A stretch of DNA of 62,096 nucleotides, counting the filler, from a bacterium (GTDB lineage: Bacteria > JALSQH01): NCBI GenBank assembly GCA_027004335.1. It is 9 parts of 9 records of this genome, joined end to end, with 100 filler letters (N's around TTAATTAATTAA, not from the genome) between each part and the next. Parts side by side here need not be neighbours in the genome. Positions count along the whole stretch, not along the records: positions 58,860 to 60,449 come from JALTID010000032.1; 8 more parts are not named here. One strand, 5' to 3'. The translations under genes were made by a program, and so were the position numbers. The notes under the pieces were generated by a model. It had not been told where the DNA came from. It saw only the letters and a program-made list of their open reading frames with translations, and searched no databases. Positions 1-62,096 of the stretch are shown piece after piece. The stretch's first letter is position 1. The number at the start of each line of letters is the position of its first letter.

Positions 1-10
1 CTGATTAGGA

Positions 11-1378
11 TTATAAATTGTATTCTTTCACTTTATAAATTAATGCTCTTGTACTTATTCCTAAAAGTTGTGCTGCATGAGTTTTATTGCCCCCTGTTTT
101 AATAAGAGCTTTTTTAATCATCTTCTTCTCTATTTTCCTACAGATTTCCTTCACATTCAATTCTTCATTGAGGTTAATATCGTCTGACGCAGCAGTTTCA
201 GTTCTCAGGTACTCAGGAAGATACTCCTCTCTTATTGTATCATCCCTGCTTAGAAGAACCGCTCTCTCCATAACATTTTCTAATTCTCTGACATTTCCTT
301 TCCATGGATAGTCTAACAGTATTTTCATAGCATTAGCATCTACTTTTCTGATAGCCTTGTCGTATGCACGGTTAAATTTATCAATAAAGAATGAGATAAG
401 GGCTGGAATATCTTCCTTTCTTCCCCTCAGAGGAGGTATTTTTATGTTTACTACATTTAATCTGTAATACAGGTCTTCTCTAAATCTTCCTTCTTTTACC
501 TCTTTTTCCATGTCCCTGTTTGTTGCAGCGATAATCCTCACATCAACTTTAATGGGTTTTACATCTCCAATTCTTCTTATTTCTCCTTCCTGAAGAACCC
601 TCAATAACTTTACCTGCAGCTGCTGTGGAAGCTCTGCAACTTCATCAAGAAAAAGTGTTCCTCTATCTGCTTCTTCAAAAAGTCCTTTTTTGTCATTATC
701 TGCACCTGTAAATGCTCCTCTTATATATCCGAAAAACTCACTCTCCAGCAAAGTTTCAGGAATTGCCCCACAGTTTACTGGAACAAATTTGTGTTTTCTC
801 CTCTGGCTATTCTCATGGATGGCCCTTGCAATGAGTTCCTTACCTGTTCCACTTTCTCCCTCAATAAGCACGGTAGTTTTGTATGGGGCTATTTTTTTTA
901 CGGCTTCCAGAACTTCTTTCATTTTTTTACTTTTTGCAACTATGCTTGAGAAATCAAAGCCTCTGCCAATTTCCTTCTGGAGGAGTCTATTTTTTTCAAG
1001 AAGCTCTTCCCTCTCCAGAGCTCTCACGGCTGCTTTCTGGATTTCTTCTGGTGATAATGGCTTGGAAAGAAAATCGTACGCATTTTTTTTTGCTGCTTCA
1101 ATTAGGGTGGATTCATCACCATACGCTGTAAAAAGAATAACCGTTGGCGGGTTTTCCAGTTTATTTAGTTCTTCAAGAAGGGTCATTCCATCCATCTCTG
1201 GCATTCTAAGATCTGAAAAAACAACTCTAATTAGTGGATCCTCTTTAATCTTATGGAAAGCCTCACTTCCTGTTGATGCTTCTTCTACCTCAAAAATTCC
1301 TATCATTTTTAGGGATCTCTTAAAAAGAATTCTTATGTTTTCTTCATCATCAACAACCAGAATCTTTTTCTCATTCAT
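11..1378 (-). CDS. Sigma54-dependent response regulator (REC-AAA+-Fis HTH; PilR/AtoC/NtrC family)
   Basis: Receiver motifs ILVVDD, DLRMP and KP; Walker A GESGTGKE; GAFTGA loop; LFLDEV; C-terminal GNKTHAAQLLGISTRALIYK helix-turn-helix. Confidence 0.93.
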   Translation of the reverse strand: MNEKKILVVDDEENIRILFKRSLKMIGIFEVEEASTGSEAFHKIKEDPLIRVVFSDLRMPEMDGMTLLEELNKLENPPTVILFTAYGDESTLIEAAKKNAYDFLSKPLSPEEIQKAAVRALEREELLEKNRLLQKEIGRGFDFSSIVAKSKKMKEVLEAVKKIAPYKTTVLIEGESGTGKELIARAIHENSQRRKHKFVPVNCGAIPETLLESEFFGYIRGAFTGADNDKKGLFEEADRGTLFLDEVAELPQQLQVKLLRVLQEGEIRRIGDVKPIKVDVRIIAATNRDMEKEVKEGRFREDLYYRLNVVNIKIPPLRGRKEDIPALISFFIDKFNRAYDKAIRKVDANAMKILLDYPWKGNVRELENVMERAVLLSRDDTIREEYLPEYLRTETAASDDINLNEELNVKEICRKIEKKMIKKALIKTGGNKTHAAQLLGISTRALIYKVKEYNL

Positions 1379-3153
1379 ATTGTTACCCTCAAAACCTCTT
1401 CAATTGTGGTAATTCCTTCAATTACTTTCTTTACCCCTGCAATTTCTAAAGGTTGCATTCTCTTCTTCAGGCCAGCTTTTCTTATGCTCTCTTCCGGGGC
1501 TTTCTGAGCGATAAGTTTTTTAATTTCGTCATCAACTAACAAAATTTCAAAAATAGCTGTTCGTCCAAGGTAGCCTGTATATCTGCACTTACTACATCCT
1601 TTTCCTTTATAAACTTCTACTTTTTCCTGATTTCCAGGGAGCTTGATACCGAGGGGCTTGAGCTCTTCATTGGTTAAGTAGGTTTTTTCCTTACAGTAAG
1701 GACACACTATTCTCACCAATCTCTGAGCTATTACTCCAATTAAAGTAGAAGCAATTAAAAATGGCTCAATTCCAATGTCTACGAGTCTGGTTATTGCTGA
1801 CGGAGCATCATTTGTGTGGAGGGTGCTGAGAACTAAATGCCCCGTGAGAGCAGCCTGAATGGCGTTTCTTGCAGTTTCATAATCTCTTATTTCTCCGACC
1901 ATGATGATATCAGGATCCTGTCTGAGGATGTGTCTCAGAGCTTCGGCAAAGTCCAACCCGATCGCAGGGTTAACATTAATCTGGTTAAACCCTTCGTAAA
2001 CCATTTCAATTGGATCTTCAATTGTTACTATATTCACTCCAGGGTTATCCAGTTTTTTTAATGTTGAGTAGAGAGTTGTAGTTTTACCACTTCCTGTAGG
2101 ACCTGTTACAAGAATTATTCCATGGGTATGCTTTATAAAACTTTCAAAGGTTTTTAGATCTGTTCCTGAGAACCCGATATCCTTAAGTTCCTTGAACATA
2201 TATTCCGGGTCTAAAAGCCTCATAACGATCTTTTCTCCAAATGCTACCGGCATTGTAGAGATTCTAATCTCCACCTCTCTTTCTTTGTATTGGATTTTTA
2301 GTCGCCCATCCTGTGGTTTTCTCTTCTCTGCGATATTGAGTTTTGAAATTGCCTTTATACGGGCAGTCATTGCATTATGAACCACCTTTGGTATTCTGTA
2401 AACATCATGCAGTATGCCGTCTATTCTGAATCTTATAAGTCCCATCTCTCTCTTAGGTTCAAGGTGAATATCGCTTGCCCTCTGATCCAGTGCATATCTA
2501 AGCATATAATCCACGGCATTTACAATGTAGGTGTCTGTAGCTTCAAGTTCTTTATCTGCCCTCATTTTCACATACTGTTCCAAGTTACCAAAATCAAAAC
2601 CTGACGAGAGTGAAGTTTTAGCTTTTTCAACGGAGGAGCTGAAACCAAAAAGATCTCTCACAATTTTGTCTATATCTTTTCGTGGAGTTAAAATTATTTT
2701 GACTTTTTTCTTACTTGTTCCAGAGAGTGTTGAGATCGCTTCAAGATTAAATGGATTTGAAGTAGCAACTATCAGGGTATCATCTTCCATTCTTACTGGA
2801 ATGATATTGTTTTTTCTAGCAAAGGGTCTTGTTACAAATTTTGATGAAAAATTTACATCAATTTTTACAGGATCAATTTTTTCATATTCAAGTCCTAATT
2901 TCTCAGCAACAATTTTTAGTATATCTTCTTCAGTTAGTTTTTTACCAGTTTTGGGATTATTAAATCCCATTCGTGCAATAACTTCCCATGGAAGAGGAAT
3001 TCCACCTTCTCCCTCTGTTTTAATCTCCTTTTTTATCTTGGCTTCAGCGGTGGGATATAGTACTTCAATTCGCCTTATATCTTCTTCTGCAATAATACCT
3101 TTTTCATATAAAAGTCTTAGTAGCTGATTGTAACTTAAAAATTCCTGATGCAT
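1375..3153 (-). CDS. GspE/PilB-family type II secretion / type IV pilus assembly ATPase
   Basis: ASDIHLEP, Walker A GPTGSGKTT, TIEDPIE, LRQDPDIIMVGEIRD, His box TGHLVLSTLHTN, tetracysteine CPYC/CSKC. ATG at 3153 preferred (alternative TTG at 3159); stop overlaps the regulator start. Confidence 0.93.
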   Translation of the reverse strand: MHQEFLSYNQLLRLLYEKGIIAEEDIRRIEVLYPTAEAKIKKEIKTEGEGGIPLPWEVIARMGFNNPKTGKKLTEEDILKIVAEKLGLEYEKIDPVKIDVNFSSKFVTRPFARKNNIIPVRMEDDTLIVATSNPFNLEAISTLSGTSKKKVKIILTPRKDIDKIVRDLFGFSSSVEKAKTSLSSGFDFGNLEQYVKMRADKELEATDTYIVNAVDYMLRYALDQRASDIHLEPKREMGLIRFRIDGILHDVYRIPKVVHNAMTARIKAISKLNIAEKRKPQDGRLKIQYKEREVEIRISTMPVAFGEKIVMRLLDPEYMFKELKDIGFSGTDLKTFESFIKHTHGIILVTGPTGSGKTTTLYSTLKKLDNPGVNIVTIEDPIEMVYEGFNQINVNPAIGLDFAEALRHILRQDPDIIMVGEIRDYETARNAIQAALTGHLVLSTLHTNDAPSAITRLVDIGIEPFLIASTLIGVIAQRLVRIVCPYCKEKTYLTNEELKPLGIKLPGNQEKVEVYKGKGCSKCRYTGYLGRTAIFEILLVDDEIKKLIAQKAPEESIRKAGLKKRMQPLEIAGVKKVIEGITTIEEVLRVTI

Positions 3154-3230
3154 CTTCAAAGATTATCATAGCTTATATTAGCCTTTTTATCAACATTGTG
3201 CTATATTTTTAAAAAAGATTGGAGGATCAT

Positions 3231-6047
3231 GTGAAGAGAAAGTTTCTCTTATATGTTCTTCTTTTATCATTTTTTATTCTGATATCCTATGGTTGCTCTG
3301 GCGGAGGGAAGGAGACTGCCCAGAAATTTTCCACTTATATTAATTTTATCCCAAGAGGAGAATACCCAAGACCAGATTTTGAGCGGGAGAACTGGATTAA
3401 TTTGAATGGGGAATGGAGATTCAGGTTTGATCCTTTTAATGAAGGGATGAATAATCACTGGTACCTCAAGCTTTCTCTTTTTACAGATAAAATAATTGTA
3501 CCTTTTCCGTGGCAGAGTTCTCTTTCAGGTATAGGAGATGTTCCTGAAGACTACGAGGATTACCCGGTTACCATTTTACCCAGGTATCAAAAACATAGGA
3601 TAGGATGGTATATGAGAACCTTTTACACTCCACCATGGGTTGAGGAAGGAAAAAGAGTTTTTCTCAATTTTGGAGCAGTTGACTGGCGTGCCGATGTTTG
3701 GATAAATGGTTTTTATGTTGGCAAACATGAAGGTGGTTATACACCGTTTTCTTTTGATATAACTGATTATCTTTTGCCTACTGGATTCAGGAATGTAGTT
3801 GTGGTGAGAGCTTATGATCCTGGTAATAGTGACGATGATCTAATTCCCATTGGTAAGCAGGGGGATATGTGGTATACACCTGTGAGTGGAATATGGCAAA
3901 CAGTTTATCTTGATGAGAGAGGTAAGGTTTATTTTGAGAATTACAGGGTCAAAACTGATCCTGACTCTGGAACAATTTTTATTAAGTTTGATATAGATAA
4001 TGAAGCTGATGGAGGAAGTTATTTGTTTTTCATTGATGTTTATGATAACTCAGGTGAACTTTATAAGAAACTTTTTACCATTTATCTGGATAAGGGTGAG
4101 AATGAGATCCCGTTAAGTTTTACCCTTGGAGGGTTTCAGTTATGGGAACCAGATAATCCGCATCTTTATCGTTTTAATACTAAATTGGAGGATGAAAGGG
4201 GCGTTGAGGATAGCTTTACCGGGTATTTTGGCATTAGAAAAATTGAGATAAAGTGGGCTCCAGGCCATTCTCCTCAGGATAACTCAGAATTGGTGGATCA
4301 ATATAAATATATTTATCTTAATGGGAAGCCACTCTTCATAAGAGGAGTTCTTGATCAGGGTTACAATCCATGGGGCCTTTATACCTATCCCAATGTTGCA
4401 ACTATGGAAAGTGAAATTAACTACATAAAATCTCTTGGCTTCAATGCGATAAGAATCCATATTAAAGGTCCTGACCCGTACAAGCTATATTTAGCCGATA
4501 AATTAGGACTTCTTGTTATATATGATATGCCCTCTTTGAAAATGTTTGCTGATGGTGAAGATCCAGTTGGCAGGGCAAATTATCTTTCAACAGCCAAAGG
4601 ACTTATTGAGAGAGACTGGAACCATCCTTCTATATTATGGTGGGTTATGTTCAATGAGGACTGGGGATTGCTTGAACCTCAGAGGCTAAAGTTTAATAGT
4701 GACCTTCAAAACTGGGTTAAAGAAGTTGTAAATACAGCCAAAAGCCTTGATCCTACCAGGCCTGTAGAGGATAACTCTGCAGGGGGGCTTGGTGCATATG
4801 ATCATCTATATACGGACATTCAGAGCTGGCATTTTTATATTAGAAGTTATGATCTCCTTATGGAGCATCTTAACTGGATTAGTGATAACACCTTCCCTGG
4901 TAGTACTGAAATATGGGTTCCAAATTATGTGCAGGATGGTCAGCCGTTGATAAATAGTGAATTTGGTGGCATAGATGTCTATGGCGGAAATCGGGATATT
5001 TCGTGGTACCTGCATTGGGAGATAAATGCTATGAGACTATTTCCCAAGATCCAGGGGTATGTTTTCACTGAGTTAAAAGATGTGGAGTTTGAACATAATG
5101 GACTTTTAAAATACGATGGCAGGGCTAAGATTCTTGGTTATGAAGAATTTGATGTAGATACCTCTCAAATTATTGGAGATAGGTTCATAGCAATAGATTC
5201 TCCTCCTGTTATAAAAGGTTATTCTGGTGAAATTACTTATGTACCTGTTTATTATTCAAATTTCTCTTCCAGCTCAGGAGGTTACTCTCTGAAATATACA
5301 ATTGTGGGCTGGAATGGAAATGGTGTAAAGATACTCACAGGTTCTTCTACAGGCATCAGGTTTAATGCCAAACCTTACGAAACTGTATTTATTGGGAAAG
5401 TAGAGGTGCTTTTTCCAGATTACAGATTTGCTGGAGCCTTGCTGTTCAATGTTGTTGACAGTAATGGAAACTATGTGGCAGGGAATTATGTAAATTTTTT
5501 TACGGATGCTCCAGATACATGTAACAATCAATTGTGTGCTATAGAAACTTCTCCAGCGGATTTCAGTGATGCTTCATGGAGTAGAAATTATGAAGCGGAT
5601 AAAAATTTCTTCTGGGGAAAAGGAAGTGGGTATGTAACCTACAAACTACCTCTAACCTATTCTGCAGATAAGATTAGTAGGATTGTTATATTATTGGAGG
5701 TTTCTTCTGGGGGAAATTCTCTTGCTAATAGAGAAACATCTCCTGAAACGCTCTGGAGTAATATCAAGATCTTAATTAATGGGGAAGAAAATAGTAGTGT
5801 GAAAGCAGGTGAATATGCTGACGCGAGGGGATTTTTATCCTATCTGAATTATCCGGAATTAGCTGGCTCCTACGGAAAAATGATAAGAGTCACTATCTCA
5901 GATCCCCGTGAAATAGAAAGACTCTCTGCGAACGGTTACATTACCATCACGATAAGAACCTCTGATGACAATGGAATTAAAATTTTTGGAAAAGATGTAG
6001 GTGAATACCCATGGGGTATTAAGGAAGTAATATATTTTAAACAATAA
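3231..6047 (+). CDS. Glycoside hydrolase family 2 lipoprotein (beta-galactosidase/glucuronidase-like)
   Basis: Lipobox SYGC; YPRPDF...WINLNGEW; LNFGAVDW; HEGGYTPF; SGIWQTV; NHPSI..W..FNEDWG; SEFGG. GTG at 3231 follows GGAGG. Confidence 0.88.
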   Translation: MKRKFLLYVLLLSFFILISYGCSGGGKETAQKFSTYINFIPRGEYPRPDFERENWINLNGEWRFRFDPFNEGMNNHWYLKLSLFTDKIIVPFPWQSSLSGIGDVPEDYEDYPVTILPRYQKHRIGWYMRTFYTPPWVEEGKRVFLNFGAVDWRADVWINGFYVGKHEGGYTPFSFDITDYLLPTGFRNVVVVRAYDPGNSDDDLIPIGKQGDMWYTPVSGIWQTVYLDERGKVYFENYRVKTDPDSGTIFIKFDIDNEADGGSYLFFIDVYDNSGELYKKLFTIYLDKGENEIPLSFTLGGFQLWEPDNPHLYRFNTKLEDERGVEDSFTGYFGIRKIEIKWAPGHSPQDNSELVDQYKYIYLNGKPLFIRGVLDQGYNPWGLYTYPNVATMESEINYIKSLGFNAIRIHIKGPDPYKLYLADKLGLLVIYDMPSLKMFADGEDPVGRANYLSTAKGLIERDWNHPSILWWVMFNEDWGLLEPQRLKFNSDLQNWVKEVVNTAKSLDPTRPVEDNSAGGLGAYDHLYTDIQSWHFYIRSYDLLMEHLNWISDNTFPGSTEIWVPNYVQDGQPLINSEFGGIDVYGGNRDISWYLHWEINAMRLFPKIQGYVFTELKDVEFEHNGLLKYDGRAKILGYEEFDVDTSQIIGDRFIAIDSPPVIKGYSGEITYVPVYYSNFSSSSGGYSLKYTIVGWNGNGVKILTGSSTGIRFNAKPYETVFIGKVEVLFPDYRFAGALLFNVVDSNGNYVAGNYVNFFTDAPDTCNNQLCAIETSPADFSDASWSRNYEADKNFFWGKGSGYVTYKLPLTYSADKISRIVILLEVSSGGNSLANRETSPETLWSNIKILINGEENSSVKAGEYADARGFLSYLNYPELAGSYGKMIRVTISDPREIERLSANGYITITIRTSDDNGIKIFGKDVGEYPWGIKEVIYFKQ

Positions 6048-6086
6048 TTTTGAGATAAAGAACAATTTTGTTATAATTTGCAAAAT

Positions 6087-6866
6087 ATGAAGAAAGTTTT
6101 TGTTCTTTTTTTAATTTTTACTGCTTCATCGTTCTTGTATCCTGAGAATATTCCTCTTTTTCTTCAAAAGGCTGTAGAGAATTTTAAGAAGATAAAATCT
6201 GTAAGAGCCGAAGTGGATCAGAAAGTGATTATTAGGGGAAGGGAATTTTATTATTCTGGTAATTATGTTGCTTCATTTCCTGGCATTTTTAAAGTAACTT
6301 ATTTTTACCCACAAAAGCAGATAATCTGGCTGGGAAAAGATGGAGTTTTTAACTGGTATATTCCTTCTAAAAATCTGCTTTATTATGTTCTGGATTTTGT
6401 AAAATTTAATGAGGGTACTCCTTCAAGAATCAATGGAGTAGTTCCTTCTTTGCCCTCTCTCCAGAGATTTTCTCCTTCGGGGGATACTTATAAGATTGCA
6501 GAAGCTTCAAAGAGATTTATCGGATTTCTCCACAGGGTTAATTATATAAGGCTTGAACCTCGGGGAAGATACTCAAGTTTCCCGGGGGTAGAATTATACA
6601 TCACAACGGGGGAATTTTTGCCATTAAGAATAATTATGACCAAAAATGGTAAGGTGATAGGTTCACAGTTTTTTAAAAAGTATAAAAAGGTGAATGGAGT
6701 TTTTTTCCCTTTTTTTGTAAGAGTTGAAGTAAAAAAAATAAATCTCGTAACTGAGACGAGTTACATGAATGTAGAAATTAATCCAGCTCTAAAAAAGGTA
6801 GATTTTAAGGTGTATCTGCCCGATGGAGTGGTGAGGAAAAACCTGATTTCTGCAGGAGTGAGATAA
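6087..6866 (+). CDS. Exported LolA-like / outer-membrane lipoprotein-sorting fold protein
   Basis: Signal peptide; KIKSVRAEVDQKV...SG...PG.FKVTY pattern; ends with the LolA-like NVEINPAL...F...LP.GV. Confidence 0.6.
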   Translation: MKKVFVLFLIFTASSFLYPENIPLFLQKAVENFKKIKSVRAEVDQKVIIRGREFYYSGNYVASFPGIFKVTYFYPQKQIIWLGKDGVFNWYIPSKNLLYYVLDFVKFNEGTPSRINGVVPSLPSLQRFSPSGDTYKIAEASKRFIGFLHRVNYIRLEPRGRYSSFPGVELYITTGEFLPLRIIMTKNGKVIGSQFFKKYKKVNGVFFPFFVRVEVKKINLVTETSYMNVEINPALKKVDFKVYLPDGVVRKNLISAGVR

Positions 6867-6883
6867 AAATTTGAGGTTAACAC

Positions 6884-6911
6884 TTGACAATTAAAGGGTA
6901 TTTTATATACT
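6884..6911 (+). promoter_or_regulatory. Sigma70-type promoter of the ihf-lpxC unit
   Basis: TTGACA (6884-6889), 16-nt spacer, TATACT (6906-6911). Confidence 0.6.
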
Positions 6912-6944
6912 TTTACATCAAAAGGAAATAGGAGGTATCTGGGT

Positions 6945-7232
6945 ATGAAAAAATCCGAGCTTGTAAAAATTCTTGCAGAGAAAAGTGGGTTGAATAGCAA
7001 ATTAGCAGCAAGGGTCGTTGACACATTTTTTGGCTCTATTAAAGAGGCTTTGAAAAACGGTGACAGAGTAGAGATAAGGGGTTTTGGTAGCTTTGAAATA
7101 AGAGAGTATGGTTCTTATGTGGGCATTAATCCCAAAACGAGGAAAAAGATTCAGGTCCCTCCAAAGAAGTTACCCTTTTTTAAAGCGGGAAAAGAGCTAA
7201 GAGAAAGAGTGGACAAAGGGAAGGAAAAGTGA
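6945..7232 (+). CDS. ihfB: Integration host factor subunit beta / HU-family DNA-binding protein
   Basis: MKKSEL...GDRVEIRGFGSF...G.NPKT...VP.KK.PFFKAGKELRERV; SD AGGAGG. Confidence 0.85.
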   Translation: MKKSELVKILAEKSGLNSKLAARVVDTFFGSIKEALKNGDRVEIRGFGSFEIREYGSYVGINPKTRKKIQVPPKKLPFFKAGKELRERVDKGKEK

Positions 7233-7242
7233 GGGGTTAATC

Positions 7243-8163
7243 TTGCTTAAACAGAGAACTGTCAGAGAAGAGACAAGTATTTTAGGGAAGGGTCTACATT
7301 CTGGAAACAGAGTCAGTATGAATATTAAACCTGCTCCACCAAACAGTGGAATAACTTTTGTCAGAAATGATCTTTCTGGTAAGCCGAAAATAAAGGTTGA
7401 TGTGGATAATATTGGAGATGGTTTTCTTGCCACTACTCTCAATGTGGGAAGAATTCAGGTCAAGACAGTGGAACATTTTCTTTCTGCATTGTATGCTCTG
7501 GGTGTGGATAATCTGATTGTAGAACTTGATTCTCCTGAAGTTCCTATAATGGATGGAAGTGCAAGACCTTTCATCTATCTTCTCAGGAGGGATGTGGGAA
7601 TAAAGGAGCAGAAAGCTGCCAAGAAATTTATAAAAATCACAAAGAGAGTGGAAGTTTCTGATGATGATAAGTATCTGAGAGTTGAACCTGTTGATGCCCC
7701 AAGGTTGTTGATTGATTTTACAATTTTCTTTCCCCACAGAGTGATTGGAATACAGAATTATCTTTTTGAGTTTTCCACCAGAAGATATATTGAGGAAATC
7801 AGTAAGGCTCGAACTTTTGTTGCAGAATCTGAGGTAAAAAGATTGTGGAAAAAAGGATACGCATTAGGTGGTTCCCTTGATAATGCTGTGGTGGTAGGAG
7901 ATTTTGGAATTCTCAATAAGGATGATCTAAGATACGAAAATGAGTTTGTGAGGCATAAGATTCTGGATATTATCGGTGATCTTTACCTTCTTGGTTCCCC
8001 TGTATTCGGGAAAGTTGTTGCTTATAAATCTGGCCATACCCTTAACCACATGCTGGTAAAGAAAGTTGTTCAGGAAAAAGCTTATGAGATTGTGACTCTT
8101 CCTCTGGAAAAGGGAGAGAAGATATTCAATTTTAAACTTGAGCCTGCTTTTTTTACTGACTAA
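7243..8163 (+). CDS. lpxC: UDP-3-O-acyl-N-acetylglucosamine deacetylase
   Basis: QRT...GKGLHSG, TVEHFLSAL, EVPIMDGSA, SKARTF, GGSLDNAVV, EFVRHKILDIIGDL, KSGH. Confidence 0.96.
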   Translation: MLKQRTVREETSILGKGLHSGNRVSMNIKPAPPNSGITFVRNDLSGKPKIKVDVDNIGDGFLATTLNVGRIQVKTVEHFLSALYALGVDNLIVELDSPEVPIMDGSARPFIYLLRRDVGIKEQKAAKKFIKITKRVEVSDDDKYLRVEPVDAPRLLIDFTIFFPHRVIGIQNYLFEFSTRRYIEEISKARTFVAESEVKRLWKKGYALGGSLDNAVVVGDFGILNKDDLRYENEFVRHKILDIIGDLYLLGSPVFGKVVAYKSGHTLNHMLVKKVVQEKAYEIVTLPLEKGEKIFNFKLEPAFFTD

Positions 8164-9062
8164 TCTTCTGGTGGCTGATATATCCCGGGTTTTTCTTCAA
8201 TTACTTCTTTCAATATGCGAGCAAGTTTTTCTTCCTGACCCACAGACATCAGGTGAACACCATCTCCAAATTCTGCCACGGAGTAGATAAGGTCTTTGAC
8301 TATTTTTATTCCCTCTTCTGCTGGGTCGTATGATCTATCCAGAATTTCAATTAGATGATCAGGAACTCTTACCCCTGGGACCTTTGCATTAAGGAATCTT
8401 GCCATCTTTGCAGATTTCAGAAGTAGTATCCCTGCGAGGATGTATGTATTCATTTTTTTCGCTTCCTTATAAAATTTATGGAAAATATCAACATCGTATA
8501 CAGCCTGTGTCTGGATAAACTGAACTCCTGCTTTCACTTTTTTTTCCAGCCTGAGAAGCTGCAGTTCCATATTGGCCGAGCATGGGTTGATGACTCCTCC
8601 TATGAAATAATCTGTCTTCCCGTCCAGAGGATGATCATTAAAATCATGTCCCTCATTCAATTTTTTTATGGTTGAGATAAGAGTGAATGAGTCAAGATCA
8701 AAAACTGGCTTTGCCTGTGGATGATCCCCTGATGAGATATGGTCACCTGTGAGGGCAAGAACATTTCTTATTCCCAGTGCATATGCTCCAAGAAGTTCGG
8801 ACTGCAGGGCAAGACGGTTTCTGTCTCTACAGGTTAGCTGCATAATTGGTTCAACCCCCCCCTGAAGTAGAATAGATGCTGAAGCCACAGGACTCATTTT
8901 TACAATGGCTCGCTGGTTATCGGTAAGATTAACAGCTACTGCTTTGCCTCTGTAAAGATTTGCACTGCGCTTTAATTTCTCACTGCTTGTCCCCTTTGGA
9001 GGACCTGCCTCTGCAGTGATTACAAATTTTCCACCCTTCAGATAATCTTTCAACAAGCTCAT
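8160..9062 (-). CDS. metF: Methylenetetrahydrofolate reductase, MetF subunit
   Basis: NLTDN, QLTCRDRNRLALQSELLGA, ALTGD, KVKAGVQFIQTQ, GVHLM; directly downstream of metV. Confidence 0.92.
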   Translation of the reverse strand: MSLLKDYLKGGKFVITAEAGPPKGTSSEKLKRSANLYRGKAVAVNLTDNQRAIVKMSPVASASILLQGGVEPIMQLTCRDRNRLALQSELLGAYALGIRNVLALTGDHISSGDHPQAKPVFDLDSFTLISTIKKLNEGHDFNDHPLDGKTDYFIGGVINPCSANMELQLLRLEKKVKAGVQFIQTQAVYDVDIFHKFYKEAKKMNTYILAGILLLKSAKMARFLNAKVPGVRVPDHLIEILDRSYDPAEEGIKIVKDLIYSVAEFGDGVHLMSVGQEEKLARILKEVIEEKPGIYQPPED

Positions 9063-9716
9063 TTATAGCCCCTTTAAAAAGAGTTTAGAAGGTTTGGATG
9101 ATTTTGAAAAATCTCTTGGTTCTCTCAACTTGGTGAAATTTGCAAGTTGCCCTCTCTCTTTTAGCTTTTCATAGATTTCCACCCACACGCATTTCATCTC
9201 TGGATTTACTTCACAATTGCCGTTTTCCAGAACTCCTCCGCATGGTCCGTTCAAAAGACCCTTTGGACACCTTGTTACAGGGCAGATCCCCGCTGTTTCG
9301 TTTAGTATGCAATGACCACACATTGAGCAATATTCAGTGAATCTACCATATCTCTGAATTGTCCCGAGGAAAAGGGTATCAACAGCGGTAAATACAGGTA
9401 TATCTGTGGCACTGGCTACTGCCTGAACCCCTGCGCCGCATGCCATAACGAGTATTGCCTCTGTGTCTTTAATTTCTTCTTTATGAATTCTTAATTCTTT
9501 CTTCACAAGGGGAATATGGCAAGTTTCTTTTGGGACAACCCAGCCGGTAATTTTCTTTCCCGATTTTTCAAGCTGTTTTTTCATCTCCATTACTTCTTTT
9601 TCCCCGCCAGCATGAGCCGCTGTGGCACATTCTCCACATCCCATCAGAAAGATATTTTCATACATGGAAAGTACTTCGATAATTTCTTCGAAGGGCTTCA
9701 ATTTGCTAACTATCAT
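9063..9716 (-). CDS. metV: MetV, Fe-S/Zn small subunit of methylene-THF reductase (MTHFR C-terminal domain protein)
   Basis: GCGECAT, MACGAGVQ, CSMCGHC...CPVTRCPKGLLNGPCGG...CE...CVW; adjacent to metF. Confidence 0.88.
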   Translation of the reverse strand: MIVSKLKPFEEIIEVLSMYENIFLMGCGECATAAHAGGEKEVMEMKKQLEKSGKKITGWVVPKETCHIPLVKKELRIHKEEIKDTEAILVMACGAGVQAVASATDIPVFTAVDTLFLGTIQRYGRFTEYCSMCGHCILNETAGICPVTRCPKGLLNGPCGGVLENGNCEVNPEMKCVWVEIYEKLKERGQLANFTKLREPRDFSKSSKPSKLFLKGL

Positions 9717-9764
9717 GATTAAAATAATTTACCAGAATGGGGGAAAATTATCAATTAAACAGAA

Positions 9765-10412
9765 TCATTCAACGGGAGGAAGAATACTTAAAAGTTCAGA
9801 AATTGAATCTATTACGAATTCAGGGTGGTATTCTTTTGCAATCTTTTCTGAATCTCCGTAGCCATAAGCTACCAGTATGGAATGGACTCCTGCCCGTTTT
9901 GCTACTATCATATCATTTACACCATCTCCCACGATATAGGTGTTTTCTCTTGTTGAATTTGTGGAGGATAGAATAAATTCAGCAGTTTCTGAGGCAGGTT
10001 TTTTTACAGGAAGAGTATCTTCACCTACCACAAATGAAAAAATGTGAGTAAGGCCGAAGTAATTTAATATTTTGTTTACAATTCTCTCTGGCTTATTTGT
10101 CAAAATGGCAAGATTATAGTTTCTATTTTTCAATTCGGAAAGAGTAGTTCTTACATCCGGATAAAGATGGGTGTATTTTACCGGGTTTTTTTCATATACC
10201 CTCAGAAATTTTTTGCGAAGATTCTCCGGAGAGGGGTATTCCGGAAGAGCTCTTTCCAGCAGCTTATTTACCCCGTCCCCGATATAAGAAGTTATCTCTT
10301 CAATCGTTTTTTCTCCATACCCGAGTTCCTTCCTTAGTAAATTAACATTGTAGGCTATATCCCGATTGGTATCTGCAAGAGTTCCGTCAAAGTCAAATAT
10401 GACCAGCTTCAT
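9765..10412 (-). CDS. HAD-IA hydrolase, phosphoglycolate phosphatase (Gph)-like
   Basis: IFDFDGTLADT, LTNKP, KKP, VGDG.NDM..A..AG, YGYG. Confidence 0.85.
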   Translation of the reverse strand: MKLVIFDFDGTLADTNRDIAYNVNLLRKELGYGEKTIEEITSYIGDGVNKLLERALPEYPSPENLRKKFLRVYEKNPVKYTHLYPDVRTTLSELKNRNYNLAILTNKPERIVNKILNYFGLTHIFSFVVGEDTLPVKKPASETAEFILSSTNSTRENTYIVGDGVNDMIVAKRAGVHSILVAYGYGDSEKIAKEYHPEFVIDSISELLSILPPVE

Positions 10413-12846
10413 TTTTTTCCTCCAGAAATTCTCTTATTTTTATCAGAATTTCTTTAGATTTTCCACTTATTATATTGGAACTCTGGAGAGATTCCGTAAG
10501 GAATCTACCATAACTTCTTGTTATTATTCTCTTATCAAGTATTATGACTACTCCTTTGTCTTTTGTGGTCCTTATTAGTCTTCCTGCTCCCTGCTTTAGT
10601 TTCAGTGCTGCAATGGGGATTGAGTATTCTTTAAATTCATTTCCTCCCCTATTCCTTATTAGTCTTGCCCTCGCACGATAAAGAGGATCAGTTGGCACGG
10701 GAAAGGGAAGTCTTGTTATGATGACAGTTGATAATTTTTCTCCAGCAACATCCACTCCTTCCCAGAAACTGTCTGTACCAAAAAGAACAGCCTTCTCTCC
10801 TTTCTTGAATATCTCCAGAAGCTTTTTCCTTGCAAATTGCCCCTGTTTGAGGAGAAGGAAGTTTTCATTATCAAGCTCATGGAAGATTTTTGAATAAAAA
10901 CTGTTCAACATGGAATATGAAGTAAAAAGAAGAAAAGTCCTCCCGTGAGAGATTCTTATAATTTCCTTTGCAAATTCAGAAGCTTCTACGGAGAACCCCG
11001 CTTTATCAACCTCTGGGATATCGGAGGGGACAAAAATTTCCATCTGTTTTTCGTAGTCAAATGGTGAGGGAAGAACTATTTCAACAGTATTATCAAACTG
11101 TTCCAGACCTGCCCAATCTTTAAAAAATGAGAAGTCACTATTGACGGAAAGTGTTGCAGAAGTGATGATTACACTTTTTTTGCCTGCGTAAAACTGATTG
11201 AGTTCTTCACTTACATCAACGGGTTGGATTTTGAACTTGATCCCATTTTCTCCCTTTCTTTTAGAGGCTTCCAGCACACATAGGAGATTCATGTCTTCAC
11301 CGGAGAAAAAGTCTTTCAGGACTGATGAATATTCTAAAAATCTTGATGCCTTCGCTTTTATCTCTTTTGATGTAAGTTCATCCACTTTTTTTAGCTGATC
11401 AGAGATTCTTATTAATTTTTCTGCACTTTTGCTTAGAATTTCTGTTAGATAAGCTATCTGGGGATAAATGCTGGAAAAATTTTTTACTTTGTACTGGAGC
11501 TCTTCCATGGGTATGACAACTGATTCTTCTTCAAATTCAATGTTCTCAAAGATTTTTTTGAAAAAACTTTCACCTGCTGAAATGAGTTTTGAGATGAGTA
11601 TTGTCGTATCTGAGACGAGCCCGGGTGAAATTTTATCAGAGATGATGGGAATAAGTCCTAAATTTCTCTTTTTCTTTTTTCCTTTGGTACGGTATAATCT
11701 TCCGGCGATTCTTTTTAGGCCCGCCAGCGAAAAACTCCTTTCTAACTGAGATCTAAATGCTTCTTCAAGATGGTGCCCCTCGTCAAAGATTATCCTCTGA
11801 TATTCAGGTATGACAGAATTATCTCCCATCTGTTTTTTCAAAAAATAGTCTGCAAATGTGAGATGGTGATTGACCACGATAATATTACTGGTGAGGCTCC
11901 TCTTTCTGCTTTTAAAGTAAAAACACTCATCAGGGTAGTACTTACATCTGTTGCCTATGCAGGTATCCCCTGTAGCTGCTACTTCTTCCCAGAGTTCGTC
12001 CGGGACAGAAGTGGTGAGATCCGAGCGGGTTCCTGATGTAGTATGCTCTGCCCACTGCTTTAATACTTTTAAGTGTTCTTTTTTACTGTTTTCAGGTAAT
12101 AACAGTGAGGACGAAGCAACTATTTTTTCCAGTCTCAGTTTACATAAGTAGTTTCCTCTTCCCTTCAATATTGAAATCTTAAGCGTTCCATTCTTAATTT
12201 TTTTGTTGAGGGAATGAAAATCTGATATTATCTGTTCCTGAAGGTTTATTGTGTATGTTGAAAGTATAATTTTTTCAGTGTTTTTTTCCGACCATTCCAT
12301 AGATGGAATAAGGTAAGCCCATGTTTTACCTGTACCTGTTCCTGCTTCAATAAGTGCTATTTTGTTTTCGTTGAATGCCTCAACAACTTTTGTAAGCATA
12401 ATTTTCTGTGATTCTCTTTCCTCAATCTGAGAAGAGAGGGACCTGCTACTTGCAGGGGTAAGGTATTCAATTAATTTTTCTGCGTTAATTGGTGTCACTT
12501 CTTTAAATACAGGCCTGACAACGACATTGACTTTTTTCACATTATTGTCAATGATATAAAAGCCTACAAGATTATTTCCCAGAAACCCTGCAACACTTAT
12601 ATCTGCGTCCGATGGGGTAAGGTCCCCGGATGGGTGGTTGTGAATGACTACCACATTAGGTCCTTCAATGTTAAGAATGGCAGGAGTTGAGTGAATGTTT
12701 CCCCGAGTTAATATTTCAATAGAACTAACTTTACCACTTTCATCAAGGAATCCGAGGAAGAGAACCTCGTTCAGATCATTTTCTTCTATGGCTTCTTTTA
12801 TCTGAAATATTGTGTTGGAAGAAAATATTTCTGAGGAATCATACAT
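10393..12846 (-). CDS. DinG/YoaA-family Fe-S helicase with N-terminal JAB/MPN (RadC-like) domain
   Basis: N-terminal NEV...HNHPSGDLTPSDAD JAMM motif; EAGTGTGKT; KGRGNYLC plus three more Cys; VVNHHL; DEGHH; TSATL; SPFDY; LFTSY; SFWEGVDV; LPFPVP; QGAGRLIR. Confidence 0.92.
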   Translation of the reverse strand: MYDSSEIFSSNTIFQIKEAIEENDLNEVLFLGFLDESGKVSSIEILTRGNIHSTPAILNIEGPNVVVIHNHPSGDLTPSDADISVAGFLGNNLVGFYIIDNNVKKVNVVVRPVFKEVTPINAEKLIEYLTPASSRSLSSQIEERESQKIMLTKVVEAFNENKIALIEAGTGTGKTWAYLIPSMEWSEKNTEKIILSTYTINLQEQIISDFHSLNKKIKNGTLKISILKGRGNYLCKLRLEKIVASSSLLLPENSKKEHLKVLKQWAEHTTSGTRSDLTTSVPDELWEEVAATGDTCIGNRCKYYPDECFYFKSRKRSLTSNIIVVNHHLTFADYFLKKQMGDNSVIPEYQRIIFDEGHHLEEAFRSQLERSFSLAGLKRIAGRLYRTKGKKKKRNLGLIPIISDKISPGLVSDTTILISKLISAGESFFKKIFENIEFEEESVVIPMEELQYKVKNFSSIYPQIAYLTEILSKSAEKLIRISDQLKKVDELTSKEIKAKASRFLEYSSVLKDFFSGEDMNLLCVLEASKRKGENGIKFKIQPVDVSEELNQFYAGKKSVIITSATLSVNSDFSFFKDWAGLEQFDNTVEIVLPSPFDYEKQMEIFVPSDIPEVDKAGFSVEASEFAKEIIRISHGRTFLLFTSYSMLNSFYSKIFHELDNENFLLLKQGQFARKKLLEIFKKGEKAVLFGTDSFWEGVDVAGEKLSTVIITRLPFPVPTDPLYRARARLIRNRGGNEFKEYSIPIAALKLKQGAGRLIRTTKDKGVVIILDKRIITRSYGRFLTESLQSSNIISGKSKEILIKIREFLEEKNEAGHI

Positions 12847-12857
12847 TTAGTTCAGTT

Positions 12858-12998
12858 TTAATCCTCAATATCTTCCGGAACTTCCTGCTGGAGAATGAGT
12901 TTCCTATAAAGTTTTTCCCCCGTAACGAATAATTTTACCACACCATCTAAGAGGTTACCCAGAAAAATCACAAAAATCAGCCGGAATAGAAAAACCAT
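12858..12998 (-). CDS. Unannotated 46-aa small protein (hydrophobic N-terminus, acidic C-terminus)
   Basis: Read by hand: MVFLFRLIFVIFLGNLLDGVVKLFVTGEKLYRKLILQQEVPEDIED; SD GGAGGTG; perfect promoter upstream; stop 11 nt before the helicase ATG. Confidence 0.6.
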   Translation of the reverse strand: MVFLFRLIFVIFLGNLLDGVVKLFVTGEKLYRKLILQQEVPEDIED

Positions 12999-13028
12999 CT
13001 TCACCTCCGCCTGAGATGGTTAGAATAA

Positions 13029-13057
13029 ATTATAGTCATACTTGTCTTACCTGTCAA
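13029..13057 (-). promoter_or_regulatory. Perfect-consensus sigma70 promoter for the small ORF-dinG-gph unit
   Basis: Minus strand TTGACA (13057-13052), 17-nt spacer, TATAAT (13034-13029). Confidence 0.8.
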
Positions 13058-13902
13058 ACTTTAGGCTTAATAGTTTTTACAAGCTCCTCCGGGGATAGTT
13101 CTTTCATCTCTTCCTCTACTTCCCCGCTGTATTTCCACACTCTGTGTCTAACAAGACCATAGATAAGAGGTAATATCAGAAGGAGAATCGCAATTGCATC
13201 TGTTTTATCCCTCTTTTTCCCTTTTTCGCCGGGTGAAAACACCTCTAAGACGGCAAGAGCGAAGAGGGTTGTTAGGGGGATCTTGGTAATGAGGGCAAGG
13301 AGTGTTTTGACTATTGAACCGTTATCCCTATATGTGTTTATAATTATCCAGATAAGCATACCTAACTCTACAAGAGCTACAATGACAAAGTATGCCTTGT
13401 AAAGTAGGTTTGAATTGAAGTATATGAGAATATGACCACCTGCTAAAAGAGCGATAAAGGGAAACAGGATCAAGGATGCATTTACTGTTACATCTCTATA
13501 ATCTCTGAAGACCACAACGACTTTCGTAAATCCTAAAATTATGCCTAAAACTATCAGGAGAAAAAATGTGGTAAGAAAATATTTTTCTATAAAATAGTTA
13601 AAATAAAAGCTAAGAGTTTCTTTGAGGCCATGGGGAGTAACATCTTCCAATGTAAGGGTCTTAACATATCCTTTAGCACCATTTCCAATTTTAACGGGGA
13701 CCCAACCGTTTACAATTTTTTCTTTCTCAGTAAAAATGTAGTCTCCTTCTGATAGCTGTCCGATCACCTGACTCTTTAGTGATGGCTTTGCCCTCACATT
13801 TACAGCTTCTTTCTTAACTTTAAATATGCTCCTTTCTGCGTGGAGGGAGGAGAAAGGAACAAACATAAGAAAAATCACCAGAAAAAGAAACCCTCTTTTC
13901 AA
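13054..13902 (-). CDS. Signal peptide + bacterial SH3 domain + multi-pass membrane protein
   Basis: VNVRAKPSLKSQVIGQL..G...NGWVPV..G..GYV SH3b motif followed by about 5 hydrophobic segments. Confidence 0.75.
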   Translation of the reverse strand: MKRGFLFLVIFLMFVPFSSLHAERSIFKVKKEAVNVRAKPSLKSQVIGQLSEGDYIFTEKEKIVNGWVPVKIGNGAKGYVKTLTLEDVTPHGLKETLSFYFNYFIEKYFLTTFFLLIVLGIILGFTKVVVVFRDYRDVTVNASLILFPFIALLAGGHILIYFNSNLLYKAYFVIVALVELGMLIWIIINTYRDNGSIVKTLLALITKIPLTTLFALAVLEVFSPGEKGKKRDKTDAIAILLLILPLIYGLVRHRVWKYSGEVEEEMKELSPEELVKTIKPKV

Positions 13903-14009
13903 GTTATTTTCCCTTTTTTTATTATTTTACACCAGAGGAAGGGAATATACAACATTAGGTTAGATCCTTCTTTGAAATTTCCCATGAGTTGTTATAAAAT
14001 AAATTTAAG

Positions 14010-14546
14010 ATGGAGGGAAGAGAATTTGTAGAAAGTGTAATTTTTGGAAGAAGAAGTGTAAGAAAATTTAAAAAGGCCCCTGTTCCTGATGAGTATATTG
14101 AACTGATTCTTAAAGCTGCGATGGCTGCTCCTTCTGCCTGGAACAGGCAACCATGGGCTTTTATTGTGGTAAAAACTGAGAAACAACGAAAGCAGCTTGC
14201 AGGTATTCACAGATATGCGCGAATGTGTGCGGAGGCACCTGTGGTTATTTCTGTTGTAGGTAATGAAGCTGATGAAAAGTGGATTGAAGGTTGCAGTGCA
14301 GCGACTGAGAATATTTTACTCACTGTTCATGCTCTTGGTCTTGGAGCAGTTTGGGTGGATATAAGGGGGGTTTCCTATGGCAGCCCTAACGATGAACTTG
14401 TTGCAAAGAAAATATTAAATGTTCCTGGAAAATGGCGTGTTTTAAATCTCATCCCTATAGGTTACCCGGAAGAAGAAAAATCCCCACGCACCCAGTATAA
14501 CCATGCAAAAATATTTTATGAAGAATTCGGGATAAGGAAGGATTAA
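14010..14546 (+). CDS. Nitroreductase family protein
   Basis: RRSVRKF, AAMAAPSAWNRQPW, ENILL..HALGLGAVW, IPIGYP. Confidence 0.92.
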   Translation: MEGREFVESVIFGRRSVRKFKKAPVPDEYIELILKAAMAAPSAWNRQPWAFIVVKTEKQRKQLAGIHRYARMCAEAPVVISVVGNEADEKWIEGCSAATENILLTVHALGLGAVWVDIRGVSYGSPNDELVAKKILNVPGKWRVLNLIPIGYPEEEKSPRTQYNHAKIFYEEFGIRKD

Positions 14547-15224
14547 ATGGTTAGAGATGTTTTAAAATCTTTTCCTCTTTTTGCTGACCTTGATGATGAA
14601 GAACTAACTGATATTGAGAAAATAGTAATGACTAAGAAATTTTCAAAAGATGAGATAATTCTTTACCAGTTTGATCCTGGTGATTCTCTCTATATGATTG
14701 CCGGCGGAAGAGTAAAAGTGGTTCTTTTCAGTAAAGATGGAAAGGAAGTTCTTCTATCCACTCTTGGGACAAGTGATTTTTTTGGGGAGATGTCCCTTCT
14801 TGATGGGATGCCCAGATCTGCCTCTGTTGTTGCTCTTGAAGATTCTGAACTTATCGTTTTAAAAAGAAGAGATTTTCTTGATCTGATAAGAAATCATCCC
14901 GAGATTGCCCTGAAAATTCTAACAGAATTGAGCAGACGCTTACGGGAAGCAGATAGAAAAATAGGAAGTCTTATTCTCATGGATGTTTACGGCAGAGTGG
15001 CGAGGCTCCTTCTTGATCTTGCAGAGAAAGAGGGTAAAAAAATAAATGGTGAGATTGTCATTGAAAAAAGGTTAAAGCACAAAGATATTGCTAGCATGGT
15101 AGGTGCCAGCAGGGAGACTGTCTCCAGAGTCTTAAGAGATTTTGCCCAGAGTGGGTTCATAACTGTTGATAATAAAAGGATAATAATTCACCAATCTGGA
15201 ACAGACATTGAGAACAAAATTTGA
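14547..15224 (+). CDS. Crp/Fnr-family transcriptional regulator (cNMP-binding)
   Basis: FFGEMSLLDGMPRSAS cNMP pocket; HTH DIASMVGASRETVSR. Confidence 0.93.
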   Translation: MVRDVLKSFPLFADLDDEELTDIEKIVMTKKFSKDEIILYQFDPGDSLYMIAGGRVKVVLFSKDGKEVLLSTLGTSDFFGEMSLLDGMPRSASVVALEDSELIVLKRRDFLDLIRNHPEIALKILTELSRRLREADRKIGSLILMDVYGRVARLLLDLAEKEGKKINGEIVIEKRLKHKDIASMVGASRETVSRVLRDFAQSGFITVDNKRIIIHQSGTDIENKI

Positions 15225-15575
15225 AATTTATCTTCTTACTCCTGCTAAATTAAATTTATTTTTGAAAGTTGTAGGGCGAGATAAGAACGGTTATCATCTT
15301 CTTCAATCTCTTTTTGTTCCTGTTTCATTGTACGATAAAGTTTCCATTGGTAAATTGAAGAAGAGAGTGATAAAAGTGAGTCTTTTTCCTCCTCTTAATA
15401 TCTCACCTGAGGAAACTACTATTTTTAAAGCGGCTTCACTTTTTTTTGAAAAACTTGGTGAAAAGGGTGGAGTTACCATAATGGTAAAAAAAAATATACC
15501 ACCTGGCGCAGGACTTGGAGGAGGTAGCAGTGACGCAGCAGCAATTCTTAAGGGATTGAACACGCTTTATGGATG
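15208..15575 (+). CDS. ispE: 4-diphosphocytidyl-2-C-methyl-D-erythritol kinase (3'-truncated by contig end)
   Basis: PAKLNLFL.V.G...GYH.L.S; KNIPPGAGLGGGSSDAAA. Confidence 0.93.
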
Positions 15576-15675
15576 NNNNNNNNNNNNNNNNNNNNNNNNN
15601 NNNNNNNNNNNNNNNNNNNTTAATTAATTAANNNNNNNNNNNNNNNNNNNNNNNNNNNNNNNNNNNNNNNNNNNN
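15576..15675. other. Artificial contig spacer (N44-TTAATTAATTAA-N44)
   Basis: The same 100-bp spacer with stops in all six frames recurs at 21156-21255, 26725-26824, 32287-32386, 37837-37936, 43339-43438, 58760-58859 and 60450-60549. Confidence 0.98.
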
Positions 15676-16847
15676 GGCCCGGAAATACCTGCCTGAGTTG
15701 AAGAATAGATATGTAAAAATACAAGTGCGTCAATATTTGTTTCTTTCAGAGTTTGTTCAATGATTGCTGTATAGAGGTTGAAGTCAAACATATCTCCTAA
15801 GTCAAGAGGGTTGGTGGGCCTTATCACATTTGCCCTGAAATGTTTTTGTATCTCTTTCAAAAAGTTATCTGAAAATTTTGCAAGTTGAAAACCATATCTT
15901 TCCACAGCATCAGCAGCAACAACTGCGTGTCCTCCTGATCTTGAAATAATTGCAATCTTGTTGCCCTTCATGGGAGGCAGGGAAAACACTTTTGCAGCAT
16001 TTACCATATTGTTGAGTGTATGGACCCTGACAAAGCCGAGCTGTTTTAGAACCGAATCTACAACCTTGTCATCTACTGAAAGAGAAGCTGTATGGGATCT
16101 TGCTATATTTTCACTTAATTTTCCAATATTTGCTTTGTGAACTATCACAGGTTTATTTACATGCTTGCCCACCGCTACAAATTTTTTTCCATCTTTTATA
16201 CCTTCAAGGTATATCGCTATTATTTTTGTACTTGGATCTGCGTTTAGATATTCAAGAAAATCTGTCTCGTCCATATTTGTTTTATTACCCAGGCTTACAA
16301 ATTTATTTACCCCAAGGTTTTCAAATGAGAGGAGATCAATATAGGAAAGCCCGATTCCTCCACTCTGAGAGAGAATTGAGACAGATCCTATCTTAGCTCT
16401 TTGGGGGAAGAAGTAAGAAAATGGGAGAACCATACCTTTTTCAAGATTTATAATGCCAAGACCATTAGGTCCAACAAACCTGATATCATATTTTCTCGCT
16501 ATTTCGTTTAGTTCAGTTTCAAGAGAGATTCGTTCTTCAGAAAATTCCCCGAATCCGGCTGTTTCAATTACTACCCTTCTAATTCCCTTCTTTCCACAAG
16601 TTTCTAAAATTTGAGGTACTGTAAGGGCTGGTGTGATGATTACTCCAAGGTCAATACCAGGAGGTATGTCTTCAAGGTTACTTATAATCTGCTGTCCAAA
16701 TATTACTCCTCCACGGGGGGAATACATATAGATTTTTCCTGGATATTCAAACCTTAAAAGATTCCCTACAATGATTTTTCCTAAGTTGTTTTCACGAGGA
16801 GAAACTCCAAACACCACGATACTGTCAGGATAAAAGAGCTTTTCCAT
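15676..16847 (-). CDS. Acyl-CoA synthetase (NDP-forming), alpha subunit/domain (3'-truncated)
   Basis: LFYPDSIVVFGVS CoA-binding domain; GPNGLG; SQSGG; SLGNK; SHTASL phospho-His motif; NPLDL. ATG at 16847 follows GGAGG. Confidence 0.88.
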
Positions 16848-16933
16848 CACTGCCTCCAATTTTTCCTTTATTGTAACTATTGTAAATTGTTTTTTCAAAG
16901 GATATAATAATCAAAAACTGCGGAGGAATGATT

Positions 16934-18754
16934 ATGGTTCAGGAAAATCTCGTACCTTATAGGAGTATTTATGAGATGTTTAAAGCTGCTGTAGATGAAA
17001 GGGGTGATAGGCCTGGTTTGAAATACCTCAGTAACGGGGAATGGGTTCCCGTTTCCTGGAACCAGTGGTTTGGGATGTCAAAGGCTATTGCCAAGGGATT
17101 AATAGCTCTGGGCATGGAAAAAGGGGATAAAGTTAACATTCTCTCTGCAACTAATTATAAATGGGTTATAACTGATCTTGCCATTATTATGGGAGGTGGT
17201 GTTACTGTACCGATTTATCAGTCAAACACTGCAAGAGAGTGCCACTACATAGTTGATCATTCTGAATCAAAATTTATTTTTGTGGAAAATAAGCTACAAT
17301 TGGAGAAAATTCTTGCGATTAAAGATGAGTTGCCGAGGTTGCAAAAAATAATCGTTTTTAGTAATGAGGTCCCCGCTGGTGCAGGAGAGATGATAATGGG
17401 ATTTGATGAACTTATTGAGTTTGGGAAGGCTCAGGATAATGATGAGCAGTTCTACAAAATTGCAGAGTCCCTTGAGCAGATGGATCTTGCATCAATTGTT
17501 TATACCTCGGGGACTACTGGAGTGCCCAAGGGGGTTATGCTTCCCCACAGAAATTTCATTTATATTGGAGCTGCGATAAACAGGATTGTAAATTTTGATC
17601 CCGACAACGATGAAAACTTTGCTTGGCTTCCATATGCCCATATTCTTGGGAGAGCTGTTCAATATTCAATTATTTTTGCGAAGATTTGTACGAGTTTTTC
17701 CAGAGGGATTGATACCCTCCTTGAGGATATGCAGAATGCTAAGCCAACTTTTGTTGTAAGTGTGCCGAGAATTTATGAAAAGATCTACACAAAGATCCAG
17801 GTTGGACTTGAGAGTGCAAGTCCTGTTAAAAGAGCTCTTTTTAACTGGACAATGGATGTAGGACGGAAGGTCAGTGAATTTAAACAGAAACAGGAACCCC
17901 TTCCGGCTACTCTTCAGCTGGAGTACAGACTTGCATATAAGCTGGTATTGAACAAAATACATGATCTCTTTGGGGGCAGGATCAGATTCTTTGTTTCAGG
18001 TGGTGCACCTCTTTCAAAGGATATTGCTGAGTTTTTTCATGCAGCTGATGTCTTGATCCTGGAAGGTTATGGATTAACTGAGACAACAGCTCCAGCTAAT
18101 GTGAACAGACCCGATAAATATAAATTTGGAACTGTTGGCCCGGTTCTTCCAGGGACAGAAGAAAAAATTGCCGATGATGGTGAGATTCTCATCCGGGGAC
18201 CTGGAGTTATGACAGGTTACTATAAAAATCCAGAAGAAACAAGAGAAGCTCTTGATGATGAAGGGTGGTTTCACTCAGGTGATATTGGAGAATTTGATGA
18301 GGAAGGTTTTTTGAGAATTACCGACAGGAAGAAGGATATTATTGTTACAGCTGGTGGTAAGAATATTGCTCCGCAGTATATTGAGAATCTTATGAAAACT
18401 TCTCCCTATGTAAGTCAATGCTTTGTATATGGAGATAAGAGGAAATATTTAACTGCTCTCATTACCTTGGATTATGAACAGGTAAAGGAGTATGCTGATT
18501 CCCATGGAATCCAGTATGAAAAACTTGAGGATCTTGCAAAGGATCCCCAGATTGACCAGCTTATCAAGGAAGAAATCATGGGGAGAAATAAACAACTTGC
18601 TTCTTATGAAACTATTAAAAAGTATGTCATTCTCCCAGAGGATTTTACAATAGAAACTGGGGAATTGACTCCTTCACTGAAGATGAAAAGGAAAGTAATT
18701 CTCAAGGAGTATCAGCATCTCCTCGATTCTTTGTATGAAGAAAAATTTGATTAA
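16934..18754 (+). CDS. fadD: Long-chain-fatty-acid--CoA ligase (AMP-forming)
   Basis: YTSGTTGVPKGV, SGGAPL, EGYGLTET, GWFHSGDIG, DRKKDII.TAGGKNIAP, GELTPSLK. ATG at 16934 has good spacing from GGAGG. Confidence 0.92.
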   Translation: MVQENLVPYRSIYEMFKAAVDERGDRPGLKYLSNGEWVPVSWNQWFGMSKAIAKGLIALGMEKGDKVNILSATNYKWVITDLAIIMGGGVTVPIYQSNTARECHYIVDHSESKFIFVENKLQLEKILAIKDELPRLQKIIVFSNEVPAGAGEMIMGFDELIEFGKAQDNDEQFYKIAESLEQMDLASIVYTSGTTGVPKGVMLPHRNFIYIGAAINRIVNFDPDNDENFAWLPYAHILGRAVQYSIIFAKICTSFSRGIDTLLEDMQNAKPTFVVSVPRIYEKIYTKIQVGLESASPVKRALFNWTMDVGRKVSEFKQKQEPLPATLQLEYRLAYKLVLNKIHDLFGGRIRFFVSGGAPLSKDIAEFFHAADVLILEGYGLTETTAPANVNRPDKYKFGTVGPVLPGTEEKIADDGEILIRGPGVMTGYYKNPEETREALDDEGWFHSGDIGEFDEEGFLRITDRKKDIIVTAGGKNIAPQYIENLMKTSPYVSQCFVYGDKRKYLTALITLDYEQVKEYADSHGIQYEKLEDLAKDPQIDQLIKEEIMGRNKQLASYETIKKYVILPEDFTIETGELTPSLKMKRKVILKEYQHLLDSLYEEKFD

Positions 18755-18767
18755 GAGAGTGAGAATG

Positions 18768-18788
18768 AAGCGGGGCTCTGCCCCGCTT
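18768..18788. terminator. Intrinsic terminator hairpin between convergent fadD and DsbA-family genes
   Basis: AAGCGGGGC-TCT-GCCCCGCTT followed by TATTT. Confidence 0.8.
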
Positions 18789-18791
18789 TAT

Positions 18792-19721
18792 TTACTTTTT
18801 GGAAAGTTCCTGCTCTATTATGCTTTTTAGCTGTGCTTCTGGAAGAGCTCCTGGTATATATCTTCCATTTATAAAAAGAGTTGGTGTGGATCTTACTTGG
18901 AGTCTTAAAGCATTTTTAGCAGAATCTTCAATTTCCCCCTTTACCTTTTTGCTCTTAAGGCATTTCTTAAACTTATTTAGGTTCAATCCTGCTTTCTTGG
19001 CTACTTCAAGGGATTTTGTCTCTATACTTTTCTTTGTAAGTTTTTGCTGATGGGTATAAAAATAATTGTAGAACTCCCAGAAAGCGTTTTTCTTCTGATC
19101 GTATGCGCACTGAGCGGCTTTTGCAGCATCCATAGCCCATGGGTGGATCTGAACCAGAGGAAAGTTTTTGAATGTGAATCTTATCTTACCCTGATAATTC
19201 TGCATGACCGTTCTCATTATGTTGTACATTTTGCCACAATAAGGGCACTCAAAATCAGCAAATTCCACTATTCGAACAGGAGCATTTTTCGGTCCAATAG
19301 TTGGAGCATCTTTGGTGTTTATCATACTTTCATCCACGAAGTCTTCTTCCTCGTTCTGGATGGAGGCAAGGCTTCCATGTGTGGGGACAATGGGACCCAT
19401 AAAAATGTATTTACCATCGTTGGTGATGTACAGATTGAATCTCTTCCCATATCCAGCTTGTTTCCACTCTACTCTCGCTTTTGCTACTCCGGGAATTACC
19501 GAGGAAGAAACTTTAAGGACCTTGATCTCAGCATTTTTGTTACCCCTTGCCATTTTTATCACAAAATCCTCTGCCACTTTTTTAATGAGCTGTGTATCAA
19601 GTGGAGCTTGAGGGGCGACCTGGTTACTACTTCCTTTTTCTGAGGTAGTGGTTTTTTCACATCCAGCAGCCACAAAGATAAAAATAAGTAAAAGTAATGA
19701 GATGAGAACCTTCTTTTTCAT
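18792..19721 (-). CDS. DsbA/BdbD-family thioredoxin-fold lipoprotein with DsbC-like N-terminal domain
   Basis: Lipobox AAGC; YITNDGKYIF; GPKNAPVRIVEFADFECPYC; FPL..IHP; cis-Pro motif STPTLFING. Confidence 0.9.
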   Translation of the reverse strand: MKKKVLISLLLLIFIFVAAGCEKTTTSEKGSSNQVAPQAPLDTQLIKKVAEDFVIKMARGNKNAEIKVLKVSSSVIPGVAKARVEWKQAGYGKRFNLYITNDGKYIFMGPIVPTHGSLASIQNEEEDFVDESMINTKDAPTIGPKNAPVRIVEFADFECPYCGKMYNIMRTVMQNYQGKIRFTFKNFPLVQIHPWAMDAAKAAQCAYDQKKNAFWEFYNYFYTHQQKLTKKSIETKSLEVAKKAGLNLNKFKKCLKSKKVKGEIEDSAKNALRLQVRSTPTLFINGRYIPGALPEAQLKSIIEQELSKK

Positions 19722-19938
19722 TTAGTACCTCCTGAAAAAATTTTCTTTTAATAATATACTAAATGCAAATAATTTGCAATTGAAATCTTTCATCATGTTC
19801 CTCTTTTATCTCTTAGGGTATTGGTATCTAAAAAATAAAAGGAAAGATTTTTTTGTCCCGCTGTTGGTTAGGTAATTCTCCTTTGATAATTTTTCCCCTC
19901 CGTGTTAGAATATTACCTGCTTTCAAGGAGGTGATTTT

Positions 19939-21155
19939 ATGATTCCCCGTTATACGAGAGATGAGATTGCCCACATCTGGAGCGACGAGAATAAGTTTAA
20001 ATTATGGCTTGAAATTGAGATAGCTGTTTGCGAAGCGTGGTCAAAATTGGGGAGAGTCCCCCCCGAAGCTGTGGAAAGAATAAAAAAAAATGCCTCATTT
20101 GAGGTTCAGAGGATCCTGGAGATAGAGCAGGTTACCAAGCACGATGTAATCGCCTTTATTGAAAATGTCTCTGAATATATTGGAGAGGATGCGCAGTATC
20201 TTCATATTGGATTAACCAGTTCAGATCTCCTTGATACAGCTTTTGCCCTTCAGTTAAAACAGGCTGGAGAAATTATTTTGAAAGAGATAGATAGGGTTCT
20301 TGATACTCTTAAAAGAAGGGCATATGAATTTAAAGACACTGTTATGATAGGCAGAACTCACGGGATTCATGCGGAACCGATAACCTTTGGTTTTAAAATA
20401 GCTTCCTGGTACACCGAATTTAAAAGAGCAAGAAAACGACTTGAAAATGCCATTGAAAATATTTCTTACGGTAAGATTTCCGGAGCTGTGGGTACATTTG
20501 CCGATGTTGAGCCGCAGGTGGAAGAATACGCCCTTGAGAAGTTAGGACTGAAGCCCGAGCCTGTCTCCACTCAGGTGGTACCAAGAGACAGGCATGCTGA
20601 GTTTTTTGCGGCTCTTGCTTTGATTGCCTCATCTGCTGAGAGAATAGCAGTGGAGATAAGGCATCTCCAGAGAACAGAGGTAAGAGAGGCAGAGGAGTAC
20701 TTTTCCCCTGGTCAGAAAGGCTCTTCAGCGATGCCCCACAAGAGGAACCCCATTTTATCTGAAAATATGTGTGGACTTGCAAGGACTATAAGGGGATATT
20801 TAACTCCAGCTCTGGAAAATGTTGCCCTTTGGCACGAGAGAGATATAAGTCATTCCTCTGTGGAGAGAATGATCGCACCGGATGCCACAGTGCTTCTGGA
20901 TTTTCTCCTCCACAGGCTTGGAACTGTGCTTGATAAACTTCTCGTCTATCCTGAGAAGATGATGGAAAACCTGAACCTTACCCGCGGGTTGTTTTTTTCT
21001 CAGAGGGTTATGCTTGCTCTTATGGAAAAGGGGCTCGTTAGAAAAGATGCTTATGAGCTTGTTCAAAAACATGCAATGGATGTATGGCAGGATAAAAATA
21101 GGGATCTCAAGAGCGAACTTAAAAGTGATCCTGAAGTGATGAAATATCTGTCTGA
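19939..21155 (+). CDS. purB: Adenylosuccinate lyase (3' end lost at contig end)
   Basis: MIPRY, TKHDVIAF, GLTSSD, GRTHGIHAEP, QKGSSAMPHKRNP, LWHERDISHSS. Confidence 0.97.
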
Positions 21156-21257
21156 NNNNNNNNNNNNNNNNNNNNNNNNNNNNNNNNNNNNNNNNNNNNT
21201 TAATTAATTAANNNNNNNNNNNNNNNNNNNNNNNNNNNNNNNNNNNNNNNNNNNNAC

Positions 21258-22223
21258 CTTGCCCCGGTTACAAAAGACAAAACTGAAATAGCACTGCTGG
21301 CAAATGTTGAGATTATTGAGGAAATCTCTGCAGTTCTCACCCATAAGGCTGTTGGAATTGGTCTCTTCAGAACGGAGTTTCTTTTTCTAAACAGAGAATC
21401 TCCCCCCTCAGAGGAGGAGCAGTTTCAGATATATAAGAAAGTAGTTGAGAGGATCGATCCATTCCCCGTGACGATAAGAACATTTGATTTAGGAGCTGAT
21501 AAGAAAACTCCATTTCCTATCTATCAGGAAGATAATCCCGCCCTTGGTTTGAGAGGAGTCAGACTGGCTCTCCGGGAAAAGGAAATTTTTAAAACACAAT
21601 TGAAAGCGATTTTGAGAGCAAGCACCTATGGGAATATTCGGATTATGCTACCCATGGTCTCAGGAGTATGGGAAGTGAGAAAGGTGAGAAAAATAATAAA
21701 TGAAATAAAAAGAGAATTCCGGGAAAAGAATGTATCATTTAATGAAAAAACTCCAATTGGTGCCATGATTGAAATACCTTCTGCAGCATTTGTCTCTGAT
21801 CTCCTTGCAAAAGAGGTGGATTTCTTCAGCGTGGGGACCAATGACCTTGTTCAGTATACCCTCGCCGTGGACAGAACCAACGAGCATGTAGAGCATCTTT
21901 TTGAACCACTTCATCCTGCAGTAATCCGTATTCTCAATTTGATTGCAGAAAATGCCAGAAAAGCAGGGATAGAGGTAAGCATATGTGGTGAAATGGCAGG
22001 GGATCCAAAATTTGCTCCAATCCTGATAGGAATGGGATACAGGAATCTCAGCATGATCCCCCACTCTATTTTGAAAGTAAAAAAAGTCATAAGAGCCCTG
22101 AGCGTTAAAGAATCAAGAGAGCTTGTGCAAAAACTGCTTCTCCTTGAAACAGCCAGAAAGGTGGAGGATATTCTAAAAAAATTCATAGATACGCGGCTTT
22201 CCTTCCTCTATGATCTGGAATAA
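21258..22223 (+). CDS. ptsI: PTS enzyme I, PEP-protein phosphotransferase (5'-truncated)
   Basis: Frame is open from the contig start: ANV...GIGLFRTEFLF...EEEQF; TIRTFDLGADK; ENPALG.RG.R-like motif; MIEIPSA; DFFSVGTNDLVQY; CGEMAG. Confidence 0.93.
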   Translation, partial: LAPVTKDKTEIALLANVEIIEEISAVLTHKAVGIGLFRTEFLFLNRESPPSEEEQFQIYKKVVERIDPFPVTIRTFDLGADKKTPFPIYQEDNPALGLRGVRLALREKEIFKTQLKAILRASTYGNIRIMLPMVSGVWEVRKVRKIINEIKREFREKNVSFNEKTPIGAMIEIPSAAFVSDLLAKEVDFFSVGTNDLVQYTLAVDRTNEHVEHLFEPLHPAVIRILNLIAENARKAGIEVSICGEMAGDPKFAPILIGMGYRNLSMIPHSILKVKKVIRALSVKESRELVQKLLLLETARKVEDILKKFIDTRLSFLYDLE

Positions 22224-22226
22224 CGA

Positions 22227-23414
22227 ATGAAAAAATTTCATCGTAATGTCTGGATAACAGGTTTCACATCTTTTTTTACAGATGTTAGCACAGAAATGCT
22301 CTATCCCCTTATATCGGTTTATATCAAAGCAATGGGGGGAGGAGCTGAGGTAATAGGTCTCATTGAAGGAATTGCTGAATCCCTTGCTTCTCTTCTCAAA
22401 GTGGTATCTGGAAGCATAGCAGACAGAATAGGTAGGAGAAAACCAGTAGCGATCTCAGGCTACACACTATCTCTCATAGGTAAATTTTTTCTCTATATTG
22501 CAGGCTCCTGGCCCATCATCTTGCTGGGAAGAGCAATAGATCGCACAGGAAAAGGGATAAGAGGAGCTCCTCGTGATGCGATGATAGCAGAATCCACCGA
22601 TGGAAATATCAGAGGGGCTGCTTATGGTATCCACAGAACTCTGGATACTGCAGGGGCAGTTACAGGAGTACTAACTGCATATTTTCTTGTTACTTTTGTT
22701 CTAAACTCTCCAGAGAACAACACCGTCACCCTTCTTAAAAAAATAATTTTCATCAGCCTTGTTCCCGCCCTTGCAGGAGTAATAATACTCTTTTTCTCAA
22801 CAGAAACTGGTGAGAAAAAGAAACAAGGTGGGAAACTGGATTTCAAAACATGGAAGGAGCTGGATGCAAATTTAAAAATATTTCTCACAGCTCTCTTTCT
22901 TTTTACCTTGGGGAATTCATCAAATCAGTTCATTTTCCTGAGGGCAATCCAGAAGGATCTTTCCTTTTCAATGTCGGAGTTGATTTTGCTTTACTTACTC
23001 TTTAATGTTGTAGAAACTATTGTCTCATATCCAGCGGGGAAACTCTCGGATAGAACTGGAAGGAAACCGCTGTTGGTAACAGGATTTATAATGTATAGCC
23101 TGACATACCTGATAATAGCTCTCTGGCCTCAGCTGATATGGCTTGCAATGGCAGTTTACGGAATCTACACAGGTACAACTGGCGGAGTGGCAAGAGCCTT
23201 TGTCTCAGAACTCTCTCCCCCTGACAAAAAAGCCACAACCCTTGGGCTCTATGCCACAATTGAGGGGATCGGACTCCTGCCAGCCTCATTGCTGGCAGGA
23301 GTCCTCTGGGAGAAGATCAATATATCCGCCCCATTTCTTTTCGGTGCCGCAACGGGAATATTAGCAAGTCTGACAATTCTTGTATTTATCAGAACTTCAC
23401 AGGAAAACTCTTAA
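22227..23414 (+). CDS. MFS transporter
   Basis: About 12 TM segments; motif A SG.IADRIGRRKP and GKLSDRTGRK; DRTGKGIRGAPRDA. Confidence 0.9.
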   Translation: MKKFHRNVWITGFTSFFTDVSTEMLYPLISVYIKAMGGGAEVIGLIEGIAESLASLLKVVSGSIADRIGRRKPVAISGYTLSLIGKFFLYIAGSWPIILLGRAIDRTGKGIRGAPRDAMIAESTDGNIRGAAYGIHRTLDTAGAVTGVLTAYFLVTFVLNSPENNTVTLLKKIIFISLVPALAGVIILFFSTETGEKKKQGGKLDFKTWKELDANLKIFLTALFLFTLGNSSNQFIFLRAIQKDLSFSMSELILLYLLFNVVETIVSYPAGKLSDRTGRKPLLVTGFIMYSLTYLIIALWPQLIWLAMAVYGIYTGTTGGVARAFVSELSPPDKKATTLGLYATIEGIGLLPASLLAGVLWEKINISAPFLFGAATGILASLTILVFIRTSQENS

Positions 23415-23791
23415 AAACCCACATGCTGAGGTTTAAGGGAAGTGTTTGTATTAGTATTAATTGAATTCAACATCATCACATCACCAACCACATATGTATC
23501 CACATTTTTGATCAAATTACTGCCTGAACCGTAAACATCACAGGTTACCTTAACAAACACAAAGGTATCACTTGCATCGGTATTTTTCACCTTACCGTAG
23601 ATCCAGGTTGAGCCGCTCTGAGAATTAGGAACTATGCTAGTATCAAAAAGTTGTAGCGGTGACTGATTCTCGTTGTTGGTGTTATTTTCGTTGTTTTCCT
23701 CAGAAGATTCCGAAAGGCCACATCCTGTCCTGCTCAACAAAGACGCAAAAAACACAGGAATAATAAGTAATAAAAAGAACTTGCTTTTCAT
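23411..23791 (-). CDS. FxLYD-like domain lipoprotein, possibly C-terminally truncated
   Basis: Signal peptide ending RTGC; Asn-rich linker; IYGKVKNT...FVKVTCDVYG..S.LI...L.P...G.F. Confidence 0.55.
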   Translation of the reverse strand: MKSKFFLLLIIPVFFASLLSRTGCGLSESSEENNENNTNNENQSPLQLFDTSIVPNSQSGSTWIYGKVKNTDASDTFVFVKVTCDVYGSGSNLIKNVDTYVVGDVMMLNSINTNTNTSLKPQHVGF

Positions 23792-24060
23792 GGAGCACCT
23801 CCCCTTTTTTATCATCTATACCTTATAATGTGAAAAAAGCGCCTTTCCGGTTCTTTTCCATCTTTCTCTAAAGAAACTTAATAAGTTAAAAGCAAATCTC
23901 TATTTTTATAACAAAGAAGATGTAGAAAAAGAAATAATTAATGTGAATAATACTCTATATCTTGATATCTTGGGTGGGGAATATGTCTTAACCAGAATAA
24001 GGGGACTGTATTGATGTTCCAGGTAAAAAGTGATAGGATTTAGAAAATTAAGATAGTGGC

Positions 24061-24300
24061 ATGAGAAACTGTTTTATACTCTTACTTATTTTCTTTATTA
24101 TGCTCCTTGCCAGTTGTAGCTCCATAAAGAGGTATTCCTATTCCTTCCCTCAGGGGGTTGCCTCTGGAGATCCCACTTCTAAAAGTGTGATCCTGTGGCC
24201 AAGAGTAGTAGACAGTGGAAATGATAGCGGAATAAATTTGATTTTTTATGTTTCTGAGGATCAAGATTTTAAAAATATCGTGCAGAAGGGTAATTACCGG
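24061..24300 (+). pseudogene. Remnant of an alkaline phosphatase D (PhoD)-family lipoprotein, N-terminal domain only
   Basis: Lipobox LASC; FPQGVASGDP...VILWPR...VSED..F..IV..G; the frame then runs into unrelated sequence with no catalytic domain. Confidence 0.72.
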
Positions 24301-24430
24301 AGATCTTCACGCCCCAATAGTGTCTGGTGTTTATGCTTAATTTTTCCCCATTCTGTTTGCATCTACAATTTGTTTTTAGTATAATGAGGCTGGTATACTG
24401 TATAATGTATACAAAGATGGAGGTTTGGAA

Positions 24431-26449
24431 ATGGTTAATCCTAATAACATACCTACAAGACCGGTTCCGTGGAATGTTCCTCATTTTGATCTTACCCTTC
24501 ATTATATTTTAATGTTTGTTGCTCTTGCTTTCTTCTTATATGGTTTTTATCTTAAGTACAGAGATTGGATGGTAGGAAAAGCTACAGAGAAAGGGTTGTT
24601 GTCTAAGGATCTTTATCCCCAAAACATAAAGGATTTCTTTAGTTATGGAATAATTCAACTCAGAATTTTGAGGGAAGCTCTTACAGGAACAATGCATCTC
24701 TTCATTTTTTGGGGAATGACAATTCTTACTATTGGAACAGTTATTGTTGCTGTCCACATGGATATGGGGATTCACATTTATAAGGGAATCTTTTATCTTC
24801 TTGTATCTTTCTTCCTTGAAATATTTGGCATCTTGTTAATTATTGGCGTACTTATTGCTGCCTATCGGAGATATATACAGAAAAATAAGAGATTGATGAA
24901 CAAATGGGATGATGCGGTAATTCTTCTCCTTTTCTTCTTGATTCCTTTAACAGGTTTTATTTTAGAAAGTATAAGGATACATATAACTCATCCTGAGTGG
25001 GCAAAGTGGTCTTTTATTGGATACTGGTTGAGTGGCATTTATGGAGGAATGAGTGACTCAACTTTGAGAACAATTCATAGGCTTACATGGGATTTGCATT
25101 CATGGATGGCTCTGGGGTTTATTGCTCTAATTCCGTTTACGAAATTAACCCATATTTTTGTTTCTCCTGCGTATCTTCTTATAAAGAAAAATAAGCCATC
25201 GGCAAAGCTTCCGACAACTTTTAATCTAATGGAGTTAATGGAAGCAAGCGATGAGGAAATGGAAAATTTTAAATCGGGAATAGATGTTTTTGCTGATATT
25301 GAAGTGAGAGATCTGGTAATGCTGGATGCCTGTACAAGATGTGGAAGATGTACCGAGGCATGTCCCGCATGGAATACGAATAAAGCTCTTAACCCAAGAG
25401 ATGTGATTTTAAAGCTTAGTGGGCAGTTGCATTCAAAACAGAGAGATGAAACCTTCATAGGAACGACTATTTCAGAAGAAGAAATCTGGGATTGTACAAC
25501 CTGTGGGGCATGTATAGAGAAATGTCCTGTGATGATCAGGCAATATGATCTGTTAATGATGATGAGAAGAAGCCTTGTTGATCAGATGAAGATTGATCCA
25601 AATGCAAAGAACGCTCTCAATAGGTTTAGAAACACTGGTAATCCCTATGGACTCAGTCCTTCTGAAAGATTGGCGTGGGCAAAGGATCTTGAGGTTCCCA
25701 CCATAAAAGATAATCCTAATCCTGAATATCTCTACTGGGTTGGATGTTCTCCTTCTTATGATCCAAGAAATATAAAGATTGCAAGAGCGTTTGTCCAGAT
25801 ATTGAATAAAGCTGGTGTAAATTATGCTGTTTTAGGTTCAGAGGAACGATGTTGTGGTGATAGTGCAAGAAGATTGGGAGATGAAGCTCTCTTTCAGGAA
25901 CTTGTATTTCAGAATATAGACTTGTTTAATCAGTATGGTATTAAAAAGATACTTGTTACATGTCCTCATGGGTATAATACTTTTAAAAATGAATATCCAG
26001 AATTCGGTGGTAACTTCGAAGTAATGCATCATTCTCAATTATTAGCTAAATTAATTGCTGAAGGAAGAATTAACCCCAGGGGATTGGATCTATCTAAAAT
26101 TACTTATCATGATCCATGTTATCTTGGAAGACACAATGGGGAGTATGATGCTCCAAGGGCGGTTGTAAGCAGTATTGCTAATAATCATTTTATAGAGCTT
26201 GATAGGAACAGGAATAATTCTTTCTGCTGCGGAGGTGGAGGTGGTAAAATGTGGTATGAGGAAACAGGTGAGAGAATTAATTATAACCGAGCTGATGAGA
26301 TAATTGGTAAAGGAGTTGATGCTGTTGCAGTTGCTTGTCCATTTTGTTTAACTATGCTTGAAGACGGAATGAAATACAGAAACAAAGAGGAAGAGATCGC
26401 AGTCAAAGATATTTCTGAGCTTGTCTGGGAAGCTGTTAAGGAGGAATAA
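24431..26449 (+). CDS. fadF: Membrane-bound Fe-S oxidoreductase, FadF/HdrF-like (NarI-type membrane domain + 2x4Fe-4S + CCG domains)
   Basis: TM region with conserved His; CTRCGRCTEACP, CTTCGACIEKCP, CCGD, CPH, YHDPCYLGR, CCGGGGG, ACPFC; ATG at 24431 follows GGAGG. Confidence 0.85.
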   Translation: MVNPNNIPTRPVPWNVPHFDLTLHYILMFVALAFFLYGFYLKYRDWMVGKATEKGLLSKDLYPQNIKDFFSYGIIQLRILREALTGTMHLFIFWGMTILTIGTVIVAVHMDMGIHIYKGIFYLLVSFFLEIFGILLIIGVLIAAYRRYIQKNKRLMNKWDDAVILLLFFLIPLTGFILESIRIHITHPEWAKWSFIGYWLSGIYGGMSDSTLRTIHRLTWDLHSWMALGFIALIPFTKLTHIFVSPAYLLIKKNKPSAKLPTTFNLMELMEASDEEMENFKSGIDVFADIEVRDLVMLDACTRCGRCTEACPAWNTNKALNPRDVILKLSGQLHSKQRDETFIGTTISEEEIWDCTTCGACIEKCPVMIRQYDLLMMMRRSLVDQMKIDPNAKNALNRFRNTGNPYGLSPSERLAWAKDLEVPTIKDNPNPEYLYWVGCSPSYDPRNIKIARAFVQILNKAGVNYAVLGSEERCCGDSARRLGDEALFQELVFQNIDLFNQYGIKKILVTCPHGYNTFKNEYPEFGGNFEVMHHSQLLAKLIAEGRINPRGLDLSKITYHDPCYLGRHNGEYDAPRAVVSSIANNHFIELDRNRNNSFCCGGGGGKMWYEETGERINYNRADEIIGKGVDAVAVACPFCLTMLEDGMKYRNKEEEIAVKDISELVWEAVKEE

Positions 26450-26452
26450 TCT

Positions 26453-26478
26453 AAAGGGCGGCGTAAGCCGCCCTTTTT
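26453..26478. terminator. Bidirectional intrinsic terminator
   Basis: AAAGGGCGGC-GTAA-GCCGCCCTTTTT between convergent genes. Confidence 0.85.
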
Positions 26479-26480
26479 AT

Positions 26481-26724
26481 TTAACTATACATTTTGTCAA
26501 TTAAATCTTTGTACTTCTCATCAATAACTCTTCTTTTAACTTTAAGTGTTGGTGTTAATTCTCCACTTTCAGGAGTGAGAGGAAAGGGTATAAGCTCAAA
26601 TTTTTTAATTGTTGAATATCTTGGAAGAGTGCTATTAACCTCCTGAACAGCCTCTTCAAATATTTTTCCTATTTCCTCTTTCGATAGTAAATCTTTCATG
26701 TCAGAATATTCTATACCTTTTTCC
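26481..26724 (-). CDS. C-terminal fragment of a second long-chain acyl-CoA ligase (5'-truncated)
   Basis: VN..LPRYSTIKKF...GELTPTLKVKRR..I...Y matches the C-terminus of 16934-18754. Confidence 0.85.
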
Positions 26725-26916
26725 NNNNNNNNNNNNNNNNNNNNNNNNNNNNNNNNNNNNNNNNNNNNTTAATTAATTAANNNNNNNNNNNNNNNNNNNN
26801 NNNNNNNNNNNNNNNNNNNNNNNNCAACTTTCGTAGGAATATTTTCCATATACGGTTTTGCCGGATTCTCAAACTGATAATCTTTATTGATAAACAACCA
26901 TGATTCTCCAAGATCG

Positions 26917-27183
26917 TCAGTAGTACCAAGTATCAATTTCCTTAACTTGAGAATCACTGAGAGACGGATTATGGGTCTTAATTATTTTCAATGCGAAGAG
27001 GATAAAATCATTCTCTCTTTTCCGTTCCGCAATTTTAACTTCGTAAGGAGCTTCCAGATAAATGACTTTTCCCAAGGGTGTTCCAGAGGTTTTCTCCCTG
27101 GTAAATGATGTGCCCCATATAAGCACTAAAATTGAAATAGCTACCAGAAATAACCCCTTTTTTGCCCTTCTTGTACTAATCAT
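26917..27183 (-). CDS. Membrane-anchored protein, probably the N-terminus of an SLT lytic transglycosylase (disrupted near contig end)
   Basis: N-terminal TM helix; IIKTHNPSLSDSQVKEI resembles the segment preceding SLT domains; the sequence then switches abruptly. Confidence 0.4.
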   Translation of the reverse strand: MISTRRAKKGLFLVAISILVLIWGTSFTREKTSGTPLGKVIYLEAPYEVKIAERKRENDFILFALKIIKTHNPSLSDSQVKEIDTWYY

Positions 27184-27201
27184 TTTTAATATCCTTTTTT
27201 A

Positions 27202-27233
27202 AATTTAAAGGGGGGCTACCCCCCCTTTAAATT
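27202..27233. terminator. Hairpin terminator downstream of the phasin-like gene
   Basis: AATTTAAAGGGGGG-CTAC-CCCCCCTTTAAATT. Confidence 0.75.
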
Positions 27234-27888
27234 ACTTTGATGCATCTTGCTGTTTTGCAAGCTTGTTAATTTTCTTGGTAAGATCTTCCACCTTTTTCTC
27301 TACATTTTTAAGTCTCTTATTGATCTCTTCAATTTGGTCTCTTGTTGGGATATCTACTTTTTCAATTGCTTTCTTGATCCCATCAAGGACTTTTGCCTCA
27401 AATTCATCCTGACTTGTTCTGAGCTTTTCAGTAAGATCATTAACTCTTGCAATGATCTCTTTCTGTGATGATTCTCTGTAACTTGTCACTTTCTGGAGCA
27501 AATTCTGAAGCTCGTTCTGAACTGAGTTGAATTTTTCTTTTGCAGTTTCCACATTTTCCTTTACAATGTCGTTAACTTTCTTCACAACATCTTCTCTGAT
27601 TAATGTTGCCATGGTTCTTACCTNNNNNNNNNNACTCTGAATCGTCTCTTGAAGCTTATTCAAAATTTCAATCTGTGTCTTTAACTTTTCTGTAAGTTCT
27701 TTAACTCTCCCCTCAAATTCTGCTGATTTTTCTTCGCCTTTTTTATATATTTCTTTTTTAGAAGTAAGGAGTTCTGATAACTTCCTTGTTTCTTCTTCAA
27801 GAACTCCATATACACCTGCTACAACTATAAGTGATCTTTTCAATGTTGCTTCAACATCCTTCAGTTTTTCCTGAATATTCCTGACCAT
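27232..27888 (-). CDS. Phasin / PHA granule-associated-like coiled-coil protein (spans a 10-N gap)
   Basis: All-helical amphipathic sequence; LIVVAGVYG..EE near the N-terminus; PhaF/PhaI-like DIPTRDQIEEINKRL..VE; SD AAGGAGG before ATG 27888. Confidence 0.65.
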   Translation of the reverse strand: MVRNIQEKLKDVEATLKRSLIVVAGVYGVLEEETRKLSELLTSKKEIYKKGEEKSAEFEGRVKELTEKLKTQIEILNKLQETIQSXXXXVRTMATLIREDVVKKVNDIVKENVETAKEKFNSVQNELQNLLQKVTSYRESSQKEIIARVNDLTEKLRTSQDEFEAKVLDGIKKAIEKVDIPTRDQIEEINKRLKNVEKKVEDLTKKINKLAKQQDASK

Positions 27889-27915
27889 TGCAACCTCCTT
27901 TTTTATTTCAATAAT

Positions 27916-27944
27916 AGTATAACACATTGCGTCAACATTGTCAA
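27916..27944 (-). promoter_or_regulatory. Sigma70 promoter of the phasin-like gene
   Basis: TTGACA (27944-27939), 17-nt spacer ending TGT, TATACT (27921-27916). Confidence 0.75.
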
Positions 27945-28071
27945 ACTTTTTTTGACAAAGTTTGCAAATATGCTTTTAAACTTTTAAACTCTACCAATTT
28001 TGTTTTAACGCTTGATTTTATGTCTTACATTTATTAAAATCTATTAAGATTTTTAGAAAAGGGAGTAAGTG

Positions 28072-29889
28072 ATGAAGAAGAACAAATTTAAAATCCTTTT
28101 CATATTTATCCTTATGGTTATAGTTTCATCATGTGTCAGTGAAAAAGGAAAATCTGAAAGAGAACAAAATTTAGAAAAAGGGAAATATTATCTGAGTCAT
28201 GGAGACTATGTTTTTGCTCTGGAGTATTTTGATAAAATTTTAAAGGAAAACCCTCATGATGGTGAAGCATTGATCGGTTCATCAATCTCCCAATTTTTTG
28301 CACTTACCCTTGACATAGCAAATTATATTGCATCTGTGGCGGGTATAAACAGGTCTGAGGGGATTCCAAGTGGTGGTTTTAACATTATGGGTGGTACAAA
28401 AACAGAAAAACAAGATATTTTTCAGGTAATTAAAGATCTCCTTGGTGGATTGCTTGTAAGATTGGAGAAAATGGATTCAACATTTAACTTGGCAGAGGAA
28501 TATGGGACCAGTTTAAAAGTCTCACATGTTCCTTTGATGTGGAATATGAAGACAGTACTCGATTTTGGAGGAAAAATTGATAGAACTGATATCTATTTCT
28601 TAAGTATGCTTAGTAAACTTTTCCTTGGAAGCATTAAGTTTCTTCTTTCCCAGCAGTTAGATATGGATATTTTTGAAGCCTATGCGCAGTACAATCATCT
28701 TAAAGAAACCCACATTGCAGGAACAACTATTCCAAAAGCTTTAATGATCATGAATATAATTGTTGAGCAACTGAACGATCCTGAAGTAAATCTCTTGAAT
28801 CTTAGTAAATGGGACCTTGATTCAGATAATAGGGATGACGGAGAGGAATTTTATACTGAATTTCCGAATTATATTACAGGAGCGTACGAAGATCTCATGA
28901 ATCTCTTTAAGTATGGTGAAAAAGAACCTCTTGCACCAGATGAAGTGGTGGAGGTTATTAATGCAGATAAGGCGGCGAGTCTCCCTGAAGATGATTCAGC
29001 CAGAACTTTATTCAACAATAATGAGGTAACATATGTGGTAAGGCTGGACAAAAGAGTATATGTCCATGGTAATACCATTACGGTGGATTTATACTTTGAC
29101 AAAGATGGACTTGACGCACTGAAAAGAATAGTGGACCAGATTAAAGGGATCCGTAAAGATAGGGTGAATCTTGTAAATGATATTCTTCCAGTTTTTTCAG
29201 ATGTTGTAGCGTCACTACTTAAGATTATATCTGATACGAAATTAATTAAACTTCCTTCATTCCTAAACGGACTGATGTCACTTGGTTCAATTTCTCCATC
29301 AATGATATACCAATTTATTGTATCCTTTGTACCAGATATTTTTGAATTTGATTTTCATGCATTTTTTTCTACTCCCGTATCATTCAGGACTCTTCTACCT
29401 CCATGGAGGAACGATCTTGATAAAGATGAAAATATGTTTTTCCTTGAATGGGATACTGATCAGGGTTATGAACCTGGAAGAATGGAACAATATCTTTCCT
29501 TTCTGGGACCATGGGGACTGGTTCTCCCCCAATCAATACCACCTGTTGACTCTTACCACTTTAGTTCACCAATTTATCATGCCCCTGAATACAGATCTCT
29601 TAATATCCATACCATAGCTCCCGATCAAGTCGCCTCTCCACTGCCATATATTTCTTTTAGAAACAACGATGCTTCATTTAATAAGCTTCTCTATCTTTGT
29701 TTTGGAAATGATCCTGTAAAGATAAATCCTACCATAAATTTAGGTATATATTATGGATTGAGTGCTACCTCAACTGATTATCCTAAAGAATTTTCCCCGG
29801 CAACAGCAAGGGATTTTAACGCTGTCATTGCATATTTCTATGGAAAATATAAAAATACTTTTGATAGCTTACTTTACGGGAATAAATAG
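28072..29889 (+). CDS. Hypothetical lipoprotein with N-terminal TPR
   Basis: Lipobox VSSC; LEKGKYYLSHGDY..ALEYFDKILKENPHDGEA TPR; remainder not recognised. Confidence 0.7.
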   Translation: MKKNKFKILFIFILMVIVSSCVSEKGKSEREQNLEKGKYYLSHGDYVFALEYFDKILKENPHDGEALIGSSISQFFALTLDIANYIASVAGINRSEGIPSGGFNIMGGTKTEKQDIFQVIKDLLGGLLVRLEKMDSTFNLAEEYGTSLKVSHVPLMWNMKTVLDFGGKIDRTDIYFLSMLSKLFLGSIKFLLSQQLDMDIFEAYAQYNHLKETHIAGTTIPKALMIMNIIVEQLNDPEVNLLNLSKWDLDSDNRDDGEEFYTEFPNYITGAYEDLMNLFKYGEKEPLAPDEVVEVINADKAASLPEDDSARTLFNNNEVTYVVRLDKRVYVHGNTITVDLYFDKDGLDALKRIVDQIKGIRKDRVNLVNDILPVFSDVVASLLKIISDTKLIKLPSFLNGLMSLGSISPSMIYQFIVSFVPDIFEFDFHAFFSTPVSFRTLLPPWRNDLDKDENMFFLEWDTDQGYEPGRMEQYLSFLGPWGLVLPQSIPPVDSYHFSSPIYHAPEYRSLNIHTIAPDQVASPLPYISFRNNDASFNKLLYLCFGNDPVKINPTINLGIYYGLSATSTDYPKEFSPATARDFNAVIAYFYGKYKNTFDSLLYGNK

Positions 29890-29898
29890 AGGGTAAAA

Positions 29899-30510
29899 AT
29901 GGGTAGAAAGCCGTCTGGAAAAGTTCCTCCGAAGAAGAGAATACTAAGAGCTGCGGAACAGCTATTTATTAAACAGGGGTACAGGAATACCACAATGAGA
30001 CAAATTGCTTCTAAATCAAAAATGGGGGTTGGAAATATATACTACTATTTCAAAAATAAATACGAGATTTTCTACACCCTCATTTCTCAACCCGATCCTA
30101 TAGAAAGGTTTGCTCCTCTATTTGAGGTATTTTTTGATCCGCAGGTTTTTCCCGAGGATGTAGAGAGAATTGGTGAAGTTATAGAAAATTTGTATCAAAA
30201 AAACAGAAGCTTTTTTATCCTCCTTACAATTGATGCACTTGAATTCAAAGGAAAACATGCTTCTATTGTAGTTAATTTTGTTCCAGAAGAAAATTTACAC
30301 ATATTTAGGGAAATGATGGGACCCCATGTAAAAGATAAAATTCGTGACGATATGGATATATACTTTATCTCAAAATTGATTGTACAGGTTTATATGAATT
30401 TCTTCATTACCGAGGATCTCTATGGTGGGAAACAACATCTTGGATATCCGAGAAAGGAAACTATTACCAAAATTGCCAGAGTTCTCAAAGAAGGTTTCTT
30501 AAAAAGATAA
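29899..30510 (+). CDS. TetR/AcrR-family transcriptional regulator
   Basis: ILRAAEQLF..QGY..TTMRQIA....G.GNIYYYFKNK. Confidence 0.92.
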   Translation: MGRKPSGKVPPKKRILRAAEQLFIKQGYRNTTMRQIASKSKMGVGNIYYYFKNKYEIFYTLISQPDPIERFAPLFEVFFDPQVFPEDVERIGEVIENLYQKNRSFFILLTIDALEFKGKHASIVVNFVPEENLHIFREMMGPHVKDKIRDDMDIYFISKLIVQVYMNFFITEDLYGGKQHLGYPRKETITKIARVLKEGFLKR

Positions 30511-30548
30511 ACTTGATTATAAGTTTTATATGCTTATAATTGTTAATA

Positions 30549-31052
30549 ATGAAAGAAATTTTTCCCTTACCGAATAATTTGACCCCAAGTCTTGAGGATT
30601 ATTTAAAAACAATTTTAATCCTTTCACAGGAAAAAAAGGTTGCAAGAGTAAAGGAAATTTCAGAAAAATTGGGAGTCAAAACCGCGTCAGTTGTAGGAGC
30701 TCTCAAAAGTCTTGAAAGGAAGGGGTATATTATCCATGAAAGATATGGATATGTGGAATTGACCAGTGAAGGTGAAAAAATTGCGGTTAAATTATACTAT
30801 AGACATCAAATCCTGAAAAAATTTTTCAAAGAGATTCTTGCCCTGGATGAAGAAGAAGCGGCAAAGAATGCGTGTCAGATAGAACATTATCTTACCGAAG
30901 TAGCTGTTGAAAGGTTATTGAAGTTTATTGAATTCATTGGGGAATGCCCGGCAGGCCATCCCCAATGGCTTCAGAAATTTTTTACTTTTGTGGAAACCGG
31001 TAAAAAACCGCCCGAATGTGAAAAAATGGAGGAAGATAATGGAACTGTTTGA
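30549..31052 (+). CDS. DtxR/MntR-family metal-dependent transcriptional regulator
   Basis: SLEDYLKTI, ARVKEIS..LGV..ASV, LT.EG...A.....RH..L..FF, AC.IEH. Confidence 0.92.
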   Translation: MKEIFPLPNNLTPSLEDYLKTILILSQEKKVARVKEISEKLGVKTASVVGALKSLERKGYIIHERYGYVELTSEGEKIAVKLYYRHQILKKFFKEILALDEEEAAKNACQIEHYLTEVAVERLLKFIEFIGECPAGHPQWLQKFFTFVETGKKPPECEKMEEDNGTV

Positions 31053-32256
31053 GCTTTACAGAGAAATTTCTGTGAAAAATGAAAAAAAAATTCTGTTGAT
31101 CGTTCTGGATGGAATCGGTGATTTACCTCTTAAAGAAGATAAGACTCCTCTGGAAGCAGCTAAGACTCCAAATCTTGATATTCTTGCAAGGGAAGCGTCT
31201 CTCGGTTTACATGATCCTGTGGCAAGAGGTATAACCCCCGGGAGTGGTCCTGGGCATCTGGCCCTGTTTGGTTATGATCCTTTAAAATATGATGTAGGAA
31301 GAGGGGTGTTATCAGCTCTCGGGTTAGGAATGGATTTAATGCCAGAGGATGTAGCCGCCAGGGGGAATTTTGCCACAATTGATGAACAGGGAAATGTGCT
31401 GGATAGACGGGCTGGAAGAATTCCAACAGAATTAAACAAAAAACTAATAGGAAAATTAGGTACAAACATTAAAGAAATTGATGGTGTTAAAATTTTTCTT
31501 AAGACCGAAGCTGAACACAGGTTTGCACGTGTTTTAAGGGGAGAAGGTCTTGGGGGAGCTGTGAGTGACACAGATCCTCAGGTCACCGGTAAATCACCTC
31601 TTGTTCCCACAGCTCTGAATAAAGGTTCTGAAAAGACTGCTGAAATAGTAAAAAATTTTATTGAGAAAGCAGGTCAGATACTTGCTGATGAACATCCAGC
31701 AAACTTCATTCTTCTGAGAGGGTTTGACAGACTTCCATTAATTCCCCCTGTTTCAGAAATTTTCAAACTAAAAGCTGGAGCCATTGCATCATACCCAATG
31801 TACAGAGGTGTAGCAAAATTGGTTGGAATGGAGATACTTGGCATAGAAGGCGAAGGAGAAATGCTTGATGAGAAAGTAGAATTATTAAAAACAAAATTCC
31901 CGGAGTATGATTATATCTTCTTTCATATTAAAAAAACAGACAGCTACGGTGAAGATGGTAATTTTGATGCAAAAGTTCATCATATAGAGGAATTTGATAA
32001 TGTTCTTCCTGAAATTTTATCAATAAGTCCTGATGTCCTAGTAATAACAGGAGATCATTCAACACCGGTGCCTCTTAAAAATCACAGTTGGCATCCTGTA
32101 CCAGTTTTACTTAAATCAGAATTTACAAGACCTGATGAGACAACAAGATTTACCGAGAAAGAAGCTCTCAAGGGGAGTCTCGGAAGATTTAAGGGAACGG
32201 AGTTGATGCCACAGTTAATGGCTCATGCTCTCAAGTTCAAAAAATTTGGTGCATAA
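31039..32256 (+). CDS. apgM: 2,3-bisphosphoglycerate-independent phosphoglycerate mutase, archaeal (ApgM) type
   Basis: LDGIGD, TPLEAAKTPNLD, PGSGPGHLALFGYDP, RRAGRI, HIKKTDSYGEDG, TGDHSTP, HSWHPVP; ATG at 31039 follows GGAGG. Confidence 0.93.
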   Translation: MELFELYREISVKNEKKILLIVLDGIGDLPLKEDKTPLEAAKTPNLDILAREASLGLHDPVARGITPGSGPGHLALFGYDPLKYDVGRGVLSALGLGMDLMPEDVAARGNFATIDEQGNVLDRRAGRIPTELNKKLIGKLGTNIKEIDGVKIFLKTEAEHRFARVLRGEGLGGAVSDTDPQVTGKSPLVPTALNKGSEKTAEIVKNFIEKAGQILADEHPANFILLRGFDRLPLIPPVSEIFKLKAGAIASYPMYRGVAKLVGMEILGIEGEGEMLDEKVELLKTKFPEYDYIFFHIKKTDSYGEDGNFDAKVHHIEEFDNVLPEILSISPDVLVITGDHSTPVPLKNHSWHPVPVLLKSEFTRPDETTRFTEKEALKGSLGRFKGTELMPQLMAHALKFKKFGA

Positions 32257-32257
32257 T

Positions 32258-32286
32258 ATGAAGTTTCTTATAGCCGGAAGCGGTGC
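32258..32286 (+). CDS. Start of a Rossmann-fold oxidoreductase (truncated by contig end)
   Basis: MKFLIAGSG(A) begins 1 nt after the apgM stop. Confidence 0.45.
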
Positions 32287-32386
32287 NNNNNNNNNNNNNN
32301 NNNNNNNNNNNNNNNNNNNNNNNNNNNNNNTTAATTAATTAANNNNNNNNNNNNNNNNNNNNNNNNNNNNNNNNNNNNNNNNNNNN

Positions 32387-32737
32387 TTCTAAAAGAGGCC
32401 TTGCGGATTTTCCCCTGTTAGTTACTACCCCCAATTTCTTCCCCTCATTTTTTAAAACTCCAAGGATCTCGGGAATCCCATCTTTTGGTGTTATCATTTC
32501 AAACAATTTTTTAAAATCAAAGTTTCTCCGGAACTCTCTTGCTCTGTTTTGATATGTCTCATCTGGAAAAAGCCTCTTTGTTATCTCTTCTGCCGGTAAA
32601 GTGTAGAACCAGTAGGCATGATCTTCAGGAAATTTCAAGCCAAGATACTTAAACAGCTCTCTGTGATACCTAACTAGTGAATCCTTTGAATTTATCAGAG
32701 TTTCATCAAGATCAAAAATGATTCCTTTAATCACCAC
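32387..32737 (-). CDS. HAD-superfamily hydrolase (3'-truncated)
   Basis: IIFDLDETLINS; LGVVTNR. Confidence 0.85.
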
Positions 32738-33126
32738 TACCTCCTACCTTCTCCACAATCACCATGATGACCTCCCTCCCATTCAATTGTTACAAGAGTA
32801 CCACTTAAATATCCCTTAACTACATCTTCAACTTTTCCTGTAACACCTTTGATCACTTTAATACCTAACTGATTGAAAAAATCAACAGCTTTCCTACCGA
32901 TCCCCTGTGCAAGGACAATATTTCCACCCTGCTCTCTAACCCAGTAGGGGATATCACCGGGGCCGTGATCAGAAAAGTGAACCGGGACAACCTCCACATT
33001 TAGAATCTTTCCATTATCGGAAACATCAATAAAAGTGTAGAATGGTGCCCTTCCAAAATGTTCACTCACAAAGCTCTCAAGTTCCCTATCATCCGCAGAC
33101 GGAATGGACAAACGAACAATCTTCAT
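32737..33126 (-). CDS. NifB/NifX-family (dinitrogenase FeMo-cofactor biosynthesis-like) metal-binding protein
   Basis: VSEHFGRAPFY, GIG.KA...F...GIKV; His/Cys tail GGHHGDC. Confidence 0.85.
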   Translation of the reverse strand: MKIVRLSIPSADDRELESFVSEHFGRAPFYTFIDVSDNGKILNVEVVPVHFSDHGPGDIPYWVREQGGNIVLAQGIGRKAVDFFNQLGIKVIKGVTGKVEDVVKGYLSGTLVTIEWEGGHHGDCGEGRR

Positions 33127-33269
33127 ACTCCCTCCTTCAAGCTTCTTTATATTTTAACACATTGAGAGAAAAAAAACAAAAGGAATTGAGATAAACATAA
33201 TGTTCTAACACTTTTTTCCGCATATGTTATTCTTAAAAGGAGAAAATAAGTCATTCTAAGCTCATCCTA

Positions 33270-35270
33270 TTACTCTCTCTCAAAAACAGGAAGATGCCAG
33301 TCAGCAAAATAATCCCTCAACCAAATTGGACCATCATATTTAATTCCTGAATCCATTGCCTCCCAGATTCCATCCGGAAGATAGATATCTCTTCTCCGGG
33401 AATCTGTAAGATTTGGAGCGACAAGAAGATCCTGACCCAGCATAAATTCATCATCAATGGAGTATGTCTGATAATCCTCAGGGAAATGAAAGAAAAGGGG
33501 TGAAATTACAGGGTACCCTGTATCAAAAGATTGATTAGCAAGAGACAACAGGGTATCTATCATTTTTTCCCTAAGAACAAGAGCATATTTACATACACTT
33601 TCCACATCTGGAGAAAAATCTCCCCTCCAGGGTTTTATTGAAAACTGTACCATGGGAAGAAGAGCTGAAAGCTGACACCATCTTTTCATCAAAACAGAAG
33701 AGGTTTTAGAAACATACTCGTTACCTCCAACCATATCAGGAAGGACAAAAGGATAGCCAATAACACCGAGAGAGAGTGCCTGCATCAAAACACCTCTAAG
33801 ACCGCCATCGCTCCAATCAGAGCTTTTATCAATCTCTCTGACAATGATGCTTTTATTCTGTGATTCATAGGCGCTTCTAACTTCATAACCGTAAGTTTCT
33901 CTTGCAAATTTTACATAATAATCTGTAAATTGATTAGGGGTAACTTTGTAATAGGTAACCCCATCTGAAGGAAGGTAACTTCCATCCCCTGCATCAAACT
34001 TGAATCCATCAATACCATATTTAATCCTAAGGGTAAGGAGTCTGTTTCTGAACCAGTTTGTTGATAGAGGATTTGTAAAATCCACAAGACCTGCATAGGG
34101 AATCAAAAAGAGGGTATCCCACCATGGAATGAGATAGGGTTCTCCGGAAGAGTCCTGAACAAAATAACCCTTAGATGCACCACTGGTAAAATTACTGCTA
34201 TTTTTATTAACAAAGGGAGGTACCCACAGGGTTACAAGGACATCATCATTATGGAGGGTTGAAACCATGGAGGCAGGATCAGGGAATCGGTCAGGATCAA
34301 AATCGGTATCTCCCCACTCCTTCTGCCATTTATCATCTATCTCCATGATCCCGATGGGAAAATCGTGGTCCCTAATTTCATTATAAAAATTCAACACTTC
34401 TTCTTGAGAAATATCCTGCTTAAACTCTGCCCAGGTGGTCCAGATCACTCTTTTTATCATTCTATCCACGATCTCATTATAAGGATCTGTGGTGACAGAG
34501 AGTAATCTATCAGTAATAGAATTTATCCACAGGTAAAAGGTATCTACCGCAGAATCCGATATAATAAGATTAAAGGAAAATTCTCTACTATTTCTCCCTG
34601 TTAAACTGAACTCGTTATTATAAGGCAAAAGAGCCACTCCAAATAGTTGGTAATCAGGAACAAAAAATCCTACGCCTTTCATGGAAAGCCAGAATGGGGT
34701 AATTACATCATTGTAATCTGAAGTATAAAAAGGATCTCTCACGAAAGAAGTTTTATTCAGGATAAATTCACTGGAACCTGTGCAATCTTTATCAAGAAGC
34801 GGTCTGCAACCGATTTCACCCTGGCCATAAAGATAACCAACGGAAGAGAGAAAAAATTTGGCTCCTGGATATCCTTCAGAAGACTTTAGCTGAATATTTA
34901 CCATATTGTAAGAAATTTTTTTCAGTTTAACAGCAAGGAAGAGACTCTCATTTTTCAGTACAAAAGATGTAGCATCATTAGCACTTAATAAGCCTTCCAG
35001 TTTGTTAAAAGAAAATCTTTTCCCATTGACTTCAATAAAAAATTCCCCCTTTATGCTTCCATTAATTCTTCTGGAAGAATGATCCGACTTTACCACGAGA
35101 CTATAATTGCTTATGAGAACATTGCCTTCGGAGTCTACAGAAATAGTAAAATTTGCGCCCTCCTGTCTATTGGTCAGCCGAACTTCCTTATATGATTGTT
35201 CCGAACTACTGCAGGAAGCTAAAAAAAAGGAGAGAAGGGCTATAAAAAAGATCCCAATTATAGCTTTCAT
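33270..35270 (-). CDS. Glycoside hydrolase family 31 lipoprotein, MYORG/NET37-like
   Basis: Lipobox LASC; WTTWAEF; EIDDKW; RFPDP; DFTNP; nucleophile motif DGFKFDAG; LPDMVGGN; F.LG.DLLVAP; YLP.G.W. Confidence 0.88.
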   Translation of the reverse strand: MKAIIGIFFIALLSFFLASCSSSEQSYKEVRLTNRQEGANFTISVDSEGNVLISNYSLVVKSDHSSRRINGSIKGEFFIEVNGKRFSFNKLEGLLSANDATSFVLKNESLFLAVKLKKISYNMVNIQLKSSEGYPGAKFFLSSVGYLYGQGEIGCRPLLDKDCTGSSEFILNKTSFVRDPFYTSDYNDVITPFWLSMKGVGFFVPDYQLFGVALLPYNNEFSLTGRNSREFSFNLIISDSAVDTFYLWINSITDRLLSVTTDPYNEIVDRMIKRVIWTTWAEFKQDISQEEVLNFYNEIRDHDFPIGIMEIDDKWQKEWGDTDFDPDRFPDPASMVSTLHNDDVLVTLWVPPFVNKNSSNFTSGASKGYFVQDSSGEPYLIPWWDTLFLIPYAGLVDFTNPLSTNWFRNRLLTLRIKYGIDGFKFDAGDGSYLPSDGVTYYKVTPNQFTDYYVKFARETYGYEVRSAYESQNKSIIVREIDKSSDWSDGGLRGVLMQALSLGVIGYPFVLPDMVGGNEYVSKTSSVLMKRWCQLSALLPMVQFSIKPWRGDFSPDVESVCKYALVLREKMIDTLLSLANQSFDTGYPVISPLFFHFPEDYQTYSIDDEFMLGQDLLVAPNLTDSRRRDIYLPDGIWEAMDSGIKYDGPIWLRDYFADWHLPVFERE

Positions 35271-35272
35271 TT

Positions 35273-35935
35273 TTATTTTTCGGCTATAAGTAACCTCACC
35301 ATATTTAAGAGAAACTTTTTTTTCTCAAAATTTTTAAATCCAGCTTCAGATAGGATTTTTTCCCAGTCTCTTTTTATAAAATCAAAGGCATATGGGCACT
35401 CAATAGCTTCAAAAACTTTTCTTTTATAAAAAGGGATCTCATTAAGCTCAAACTCGTTGTAATCAAGAATAAAAAACTTCCCACCATCTTTTAAAGATGA
35501 AAAAGCATTTTTTACCACATATAATCTTGACTCATGGGGTAGCCCATGCATAACAAAAGAGATAAAAGCCCTATCAAATCTGTTCTGTAATTCCTCTTCA
35601 AAAGGAATATCTATTCTTCTTTTTTCTACCCTGACATTGCTGTATTTCATACATTTCTTTTTAAATGTTCTTATCATATCCTCACCGATATCCAGGCCAA
35701 GAATTTCGCCCTTTTCCGAAAGAAATTTTCTCATTTTACAGGCGTTATACCCGTTACCTGCACCTAAATCAAGAATCTTATCCTCAGGCTGAATCCCCAT
35801 ACTCCTGACAACTTCCCCAATAAACTTTCCATACCAGCCAAAAGTAACAATATTCCAGAAATGCTCATAATACCTTGCCAGCCATCCACTTATTTCCACG
35901 CTGGAATCAGGGTAGAGTTTTTCATTATTGCCCAC
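35273..35935 (-). CDS. Class I SAM-dependent methyltransferase (UbiE-like)
   Basis: ILDLGAGNG, GLDIG..M, LK.GG.F.ILDY. Confidence 0.88.
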   Translation of the reverse strand: MGNNEKLYPDSSVEISGWLARYYEHFWNIVTFGWYGKFIGEVVRSMGIQPEDKILDLGAGNGYNACKMRKFLSEKGEILGLDIGEDMIRTFKKKCMKYSNVRVEKRRIDIPFEEELQNRFDRAFISFVMHGLPHESRLYVVKNAFSSLKDGGKFFILDYNEFELNEIPFYKRKVFEAIECPYAFDFIKRDWEKILSEAGFKNFEKKKFLLNMVRLLIAEK

Positions 35936-36455
35936 TTTTCCTCCTCATCAAAATTTCCCTCGCTTTATCAATAGATTCATAGAAACACCTAAAAGGAATT
36001 TCAGGAACTTCGTCAAAGGAATAAATTCCTGCATCATCTGCGTCATCACCAGCTTTCAACTCGCCACCCGCAACCTTCACAAGGTAAGTTATAACAAGAA
36101 CATCTCCATAAACTTTTGCGTTATTTCTATAGACCCCCAACAATTCTTCAACTACTCCTTCAAGTCCTGTCTCTTCTTTTAATTCCCTTACAACAGCATC
36201 TTCGGGGTCCTCACCCTCTTCTATAAAACCGCTGGGGGGTGCCCAGACACCCTTTTGTGGCTCTCTTGCTCTGCGAATTAGAACAATCCCCTCCTTATTA
36301 TAAGCAATTGCCCCTACAGATGGAAGGGGATTTCTGTAATGAACATAACCGCAATTTGGACAGTAGGCTCTTTCTCTACCCTCAATAAATTTCATCTCCA
36401 GAGGCGTGGCACAGTATGGACAATATCTAAACTCAGGAGGAATTTTTTCGCTCAT
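35925..36455 (-). CDS. Nudix hydrolase with N-terminal zinc ribbon
   Basis: YCPYC...CPNCG..HY.NP; Nudix box GFIEEGEDPEDAVVRELKEETGL. Confidence 0.92.
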   Translation of the reverse strand: MSEKIPPEFRYCPYCATPLEMKFIEGRERAYCPNCGYVHYRNPLPSVGAIAYNKEGIVLIRRAREPQKGVWAPPSGFIEEGEDPEDAVVRELKEETGLEGVVEELLGVYRNNAKVYGDVLVITYLVKVAGGELKAGDDADDAGIYSFDEVPEIPFRCFYESIDKAREILMRRKSGQ

Positions 36456-37774
36456 TTTGCGAGATACCTCTTAACAATTTCAAACATTACCTTTGTTCCC
36501 CACTCCATATTGTCCACTGAAACCCTCTCATCAATCCCATGTATTCTGTTTAATTCCTCCACAGGAACGATAATTGGCACAATCCCATAACCAAGGGAAC
36601 CCCTCATTCTAAAATATCTGGTATCTGTGATACCAGGTGAAATGAAGGGTAACATTACCACTCCTTCCTCGGAGAGTACATTTTTAATTACGGAGTAGAT
36701 CTCCGTATCAATGGGGGATTCATTGGGATTAAATGAAATAAGAGGCTCTATCTCAACATCATATGGTTCAGCTAACTTTCTCAATTCAGAAAGAAAATCA
36801 TCAACAGTTGTCCCGGGGACGACCCTGCAATCAAGTCTCGCCTCAGCCTCTTCCGGGATCACATTACCCTTATATCCAAGATTCACCATTGTCACACTTA
36901 TTGTGTTTTGAATAGCTGCTCCAAGTTTCGGATTTTCCTCGAGTTTTTTTCTAATAAAACCGATAGATCCAAGTGATTGCACATTATTCATAATCAGTTT
37001 AGCAGCCCCTCCCTGATGACTCGCAAATCCTTTGAAAAATTCCCTCATACTATCTGCAAATTTTAACTGGAATTTGTGGTTAATTAGAATATGCAAGAAT
37101 TCTATGAGCCTGTTGGGGGCACTGTCTTTTATTGGCATTGACCCGTGACCGGGCTGACCTTTTGTTTTTACCTTAACCCAGACAAAACCTTTTTCTCCTG
37201 TGGAGAGAGAAAAAAGCAGTTTATTATCAGGTAGAATCCCGGTAGTTCCATAACCCCCCTCACCAAGTACTACAGGACATTCTGTAAGCTCAGGGTACTT
37301 TTCAAGTACATATTTTGCTCCAGCTTCTCCACCCTCTTCCTCATCAGCAACAGAAAGCATTATCAGGTCTTTTTTCAATTTTATATTGTTCCTCTTCAGG
37401 AGAAACATCACAACTGCATGCATTGCCCCAAGAATTTTAATATCAAGAGCACCTCTACCGTAGATGTAACCATCTTTGATTTCGCCACTGAAAGGATCAA
37501 CACTCCACTGTTTTTTATCAGCAGGAACAACATCAAGATGAGAAAGAAGTAAAAGCCCCTTACCTCCTTCCTCACCAGGGATCCTTGCCCAGAAAGTGGC
37601 TCTCTTCTCATCAGGAGCATCAAGAATTTTGTTTTCAATTCCTTCTTCATCAAACTTTTTCTTAAAAAATTCAGCTAATTCCCTCTCATTACCAGGTGGA
37701 TTTGTGGTATCAAATCTGATTATCTCTTGAAGTAACTCAACTACTTCCTTCCTTACTAACTTAAAATCTATCAT
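36452..37774 (-). CDS. M20/M25/M40-family metallopeptidase / aminoacylase
   Basis: DTTNPPGNE, SHLDVVPA, GRGALDIK, DEEEGG, GHGSMP, GITD.RY, IHGIDER. Confidence 0.92.
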   Translation of the reverse strand: MIDFKLVRKEVVELLQEIIRFDTTNPPGNERELAEFFKKKFDEEGIENKILDAPDEKRATFWARIPGEEGGKGLLLLSHLDVVPADKKQWSVDPFSGEIKDGYIYGRGALDIKILGAMHAVVMFLLKRNNIKLKKDLIMLSVADEEEGGEAGAKYVLEKYPELTECPVVLGEGGYGTTGILPDNKLLFSLSTGEKGFVWVKVKTKGQPGHGSMPIKDSAPNRLIEFLHILINHKFQLKFADSMREFFKGFASHQGGAAKLIMNNVQSLGSIGFIRKKLEENPKLGAAIQNTISVTMVNLGYKGNVIPEEAEARLDCRVVPGTTVDDFLSELRKLAEPYDVEIEPLISFNPNESPIDTEIYSVIKNVLSEEGVVMLPFISPGITDTRYFRMRGSLGYGIVPIIVPVEELNRIHGIDERVSVDNMEWGTKVMFEIVKRYLAK

Positions 37775-37938
37775 TTTTTCTCCTCCTTGTTTTCCAATCC
37801 TTCTTCATCTGTAAGAAATCTTTGCTTCCTTAAATANNNNNNNNNNNNNNNNNNNNNNNNNNNNNNNNNNNNNNNNNNNNTTAATTAATTAANNNNNNNN
37901 NNNNNNNNNNNNNNNNNNNNNNNNNNNNNNNNNNNNGA

Positions 37939-38373
37939 GTTCAGGATGATCCGGAACTTCACAGAGAAATATATGAAACTATTCCACTGGAAATAAGAAC
38001 AAATTATCCTATCTGGAAAGAAAAAATAAAAATCATCAATTACAGAGAGCTTCTTTCAGATTATCATGAAATTTTTGAAAAAATTTTATCCGAAGTAACT
38101 GAGGGACTCTATATTTCCGTTGACATAGATGTAGCCTCTGGCAAGGATCTCTGGGGGGTAAGATTTTTTGAAGGCAGATGGCCATCCTCTGATCAGTTCA
38201 TTGAGATCATCGAGGTATTACTTGATATGATAAAAGAAAAAGGTATTAAACCTGTTGGTATGGACTTCTGTGAATGGGACCCCCTTTTGATGAGCATACC
38301 CCTTCGGGGAGGAGAAAAAGACCAGATTCTCTCAATTCTTGATTCTCTTCTTGAGAAAGTAATAAATTTTTAA
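37939..38373 (+). CDS. Arginase/ureohydrolase-superfamily protein, C-terminal part (5'-truncated; not in ORF track)
   Basis: Frame open from the contig start to TAA 38371-38373; contains LYISVDIDV and VGMDFCEWDP. Confidence 0.7.
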   Translation, partial: VQDDPELHREIYETIPLEIRTNYPIWKEKIKIINYRELLSDYHEIFEKILSEVTEGLYISVDIDVASGKDLWGVRFFEGRWPSSDQFIEIIEVLLDMIKEKGIKPVGMDFCEWDPLLMSIPLRGGEKDQILSILDSLLEKVINF

Positions 38374-38396
38374 AAAAGAGGGGGGAAAACCCCCTC
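38372..38396 (-). terminator. Intrinsic terminator after fadN
   Basis: GAGGGGG/CCCCCTC stem with a flanking A-run that is a U-tract on the minus strand. Confidence 0.7.
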
Positions 38397-38402
38397 AACT
38401 GA

Positions 38403-40820
38403 TTAATTCCTGAGTGGCTTGTTGTACATGAGCATGTGCTGGAGTCTTTCCTGAGTTTTTTCTTCACCACAGAGACTTACGAAAGTTTCTCTCTCAAGAT
38501 CCAGCAAATGCTGTTCGCTAACCTTTGTGCCGGGAAGAACATCACCACCTGAGATGACAGCTGCGATTTTCTTCGCCATAAAGGATTCATACTCGGTTAT
38601 ATAACCACTGTAGAGGAAGTTTTTAATACCAAGAGAGATAGTAGCAATTCCCTCTCTTCCCGCAACAACAATTTCATCAAGAGGCTTGTTGGGTTTAAAT
38701 CCTTCCTTAATCATGGCAAGAACTGTCTGTTTCGCATCATAAATCAGGCTGTCACGGTTAAGGGTGATATTATCTGTGGATTTCAAATAACCAAGTCTGA
38801 AAGCATCCTTTGCACCCATGGAAACCTTTGCCTGACTTACAAGGCCAAAGGCATGGATAGCAGCCTGAACAGCATGAGCAGAAAGTTTAAGTGGATCATC
38901 TATATGAGGTTCTCCAAAAGCCCTCAGATAAACCTCTTTATTACCACCTCCACCGGGAAGCAAACCAACGCCAACCTCCACAAGACCCATATAGAGTTGA
39001 TTATCTGCCTGGGCTCTGTGGGCATGCATCGTTATCTCAGCACCACCCCCAAGGGTGAGATCGTAGGGAGCAGCAACAATGGGCTTTGGTGCATATTTCA
39101 TTCTCATGTTCACATCCTGAAATGCTTTAACAACCTGCTCAATAAGATCCCACTGCTTCTGCTGTGCAGCCATAAGGATAGCAAGAATATTTGCACCCGC
39201 ACTGAAATTCCTGCTCTGACTCCCAAGAACCACACCCTCAAGCTTATCCTCTTCAAGCATATCAACAGCTTTGTTCAGCATCTCAATAATACCATCATCA
39301 ATGGCGTTCAGCTTGGTATGAAACTCTACCAAACCAACACCATCACCTAAATCAATAAGACTTGCAGAACCATTTTCTTCTATGATCTGTTCTCTATCCT
39401 TCAGAGATTTAAGAATAATAACATTGGAAGGTACAGGAACAGGTTTATATTTGAGTGCCTTGGGATCATAGTAGAATCTCTGGCCGCCGACATCAAGGTA
39501 GAAATAGCCATAACCATTGGTAATGACCCTTTTTACCATTTTCGGGACTTCAAATCCTTCCGCTTCCATCTTCTCAATAGATTCCTTCACCCCAATAGCA
39601 TCCCATCCTTCAAAAGGGCCAAGATCCCAGTTAAATCCCCACTTCATAGCATTGTCAATATTTACAATATCATCAGCGATTTCATACAGTCTTTTAGCAG
39701 TATAGATGAGAGTGTCTCTCATCACCTTCCATGCAAATTGTCCCGCTCTATCATCAGCATAAACAAGAGCTCTTAACTTCTTGCTAACATTCTCTTCACC
39801 CTTTGTTTTTTTAATTGATTCGTAATCATATTTTTTCTTTTCTCTGTATTCAAGGGTCTTGGGATCAATTACATATTTGATCTTTTTACCCTCTTCGTTC
39901 TTTTCTTTCTTATAAAAACCGGCCTTGGCCTTATTACCTAAAAGTCCCTTATCTACCATCTGTTTTATGAAATCAGGTAATTTGAAAACATCCCTCTCAT
40001 CATCATCGGGAACATTTTCGTAGATATTTTCTACAACATGCACAAGAGTGTCAATTCCAACAAGGTCAGATGTTCCAAAGGCAGCGCTACCAGGTCTTCC
40101 CATTGGCTTTCCAACAATGGCATCAACCTCATCGATCTCATACCCATCTTTTAGCATTTGCCAGATGGTTTTCATCATTCCATAAACACCGATTCTGTTG
40201 GCAATAAAATTGGGGGTATCTTTTGCAAAAACAACACCTTTCCCAAGAACATTTGTGGCAAATTTAGCCATAAAATCTACAAGCTCAGGTTCTGTTTCTT
40301 CTCCGGCAACGATCTCAAGAAGTTTCATATACCTTGGGGGATTAAAAAAGTGGGTCACAAGAAATCTTTTCTTGAAATCATCGCCTCTACCTTCAGACAT
40401 AACTGTGATAGGAATTCCTGATGTGTTAGAAGAGATAATTGCATCAGGTTTTGCATATTTCTCAACATTTTCAAAAACCTTCTGTTTGATCTTTGGGGCT
40501 TCCACAACAACTTCAAGAATCCAATCAGCATCACTGAGATAGTCAAGATTATCCTCCATATTTCCAGGAGTTATAAGTTTCACATCTTCCTGAGTTATTT
40601 TGGGAGGAATCTTTTTCTCTTTGACGATCCTGTCGAGAGCATTCAGGGCAAACCTGTTACGCGCCTTCGGATCATTTTTTTCCTCATCAGATAGATCTGG
40701 AGGAACAATATCAAGAAGATAAACTTTAAGTCCAGCGTATGCAAGGAGTCCGGCAATATCTCCTCCCATAACTCCGGCACCAATTACTGCCACTTTGTTA
40801 ATTTTATACTTTGAAGCCAT
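38403..40820 (-). CDS. fadN: 3-hydroxyacyl-CoA dehydrogenase / enoyl-CoA hydratase fusion (FadN type)
   Basis: VIGAGVMG, SSNTSG, HFFNPPRYMKLLE, DTPNFIANRIG, WGFNW.LGPFE, FSAGAN, TLGGG.E, YMGLVEVGVGL.PGGGG, KPLRN. Confidence 0.92.
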   Translation of the reverse strand: MASKYKINKVAVIGAGVMGGDIAGLLAYAGLKVYLLDIVPPDLSDEEKNDPKARNRFALNALDRIVKEKKIPPKITQEDVKLITPGNMEDNLDYLSDADWILEVVVEAPKIKQKVFENVEKYAKPDAIISSNTSGIPITVMSEGRGDDFKKRFLVTHFFNPPRYMKLLEIVAGEETEPELVDFMAKFATNVLGKGVVFAKDTPNFIANRIGVYGMMKTIWQMLKDGYEIDEVDAIVGKPMGRPGSAAFGTSDLVGIDTLVHVVENIYENVPDDDERDVFKLPDFIKQMVDKGLLGNKAKAGFYKKEKNEEGKKIKYVIDPKTLEYREKKKYDYESIKKTKGEENVSKKLRALVYADDRAGQFAWKVMRDTLIYTAKRLYEIADDIVNIDNAMKWGFNWDLGPFEGWDAIGVKESIEKMEAEGFEVPKMVKRVITNGYGYFYLDVGGQRFYYDPKALKYKPVPVPSNVIILKSLKDREQIIEENGSASLIDLGDGVGLVEFHTKLNAIDDGIIEMLNKAVDMLEEDKLEGVVLGSQSRNFSAGANILAILMAAQQKQWDLIEQVVKAFQDVNMRMKYAPKPIVAAPYDLTLGGGAEITMHAHRAQADNQLYMGLVEVGVGLLPGGGGNKEVYLRAFGEPHIDDPLKLSAHAVQAAIHAFGLVSQAKVSMGAKDAFRLGYLKSTDNITLNRDSLIYDAKQTVLAMIKEGFKPNKPLDEIVVAGREGIATISLGIKNFLYSGYITEYESFMAKKIAAVISGGDVLPGTKVSEQHLLDLERETFVSLCGEEKTQERLQHMLMYNKPLRN

Positions 40821-40847
40821 CTTTTGCCTCCTTTACTTCAAGTTTAA

Positions 40848-42104
40848 TTATTCTATTTCAATTGCTGTGGCTATACCCATTCCGCCACCAATGCACATAG
40901 TTGCCAGACCAAGATTAAGTCCTCTTCTTCTCATTTCATAAAGAAGAGTTGTCGCAATTCTTGGACCAGAAATTCCAAGAGGGTGACCAAGAGCAATAGC
41001 ACCACCATTTACATTAATAATACCTGGGTCAATTCCCAGTTCTTTAATACTTGCAATGGACTGGGAGGCAAAAGCCTCGTTAATTTCTACTAGCTGGAAA
41101 TCCTTTATTTTAAATCCGAATCTTTTCATAAGGTCTCTTGTTGAGTAAATTGGTCCAAGACCCATAACTTCAGGCTCAAGTCCTCTAACTCCTATAGCTC
41201 TGATCTTGGCAAGCGGCTCAATACCCAGCTCTTTAGTCTTTGCATAGGACATAACCACCATTGCCTGTGCTCCCGCATTGATAGGAGAAGAATTTCCAGC
41301 AGTAACCCTTCCATTTACTCTGAAAACTGGCTTGAGTTTGGCAAGAATTTCAAGGGATGTATTTCTTCTTGGGCCCTCATCCTTATTAAGCAGTGTCCAT
41401 CCCTCTGGAACCCCTTTCTTTTCCCTGTATATTTCAACATCACCTGTAGTGGGGTTAACTATAACAGGAACAATCTCGTCATCAAATCTACCCTCATCCT
41501 GTGCTTTAATAGCTTTCATGTGACTTTCATAGGCGAACTGGTCCATAGCTTCTCTTGTTATCCCGTATTTCTCTCCATACCTGTCAATAACATTTTCAGC
41601 AGTTTCACCCATGGGAATATAAACATTAGGAATATCCTCTGGGATTTCAAATGGTTCCTCAACCTCTTCTCCAAAAAGCCTTTTCACAAACCTTATATTA
41701 GGCGTGGGTTTGTTACTCGTCATAGGAACAAGTGTCATACTTTCAGTTCCACCGACAAGAACAATGTCCAGAGCACCAGATGTGATCATACCATAAGCAT
41801 AGTGTAAACCTGTCATTGCAGAACCACACATCCTTGAATAAGTTGCAGCTGGAACTTCCTCTGGGATACCCGCAAGCAGTGCAGCAACTCTTGCCACATT
41901 CATACCCTGTTCAGCCTCAGGAAAAGCAGTCCCACCAGTGACATCATCGATCATTTTCCAGTCTTCCAACTGCGGGATCCTTTCCAGAGCTGCTTTGTAA
42001 GCAATTGCCAGCATATCATCAGAGCGTGCATTTCTTAAGAGCCCTTTCTTGGCTCCTATGGGGAGTCTTACGGCGGAAACAATTACCGCGTCTCTCTCTT
42101 TCAT
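40848..42104 (-). CDS. fadA: Acetyl-CoA C-acyltransferase (thiolase)
   Basis: RMCGS, MGETAE, VTAGNSS, EINEAFA, NVNGGAIALGHPLG, CIGGGMG. Confidence 0.93.
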   Translation of the reverse strand: MKERDAVIVSAVRLPIGAKKGLLRNARSDDMLAIAYKAALERIPQLEDWKMIDDVTGGTAFPEAEQGMNVARVAALLAGIPEEVPAATYSRMCGSAMTGLHYAYGMITSGALDIVLVGGTESMTLVPMTSNKPTPNIRFVKRLFGEEVEEPFEIPEDIPNVYIPMGETAENVIDRYGEKYGITREAMDQFAYESHMKAIKAQDEGRFDDEIVPVIVNPTTGDVEIYREKKGVPEGWTLLNKDEGPRRNTSLEILAKLKPVFRVNGRVTAGNSSPINAGAQAMVVMSYAKTKELGIEPLAKIRAIGVRGLEPEVMGLGPIYSTRDLMKRFGFKIKDFQLVEINEAFASQSIASIKELGIDPGIINVNGGAIALGHPLGISGPRIATTLLYEMRRRGLNLGLATMCIGGGMGIATAIEIE

Positions 42105-42134
42105 AGCTTCCTCCTATTTTTGTTCTTTCCTTAA

Positions 42135-42152
42135 TGAATGAATACTCATTCA
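42135..42152. promoter_or_regulatory. FadR(YsiA)-type TetR operator upstream of fadA-fadN
   Basis: Palindrome TGAATGA-ATAC-TCATTCA just downstream of the minus-strand promoter TTGACA(42188-42183)-17-TAAACT(42165-42160). Confidence 0.8.
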
Positions 42153-42589
42153 GAATGTTAGTTTAACATATATGAATATTGATGTCAAATTTACCACACA
42201 AACCGAAAATTTTTCTTACTCACATGTTATTATAAAAGATCCTGAAGAGAGTTCCTTTTAACTATATTTATTAACCACTACCAATTACAAATTCCGGAAA
42301 CTTCGCAGACAGGAAGATTCAACGAATATGTCTTATTTCTCATCTTTCCATGAAAGCTTAACCTCTGCAAGCACAAAGGAGATATAACGACATGGCCCTC
42401 TTCTGTAGGAGTCATTGATTCTTCCTATAAAATTCATTAAATTTCTCGTCATAAAAGGGAGGCCTAATGCATATAATCCGGGGCATCCAACCTGACATTT
42501 TCCAGTAAATTCTTCACTGTATTCAATTATTGTTACCAGCGACAAAGCTGATCTATCTGCTTCAGATATTAAACTGATAGATAGTGGCC

Positions 42590-43012
42590 CTACCATAATA
42601 CTTTTCTAATGTTCAGTAATTCCTCTGCACTGGATAGATTTGTTGCTATGGGAATATCATGGACATCTCAGACATCCATAAGTGCAGAAATATCTGGCTC
42701 ATGGGGCTGGGCTGTTAGAGGATCCCTTAAAAATATCACCAGATCAATCTCCCCACTGGCAACCAATCTCCCAATCTGAAGATCACCTTCCTGAGGACTG
42801 CTTAGCATTCTCTTAACATTTAAGCCTGTCTCTTTCATGACCCGTTTTCCCATTGTACCTGTTGCTACCAGCTCGAATTTTTCCAGGATCTTTTTGTTTT
42901 TTTGAGCGAAAGAAATCATTGTGCTTTTCTTAGCATCATGCGCAATAAGGGCAATTCTTCTCTTTCCCGCTGGTTTTTTTGTGGTTGTTATTTTTACACC
43001 ATGGGTTTCCAT
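42590..43012 (-). pseudogene. mgsA: Methylglyoxal synthase interrupted by an in-frame TGA at 42668-42670
   Basis: [36 protein letters not shown], then *DVHDIPIATN continues in frame to TAG 42590-42592. Confidence 0.8.
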
Positions 43013-43155
43013 AAATTTCTCCTTTTTTCCATAATTATACATCAAAAAGTTATAATTCTGTTACATGAAAGTGAAAATTAAATAGGATTAAAATCTTGCA
43101 ACTTTTTCTAATTTGATATGTTATAAATAAAAAGGCATGTTATCTGGAGGTAGAA

Positions 43156-43338
43156 ATGAAAATTTACATAAAATTCCCTACACAACAGAAAAAAGAGTTA
43201 CAAATTGTGTTATATTCACTTTTTATGTTAATTCTTTTTTTGGGCAGTTGTAAAGGAAAGGAAAACAACGGGTCAGAAACTTCCTCAAACTCCAACACCA
43301 ATGTTGAATACAATCTTTACTCTGATATTCAATATGAA
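43156..43338 (+). CDS. Lipoprotein, N-terminal fragment (3'-truncated)
   Basis: SD GGAGG; lipobox LGSC followed by an Asn/Ser-rich linker. Confidence 0.65.
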
Positions 43339-43438
43339 NNNNNNNNNNNNNNNNNNNNNNNNNNNNNNNNNNNNNNNNNNNNTTAATTAATTAANNNNNN
43401 NNNNNNNNNNNNNNNNNNNNNNNNNNNNNNNNNNNNNN

Positions 43439-44321
43439 CCAGTAATCTTCTAATAATTAAGTCTCTCACCATATTGAGATCGCTCTTTCCCGCTCTATTT
43501 TTGCTTTCAATCAGAAAAATATAATATCCATTCTGTAAGTTATAAATTTTTGATACCCGGTGAAGGGGAAGAGTTGAGATAATTCTCCACAACTGCGCAG
43601 AAACATCATCCTTTGAAAAAATATACCCATTATGTGGTACATATGGATTTTTACTACGCTCATAATGAAGAAAATCCCCTTCTGATCGTATCTTATTTCT
43701 AAAATCTTTTGCAGCAACAAAATTATCAAATATAATCATATGAGCTCTGACCCACTTTCTCTTTGTAAATTCAGTCTGATGTTTCGCGTAATACATTTCT
43801 ATTTTTTTATCATCAATCTTAATTCTGTTCCATACCCTTTCCTTCAGGAATTTTCTTATCTTAATATCTTCTTCAATTCTTCTGAGCCAATCTTTATAAC
43901 TGATCCCATATCTCAGAAAAAGCCTATTTAATTCCTCCTTAGCAACATTACCTTCTATTTTTTTTATTTCAGCCCTCAATTCCGAAGATGAAACTCTTAT
44001 TTCCTCCTGATTAACTACTTGAAGAAGAAGTTTTCTTTCAATAATCAACTGTATCACTTTTTCCCTTAATTTCTCTCTGGAAGGATCCCACAGGAAATTT
44101 AGACTCGCAGTGGATTCCTCATCCTGCCACGGATAAATTTCACCTACCTCTACCGCTACATCTTTCAGTGTAACCGGCTCGCCATTTACATACATGAGAA
44201 TATTTTTATTAAATTTCTCTCTATGGGAACAACCAGAAACAAAAAGTAGTATAAGAAAAAAAATGGAGGAACTCACTACGAGCTCCTCCATGATTGATGT
44301 TTTTCTGAGAATCATTTCCAC
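43439..44321 (-). CDS. SurA N-terminal/PpiC-like periplasmic chaperone lipoprotein (3'-truncated)
   Basis: Lipobox VSGC; VNGEPVT; LIIERKLLLQ...I.VS..E; I.D..I..YY..H..EF...VRA..I. Start uncertain (44321, 44291 or 44276). Confidence 0.8.
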
Positions 44322-45407
44322 TTACTTCTGGGGAGCAGATTTAGTTCCAGATGGTTTTTTCTGCTGTTGCTGCTTCCCTGGAGTGGCCTGCTGGGGTGCT
44401 TTCTGTTGCTGTTTTTGAGGCTGCTGAACCTTCATTGGTGGTCTGGGAGGAGTAGCGGGCCTCAAAGGAGAAGGCGCAGACTTCTGGGGACTACTCCCCT
44501 CAAGAGCATTCTTATAGACCTTTATATGATATTTTTTCACAAGCATATCCTCAAGTTGCTTCTCAGCAAGGATTCTCTTTCGTTGCTCCAGTTGCCTCTT
44601 TATCTCAGGAGCCACTTCAATAAATTCTTTCGTGTGAGAAGGAATAACTTTTTCAAGCTGAATTAAATGGTAACCAAAATTTGTTTTTACGATTTTCATC
44701 TCTCCAGGCTTTTTGAGAGAAAATGCTGCATCAATAAAATTTTTATCCATGTAATACCTCAATCTCTTCTGGCGAGTGAAAGGAGGAAGTTCACCTTTGC
44801 TGAAATTGACACTTTCATCCTGATTGTATTTTTTAAATACTTCTATCCATGGCTTTCCTCTCCTCAATTCAACGAGAGCCTTTCCAATTTTCCTTTTAGC
44901 TTTTTTCCAATCTTTTTTAGTAGCACCAGGATTTACTCTTATCATTATGTGTTTCACCTGTCTTTCTTCACCAACATTATAGGAATCTTTGTGATCTTCA
45001 TAATACTTTTTTATCTCATCATCGCTAATAGAAAATTTTTTCTTCCTCAATTCTTCCCGGAGTTTTCTTATCAAAAGATTCTCTTTAAACCTTTCTACCT
45101 GTCTCCTGATTGATGGATCTCTACCATATCCTCGTGCCTCTGCTTCCTTCACCATTGCCTTCTTAATCAGGTATCTTTTTAAATAGGTTGCCATAGCTTC
45201 GGGACGCCTTAGAAATCTTCTGTAATAAGGGGGCAGAGAATCAAGTTGCTTCTTAAATTCGCCCCAGCTTATCTCTTCACCCCCAACTTCTCCAACAATT
45301 TTCCCACCTTTTTCATGTGAAGCTTTCTTCTGACCTCCGCAACCACTGGTAAACCCAACTAAAAAAAACACAAAAATAATTAAGCCTGCTAAAACCTTCT
45401 TTTTCAT
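44322..45407 (-). CDS. PpiC/PrsA-type peptidyl-prolyl isomerase lipoprotein with Pro/Gln-rich tail
   Basis: Lipobox TSGC; EIKKYY..HK..Y; VKHIMI; F.DAAFSL; VKTNFGYHLI; tail of QQPQKQQQ type. Confidence 0.88.
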   Translation of the reverse strand: MKKKVLAGLIIFVFFLVGFTSGCGGQKKASHEKGGKIVGEVGGEEISWGEFKKQLDSLPPYYRRFLRRPEAMATYLKRYLIKKAMVKEAEARGYGRDPSIRRQVERFKENLLIRKLREELRKKKFSISDDEIKKYYEDHKDSYNVGEERQVKHIMIRVNPGATKKDWKKAKRKIGKALVELRRGKPWIEVFKKYNQDESVNFSKGELPPFTRQKRLRYYMDKNFIDAAFSLKKPGEMKIVKTNFGYHLIQLEKVIPSHTKEFIEVAPEIKRQLEQRKRILAEKQLEDMLVKKYHIKVYKNALEGSSPQKSAPSPLRPATPPRPPMKVQQPQKQQQKAPQQATPGKQQQQKKPSGTKSAPQK

Positions 45408-45988
45408 TTTTTACCTCCAACCACTTTTGATTTGTTATTAAATTCTACTCCAAATTCCTCGTTAAGCAACCCGAGAAGATCTATTTTTATTTTTTCCTTT
45501 ACCTGTCCCCTGTTATTCATATTTATATAATAAGTCTGTATATCATCTCTATCAAGAACTTTTTCCAGCCATTCGTCACTTTTTATCATAACAGTAGCAA
45601 GAAGAGGATAGCGAGAAGCAAGGGATTTTTCCACAGTACTTTTAAATTTTTCTGAAAAAAGCTCCATTTTGCCAATTTCGTCAATTACGATGATTTTGAG
45701 ATCATTGTCTCTCAGGCATCTCTCAACCTCAGACACTCCCACCGTTTCCAGAACATCAACTTCCACCCCATATTTTGAAATCCTTAAATCAGATTCTGAA
45801 TCCACATGGGCAAATATACCTCTTTCACCCTTTAAGTTATTTATCACAAAACCCACTCTCTTATCTTCTCTTAAAAGCTCGCTGGTGTAAAAACCGCAGA
45901 AGGGAATATCCAGCTCCTTTACTATATCCATAATAAGCGTTGTTTTCCCGCTCCTCGGTTTCCCCGTTACAAGGAGATTCCTTTTCAT
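45404..45988 (-). CDS. NTPase, THEP1/NTPase_1 family
   Basis: VTGKPRSGKTT, GFYT.E...RVGF, KYGV, IVIDEIGKMEL. Confidence 0.9.
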   Translation of the reverse strand: MKRNLLVTGKPRSGKTTLIMDIVKELDIPFCGFYTSELLREDKRVGFVINNLKGERGIFAHVDSESDLRISKYGVEVDVLETVGVSEVERCLRDNDLKIIVIDEIGKMELFSEKFKSTVEKSLASRYPLLATVMIKSDEWLEKVLDRDDIQTYYINMNNRGQVKEKIKIDLLGLLNEEFGVEFNNKSKVVGGKK

Positions 45989-46093
45989 CTTTTAATTTGA
46001 CAAAACCGTTTTAAAATAGTTCCTGCATTATCAGTGCCTTTTAACTATAGAATTTTTCAGATTTAGAGAACATCTGGTACAATAACACAGAAG

Positions 46094-46765
46094 ATGGTAG
46101 AAGAAAAATTAGAATTTTCTTCCAGAAGCCTGTGGAAGGTTTTTTTCCTTCTTATTCTTTATATTGTGGGGGGTGGTGTAATTGGAGGAGGAATCGGTTA
46201 TTTCCTTTACCTCCTGTTAATCAAAATTTCCCTTCTGTCTTCATACTGGTGGTCTGCCTATTTTATTCCTCTTTTCTTCCTATCTGGCTTAGCAGGAGGA
46301 GTAATTATTGGTGCTACGGAAATAATCAAATATCTTGCCATTGAAACAGGAATTGTTCCAGCCATTGTATCAACAATCTCAGGATTTATGTTTCAGGGAA
46401 TAGATAAGGTTGGAGATTCAGAAAAACTCACATCCTCAGTGTTCAGTGCCATTGATTCACAGATAAAAAAATTGCAGATTAAAGCTGAAACCATAAGAAA
46501 AGGGAGAGGCTTTTTTATCACAAGGTTTCTAAGATATAAAACTTACACCATTATTTCAAAAGCTCTTCTTGCACTTTTAGAATCTCCAGAAATAAAGCAG
46601 GAAGAATTTACCAGCAGGGAAAGGGCAATCAGGATAATAAAAAAAGGAATTATTTTTTATATGGAAGAAGCAATAGATGAAATCCTGAACACTCCCTTCA
46701 TAATCTGGGTCATTGCGAACTTGATACTTATCATAATTCCAGTTATAATTGGATTAATCTTCTAA
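46094..46765 (+). CDS. Hypothetical membrane protein
   Basis: 3-4 hydrophobic segments; same orientation as the panE-like gene 15 nt downstream. Confidence 0.7.
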   Translation: MVEEKLEFSSRSLWKVFFLLILYIVGGGVIGGGIGYFLYLLLIKISLLSSYWWSAYFIPLFFLSGLAGGVIIGATEIIKYLAIETGIVPAIVSTISGFMFQGIDKVGDSEKLTSSVFSAIDSQIKKLQIKAETIRKGRGFFITRFLRYKTYTIISKALLALLESPEIKQEEFTSRERAIRIIKKGIIFYMEEAIDEILNTPFIIWVIANLILIIIPVIIGLIF

Positions 46766-46780
46766 AAGAGGAGGTTAGTT

Positions 46781-47815
46781 ATGTCTTCGGTAGCTGTTGC
46801 TGGTTGTGGAGCTATTGGCGGGATTATTGGTGGCTTCATCTGGAACAAAATTGATACAGTGATGATCTGTAAAAATCCTGAAATCACTCAGGCTATCAGG
46901 ACTCACGGTCTCTATGTAAAGGGGGCAAGGGGAAATTGGAGATTCAATCCACGAGCATATGCAAATTTTTCTGACCAGAGAGACAAATTTGACATCATTC
47001 TTTTAACTATGAAGGCAACAGCCTTAAAGGACGCAGTAAAAGATGCTCAAAATTACCTTAAACCGGATGGCTTCATGGTAACTTTTCAAAATGGAGTGGT
47101 GGAAGATCAGATAACAGATGTAATATCTCCTGAAAAAATTGTTGGAGGTATAGTAGGATTTGGAGGCACAATGCATTCCCCTGGTGTAGTTGAAATGACT
47201 TCAAAAGGAGAATTAATATTAGGTGAATTAAATGGAGAAATCACGGAGAGAGGTAAAGAGCTCCAGAAGATTCTAAACTATGTAACCCCAACCAGAGTTA
47301 CAGATAACATCTGGGGGGCGAAATATTCCAAGGTTCTTGTAAACGCCTGCATTACCACCATGGGAGCTGTTTCAGGCCTCTACCTTGGAGAAATGTTGAA
47401 GAGAAGAGAGTTCAGAAAAATCTTTGGAGAAATTCTCTACGAAGGAGTGAAAGTAGCAGGTGCTAAGGGGTTAAAACTGGAAAAGATTTCAGGAGCTCCA
47501 ATTTACAAATTTGCCCCGTCAGAGAAAGACAGAGAAGGAAAACTCACCATCAGTGGAAGGTTCAAGGATCTTCTCATAAAAATTGTTGGGATGAGATTTC
47601 GCAGGCTTAAATCTTCAAGCCTTCAGAGCTTAGAAAGAGGAAGAAAAACAGAGGTAGATTTCATAAATGGCACTATCGAAAGATACGGCAGAGAAGTCGG
47701 AGTTCCTACCCCTGTGAATGAGAGAATAATAAAAATTGTTCACGAAATAGAAGATGGGGTAAGAAGCATATCTCCGGAGAATCTGAATGAGCTTCTTCCC
47801 TTAATTAGATATTGA
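46781..47815 (+). CDS. panE: Ketopantoate reductase (PanE/ApbA) family protein
   Basis: VAGCGAIGG, QNG, K...N, SSLQSL..GRKTEVDFING, TPVN. Confidence 0.8.
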   Translation: MSSVAVAGCGAIGGIIGGFIWNKIDTVMICKNPEITQAIRTHGLYVKGARGNWRFNPRAYANFSDQRDKFDIILLTMKATALKDAVKDAQNYLKPDGFMVTFQNGVVEDQITDVISPEKIVGGIVGFGGTMHSPGVVEMTSKGELILGELNGEITERGKELQKILNYVTPTRVTDNIWGAKYSKVLVNACITTMGAVSGLYLGEMLKRREFRKIFGEILYEGVKVAGAKGLKLEKISGAPIYKFAPSEKDREGKLTISGRFKDLLIKIVGMRFRRLKSSSLQSLERGRKTEVDFINGTIERYGREVGVPTPVNERIIKIVHEIEDGVRSISPENLNELLPLIRY

Positions 47816-47817
47816 GA

Positions 47818-48735
47818 ATGGGAAAAATTCTTTTCGCAGGAGCCACAGGTTTCTTAGGCTCATATCTTCTCCCGCACATTCTGGAATTGGGTGAAGTTAC
47901 AATCATAACACGCTCAAAAGAAAAAGCCCTTAAAAAAGTGAAGGATCTTCCTGTAAAAATAATTGAAGGAGACTTAACCAATGAGGATTACTGGATGGAA
48001 GGAATTAAGCAGGAGAATTGGGACATTGTGATAAACCTTGTAGGCGAAAATCTCTTTGGAAGATGGACAGCATCTAAAAGAAAGAAAATATATGAATCCA
48101 GGGTAAAAGGAACAGAAAATCTTATTAAAGCACTACCTGACCTTACTCCTCTGCTTATAAATGCCTCAGCAATGGGGATTTACGGACATGGAGAGGAGAG
48201 ATTGCTCAGTGAAGAATCACTTCCCGCTGAAGATGATCTCGCTTTAATAGTAGAAGAATGGGAAAGGGTTGCCGAAGATGGAAGGAGAAAAATAAACAGA
48301 GTAGTAGAGTTAAGAACAGGAATTGTAATCGCCAAGGATGCAATTATGATAAAAAATCTTTCAAGAGCTCTTAAATTTTTTGTGGGGGGATATCCAGGCA
48401 AAGGAAAGAATTTTATTTCATGGATACATATTCAGGACTATATAAGAAGCATTCTCTTCATAATAAAAAAAATAGAAATAGGGGGACCAGTAAATCTAAC
48501 TGCCCCTGAACCTGTTCCTTTTAAAAAGTTTTGCAAGGAAATGGGGAGAATCCTCCACAGGCCCTGCTGGTTACCTATCCCAGTTCCATTAATAAGAGTA
48601 GCCTTGGGAGATCTGGCGATATTTCTCACCTTCAGCCAGAGAGCCATACCGGCAAAACTTATTGAACAAGACTTTGAATTTAAATTCCCCAATCTTACAG
48701 AGGCATTAAAAGAAATTCTTCAGGGAGGAAGATAA
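47818..48735 (+). CDS. TIGR01777/YfcH-family NAD(P)-binding epimerase-like protein
   Basis: GATGFLG, INLVGE, RWT...K..I..SR, ASA.G.YG, RTGIV, SWIHI.D, GPVNLTAP. Confidence 0.88.
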   Translation: MGKILFAGATGFLGSYLLPHILELGEVTIITRSKEKALKKVKDLPVKIIEGDLTNEDYWMEGIKQENWDIVINLVGENLFGRWTASKRKKIYESRVKGTENLIKALPDLTPLLINASAMGIYGHGEERLLSEESLPAEDDLALIVEEWERVAEDGRRKINRVVELRTGIVIAKDAIMIKNLSRALKFFVGGYPGKGKNFISWIHIQDYIRSILFIIKKIEIGGPVNLTAPEPVPFKKFCKEMGRILHRPCWLPIPVPLIRVALGDLAIFLTFSQRAIPAKLIEQDFEFKFPNLTEALKEILQGGR

Positions 48736-49438
48736 TTAACTTTAACTCTAATAGGACCCAGGAGATCCTTCAACAGAACCTTTTCCATCTCCTCATAATA
48801 TGGTCCAGTAATAACATCGTAAACCTATAAATCCATCCTCTTTCCTTTATTTTTTATCTTCTTTAATGAAGCTATATCCCACCCTATCCCGGGGATTTCG
48901 CTCACAAACCTTCCATTCATACAAGTTGTGAAAATCATTTATCAGTTTTACAGAAAAAGAGTCGGGGATAAGAAGGATATTAATTGTGGCAGGAAATTTT
49001 GCATAATCAGGATAAACATCCATATGAACATAATCTCTGGTTTCTTTCAGCAGTGAAGGAAAACTGTAACAGGCAATATGTACAAATCTCTTCCCTCCGA
49101 GTAGATTATTCCCTTCTACTTCCGCTGAGGATCTTTTAAGGAGTTTCCCTGGAGCCTTTTCTTTTGCGACGGTAAATTTAAAAACAAGCTCATCATTGGG
49201 AGAAAGAGTTCCTGGAAGGTTTAAAATGAAATGATCCTTTGCATCTTTTTATCCCACTGAAATGGAATCTCCTGAACTTCACCTATAAAAAAAAAAAAAA
49301 CTCTTAATTCAGAAAGAGGCTTGTCCAAGAAATTATCAGACTTACTTCCTCTTCCCCCACTAACTCTTATGGATTGGTAAGAAAAAGATGGGTAAGGCCC
49401 ATCAGAAAAAGCAGGAATAAATTTAACATCTGTTCCAT
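48720..49438 (-). pseudogene. Multiply frameshifted remnant of an exported protein gene
   Basis: Signal-peptide-like MEQMLNLFLLFLMGLTHLFL; then, across frameshifts, ELRVF...EIPFQWD / KDAKDHF...SPNDELVF (about 130 open codons, ~49250-48847) / GPIRV; own TTGACA-17-TATCTT promoter. Confidence 0.55.
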
Positions 49439-49460
49439 AAATTTAAAGATAAAACATGTT

Positions 49461-49489
49461 TTGAAATCTGTCAAGAAAGAGTATATAAT
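49461..49489 (+). promoter_or_regulatory. Sigma70 promoter of the Hsp70 paralog
   Basis: TTGAAA (49461-49466), 17-nt spacer, TATAAT (49484-49489), 11 nt before ATG 49501; no SD. Confidence 0.7.
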
Positions 49490-49500
49490 GAGAACTTGTA

Positions 49501-51246
49501 ATGGGTAAAATTGTAGGAATTGACTTGGGAACAACAAATTCTGCTGTTGCAATTGTGGAAAATGGCAGACCAAAGGTGATTCCCAGCCCCCAGGGAGATC
49601 CTGTAGTACCTTCAATGATTGCCTATGACAACAAAGGCCATCGCCTTGTGGGACATGCTGCCAAAAGGCAAATGGTTATAAATCCCAGAGACACTGTTCT
49701 AGGTGCCAAGAGGTTGATGGGAAGACACTACACTTCAAATGTTGTGAAGAAGGCAAAATTAAAATTTATGTATGATATTGTGGAAGGTCCCAGAAACGAA
49801 GCAGCAATAAGAGTCGCGGATTCCGTTCTTGATCTTACTGATGTTTCAGCACTAATCCTTGAAGAATTGAAAGAAACTGCACAGGATTATCTTGAGAAAG
49901 AGGTCGATAGAGCTGTAATTACAGTTCCAGCTTATTTTAATGAAAAACAGAGAGAAGCTGTGAGAATCGCAGGAGAAAAGGCGGGACTAAATGTCCTAAG
50001 AATAATAAACGAGCCCACGGCTGCAGCTCTTGCCTATGGGTGGGGCAAAAAACTCAATGAAAAAGTTCTGGTGTACGACCTGGGTGGAGGAACATTTGAT
50101 GTTTCAATCCTTGAGCTCTACGAAGAGGTTTACGAGGTTATAGCAATAGGTGGAGACTCCTTTTTAGGTGGAATGGATTTTGATCAGCGAATTGCAGAAT
50201 ATTTAGTTCTGGAGTTTAAAAAACAGACGGGTATCGATCTTAATAGCGACACCATTGCTATGCAAAGACTGAGGGATGCTGCAGAGAGAGCCAAAAAGGA
50301 TCTTTCTTCTCTGAAAGAAACGAGAGTTACTCTTCCTTTTATTACTGCAGATGAGAATGGAAAGCCGCTAAATTTAGAAATAGCTCTTACGAGAGAGAAA
50401 GTGGAAAAATTAACCTTGGACCTTATTAAAAGGACATTGAAAATAGTGCAACAAACCCTTGATGAAGTAAATCTCAAGCCTTCAGACCTAAGCGAAATTC
50501 TACTGGTGGGGGGACAAACCCGGATGCCCATTATTTCAAAGGCAATAAATGATTTTTTTGGAAAACCCCCTCAGAAGGGAGTTCATCCAGATGAAGTAGT
50601 TGCCATTGGAGCTGCAATTCTTGCCGATGCATTGGAAAAAGGTGATTCGCCTCTGGTCTTCGTTGATGTTCTACCGGTTTCAATTGGAATTGGACTCACG
50701 AGGGGAAAATTCAAGAGATTGATAAAGAAAAACACAAAGGTTCCTGCGGAGATTAAACAGGTTTTCAAGACAGTGAGAAATAACCAGCCTGCTGTAAAGG
50801 TAAAAATCTACCAGGGAGAGAGTGAAAAAGTGAGTGAAAATGAGTTCATTGGAGAATTTATCTTCCCCAATATAAGAAAGGCACCTGCAGGTCAGGTTAA
50901 AATTGAAATAACTTTCAAGCTTGACGAAGAAAGTATTCTCCATGTCTCCGCTGCAGATGTTGATACGGGGCAATCTGTAAATGCAGTTTTCAAAACTAAT
51001 GGCCTTGTAAGAAAAGAAACTTACAGATCCGATAAGATGTTTAAAAAGGAAAAAATCAGGCCTATGAGAAAAAAAGTGGAAAGCGCAGCGGAACAGCCAA
51101 AGCCTCTCACCAATGAAAGAAAAGAAGAAAAACCTCCTGAAAAATTTGAACCAGACCTCGGGCCAGCTACACACAAAACACCATCAAAGCCCCAGGAGGA
51201 GAAAAAGGGATTCTTCAAAAGAATCTTATCAATTTTCAAAAAATAA
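49501..51246 (+). CDS. Hsp70/DnaK paralog lacking the helical lid, with Pro/Lys-rich tail and amphipathic C-terminus
   Basis: GIDLGTTNS, TVPAYF, INEPTAAALAYG, DLGGGTFDVS, LVGGQTRMP, PDEVVA.GAA; SBD-beta NNQPAV; ends EKKGFFKRILSIFKK; no grpE/dnaJ adjacent. Confidence 0.9.
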   Translation: MGKIVGIDLGTTNSAVAIVENGRPKVIPSPQGDPVVPSMIAYDNKGHRLVGHAAKRQMVINPRDTVLGAKRLMGRHYTSNVVKKAKLKFMYDIVEGPRNEAAIRVADSVLDLTDVSALILEELKETAQDYLEKEVDRAVITVPAYFNEKQREAVRIAGEKAGLNVLRIINEPTAAALAYGWGKKLNEKVLVYDLGGGTFDVSILELYEEVYEVIAIGGDSFLGGMDFDQRIAEYLVLEFKKQTGIDLNSDTIAMQRLRDAAERAKKDLSSLKETRVTLPFITADENGKPLNLEIALTREKVEKLTLDLIKRTLKIVQQTLDEVNLKPSDLSEILLVGGQTRMPIISKAINDFFGKPPQKGVHPDEVVAIGAAILADALEKGDSPLVFVDVLPVSIGIGLTRGKFKRLIKKNTKVPAEIKQVFKTVRNNQPAVKVKIYQGESEKVSENEFIGEFIFPNIRKAPAGQVKIEITFKLDEESILHVSAADVDTGQSVNAVFKTNGLVRKETYRSDKMFKKEKIRPMRKKVESAAEQPKPLTNERKEEKPPEKFEPDLGPATHKTPSKPQEEKKGFFKRILSIFKK

Positions 51247-51679
51247 TTCTTAAACCAAATAACTTCGCCAGTCTGATCTTTTCCATAATAGGATAGTATG
51301 GATAAAAATCAAGCCTTTCTTCAATGAGGGATCTTAAAATTGTTATGCTTCCAAGTCCCACTGAAGTCATTGTTACATGGTCAGTTTTTACTACAATATC
51401 TCCTTCCTTAATATCATCGTAATCATACTGGAATTCGTAATTATCCTTTCCAAGTTTTACAATAAAAGGAGGAGCACCTTCAAGATCAGTTGGTAAAAAA
51501 ACAATTCTTCTTTTAGAATACTTTTTCAAAAATTTTCTCAGGAGTCTTGAAAGCCTTCTATTTTTACCTGAATAAATCTCTTGAAGTCTATCCTTTAGAT
51601 AGAGATTTATGGCATCCTCATAAAATGTGATATAATCTATTTTAAGCTCATGGGTTTTAACAAATTCAGAAAGTTTCAT
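51236..51679 (-). CDS. Hypothetical protein, possible SCP2-like lipid-binding fold
   Basis: Fills the gap between Hsp70 and spoIID; GDIVVKTDHVTMTSVGLGSITILRSLIEERL resembles SCP2 C-terminal patterns. Confidence 0.55.
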   Translation of the reverse strand: MKLSEFVKTHELKIDYITFYEDAINLYLKDRLQEIYSGKNRRLSRLLRKFLKKYSKRRIVFLPTDLEGAPPFIVKLGKDNYEFQYDYDDIKEGDIVVKTDHVTMTSVGLGSITILRSLIEERLDFYPYYPIMEKIRLAKLFGLRIIF

Positions 51680-53233
51680 ATTCTAAATTTTATTTTTTTG
51701 CTGCTTATCCGCAACTCTTTTTTACATGCTGATTCTGTTTTCATAGAAAGAGCAAGGAATTTAGTCTTAAAAGGTAATTTCACCGGAGCCATATCCTATC
51801 TAAAGAGCTGGGAGAAAGTTAAACTTTCTCCGGCTGATAAAGCTTCCCTCTACATTGAAGAGGGTAAGATATATCTTTACTATCTTCATTTCTCTTATGA
51901 GGCGGTCTATTCTTTTCAGAATGCTTTAAAATACGCCACTCCATATTCAAAAGAATATCTTCACGCATTTTTCGGATTATCACAGGCATATACAAAAGAG
52001 GGGAAGAAGAAAAAGGCTATGAGTATCCTCAAAAATCTCAAAAAGTTTTACTCAGGCAGACCAGAAATGGCCTCAATTGAATATATGATAAAGGAAATCA
52101 AAAGAATTAAGCACCCATACCGCCAGAAAGTCCCCAGAAAAGAAAAAAGGGTGAAAAAACTTAAAAGAATCCTTCCCGCCAATGTGATGATAAAAGTAAA
52201 AATCGGCAATGGAAGTCTCTGGAAAGACTTTGTGCCTTATGAACAAGAAAAAATTAGAATATATTTACCGGGTGGTGTATCTTCCGAAATGAAATGGGGG
52301 GAAAAAATAAACCCTGCTGACTTTCCCATGGGGACCACCATTACCATTTCATCTACTTCAGAAGTAGTTTATTTTAAAAAAAATCCTTACAGGGGAATCC
52401 TGATTCTTTTTCATAAACACTCTGCCTACTGGGAGGTGATTAACTTCCTTCCCATAGAAGATTATCTAAAAGGGGTCTTACCATGGGAAATCAGTCCATG
52501 CTGGCCAATGGAAACTCTTGAAGCTCAAGCTGTGGCAGCAAGGACCTACGCCCTTTACCACTTTTTTCAAAAAAATGAATATGATCTTGAATCAACTATT
52601 GTTTCCCAGGTATACAAGGGAATGAAAATAGAAAATCCAAGAACCAATCAGGCTATTCTCAAAACTAGAGGAGAAATCTTGACATACAATGAACTTCCAA
52701 TACTTGCCTATTTTCACTCCTGTGATGGAGGAATAAAAGAAATTCCCAAAAATGTATGGGGAGTAGAATTTCCATATTTCCGCAGAGGAATTGATCCATG
52801 GTGTATGAGACATCCTCAAAAGTGGAAAAGTGTCATCTCCTTGAAAGAGATAAATAAAAAGGTCAGAAAATCATACCCTTTTATCAGAAAAATCTATTCC
52901 ATTTCACTTCAAAAAGAAAATATGAGCGTGAGATATGTTCTTCTTCATACGACCGAAGGTGTGGTAAAGATAGGGGCAAATAATTTCAGATTGGCAATGG
53001 GTCCATCCATCATAAAAAGTGCGATTTTCTCAATCAAAAGGAGAAATAAAAGTTATATTTTTCGAGGCAGAGGATATGGCCATGGAGTAGGACTCAGCCA
53101 GTGGGGAGCTTATTATATGGCTGAAAAAGGCAAAAGTTATAGAGAAATCCTCTCCTTTTACTATCCAGGTACAAAAATAACCACAATAAAAAAATTATTT
53201 GAAAGGTTATCAATCTCATCTTCTTTTCCTTGA
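51650..53233 (+). CDS. TPR + SpoIID/LytB-domain peptidoglycan lytic enzyme
   Basis: Signal peptide; TPRs; YRG...IN.LPIEDYLKGV..E...W..E.L.AQAVAARTYA; SQVYKG; FHSC.GG; GYGHGVGLSQWGA; IL.FYY.G. Confidence 0.9.
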   Translation: MGFNKFRKFHILNFIFLLLIRNSFLHADSVFIERARNLVLKGNFTGAISYLKSWEKVKLSPADKASLYIEEGKIYLYYLHFSYEAVYSFQNALKYATPYSKEYLHAFFGLSQAYTKEGKKKKAMSILKNLKKFYSGRPEMASIEYMIKEIKRIKHPYRQKVPRKEKRVKKLKRILPANVMIKVKIGNGSLWKDFVPYEQEKIRIYLPGGVSSEMKWGEKINPADFPMGTTITISSTSEVVYFKKNPYRGILILFHKHSAYWEVINFLPIEDYLKGVLPWEISPCWPMETLEAQAVAARTYALYHFFQKNEYDLESTIVSQVYKGMKIENPRTNQAILKTRGEILTYNELPILAYFHSCDGGIKEIPKNVWGVEFPYFRRGIDPWCMRHPQKWKSVISLKEINKKVRKSYPFIRKIYSISLQKENMSVRYVLLHTTEGVVKIGANNFRLAMGPSIIKSAIFSIKRRNKSYIFRGRGYGHGVGLSQWGAYYMAEKGKSYREILSFYYPGTKITTIKKLFERLSISSSFP

Positions 53234-53294
53234 CAGATAATCCCTTTTTACTGTATAGTATATAGGAGCTACAGATATAAAAGGGGGAAAAAGT

Positions 53295-56090
53295 ATGTAT
53301 AGTTCATTTAAGATGGTAAAATTAATTTCCATATCGCTTCTTTTGCTTTTCCTTTTCAGTAACCAGGTTCCCGCCCAGGAAGGAGTAATATTAGGTACTG
53401 AGACACTCTCCACCGAAACAAATCCACCAGGGCCCGCTCTTCGACAACCTGCGGAGGAGGAATCTTCTGTAAAATTTTACAAAGGTGAAGCTCTCCCTTA
53501 TTATATGGGATCCAATCTTTACGGTGATTTTGGAATAATAAGAATACATTCAGCATATACTCCATATCCGGGATCTTTTTTCATAAATGGAAATTTAAGA
53601 TTCTGGAGTCAAAAGGATTATCTTGGAGAAGGAATGTATCATAAGAGACTTGAAACTTCCTCTGGTTTTGGGATAGCACTCACAAACTTTATCTATTTTT
53701 TCTTAAATGTTTTCAGCAGTTCCCATTATTACCAGAATACTCTTTTTTCCGGGAGCGTTCTTGAATCTTCAAGGCTTATTCAATCAAATGGTGATCTCCT
53801 CTGGGGACTAAAATTAGGCTATGATGCTCCTACAGTATTTTCATTTGCCTTTATTCCCTATTTCAAACTCTATTCCAAAATTTCAGAAATCGGTCCTGAT
53901 ACAAAAACTTTTTCCTATGGGAGCCTATTAGCATTCACCTTTGATCTATCCAGACAGGCACAACCAGTACCTCTCAGAATTCACCTTAATATAGGTTACT
54001 TTATGGATAACGCAGCAAAAATGGAGTTAGCAGGTTCAGAAAATATCAATAATGAAGCAGCACTGGGGATTCCCTATGATGACGATACAATAATCTGGGG
54101 AACTGGTTTTGAATTTCCCCAAAAATACTTTGAACTTTACCTTGAATACACAACAGAGCAATATTTTAACCTGAACAAGTCAACTTATCCTGGTAGTTCC
54201 GAACTTAAACCTTCAAGAAGTTATTCCCAAAATCCCCAAAGGATAACTCCTGGCGTCAGATTCTTTCCATACAAGGGATCATATATAGATTTTGCAGTTG
54301 ATCTCGGCTCCCCTCTTCTTGGATTTGGCAAGGGTTTTGATTACTTGGGTACAGGGAATAAAGAAGAGATAATGCCTAACTGGCAGTTTCTCGTTCAACT
54401 TGGTTATGCTTTTCAGCCTCCAAAGCCACAGCTTCCCAAAGAAGGTATGATCATTGGTACTGTTTATGATGCCGATTCAGGAAAGCCCATAGAGGGAGCA
54501 ATCATCAGTTTTCCTGGAAGGAATCTTACAGCTCTTTACTCAGATAAAAATGGTCACTTCTACTCATACAAGTTCCGAAAAGGTACTGTAGAAGTAAAAG
54601 CAGAGAAGAAAGGATATAAAACGGAAAGTAAGACTGCGATAATCGTTCCACTTAGAAGAATCCCCATAGTATTCAGGCTCAAACCTTCTATTAAGACAGG
54701 GAATTTAATAGTGAAAGTTTATTCACCTTCAGGTAAGCCGCTTTTTGCTACTCTGAACCTTACCAAGCCAGGAGGGGAAGAAATAGCAAAACAGACCACT
54801 GAACCGCAGACAGGAGCAGCTTCCTTCACTCTTGTTGAAGGAGAATATTATGGAACAGTTAAATCTGAAGGAATGGTGCCGGTCAAAGCGAAGTTCAAAG
54901 TAGTAAGAAGAAAGACAAAAGTCTATAGAGTGGTACTCAAACCTGCAATGGGTAACATCGCTGGAAAAGTAACCAATGAAAACAGAGAAGGGATCCCTGC
55001 TGTAGTATTCTTCACTGGTAAGAAAAATCTAAGAATTTCTAGTGACCCATTAACTGGTAACTACTCAACCAAGCTTCCCGCAGGGCGGTACACCATAAGA
55101 GCAGAAAGTAGAGGTTATGGAGCTTACTCAGCAACAGTTACAATTCCTGCAGGCAAATCTATTGTGCTCAATATTATTCTGAAGAAAATCAAATCTGCTG
55201 GTACCGTTGCAGGTACAGTGACTTCCATCAATGGTAAGCCCCTGGCAGGAGTGGTGCAATTTACTGGTCCTGTAACTCAGAGAGCTCCTACCGATCCATC
55301 AACAGGTACATACAAGATTCAACTTCCTGCAGGCACATATCAGGCAATGGCTGTAGTTTCGGGGTTTAAACCGAAAACTCAGCAAGTAGTTGTGGAGGTC
55401 GGGAAAACCACTCCATCTAACTTCGTGCTTGAACCTGCCCAGACGGTTGGAATAATAAAAGGAACGGTTTACGGGCTTGTTAAAAATAAGAAGAAACCTA
55501 TCCAGGCAGTAATCACATTTCCAGGTGAAACCATATCAAACATAACTTCCGATCCAGACACAGGCCAATTCGTTGCAAAAGTTCCTGCCAAGAAACTGCA
55601 GGTAAAAGCTGGTGCCATGAACTTCAAGTCTCGGATCAAAGAGGTAGAAGTAAAACCTGGACAAACTGTGGAAGTAACATTCGTACTGCAACCCTATAAG
55701 TTAATCAAAGTAACCAAGAAGAAAATTGTAATTAAACAGAAAATATACTTCCAGACGGCTAAAGCAATAATCAGACCTCGGTCATTTCCTGTTCTGGATG
55801 AAATCGTGCAGGTGCTGAAAGATAATTCCTGGATCAGACTGAGAATTGAGGGGCATACTGATAGTGTTGGTCCCGCTGAATATAATTTAAGACTTTCTCA
55901 GAAAAGGGCTAATGCTGTCAGGAATTATCTGATTGCACATGGTATTGATCCATCAAGACTGGAGGCAGTAGGTTATGGTGAGTCCAGACCCATTGCTCCA
56001 AATACCACACCTGAGGGTAGAGCAAAAAATAGAAGAGTTGAATTTGTAATAATTTCCCACAGCTTTGAAGAAACAGTTCCACAGAAATAA
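53295..56090 (+). CDS. Outer-membrane protein: N-terminal beta-barrel + 5 carboxypeptidase-regulatory-like repeats + OmpA peptidoglycan-binding domain
   Basis: Signal peptide; alternating aromatic strands ending VQLGYAF; five G.I.G.V...GKP...A repeats; IEGHTD..G...YN..LSQ.RA..V...GYGESRP...GR.KNRRVEF. Confidence 0.88.
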   Translation: MYSSFKMVKLISISLLLLFLFSNQVPAQEGVILGTETLSTETNPPGPALRQPAEEESSVKFYKGEALPYYMGSNLYGDFGIIRIHSAYTPYPGSFFINGNLRFWSQKDYLGEGMYHKRLETSSGFGIALTNFIYFFLNVFSSSHYYQNTLFSGSVLESSRLIQSNGDLLWGLKLGYDAPTVFSFAFIPYFKLYSKISEIGPDTKTFSYGSLLAFTFDLSRQAQPVPLRIHLNIGYFMDNAAKMELAGSENINNEAALGIPYDDDTIIWGTGFEFPQKYFELYLEYTTEQYFNLNKSTYPGSSELKPSRSYSQNPQRITPGVRFFPYKGSYIDFAVDLGSPLLGFGKGFDYLGTGNKEEIMPNWQFLVQLGYAFQPPKPQLPKEGMIIGTVYDADSGKPIEGAIISFPGRNLTALYSDKNGHFYSYKFRKGTVEVKAEKKGYKTESKTAIIVPLRRIPIVFRLKPSIKTGNLIVKVYSPSGKPLFATLNLTKPGGEEIAKQTTEPQTGAASFTLVEGEYYGTVKSEGMVPVKAKFKVVRRKTKVYRVVLKPAMGNIAGKVTNENREGIPAVVFFTGKKNLRISSDPLTGNYSTKLPAGRYTIRAESRGYGAYSATVTIPAGKSIVLNIILKKIKSAGTVAGTVTSINGKPLAGVVQFTGPVTQRAPTDPSTGTYKIQLPAGTYQAMAVVSGFKPKTQQVVVEVGKTTPSNFVLEPAQTVGIIKGTVYGLVKNKKKPIQAVITFPGETISNITSDPDTGQFVAKVPAKKLQVKAGAMNFKSRIKEVEVKPGQTVEVTFVLQPYKLIKVTKKKIVIKQKIYFQTAKAIIRPRSFPVLDEIVQVLKDNSWIRLRIEGHTDSVGPAEYNLRLSQKRANAVRNYLIAHGIDPSRLEAVGYGESRPIAPNTTPEGRAKNRRVEFVIISHSFEETVPQK

Positions 56091-56093
56091 ATT

Positions 56094-56118
56094 AAGGGGG
56101 ACCTGTTCCCCCTTCTTT
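56094..56118 (+). terminator. Hairpin (terminator or processing site) after the OmpA-domain gene
   Basis: AAGGGGGA-CCTGT-TCCCCCTT-CTTT, immediately before the coaE ATG. Confidence 0.6.
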
Positions 56119-56121
56119 ACT

Positions 56122-56706
56122 ATGAAAGTTATAGGCTTAACAGGTGGAATTGGCACCGGTAAAAGCACAGTAGCTGAATTATTTAGGAAAAGAGGAGTTC
56201 CAGTAATTAATCTTGACCAGATTGTAAGGGAGCTTCAAAAACCGGGGAGAGAAGTGTATAGAAAAATAGTTTTAGAATTCGGAGAAAAAATTTTAGAGGA
56301 GAACGGAGAAATAAACAGGAGAAAGTTAGGAGAGATTGTTTTTTCTGATGCTGGTAAAAGAGAAAAACTGAACAGGATAGTACATCCCCCTGTTCTTGAT
56401 AAGTTAAAAGATACTCTCTTTAATCATGAAAAACAGGGAGTATCATTAGTTATTGTGGAGATTCCCCTGTTATTTGAACTAAGACTTGAGAATCTTTTTG
56501 ACGCAGTAGTAGTAGTTTATGCTCCAGNNNNNNNNNNTGGTATAACAAAAAAAGGAGCAGAAGAAAGGATTAAAAGCCAGATGTCTATTGAAGAAAAGAA
56601 GAAAAAAGCAGACTATCTCATAGACAACTCAGGGACAATTGATTTAACTAAAAAGCAATTTGAAAGTATATATCAAAGACTTATAAACAAAACTGTAAAG
56701 GTGTAA
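56122..56706 (+). CDS. coaE: Dephospho-CoA kinase (spans a 10-N gap)
   Basis: IGLTGGIGTGKST, LN.IVHP, EIPLLFE, RI.SQM, ADY.IDNSG. Confidence 0.95.
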   Translation: MKVIGLTGGIGTGKSTVAELFRKRGVPVINLDQIVRELQKPGREVYRKIVLEFGEKILEENGEINRRKLGEIVFSDAGKREKLNRIVHPPVLDKLKDTLFNHEKQGVSLVIVEIPLLFELRLENLFDAVVVVYAPXXXXGITKKGAEERIKSQMSIEEKKKKADYLIDNSGTIDLTKKQFESIYQRLINKTVKV

Positions 56707-56708
56707 AA

Positions 56709-58759
56709 ATGAAAAGCAAACTAGGATGGAAATTCTCAATAACTGTGATTGTTACTGTTATAGTTATCTTCACCCTCTACACTTTTTTAATTCTAAAAAT
56801 CTTTTCCCATCAGTATATGGCATTAATTGATGACAAGGCTGGAAGCATATCAAAATTTATCCTTGATCCAGTTAAAAAGCAACTGTTGATGACAGATGGT
56901 GATTTACAGAGCTTATCAGCATTTGCCCTTGATTTAAAGAAGATATTAAAAAACAATAGGGAACTTACAACGATAGAGATTGTTGATCCTTCAGGTAGCA
57001 TATTATCTCATCCCGACATCAATGAAATAGGACACCCAATTAATCCAGAGCTTGCAAAGCTCCTTGAAGAAGGAGGAGAAGGTAAGAAATTCTTCATCTT
57101 TAACGGCTACTACAATTATTTCATACCCATCATCTACCCTTCAAAGGGGACAGTAGCCTATCTCCGTCTTGCTTTTAATTCCAGTTTCGTTAAAGAGGGA
57201 AGTAGAAAAATTATTATAGAACTCATAGTCATAAGTATCCTGTCGATTCTTTTTCTCTACTTCGCTATTGCCTTTCTAGTAAAAAGAAATATTACAGAAC
57301 CAGTGGGTACACTGGGAGAATTTGCCTACTCCATTTCCAGAGGAGATCTAACCGGAATAGTGGAGATAAAAACGGGAGATGAACTGGAAGAACTGGGAGA
57401 AGCCTACAACAGGATGATAACAGGTCTAAAATCTCTTATTATTAAAATTCTCACCCTTTCAGATGAGATACACCGTTTAATTTTTAAGACACAGGAAGAT
57501 TTTCAAAATCTCAAAATAAGAACAGATGAGCAAACGAATGTACTTTTGGATGCTGATAAATATCTTGAAAAGATAAAAACAGGAACTCAGGAAATAAACA
57601 CTCAAATTGAAGAATTATTTGTAACAATGCAGGAAACATCATCGTCGGTTTTAGAACTTGGGAGCACCAGTGAGGAAATTAAAAACAACATGGATAAATT
57701 AACTCAGGCTATAACTGAGATTACAGCAGGAATTGACGAAATAGCAGCCTCCATAAATCAGGTAAATAACAACCTGCAAAAGATGGTCTCTGACTCTGAA
57801 GAAATGTCCACCTCAGCAGCAGAGATCAGTTCATCAATTGAAGAAGTAGAAAGAATCACAAAACACAATAATGAGTTGACTAAAGAGGTTACTACGAATG
57901 CCGCTGAAGGTATGGAATCAGTGAAGAAAACAGCCGAGGGTGTTACAAAGGTAAAAACCTCAGTCAATGAAATTGCAAGGACCATTGAGAGGCTTCAGGA
58001 AAGATCTCAGGAAATTGGTACCATCATAATAGTTATAAATCAGGTAGCAGAAAGAACAAACTTATTGGCACTGAATGCATCAATCATAGCAACACAGGCT
58101 GGAAAGAGTGGAAAAAGTTTTGCAGTTGTCGCAGAGCAGATAAGAAACCTCTCTCAGAGAGTTTCAGCAAGCACCAAAGAAATTGAAAGTATTATCAAGG
58201 GAATACAGGAAGAAATACAATCTGCAGGGAACCAGGTTCAGGATACCCTGAAGGATGTGCTTATAGAAGAGGAGCTCACCACCGTTGCAGAAAATAGATT
58301 ACAAAAGATACTGGAATCTTCTCAAAAAACACTTGAAATGAGTGAGGTAATATTTCAGGCAATAAAGGAACAAACCTCAGGTAATAAGCTAATATGGGAA
58401 GCTTCAGAAAGAATCAATACTTCTGCACATGAACTTGCCAATGCGATTGAACAGCAGGCAGCTTCAAGCTCTCAGATTGCAAGAGCAACGGAGGAAGTGA
58501 AGGAGTTGAGTTCAATGATAAACCTTGCCACAAAACAGCAAGCGGAAAGTAATAAAATAGTAAGAGATTCAATAGAAAAAATAAATGAAACTTTGAAAAG
58601 AATCGGAGAAGAGTCAAAATCTCACTCCGTAAGCACAGAAAATATCTTTGAAATTATTCATAGGAACCTTGAATTAATCAAAGAAAACTATCAATTAACC
58701 ACTGATGTGTTTAAACAAATTGAAGCTCTTCAACAGAAGATAAAAGAACTGGCAAAAGA
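56709..58759 (+). CDS. Methyl-accepting chemotaxis protein (2 TM, HAMP, extended coiled coil; 3'-truncated)
   Basis: HAMP GDL...DELEELGEAYNRM; hairpin tip AERTNLLALNASIIATQAG..GK.FAVVA.QIR.LS. Confidence 0.92.
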
Positions 58760-58906
58760 NNNNNNNNNNNNNNNNNNNNNNNNNNNNNNNNNNNNNNNNN
58801 NNNTTAATTAATTAANNNNNNNNNNNNNNNNNNNNNNNNNNNNNNNNNNNNNNNNNNNNGATTTTAATAAGTCATACATCTTTTTAGAAGAAAAAGAGGT
58901 GTGCAG

Positions 58907-59530
58907 ATGGGTTTAAAGAATATTTTTAGGGGTCTCTTTAAAAAACCAAATAAGGAAGAGCCTCCTAAACCAGAAGAAGTACCGAAAGAAGATTCTTTTT
59001 CTAAGCAAGAAAATTTTCCTCCACCAAAGATAGAAGATTTTAACAGTGAGATTCCAGAACTACCAGATCTGGACATCCCAGAGGAGCTTGGCGGGATAGA
59101 TAAATTCGAACCTCACACCTCAGTTAAACCTCACCCTAAAACAGGGATAATCCCCCCACCTCCACCAGAGGGTGAGGATACTTCTTCTCTACCTGACCTT
59201 CCACCACTGGACTTCTCAAAGAAAATTAACCCGCTAAAAAAGGAATATGAGAAGAAAGAGGGGGAAAAGAAAGAGGCAAAGCCAAAAACTACCTTTATCA
59301 AGAAAAATTATGAGTATGTAATTGAAGACGAATTTTCAAAGATTTACACAAACCTTGAAGAAGTCCAGACCCAAGCAAGAAACAGCCACAGATACCTTGA
59401 AATGATAAAGCTTCACAATAAAAAGGAAAGAAAGATGAAAGAATTTAAAGAATTAATGTTAAAGATTTACTCAGAACTGGATTATATCCAGAGAATAATG
59501 TTTGAAAAGGGTGAAAAAAATGGCAGATGA
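58907..59530 (+). CDS. Hypothetical protein: amphipathic N-terminus, Pro/acidic linker, C-terminal ~65-aa coiled coil (DPANN-like family)
   Basis: SD GAGGTG before ATG 58907; MGLKNIFRGLFKK; LPDL/PPPPP repeats; C-terminal helix ending LDYIQRIMFEKG. Confidence 0.8.
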   Translation: MGLKNIFRGLFKKPNKEEPPKPEEVPKEDSFSKQENFPPPKIEDFNSEIPELPDLDIPEELGGIDKFEPHTSVKPHPKTGIIPPPPPEGEDTSSLPDLPPLDFSKKINPLKKEYEKKEGEKKEAKPKTTFIKKNYEYVIEDEFSKIYTNLEEVQTQARNSHRYLEMIKLHNKKERKMKEFKELMLKIYSELDYIQRIMFEKGEKNGR

Positions 59531-59750
59531 ATTTGAGAAAACTGTTTTTGTTAAGATTGATGATTATGAACAGGTTTTGACCAGGGTTAATAATTTAAAT
59601 CAAAACCTTAAATCAGCCAAAGCAATACTGGATGAAATTAAAAAGATAAAGCAGAGTGAGAGCTCTGAAATTGAAAACTGGGAAAAAGAGCTTGAAGCAA
59701 TGCTGGAAAAGGTTGATTACATAACTAAAACAATGGCAAGGTCAGGATAA
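59520..59750 (+). CDS. Hypothetical 76-aa coiled-coil protein (FVKIDDY family, DPANN-like)
   Basis: SD GGTGA before ATG 59520; VFVKIDDY followed by a heptad helix ending W.KELE...KVDYI. Confidence 0.8.
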   Translation: MADEFEKTVFVKIDDYEQVLTRVNNLNQNLKSAKAILDEIKKIKQSESSEIENWEKELEAMLEKVDYITKTMARSG

Positions 59751-59751
59751 A

Positions 59752-60165
59752 ATGAGTTTGTTTGTTAAGCTTGAGGATCCTGTAAAGCTTAAGAAAGCTC
59801 TTCTTATTACTAAGATGGCTGCTCTTAATAATATGAAGAGATATGAAGAGTGCAAGCAGTTTAAAAAGGAAATAAAGGAAAAGGCAGCTTCTATTAATGA
59901 GATTTTTATCAATGTGCCCCCTCTCGTAGAAGAGATTAAGAGGATGCTTCCAGAAGTGGATATAAAGAAACTTACCTTTGAGAAAGGCATGCTAAAATGT
60001 GAAATCTGCGGTAAGAGATTTAAGACAGAACAGGGATTAAAGATACACCAGGCGAATGTGCATGGTATTAAAAAAGGCACTGGCGGCGAGGGAAAGAGTC
60101 AAACAGAGGTTGACAGGCTCACAAAGGAACTGGAAGACATAGAGAGAGAGCTGAAAGACCTTTAG
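59752..60165 (+). CDS. Hypothetical coiled-coil protein with internal C2H2 zinc finger (DPANN-like family)
   Basis: LFVKLEDP..LKK.LL; long helix ending LP; CEICGKRFKTEQGLKIHQANVH; tail EVDRL..EL.DIE.EL..L. Confidence 0.82.
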   Translation: MSLFVKLEDPVKLKKALLITKMAALNNMKRYEECKQFKKEIKEKAASINEIFINVPPLVEEIKRMLPEVDIKKLTFEKGMLKCEICGKRFKTEQGLKIHQANVHGIKKGTGGEGKSQTEVDRLTKELEDIERELKDL

Positions 60166-60376
60166 TTCTGTTAAGTTGGTGTAACATCAGGGGTAAGGGT
60201 AGTTTGTGCAGTGGGGCAAATTTGGGAAAAATCCTGCAAGGATTTTCCTCTTAATCGCTGTTATGTGGTGAGCCTGCAAGAAAAACTGCTGGAGAAAATC
60301 TTGGATTTTCGTAAGCACAGTATGACGCAAGGAAAAGTTCGTAACATTTATATGGAAACTCTTTTTTATTATCAGT

Positions 60377-60449
60377 ATGACAATTAATTATTATTATCAA
60401 TCTGAGAAATACAAACCTGAAAAAGTAGATATTTTATTAATTGGTGAAG
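60377..60449 (+). CDS. 5' fragment of a hypothetical protein, possibly uracil-DNA-glycosylase-superfamily-like
   Basis: MTINYYYQSEKYKPEKVDILLIGE runs into the contig end; TTTATA lies about 25-30 nt upstream. Confidence 0.4.
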
Positions 60450-60549
60450 NNNNNNNNNNNNNNNNNNNNNNNNNNNNNNNNNNNNNNNNNNNNTTAATTA
60501 ATTAANNNNNNNNNNNNNNNNNNNNNNNNNNNNNNNNNNNNNNNNNNNN

Positions 60550-61908
60550 AAGTACAGGACAGGTGTGAAGAAGAGATCTCCCCCGATGGAACTTATTGAC
60601 AATACAGGGAGTTTCTTTCTTTCCGCAACAGTGAATGGAAAGCGATACACCTATTTTCCCTTCTCAGTATCCCGGGGAGTTAAATTTTATATATTAAAAT
60701 ACAAAAATTTTTCTTTTGCCGCTACAGAGGAAATTAAGTATAAAAGGAAGGGTTATTTACTTAACACTGTTGTTGTTTACCATAATAACCTTACCGAGCC
60801 CGTGGATCTAAAATTATCATTTGAACTTTTCTATAGAATCTCAGGAAAGAGTTCCCGCTACCATTTCAAGGGCGCAGTGGTAGACCTTGGTGGAAAATTG
60901 AAAAAGGTTACCATGAAAACTCTGAAGAAAAAAGGAGATATGCTCTTTAGTGGCGAGATTCACTGGGCAGGTTTTGCAGATAGTTATTTTCTTCAGGCGC
61001 TTCTGATGAAGTCTAACAATCCAGTGATCAGAGTTCATAGATATTCCAACGAGCTGATGCAGATGGAGATAACCGTTTATGATAAGGCTCTTGATCCAGG
61101 AAAATGTGTAGGTAGAAAGTTGGGAATTTATATTGGGCCCAAGAAGTTATCTGTTTTAAAAGAAGTTGGGAACGACCTTCATATAGCGGTGGATTTCGGC
61201 ATATGGGGCATAGTTGCAAGACCCATTCTTGCCCTTCTGAATCTCTTTAACATAATTTTTCATAACTACGGGGTAAGTATAATTCTCCTTACGATACTGA
61301 TAAAAATTCTTTTCTACCCGCTTACCCTTAAAAGTTACAGGTCTATGGCAAAACTTAAGGAATTACAACCAGTTATGGAGGAAATTAAGAAAAAATATGC
61401 TGATGATAAGGAGAAAATGAACCAGAAGTTAATGGAGCTTTACAAGGAATATAAGGTAAATCCTATGGGGGGATGTCTGCCCACTCTCCTTCAGCTTCCT
61501 ATTTTTATAGCTCTCTATTATGTCTTGCTTAAAGCTATAGAACTGAGGCATGCCCCCTTCTTCCTCTGGATGAATGATCTGAGTGCCCCTGATAATCTGG
61601 TGGTTTTTGCTCTTGGTGGATTTCATCTCCCCATCAGGATCCTGCCACTTCTCATGGGAGCGACGATGTACTATCAGCAAAAATTGACTCCCTCCACCAT
61701 GGACAAGTCTCAGCAAGCAATTTTTACCTTTCTCCCAATAATTTTTACTTTTCTTTTTTATGGACTCCCATCCGGCTTGATGCTCTACTGGTCAACGAAT
61801 AACATAATTTCTATTTATCAACAGCTCAGAATTAATAAGCTTCTTGAATCAGAAGGAGATAAGGAGAGTAAGAAGGTAAAAAAGTTTAGGAAAAAGATAA
61901 AAAAATGA
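60550..61908 (+). CDS. yidC: Membrane protein insertase YidC (5'-truncated)
   Basis: W.G....YF, YIGPK, VDFG, NYG.SII.LT..IK..F.PL, MAK...LQP, LYK...VNP.GGCLP.L.Q.PIF, ELRHAPF..W..DLS.PD, PSGL.LYW. Confidence 0.96.
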   Translation, partial: KYRTGVKKRSPPMELIDNTGSFFLSATVNGKRYTYFPFSVSRGVKFYILKYKNFSFAATEEIKYKRKGYLLNTVVVYHNNLTEPVDLKLSFELFYRISGKSSRYHFKGAVVDLGGKLKKVTMKTLKKKGDMLFSGEIHWAGFADSYFLQALLMKSNNPVIRVHRYSNELMQMEITVYDKALDPGKCVGRKLGIYIGPKKLSVLKEVGNDLHIAVDFGIWGIVARPILALLNLFNIIFHNYGVSIILLTILIKILFYPLTLKSYRSMAKLKELQPVMEEIKKKYADDKEKMNQKLMELYKEYKVNPMGGCLPTLLQLPIFIALYYVLLKAIELRHAPFFLWMNDLSAPDNLVVFALGGFHLPIRILPLLMGATMYYQQKLTPSTMDKSQQAIFTFLPIIFTFLFYGLPSGLMLYWSTNNIISIYQQLRINKLLESEGDKESKKVKKFRKKIKK

Positions 61909-62096
61909 AAAAGAGTTTCTTCTTGCTTGCAATTTCCTTATTATTCATGTTTGCCTGTAGCGGTACCTATAAGCCAGAGTGCAAAACCCCAATTCCCGGT
62001 CAGTGGGCAGAACCTGAGAATATTATTCCCTTTTATGATCCTCAATGGGGAGAAGGAGGTCTTGTTTTGAACACCAACCTGAAGGGACAATTTTGC
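61905..62096 (+). CDS. Lipoprotein of unknown function (3'-truncated by window end)
   Basis: ATGA overlap with the yidC stop; MKKSFFLLAISLLFMFAC lipobox. Confidence 0.7.
   Translation, partial: MKKSFFLLAISLLFMFACSGTYKPECKTPIPGQWAEPENIIPFYDPQWGEGGLVLNTNLKGQFC

Follow-up and report, generated by a model that had tools for sequence, protein, structure and literature searches.

Three co-directional open reading frames (ORF1 to ORF3), located on a short contig of the window, i.e. of the whole analysed stretch of 62,096 nucleotides, form a real operon with conserved gene order and with relatives in archaea. Its contig most likely belongs to a Woesearchaeota/Nanobdellota-type (DPANN) archaeon and has come to stand among bacterial contigs through mis-binning. 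At slightly better than even confidence, we read the operon of this DPANN-type archaeon as encoding a membrane-tethered coiled-coil hetero-complex, which would share the layout of SepF-, CdpC- and ZipA-like anchors without being homologous to them. The trio fits no known family, fold or paper. The features of the locus are the following.

58760..58859, no strand: artificial contig-joining spacer (N44 + TTAATTAATTAA + N44); the contig begins at 58860.
58862..58869, + strand: TATA-box-like octamer TTTTAATA, 37 nt upstream of the ORF1 ATG; putative promoter element, judged from sequence.
58896..58901, + strand: Shine-Dalgarno-like GAGGTG, 5 nt before the ORF1 ATG.
58907..59530, + strand: ORF1, 207 aa, candidate membrane-tether subunit with a tip, a disordered Pro/Glu/Lys arm and a C-terminal module.
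58907..58945, + strand: ORF1 residues 1-13, putative membrane-targeting amphipathic sequence (alignment and hydrophobic moment).
59036..59092, + strand: ORF1 residues 44-62, acidic/proline linear motif DF..EIPELPDLDIPEELG (alignment).
59291..59515, + strand: ORF1 residues 129-203, C-terminal module, modelled by AF2 as a beta-hairpin (130-137) and two helices (140-158 and 161-200).
59520..59750, + strand: ORF2, 76 aa, stand-alone copy of the module, paralogue of ORF1 residues 129-203.
59752..60165, + strand: ORF3, 137 aa; its single C2H2 zinc finger lies between a long helix (10-65) and a heptad helix at the C-terminus.
59998..60063, + strand: ORF3 residues 83-104, C2H2 finger with the spacing C-x2-C-x3-F-x5-L-x2-H-x4-H.
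60103..60162, + strand: ORF3 residues 118-137, C-terminal helix with an a/d heptad occupancy of 1.00 (p 0.001).
60166..60449, + strand: 3' rest of the contig, 211 nt of non-coding sequence followed by the first 24 codons of a + strand ORF that begins at 60377 and runs off the contig.
60450..60549, no strand: artificial contig-joining spacer; the YidC gene past it lies on a different contig.

In agreement with the earlier note, which had described three tightly coupled ORFs, ORF1 and ORF2 overlap by 11 nt and ORF2 is separated from ORF3 by 1 nt. For ORF1, the ATG at 58907 was preferred over a GTG at 58901 because 12/12 aligned homologues also begin with MG, and the ATG chosen for ORF2 fits the MADEFEK start of its homologues. 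The octamer TTTTAATA is also found 41 nt upstream of ORF1 in L002, a metagenome contig carrying the same trio, and the ribosome-binding stretch AAAGAGGTGT before ORF1 is common to both contigs.

The window is split into nine pieces by eight N44-TTAATTAATTAA-N44 spacers, a structure overlooked in the earlier note, and the trio stands alone on its own contig of 1590 nt (58860-60449). As this contig is separate, the MCP and YidC genes alongside are false neighbours, i.e. artefacts of concatenation. The other contigs all look bacterial. On these pieces 33 large ORFs were scanned, and 29 of them gave Pfam matches, which are of bacterial type (LpxC, a sigma-54 activator, T2SSE and SpoIID, further OmpA, a YidC with periplasmic domain and an MCP). 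The trio contig has a GC content of 0.362. Its trinucleotide composition correlates with that of the bacterial contigs at r 0.96, compared with 0.95 +/- 0.03 for their own 1590-nt pieces, which for a contig of 1.6 kb gives no indication of foreign origin and is uninformative on mis-binning. The contig being most likely foreign to the bacterial bin, the trio should not be credited to that bacterium.

Besides the sequences themselves, five homologues of ORF1 (53-75% identity), 15 of ORF2 (51-92%) and six of ORF3 (52-85%) were found. P0015, an ORF2 homologue with 55% identity whose sequence equals the L002 copy of ORF2, is named by NCBI 'hypothetical protein DRJ48_02615 [Candidatus Woesearchaeota archaeon]'. 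The ESM Atlas clusters nearest to ORF1 consist of Nanobdellota/Woesearchaeota hypothetical proteins of ~215 aa (score 0.89, 200/256 features; 100% Archaea), while those nearest to ORF3 hold small archaeal C2H2 proteins. The name of P0015 and the clusters of ORF1 bear out the origin in DPANN archaea of the Woesearchaeota type that the earlier note had suggested. A search of 1.84 billion representatives with the ORF1-alignment profile returned nine matches at E <= 0.001, eight of them full length; the detectable ORF1 family is therefore narrow. An ORF3 match in species genomes (one locus in 185,579 genomes) was rejected as spurious: it lies in an acidobacterial MAG, set between genes for VgrG and Rhs, and the TPR-like protein encoded there has no zinc finger.

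Linkage of the three genes was followed at the DNA level at a single related locus, L002. A metagenome scan with the ORF1 profile gave at least this one locus among the matches listed (596 pattern matches). Here the three genes occur in the same order and with the same 1-nt gap between ORF2 and ORF3 (7571/7573), with identities of 31-36% for ORF1, 53-55% for ORF2, the most conserved of the trio in this comparison, and 42% for ORF3. The linkage of the three genes is thus conserved at one distant locus. Further genes of L002 encode ScpB, GyrA, a dCMP deaminase, kinases and a winged-helix protein, and there are weak matches to archaeal Trm14 and archaeal-type kinases. In addition, homologues of two or three of the proteins share the longest-contig values 39628, 47661, 10113, 1392, 1439, 1495, 968 and 1747, and these numbers suggest that homologues with equal values lie on shared contigs. 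The closest relatives, at 85-92% identity, are on the contigs of 39.6 and 47.7 kb.

Other origins of the locus were weighed against that in a DPANN archaeon. Horizontal transfer of the trio from a DPANN archaeon into the bacterium of the surrounding contigs has to be considered, both the GC content (0.362) and the trinucleotide composition of the 1.6-kb contig being indistinguishable from those of the other contigs. We nevertheless regard such a transfer as improbable. The sole named relative is from Woesearchaeota, the ESM Atlas neighbours are 100% archaeal, the conserved arrangement of TATA-like box and Shine-Dalgarno sequence is common to the trio contig and the archaeal-looking L002, and the sole match in the species genomes, in the acidobacterial MAG, was spurious; moreover, the risk of mis-binning is greatest at contig sizes like 1.6 kb. 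Archaeal viruses commonly encode small C2H2 and coiled-coil proteins, and a cassette of an archaeal virus or another mobile element could account for a weak PHROG match of the finger (E 9e-4, to 'zinc-finger domain protein') and for fold matches to viral C2H2 proteins, all with E above 0.05. This origin appears very improbable, given that no relative was confirmed in 2.9 million viral contigs scanned with ORF3 and with the ORF1 profile, that the trio of L002 stands between housekeeping genes (gyrA, scpB, dCMP deaminase, kinases), and that an integrase, capsid or repeat feature is absent from both loci. Finally, the low GC content (0.36) favours long random ORFs, and the antisense ORF over ORF3 reaches 112 aa, as might be expected if the three ORFs were chance or mis-called frames in AT-rich DNA. 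Against this, homologues sharing invariant motifs exist for each of the three + strand proteins (42-92% identity), L002 keeps the gene order and the models give confident helices; chance ORFs are already refuted by the conservation data, and their probability is close to nil.

ORF1, which contains no cysteine, is built of three parts. Its tip follows the pattern MG[FLI]xD, in which M1 and G2 do not vary among 13 sequences and D5 hardly does. For the N-terminal 12-mer, the hydrophobic moment is 0.66 and the net charge +4, and all 13 tips of the family show moments of 0.44-0.71 and net charges of +1 to +4, so that the amphipathic N-terminus claimed in the earlier note is recovered across the alignment. 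In the AF2 model the tip is not helical (pLDDT about 55). Residues 14-125 form the arm, a long linker rich in proline and acidic residues as had been supposed (P 21%, E 17%, K 15%, D 7%; net charge -10), and regular structure is absent from the AF2 model over residues 1-128 (pLDDT block means 45-71), which predicts disorder. Within this arm D44, F45, E48, I49, P50, L52, P53, P58 and E59 are invariant in 13/13 sequences, and in the near subfamily the motif continues into ...EELGGID. The proline spacing of the motif may be reminiscent of MIT-interacting (MIM2-type) motifs, a likeness on which the reading does not draw. The C-terminal module, with pLDDT block means of 81-96, is the confidently modelled part of the protein.

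The relationship between this module and ORF2, suggested before on the basis of an alignment with about one gap, was upheld by profile comparison. The hhalign alignment covers 64 columns with one gap (P 8e-4, probability 24%), and its score of 22.5 compares with 10.4 +/- 2.2 for column shuffles, none of which (0/60) reached it. With plain BLASTP the match is no better than E 0.02, at 18% identity. ORF2 is thus a stand-alone paralogue of the ORF1 C-terminal module, as judged from their sequences. In ORF2, residues 13-72 keep one unbroken heptad register with an a/d hydrophobic fraction of 0.82, which was reached by 0/2000 shuffles. The earlier note had ascribed a short strand and a long heptad helix to each protein. 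This holds for the register of ORF2, but ORF1 140-200 (p 0.49) and ORF3 10-65 (p 0.28) do not keep a single register, each having one 28-residue window at 0.875, and an N-terminal strand is not modelled in ORF3, whose residues 1-7 have a pLDDT below 50.

The likeness of the ORF3 N-terminus (LFVKLED) to the module, also put forward in the earlier note, proved not to be significant. Local hhalign gave E 0.056, with a score reached by 3/60 shuffles, and the global score of 12.8, compared with 3.8 +/- 2.7, was reached by 1/60; ORF3 was therefore not accepted as a third paralogue. What had been overlooked in this protein is its zinc finger. C83, C86, F90, L96, H99 and H104 are invariant in 8/8 sequences, and the AF2 model predicts strands 81-82 and 89-90 and a helix 93-104, i.e. 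the beta-beta-alpha shape. Foldseek superposes the finger on C2H2 fingers, e.g. 2drp_D with an rmsd of 0.7 Å over 27 columns, none at E <= 0.001. The Pfam finger scores of ORF3 lie just under the curated cut-offs (24.0 vs 25.2 bits for PF00096; 24.2 vs 27), and a precomputed PF00096 match exists for two ORF3 homologues, P0006 and P0007. ORF3 83-104 shares the exact signature and the beta-beta-alpha shape with the classical C2H2 family (PF00096) but differs from it in its setting, as the finger is a single one, belongs to an archaeal operon and is flanked by a helix of 55 residues on one side and a heptad helix on the other. The earlier statement that no enzyme motif explains the cluster overlooks this finger; that the trio is without a characterised family is upheld.

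Searches for known families, folds and literature were otherwise negative. ORF1 and ORF2 gave nothing above the cut-offs in Pfam, NCBIfam, PHROGs and PADLOC. Against the PDB, the best E values by sequence profile were 0.14 (ORF2 profile) and 0.17 (ORF1 profile), which is coiled-coil noise. The fold search with the ORF3 model in the PDB and BFVD had no match at E <= 0.001, the finger alone superposing, and Foldseek with the ORF1 model returned eight matches, every one with E > 4. With VIA-align, the best of 48,161 chains reached Z 6.0 through generic long helices, below the level deemed meaningful for helical models. For the helical hairpin core of ESCRT-III/Snf7 there is no Pfam match, and the VIA-align matches are generic coiled coils (Z <= 6.0). 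The trio was not found in full-text searches of the literature on zinc-finger, coiled-coil, FtsZ/SepF and membrane-anchor proteins of Woesearchaeota and DPANN archaea, and the terms DPANN, Woesearchae, Nanoarchae and C2H2 are absent from the ESCRT survey PMC10936438.

The closest resemblance in layout is to anchors of the cell division protein FtsZ. SepF (PF04472) anchors FtsZ to the membrane in archaea and Gram-positive bacteria, and ORF1 is arranged alike, with an amphipathic membrane sequence at the N-terminus (predicted in ORF1), then a flexible linker and finally a domain for interaction at the C-terminus. The membrane peptide of M. smithii SepF, MGFTDALKRSLGF, is reported to bind vesicles (PMC8178401), and the ORF1 tip shares with it the pattern MGFxD..K. 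The amphipathicity of the ORF1 N-terminus and its likeness to this peptide make tethering to the membrane plausible. The SepF core is missing in ORF1, which has no PF04472 match at E <= 1; that core is alpha/beta, whereas the C-terminal part of ORF1 is modelled as a beta-hairpin and two long helices. In addition, the linker of ORF1 is about twice as long as that of SepF, and its gene is accompanied by a paralogue and a zinc-finger partner. The continuation ...EELGGID in the near subfamily of ORF1 is reminiscent of the C-terminal peptide of archaeal FtsZ, acidic and centred on GID, to which SepF binds (PMC8178401).

A second comparison is with CdpC (HVO_0399), which anchors FtsZ1 to the membrane in haloarchaea and is described in a preprint as a single chain with two zinc ribbons, at the N- and C-terminus, and with essential zinc fingers (bioRxiv 10.64898/2026.07.16.738847). 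The same preprint presents CdpC as fast-evolving and lineage-restricted, and its remote DPANN relatives as multi-zinc-ribbon proteins without linker (bioRxiv 10.64898/2026.07.16.738847). CdpC has in common with ORF1 an amphipathic helix (predicted in ORF1) and a long disordered linker, but its zinc ribbons contrast with a cysteine-free ORF1, the sole finger of the trio being a C2H2 (beta-beta-alpha) finger on the separate ORF3. No sequence relation of the trio to CdpC was found with Pfam or the ORF1 profile search. The bacterial ZipA consists of a transmembrane helix, a Pro/Gln-rich linker and a globular alpha/beta C-terminal domain that binds FtsZ. ORF1 resembles such tethers in combining a putative membrane attachment, a long proline-rich arm and a small, putative binding module at the C-terminus, and differs in having neither the transmembrane helix nor the globular alpha/beta domain; none of the family searches matched ZipA to the trio.

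We infer membrane binding, hetero-assembly and a cargo for the trio. The first ~13 residues of ORF1 would lie as a cationic amphipathic helix on the cytoplasmic face of the membrane, and the ~110-residue arm rich in Pro, Glu and Lys would act as a flexible spacer, on which the invariant acidic-proline motif may recruit a partner. The 75-aa C-terminal module would pair with its paralogue ORF2 and the long helix of ORF3 into a coiled-coil hetero-complex, and the C2H2 finger and terminal heptad helix of ORF3 could hold nucleic acid or protein at the end of the tether. The pairing was evaluated by complex prediction with ORF1 residues 122-207 and ORF3, ORF2 being the scored partner. The score of 0.34, compared with 0.14 for the best of three controls, is rated 'weak support' for the hetero-oligomer proposed earlier, and the tool's calibration implies that a result of this kind is wrong in the majority of cases if the assembly was not already likely. 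In this calibration, which holds roughly here because own alignments and three chains were used, the mark was reached by 58/80 solved complexes and 2/110 mismatched pairs, and at 0.60 or below by 7/80 solved complexes plus both of the passing mismatches. The runs share at least 83% of the contacts, with a partner pLDDT of at least 74; the interface is not given.

Alternatively, the finger of ORF3 might be the centre of a soluble nucleic-acid-binding or regulatory complex, with ORF1 and ORF2 as oligomerisation partners and an ORF1 N-terminus without a role at the membrane; it could, for instance, be a small complex of chromatin proteins or transcription factors in an archaeon of reduced genome. 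The canonical finger, invariant in 8/8 sequences and surrounded by basic residues, fits this proposal, as do the small archaeal C2H2 proteins in the nearest ESM Atlas clusters of ORF3, the position of the L002 trio near gyrA, scpB and a winged-helix gene, and the non-helical tip of ORF1 in AF2. Hard to explain in this way are the MG start, which never varies, the long Pro-rich arm and the pattern of the tip, amphipathic and cationic in 13/13 sequences; moreover, a single zinc finger alone binds DNA weakly. The ORF1 tip also resembles the tested membrane peptide of SepF (PMC8178401). We therefore consider a soluble complex unlikely and favour the membrane-tethered one.

A more specific form of the membrane-tethered complex, a DPANN-specific divisome or chromosome-to-membrane tether, is doubtful to a still greater degree. 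As a split analogue of SepF/CdpC, the trio would be anchored to the membrane by the SepF-like tip of ORF1, the acidic-proline motif of ORF1 would dock on the division machinery and the ORF2/ORF3 coiled coil would present the finger to FtsZ or DNA. The earlier proposal that the trio acts in division, in cell shape or in attachment to a host found no backing in L002, the sole real neighbourhood seen, where ftsZ, sepF, minD and pilus genes do not occur. The genomes of DPANN archaea are very small, and hardly anything of their cell biology has been tested. Were the tether real, their reduced cells would rely on an adaptor for division or segregation that is not known elsewhere. A compact, lineage-conserved operon of no described family with the layout of a Z-ring anchor is a candidate for a missing piece of DPANN division or chromosome handling.

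Rfam gave no match on the trio contig and the tRNA scan none either. Folding of the region 60166-60376 gave z values of 0.79 (+ strand) and -1.47 (- strand), hence a structured RNA is not indicated. On the opposite strand, an ORF of 112 aa overlaps ORF3.

The trio consists of three co-directional genes, set apart on a 1590-nt contig piece (58860-60449):

58907-59530, + strand: ORF1, 207 aa, from the chosen ATG start
59520-59750, + strand: ORF2, 76 aa, with homologues that share the start MADEFEK
59752-60165, + strand: ORF3, 137 aa

These coordinates confirm the 11-nt overlap of ORF1 and ORF2 and the 1-nt gap between ORF2 and ORF3 described in an earlier note on this DNA. The ATG was taken as the start of ORF1 because 12 of 12 homologues in its alignment begin with MG, and a GAGGTG is found 5 nt upstream of it. 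Word-indexed searches of 5.8 billion proteins yielded 5 homologues of ORF1 (53-75% identity), 6 of ORF3 besides itself (52-85%) and, with a two-sequence profile as the query, 15 of ORF2 besides itself (51-92%). The three genes are real. When the ORF1 profile was run in full with HMMER against 1.84 billion cluster representatives, only nine proteins came back with E <= 0.001, eight of them full length; the ORF1 family is therefore real but narrow, as far as can be told from sequence.

The alignment of 13 sequences shows the N-terminus of ORF1 to be invariant at M1 and G2 and almost invariant at D5; in every one of them residues 2-13 have a net charge between +1 and +4, with a hydrophobic moment of 0.44-0.71. 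The following arm (residues 14-125; 21% Pro, 17% Glu, 15% Lys, net charge -10) is predicted by AF2 to be without regular structure, with pLDDT block means of 45-71. Within the arm, a motif conserved across the ORF1 sequences, DF..EIP[ED]LP[DE].[DE].PE, in which D44, F45, E48, I49, P50, L52, P53, P58 and E59 are invariant in 13/13 sequences, looks like a candidate short linear docking motif. The last 75 residues are modelled confidently (pLDDT 81-96) as a beta-hairpin (130-137) and two helices (140-158 and 161-200). ORF1 contains no cysteines.

ORF2 carries a single unbroken heptad register over residues 13-72, with a hydrophobic occupancy of the a/d positions of 0.82 that was reached by none of 2000 shuffles. 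The AF2 model of ORF3 (8-sequence alignment, mean pLDDT 72) comprises a helix (10-65), a beta-beta-alpha unit (80-104) and a terminal helix (120-136), and heptad occupancy at a/d is perfect over the final 20 residues (p 0.001). Residues 83-104 read C-x2-C-x3-F-x5-L-x2-H-x4-H, a textbook C2H2 signature, and the finger is present with its six signature residues invariant in 8/8 sequences. Its Pfam match (E 5e-5) lies slightly below the curated cut-off (24.0 versus 25.2 bits). With Foldseek the finger superposes on classical fingers, and the whole of ORF3 gave no significant match.

The C-terminal module of ORF1 and ORF2 are likely paralogous, as the earlier note had proposed from their sequences. 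Plain BLASTP detects only a weak similarity (E 0.02, 18% identity), and a profile-profile comparison aligns the two end to end over 64 columns with one gap (P 8e-4, probability 24%). As a control for the helical, Lys/Glu-rich composition, the columns of the target alignment were shuffled 60 times; the score of 22.5 was reached by none of the shuffles (10.4 +/- 2.2), and the reversed alignment scored 14.6. The kinship of the ORF3 N-terminus, suggested from its similar start, was not borne out. For ORF2 against ORF3 residues 1-82, the local E was 0.056 with 3/60 shuffles reaching it, and the global score was 12.8 versus 3.8 +/- 2.7 (1/60), while the comparison of the ORF1 C-terminal with the ORF3 N-terminal profile was no better than shuffles. 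The case for ORF3 as a third paralogue thus fails against the shuffle controls, and the '...FEKG' ending and 'LFVK' start common to the proteins are hints only.

Assembly of the trio was likely beforehand because of translational coupling, paralogy and heptads. To this, a prediction of the complex of ORF1 residues 122-207, ORF3 and the scored partner ORF2 (separate alignment each) adds a score of 0.34 compared to 0.14 for the best of three controls; calibration is approximate for this set-up, and the output names no interface. At least 83% of contacts agree between runs, with a partner pLDDT of at least 74. Of 80 solved complexes, 58 passed the mark used, as did 2 of 110 mismatched pairs; only 7 of those 80 complexes, and both passing mismatches, were at 0.60 or under. 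The hetero-oligomer proposed in the earlier note scored above its controls, with the verdict 'weak support'; as assembly was already likely, we read this as mild support at most for predicted binding of the trio proteins to one another.

The trio is best read as a coiled-coil hetero-complex tethered to the membrane. The tip of ORF1 would rest on the membrane and its arm would act as a spacer between membrane and complex, with the motif recruiting a partner; the ORF1 module would bundle with ORF2 and with the ORF3 helix, and the ORF3 finger and terminal helix would hold a cargo. ZipA is a membrane tether with this same layout. The layout is also that of SepF and of the recently described haloarchaeal CdpC, reported to consist of an amphipathic helix, a disordered linker of great length and a C-terminal zinc-finger domain that binds FtsZ1 (bioRxiv 10.64898/2026.07.16.738847). 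The M. smithii SepF membrane-binding peptide, MGFTDALKRSLGF, is reported to bind vesicles (PMC8178401), and its pattern MG[FLI]xD..K also occurs in the ORF1 family, e.g. MGFLDSVKGVFKK in L002, a metagenome contig with a related trio. Membership in any of these families was rejected, as the trio is without the SepF core and ORF1 without zinc ribbons. Sequence and fold searches of the trio against known families gave no match to the SepF, ZipA or CdpC type, nor elsewhere, in agreement with the earlier view that no characterised family is involved, and a full-text literature search found no paper describing the trio. The trio is an undescribed protein system that, as far as can be inferred, would work like known membrane tethers, and it merits tests in the biology of DPANN archaea.

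Docking of the acidic ORF1 motif onto the division machinery seems unlikely. In the near ORF1 subfamily the motif runs on as ...EELGGID, which recalls the GID-centred FtsZ tail bound by archaeal SepF (PMC8178401); the GID part occurs in only 5/13 sequences.

The window is split into nine pieces by eight spacers, N44-TTAATTAATTAA-N44, which carry stops in all six frames:

15576-15675, 21156-21255, 26725-26824, 32287-32386, 37837-37936, 43339-43438, 58760-58859, 60450-60549: artificial spacers of 100 nt

Since these are artificial joins of contig pieces, gene-neighbourhood arguments across them are void; the trio piece being separate, the methyl-accepting chemotaxis gene before it (truncated by a contig end) and the YidC gene after it are not its neighbours. 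Two scaffold gaps (N10) occur, one at 27624-27633 and one within coaE at 56528-56537. The other pieces look bacterial in type from their genes: 29 of 33 large ORFs scanned have Pfam matches, including LpxC, a sigma-54 activator, a T2SS ATPase, SpoIID and Hsp70, and an OmpA-family protein, CoaE and YidC with a periplasmic domain are also present. Positions 1-58759 and 60550-62096 have the appearance of one Gram-negative bacterium (GC about 37-39%; LpxC, sigma-54 response regulator, T2SS/T4P ATPase, MTHFR, FadB/thiolase pair, DnaK, SpoIID, CoaE, the truncated MCP, YidC). A 931-aa outer-membrane-type protein (53295-56090, + strand) combines about five CarboxypepD_reg/PEGA repeats with an OmpA domain at its C-terminus, an architecture of unusual length for the OmpA family.

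Most likely, the trio contig is of archaeal origin and came into this bacterial bin as a binning contaminant. The nearest ESM Atlas clusters of ORF1 (score 0.89, 200/256 shared features) are hypothetical proteins of roughly 215 aa, 100% archaeal and mostly Nanobdellota or Woesearchaeota, and the Atlas neighbours of ORF3 are small archaeal C2H2 proteins. An ORF2 relative identical to ORF2 of L002 (P0015) is named hypothetical protein, Candidatus Woesearchaeota archaeon at NCBI. The label 'DPANN-like' of the earlier note is supported by this name, the Atlas placement, the L002 locus and upstream elements shared with it. Transfer of the trio into the bacterium, rather than mis-binning, is possible with a low probability; it would fit the trinucleotide profile, whose correlation with the remainder of the window is r 0.96 (random 1590-nt pieces of other contigs, 0.95 +/- 0.03). 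As the contig correlates no worse than such pieces, composition cannot confirm the archaeal passenger. The lone match in the species-genome collection was rejected as spurious, being a TPR-like protein without the zinc finger. It has 426 aa (L001 9026-10306, + strand; acidobacterial MAG, Pyrinomonadaceae) and is unrelated to the trio; the genes on its two sides, one for VgrG and one for a 1466-aa Rhs-repeat protein, place it in a type VI secretion context.

In L002 (9444 nt) the order of the trio is identical to the window:

6643-7338: L002 ORF1
7344-7571: L002 ORF2
7573-7989: L002 ORF3, after a 1-nt gap as in the window

Of the three proteins, ORF2 shows the strongest conservation between window and L002 (53-55% identity; ORF1 31-36%). 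Both loci share TTTTAATA at 37-41 nt before the ORF1 ATG, followed by AAAGAGGTGT, which fits a putative archaeal TATA box, short leader and Shine-Dalgarno site. The flanks of the L002 trio carry gyrA and scpB as well as genes for a winged-helix protein, a dCMP deaminase, a THUMP methyltransferase, two kinases of the AAA_18 type and a membrane protein with HTH_20; at this one locus chromosome-handling genes are present and none of ftsZ, sepF and minD is among the neighbours. A fourth gene starting on the archaeal-type contig at 60377-60449 (+ strand; 24 codons, MTINYYYQSEKYKPEKVDILLIGE..., ended by the contig edge) is unlike the HTH_20 gene that follows the trio in L002. The 211-nt non-coding stretch 3' of ORF3 holds a near-perfect hairpin at 60224-60249 (+ strand), GGGAAAAATCC ... 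GGATTTTCC; the stretch folds no better than shuffles and has no Rfam or tRNA match. In L002 (3580-4691, - strand), the protein encoded after ScpB has 196 aa, shows nothing but a winged helix at its C-terminus and lacks a Pfam match to ScpA/kleisin; it may represent a highly diverged kleisin partner of this DPANN lineage.
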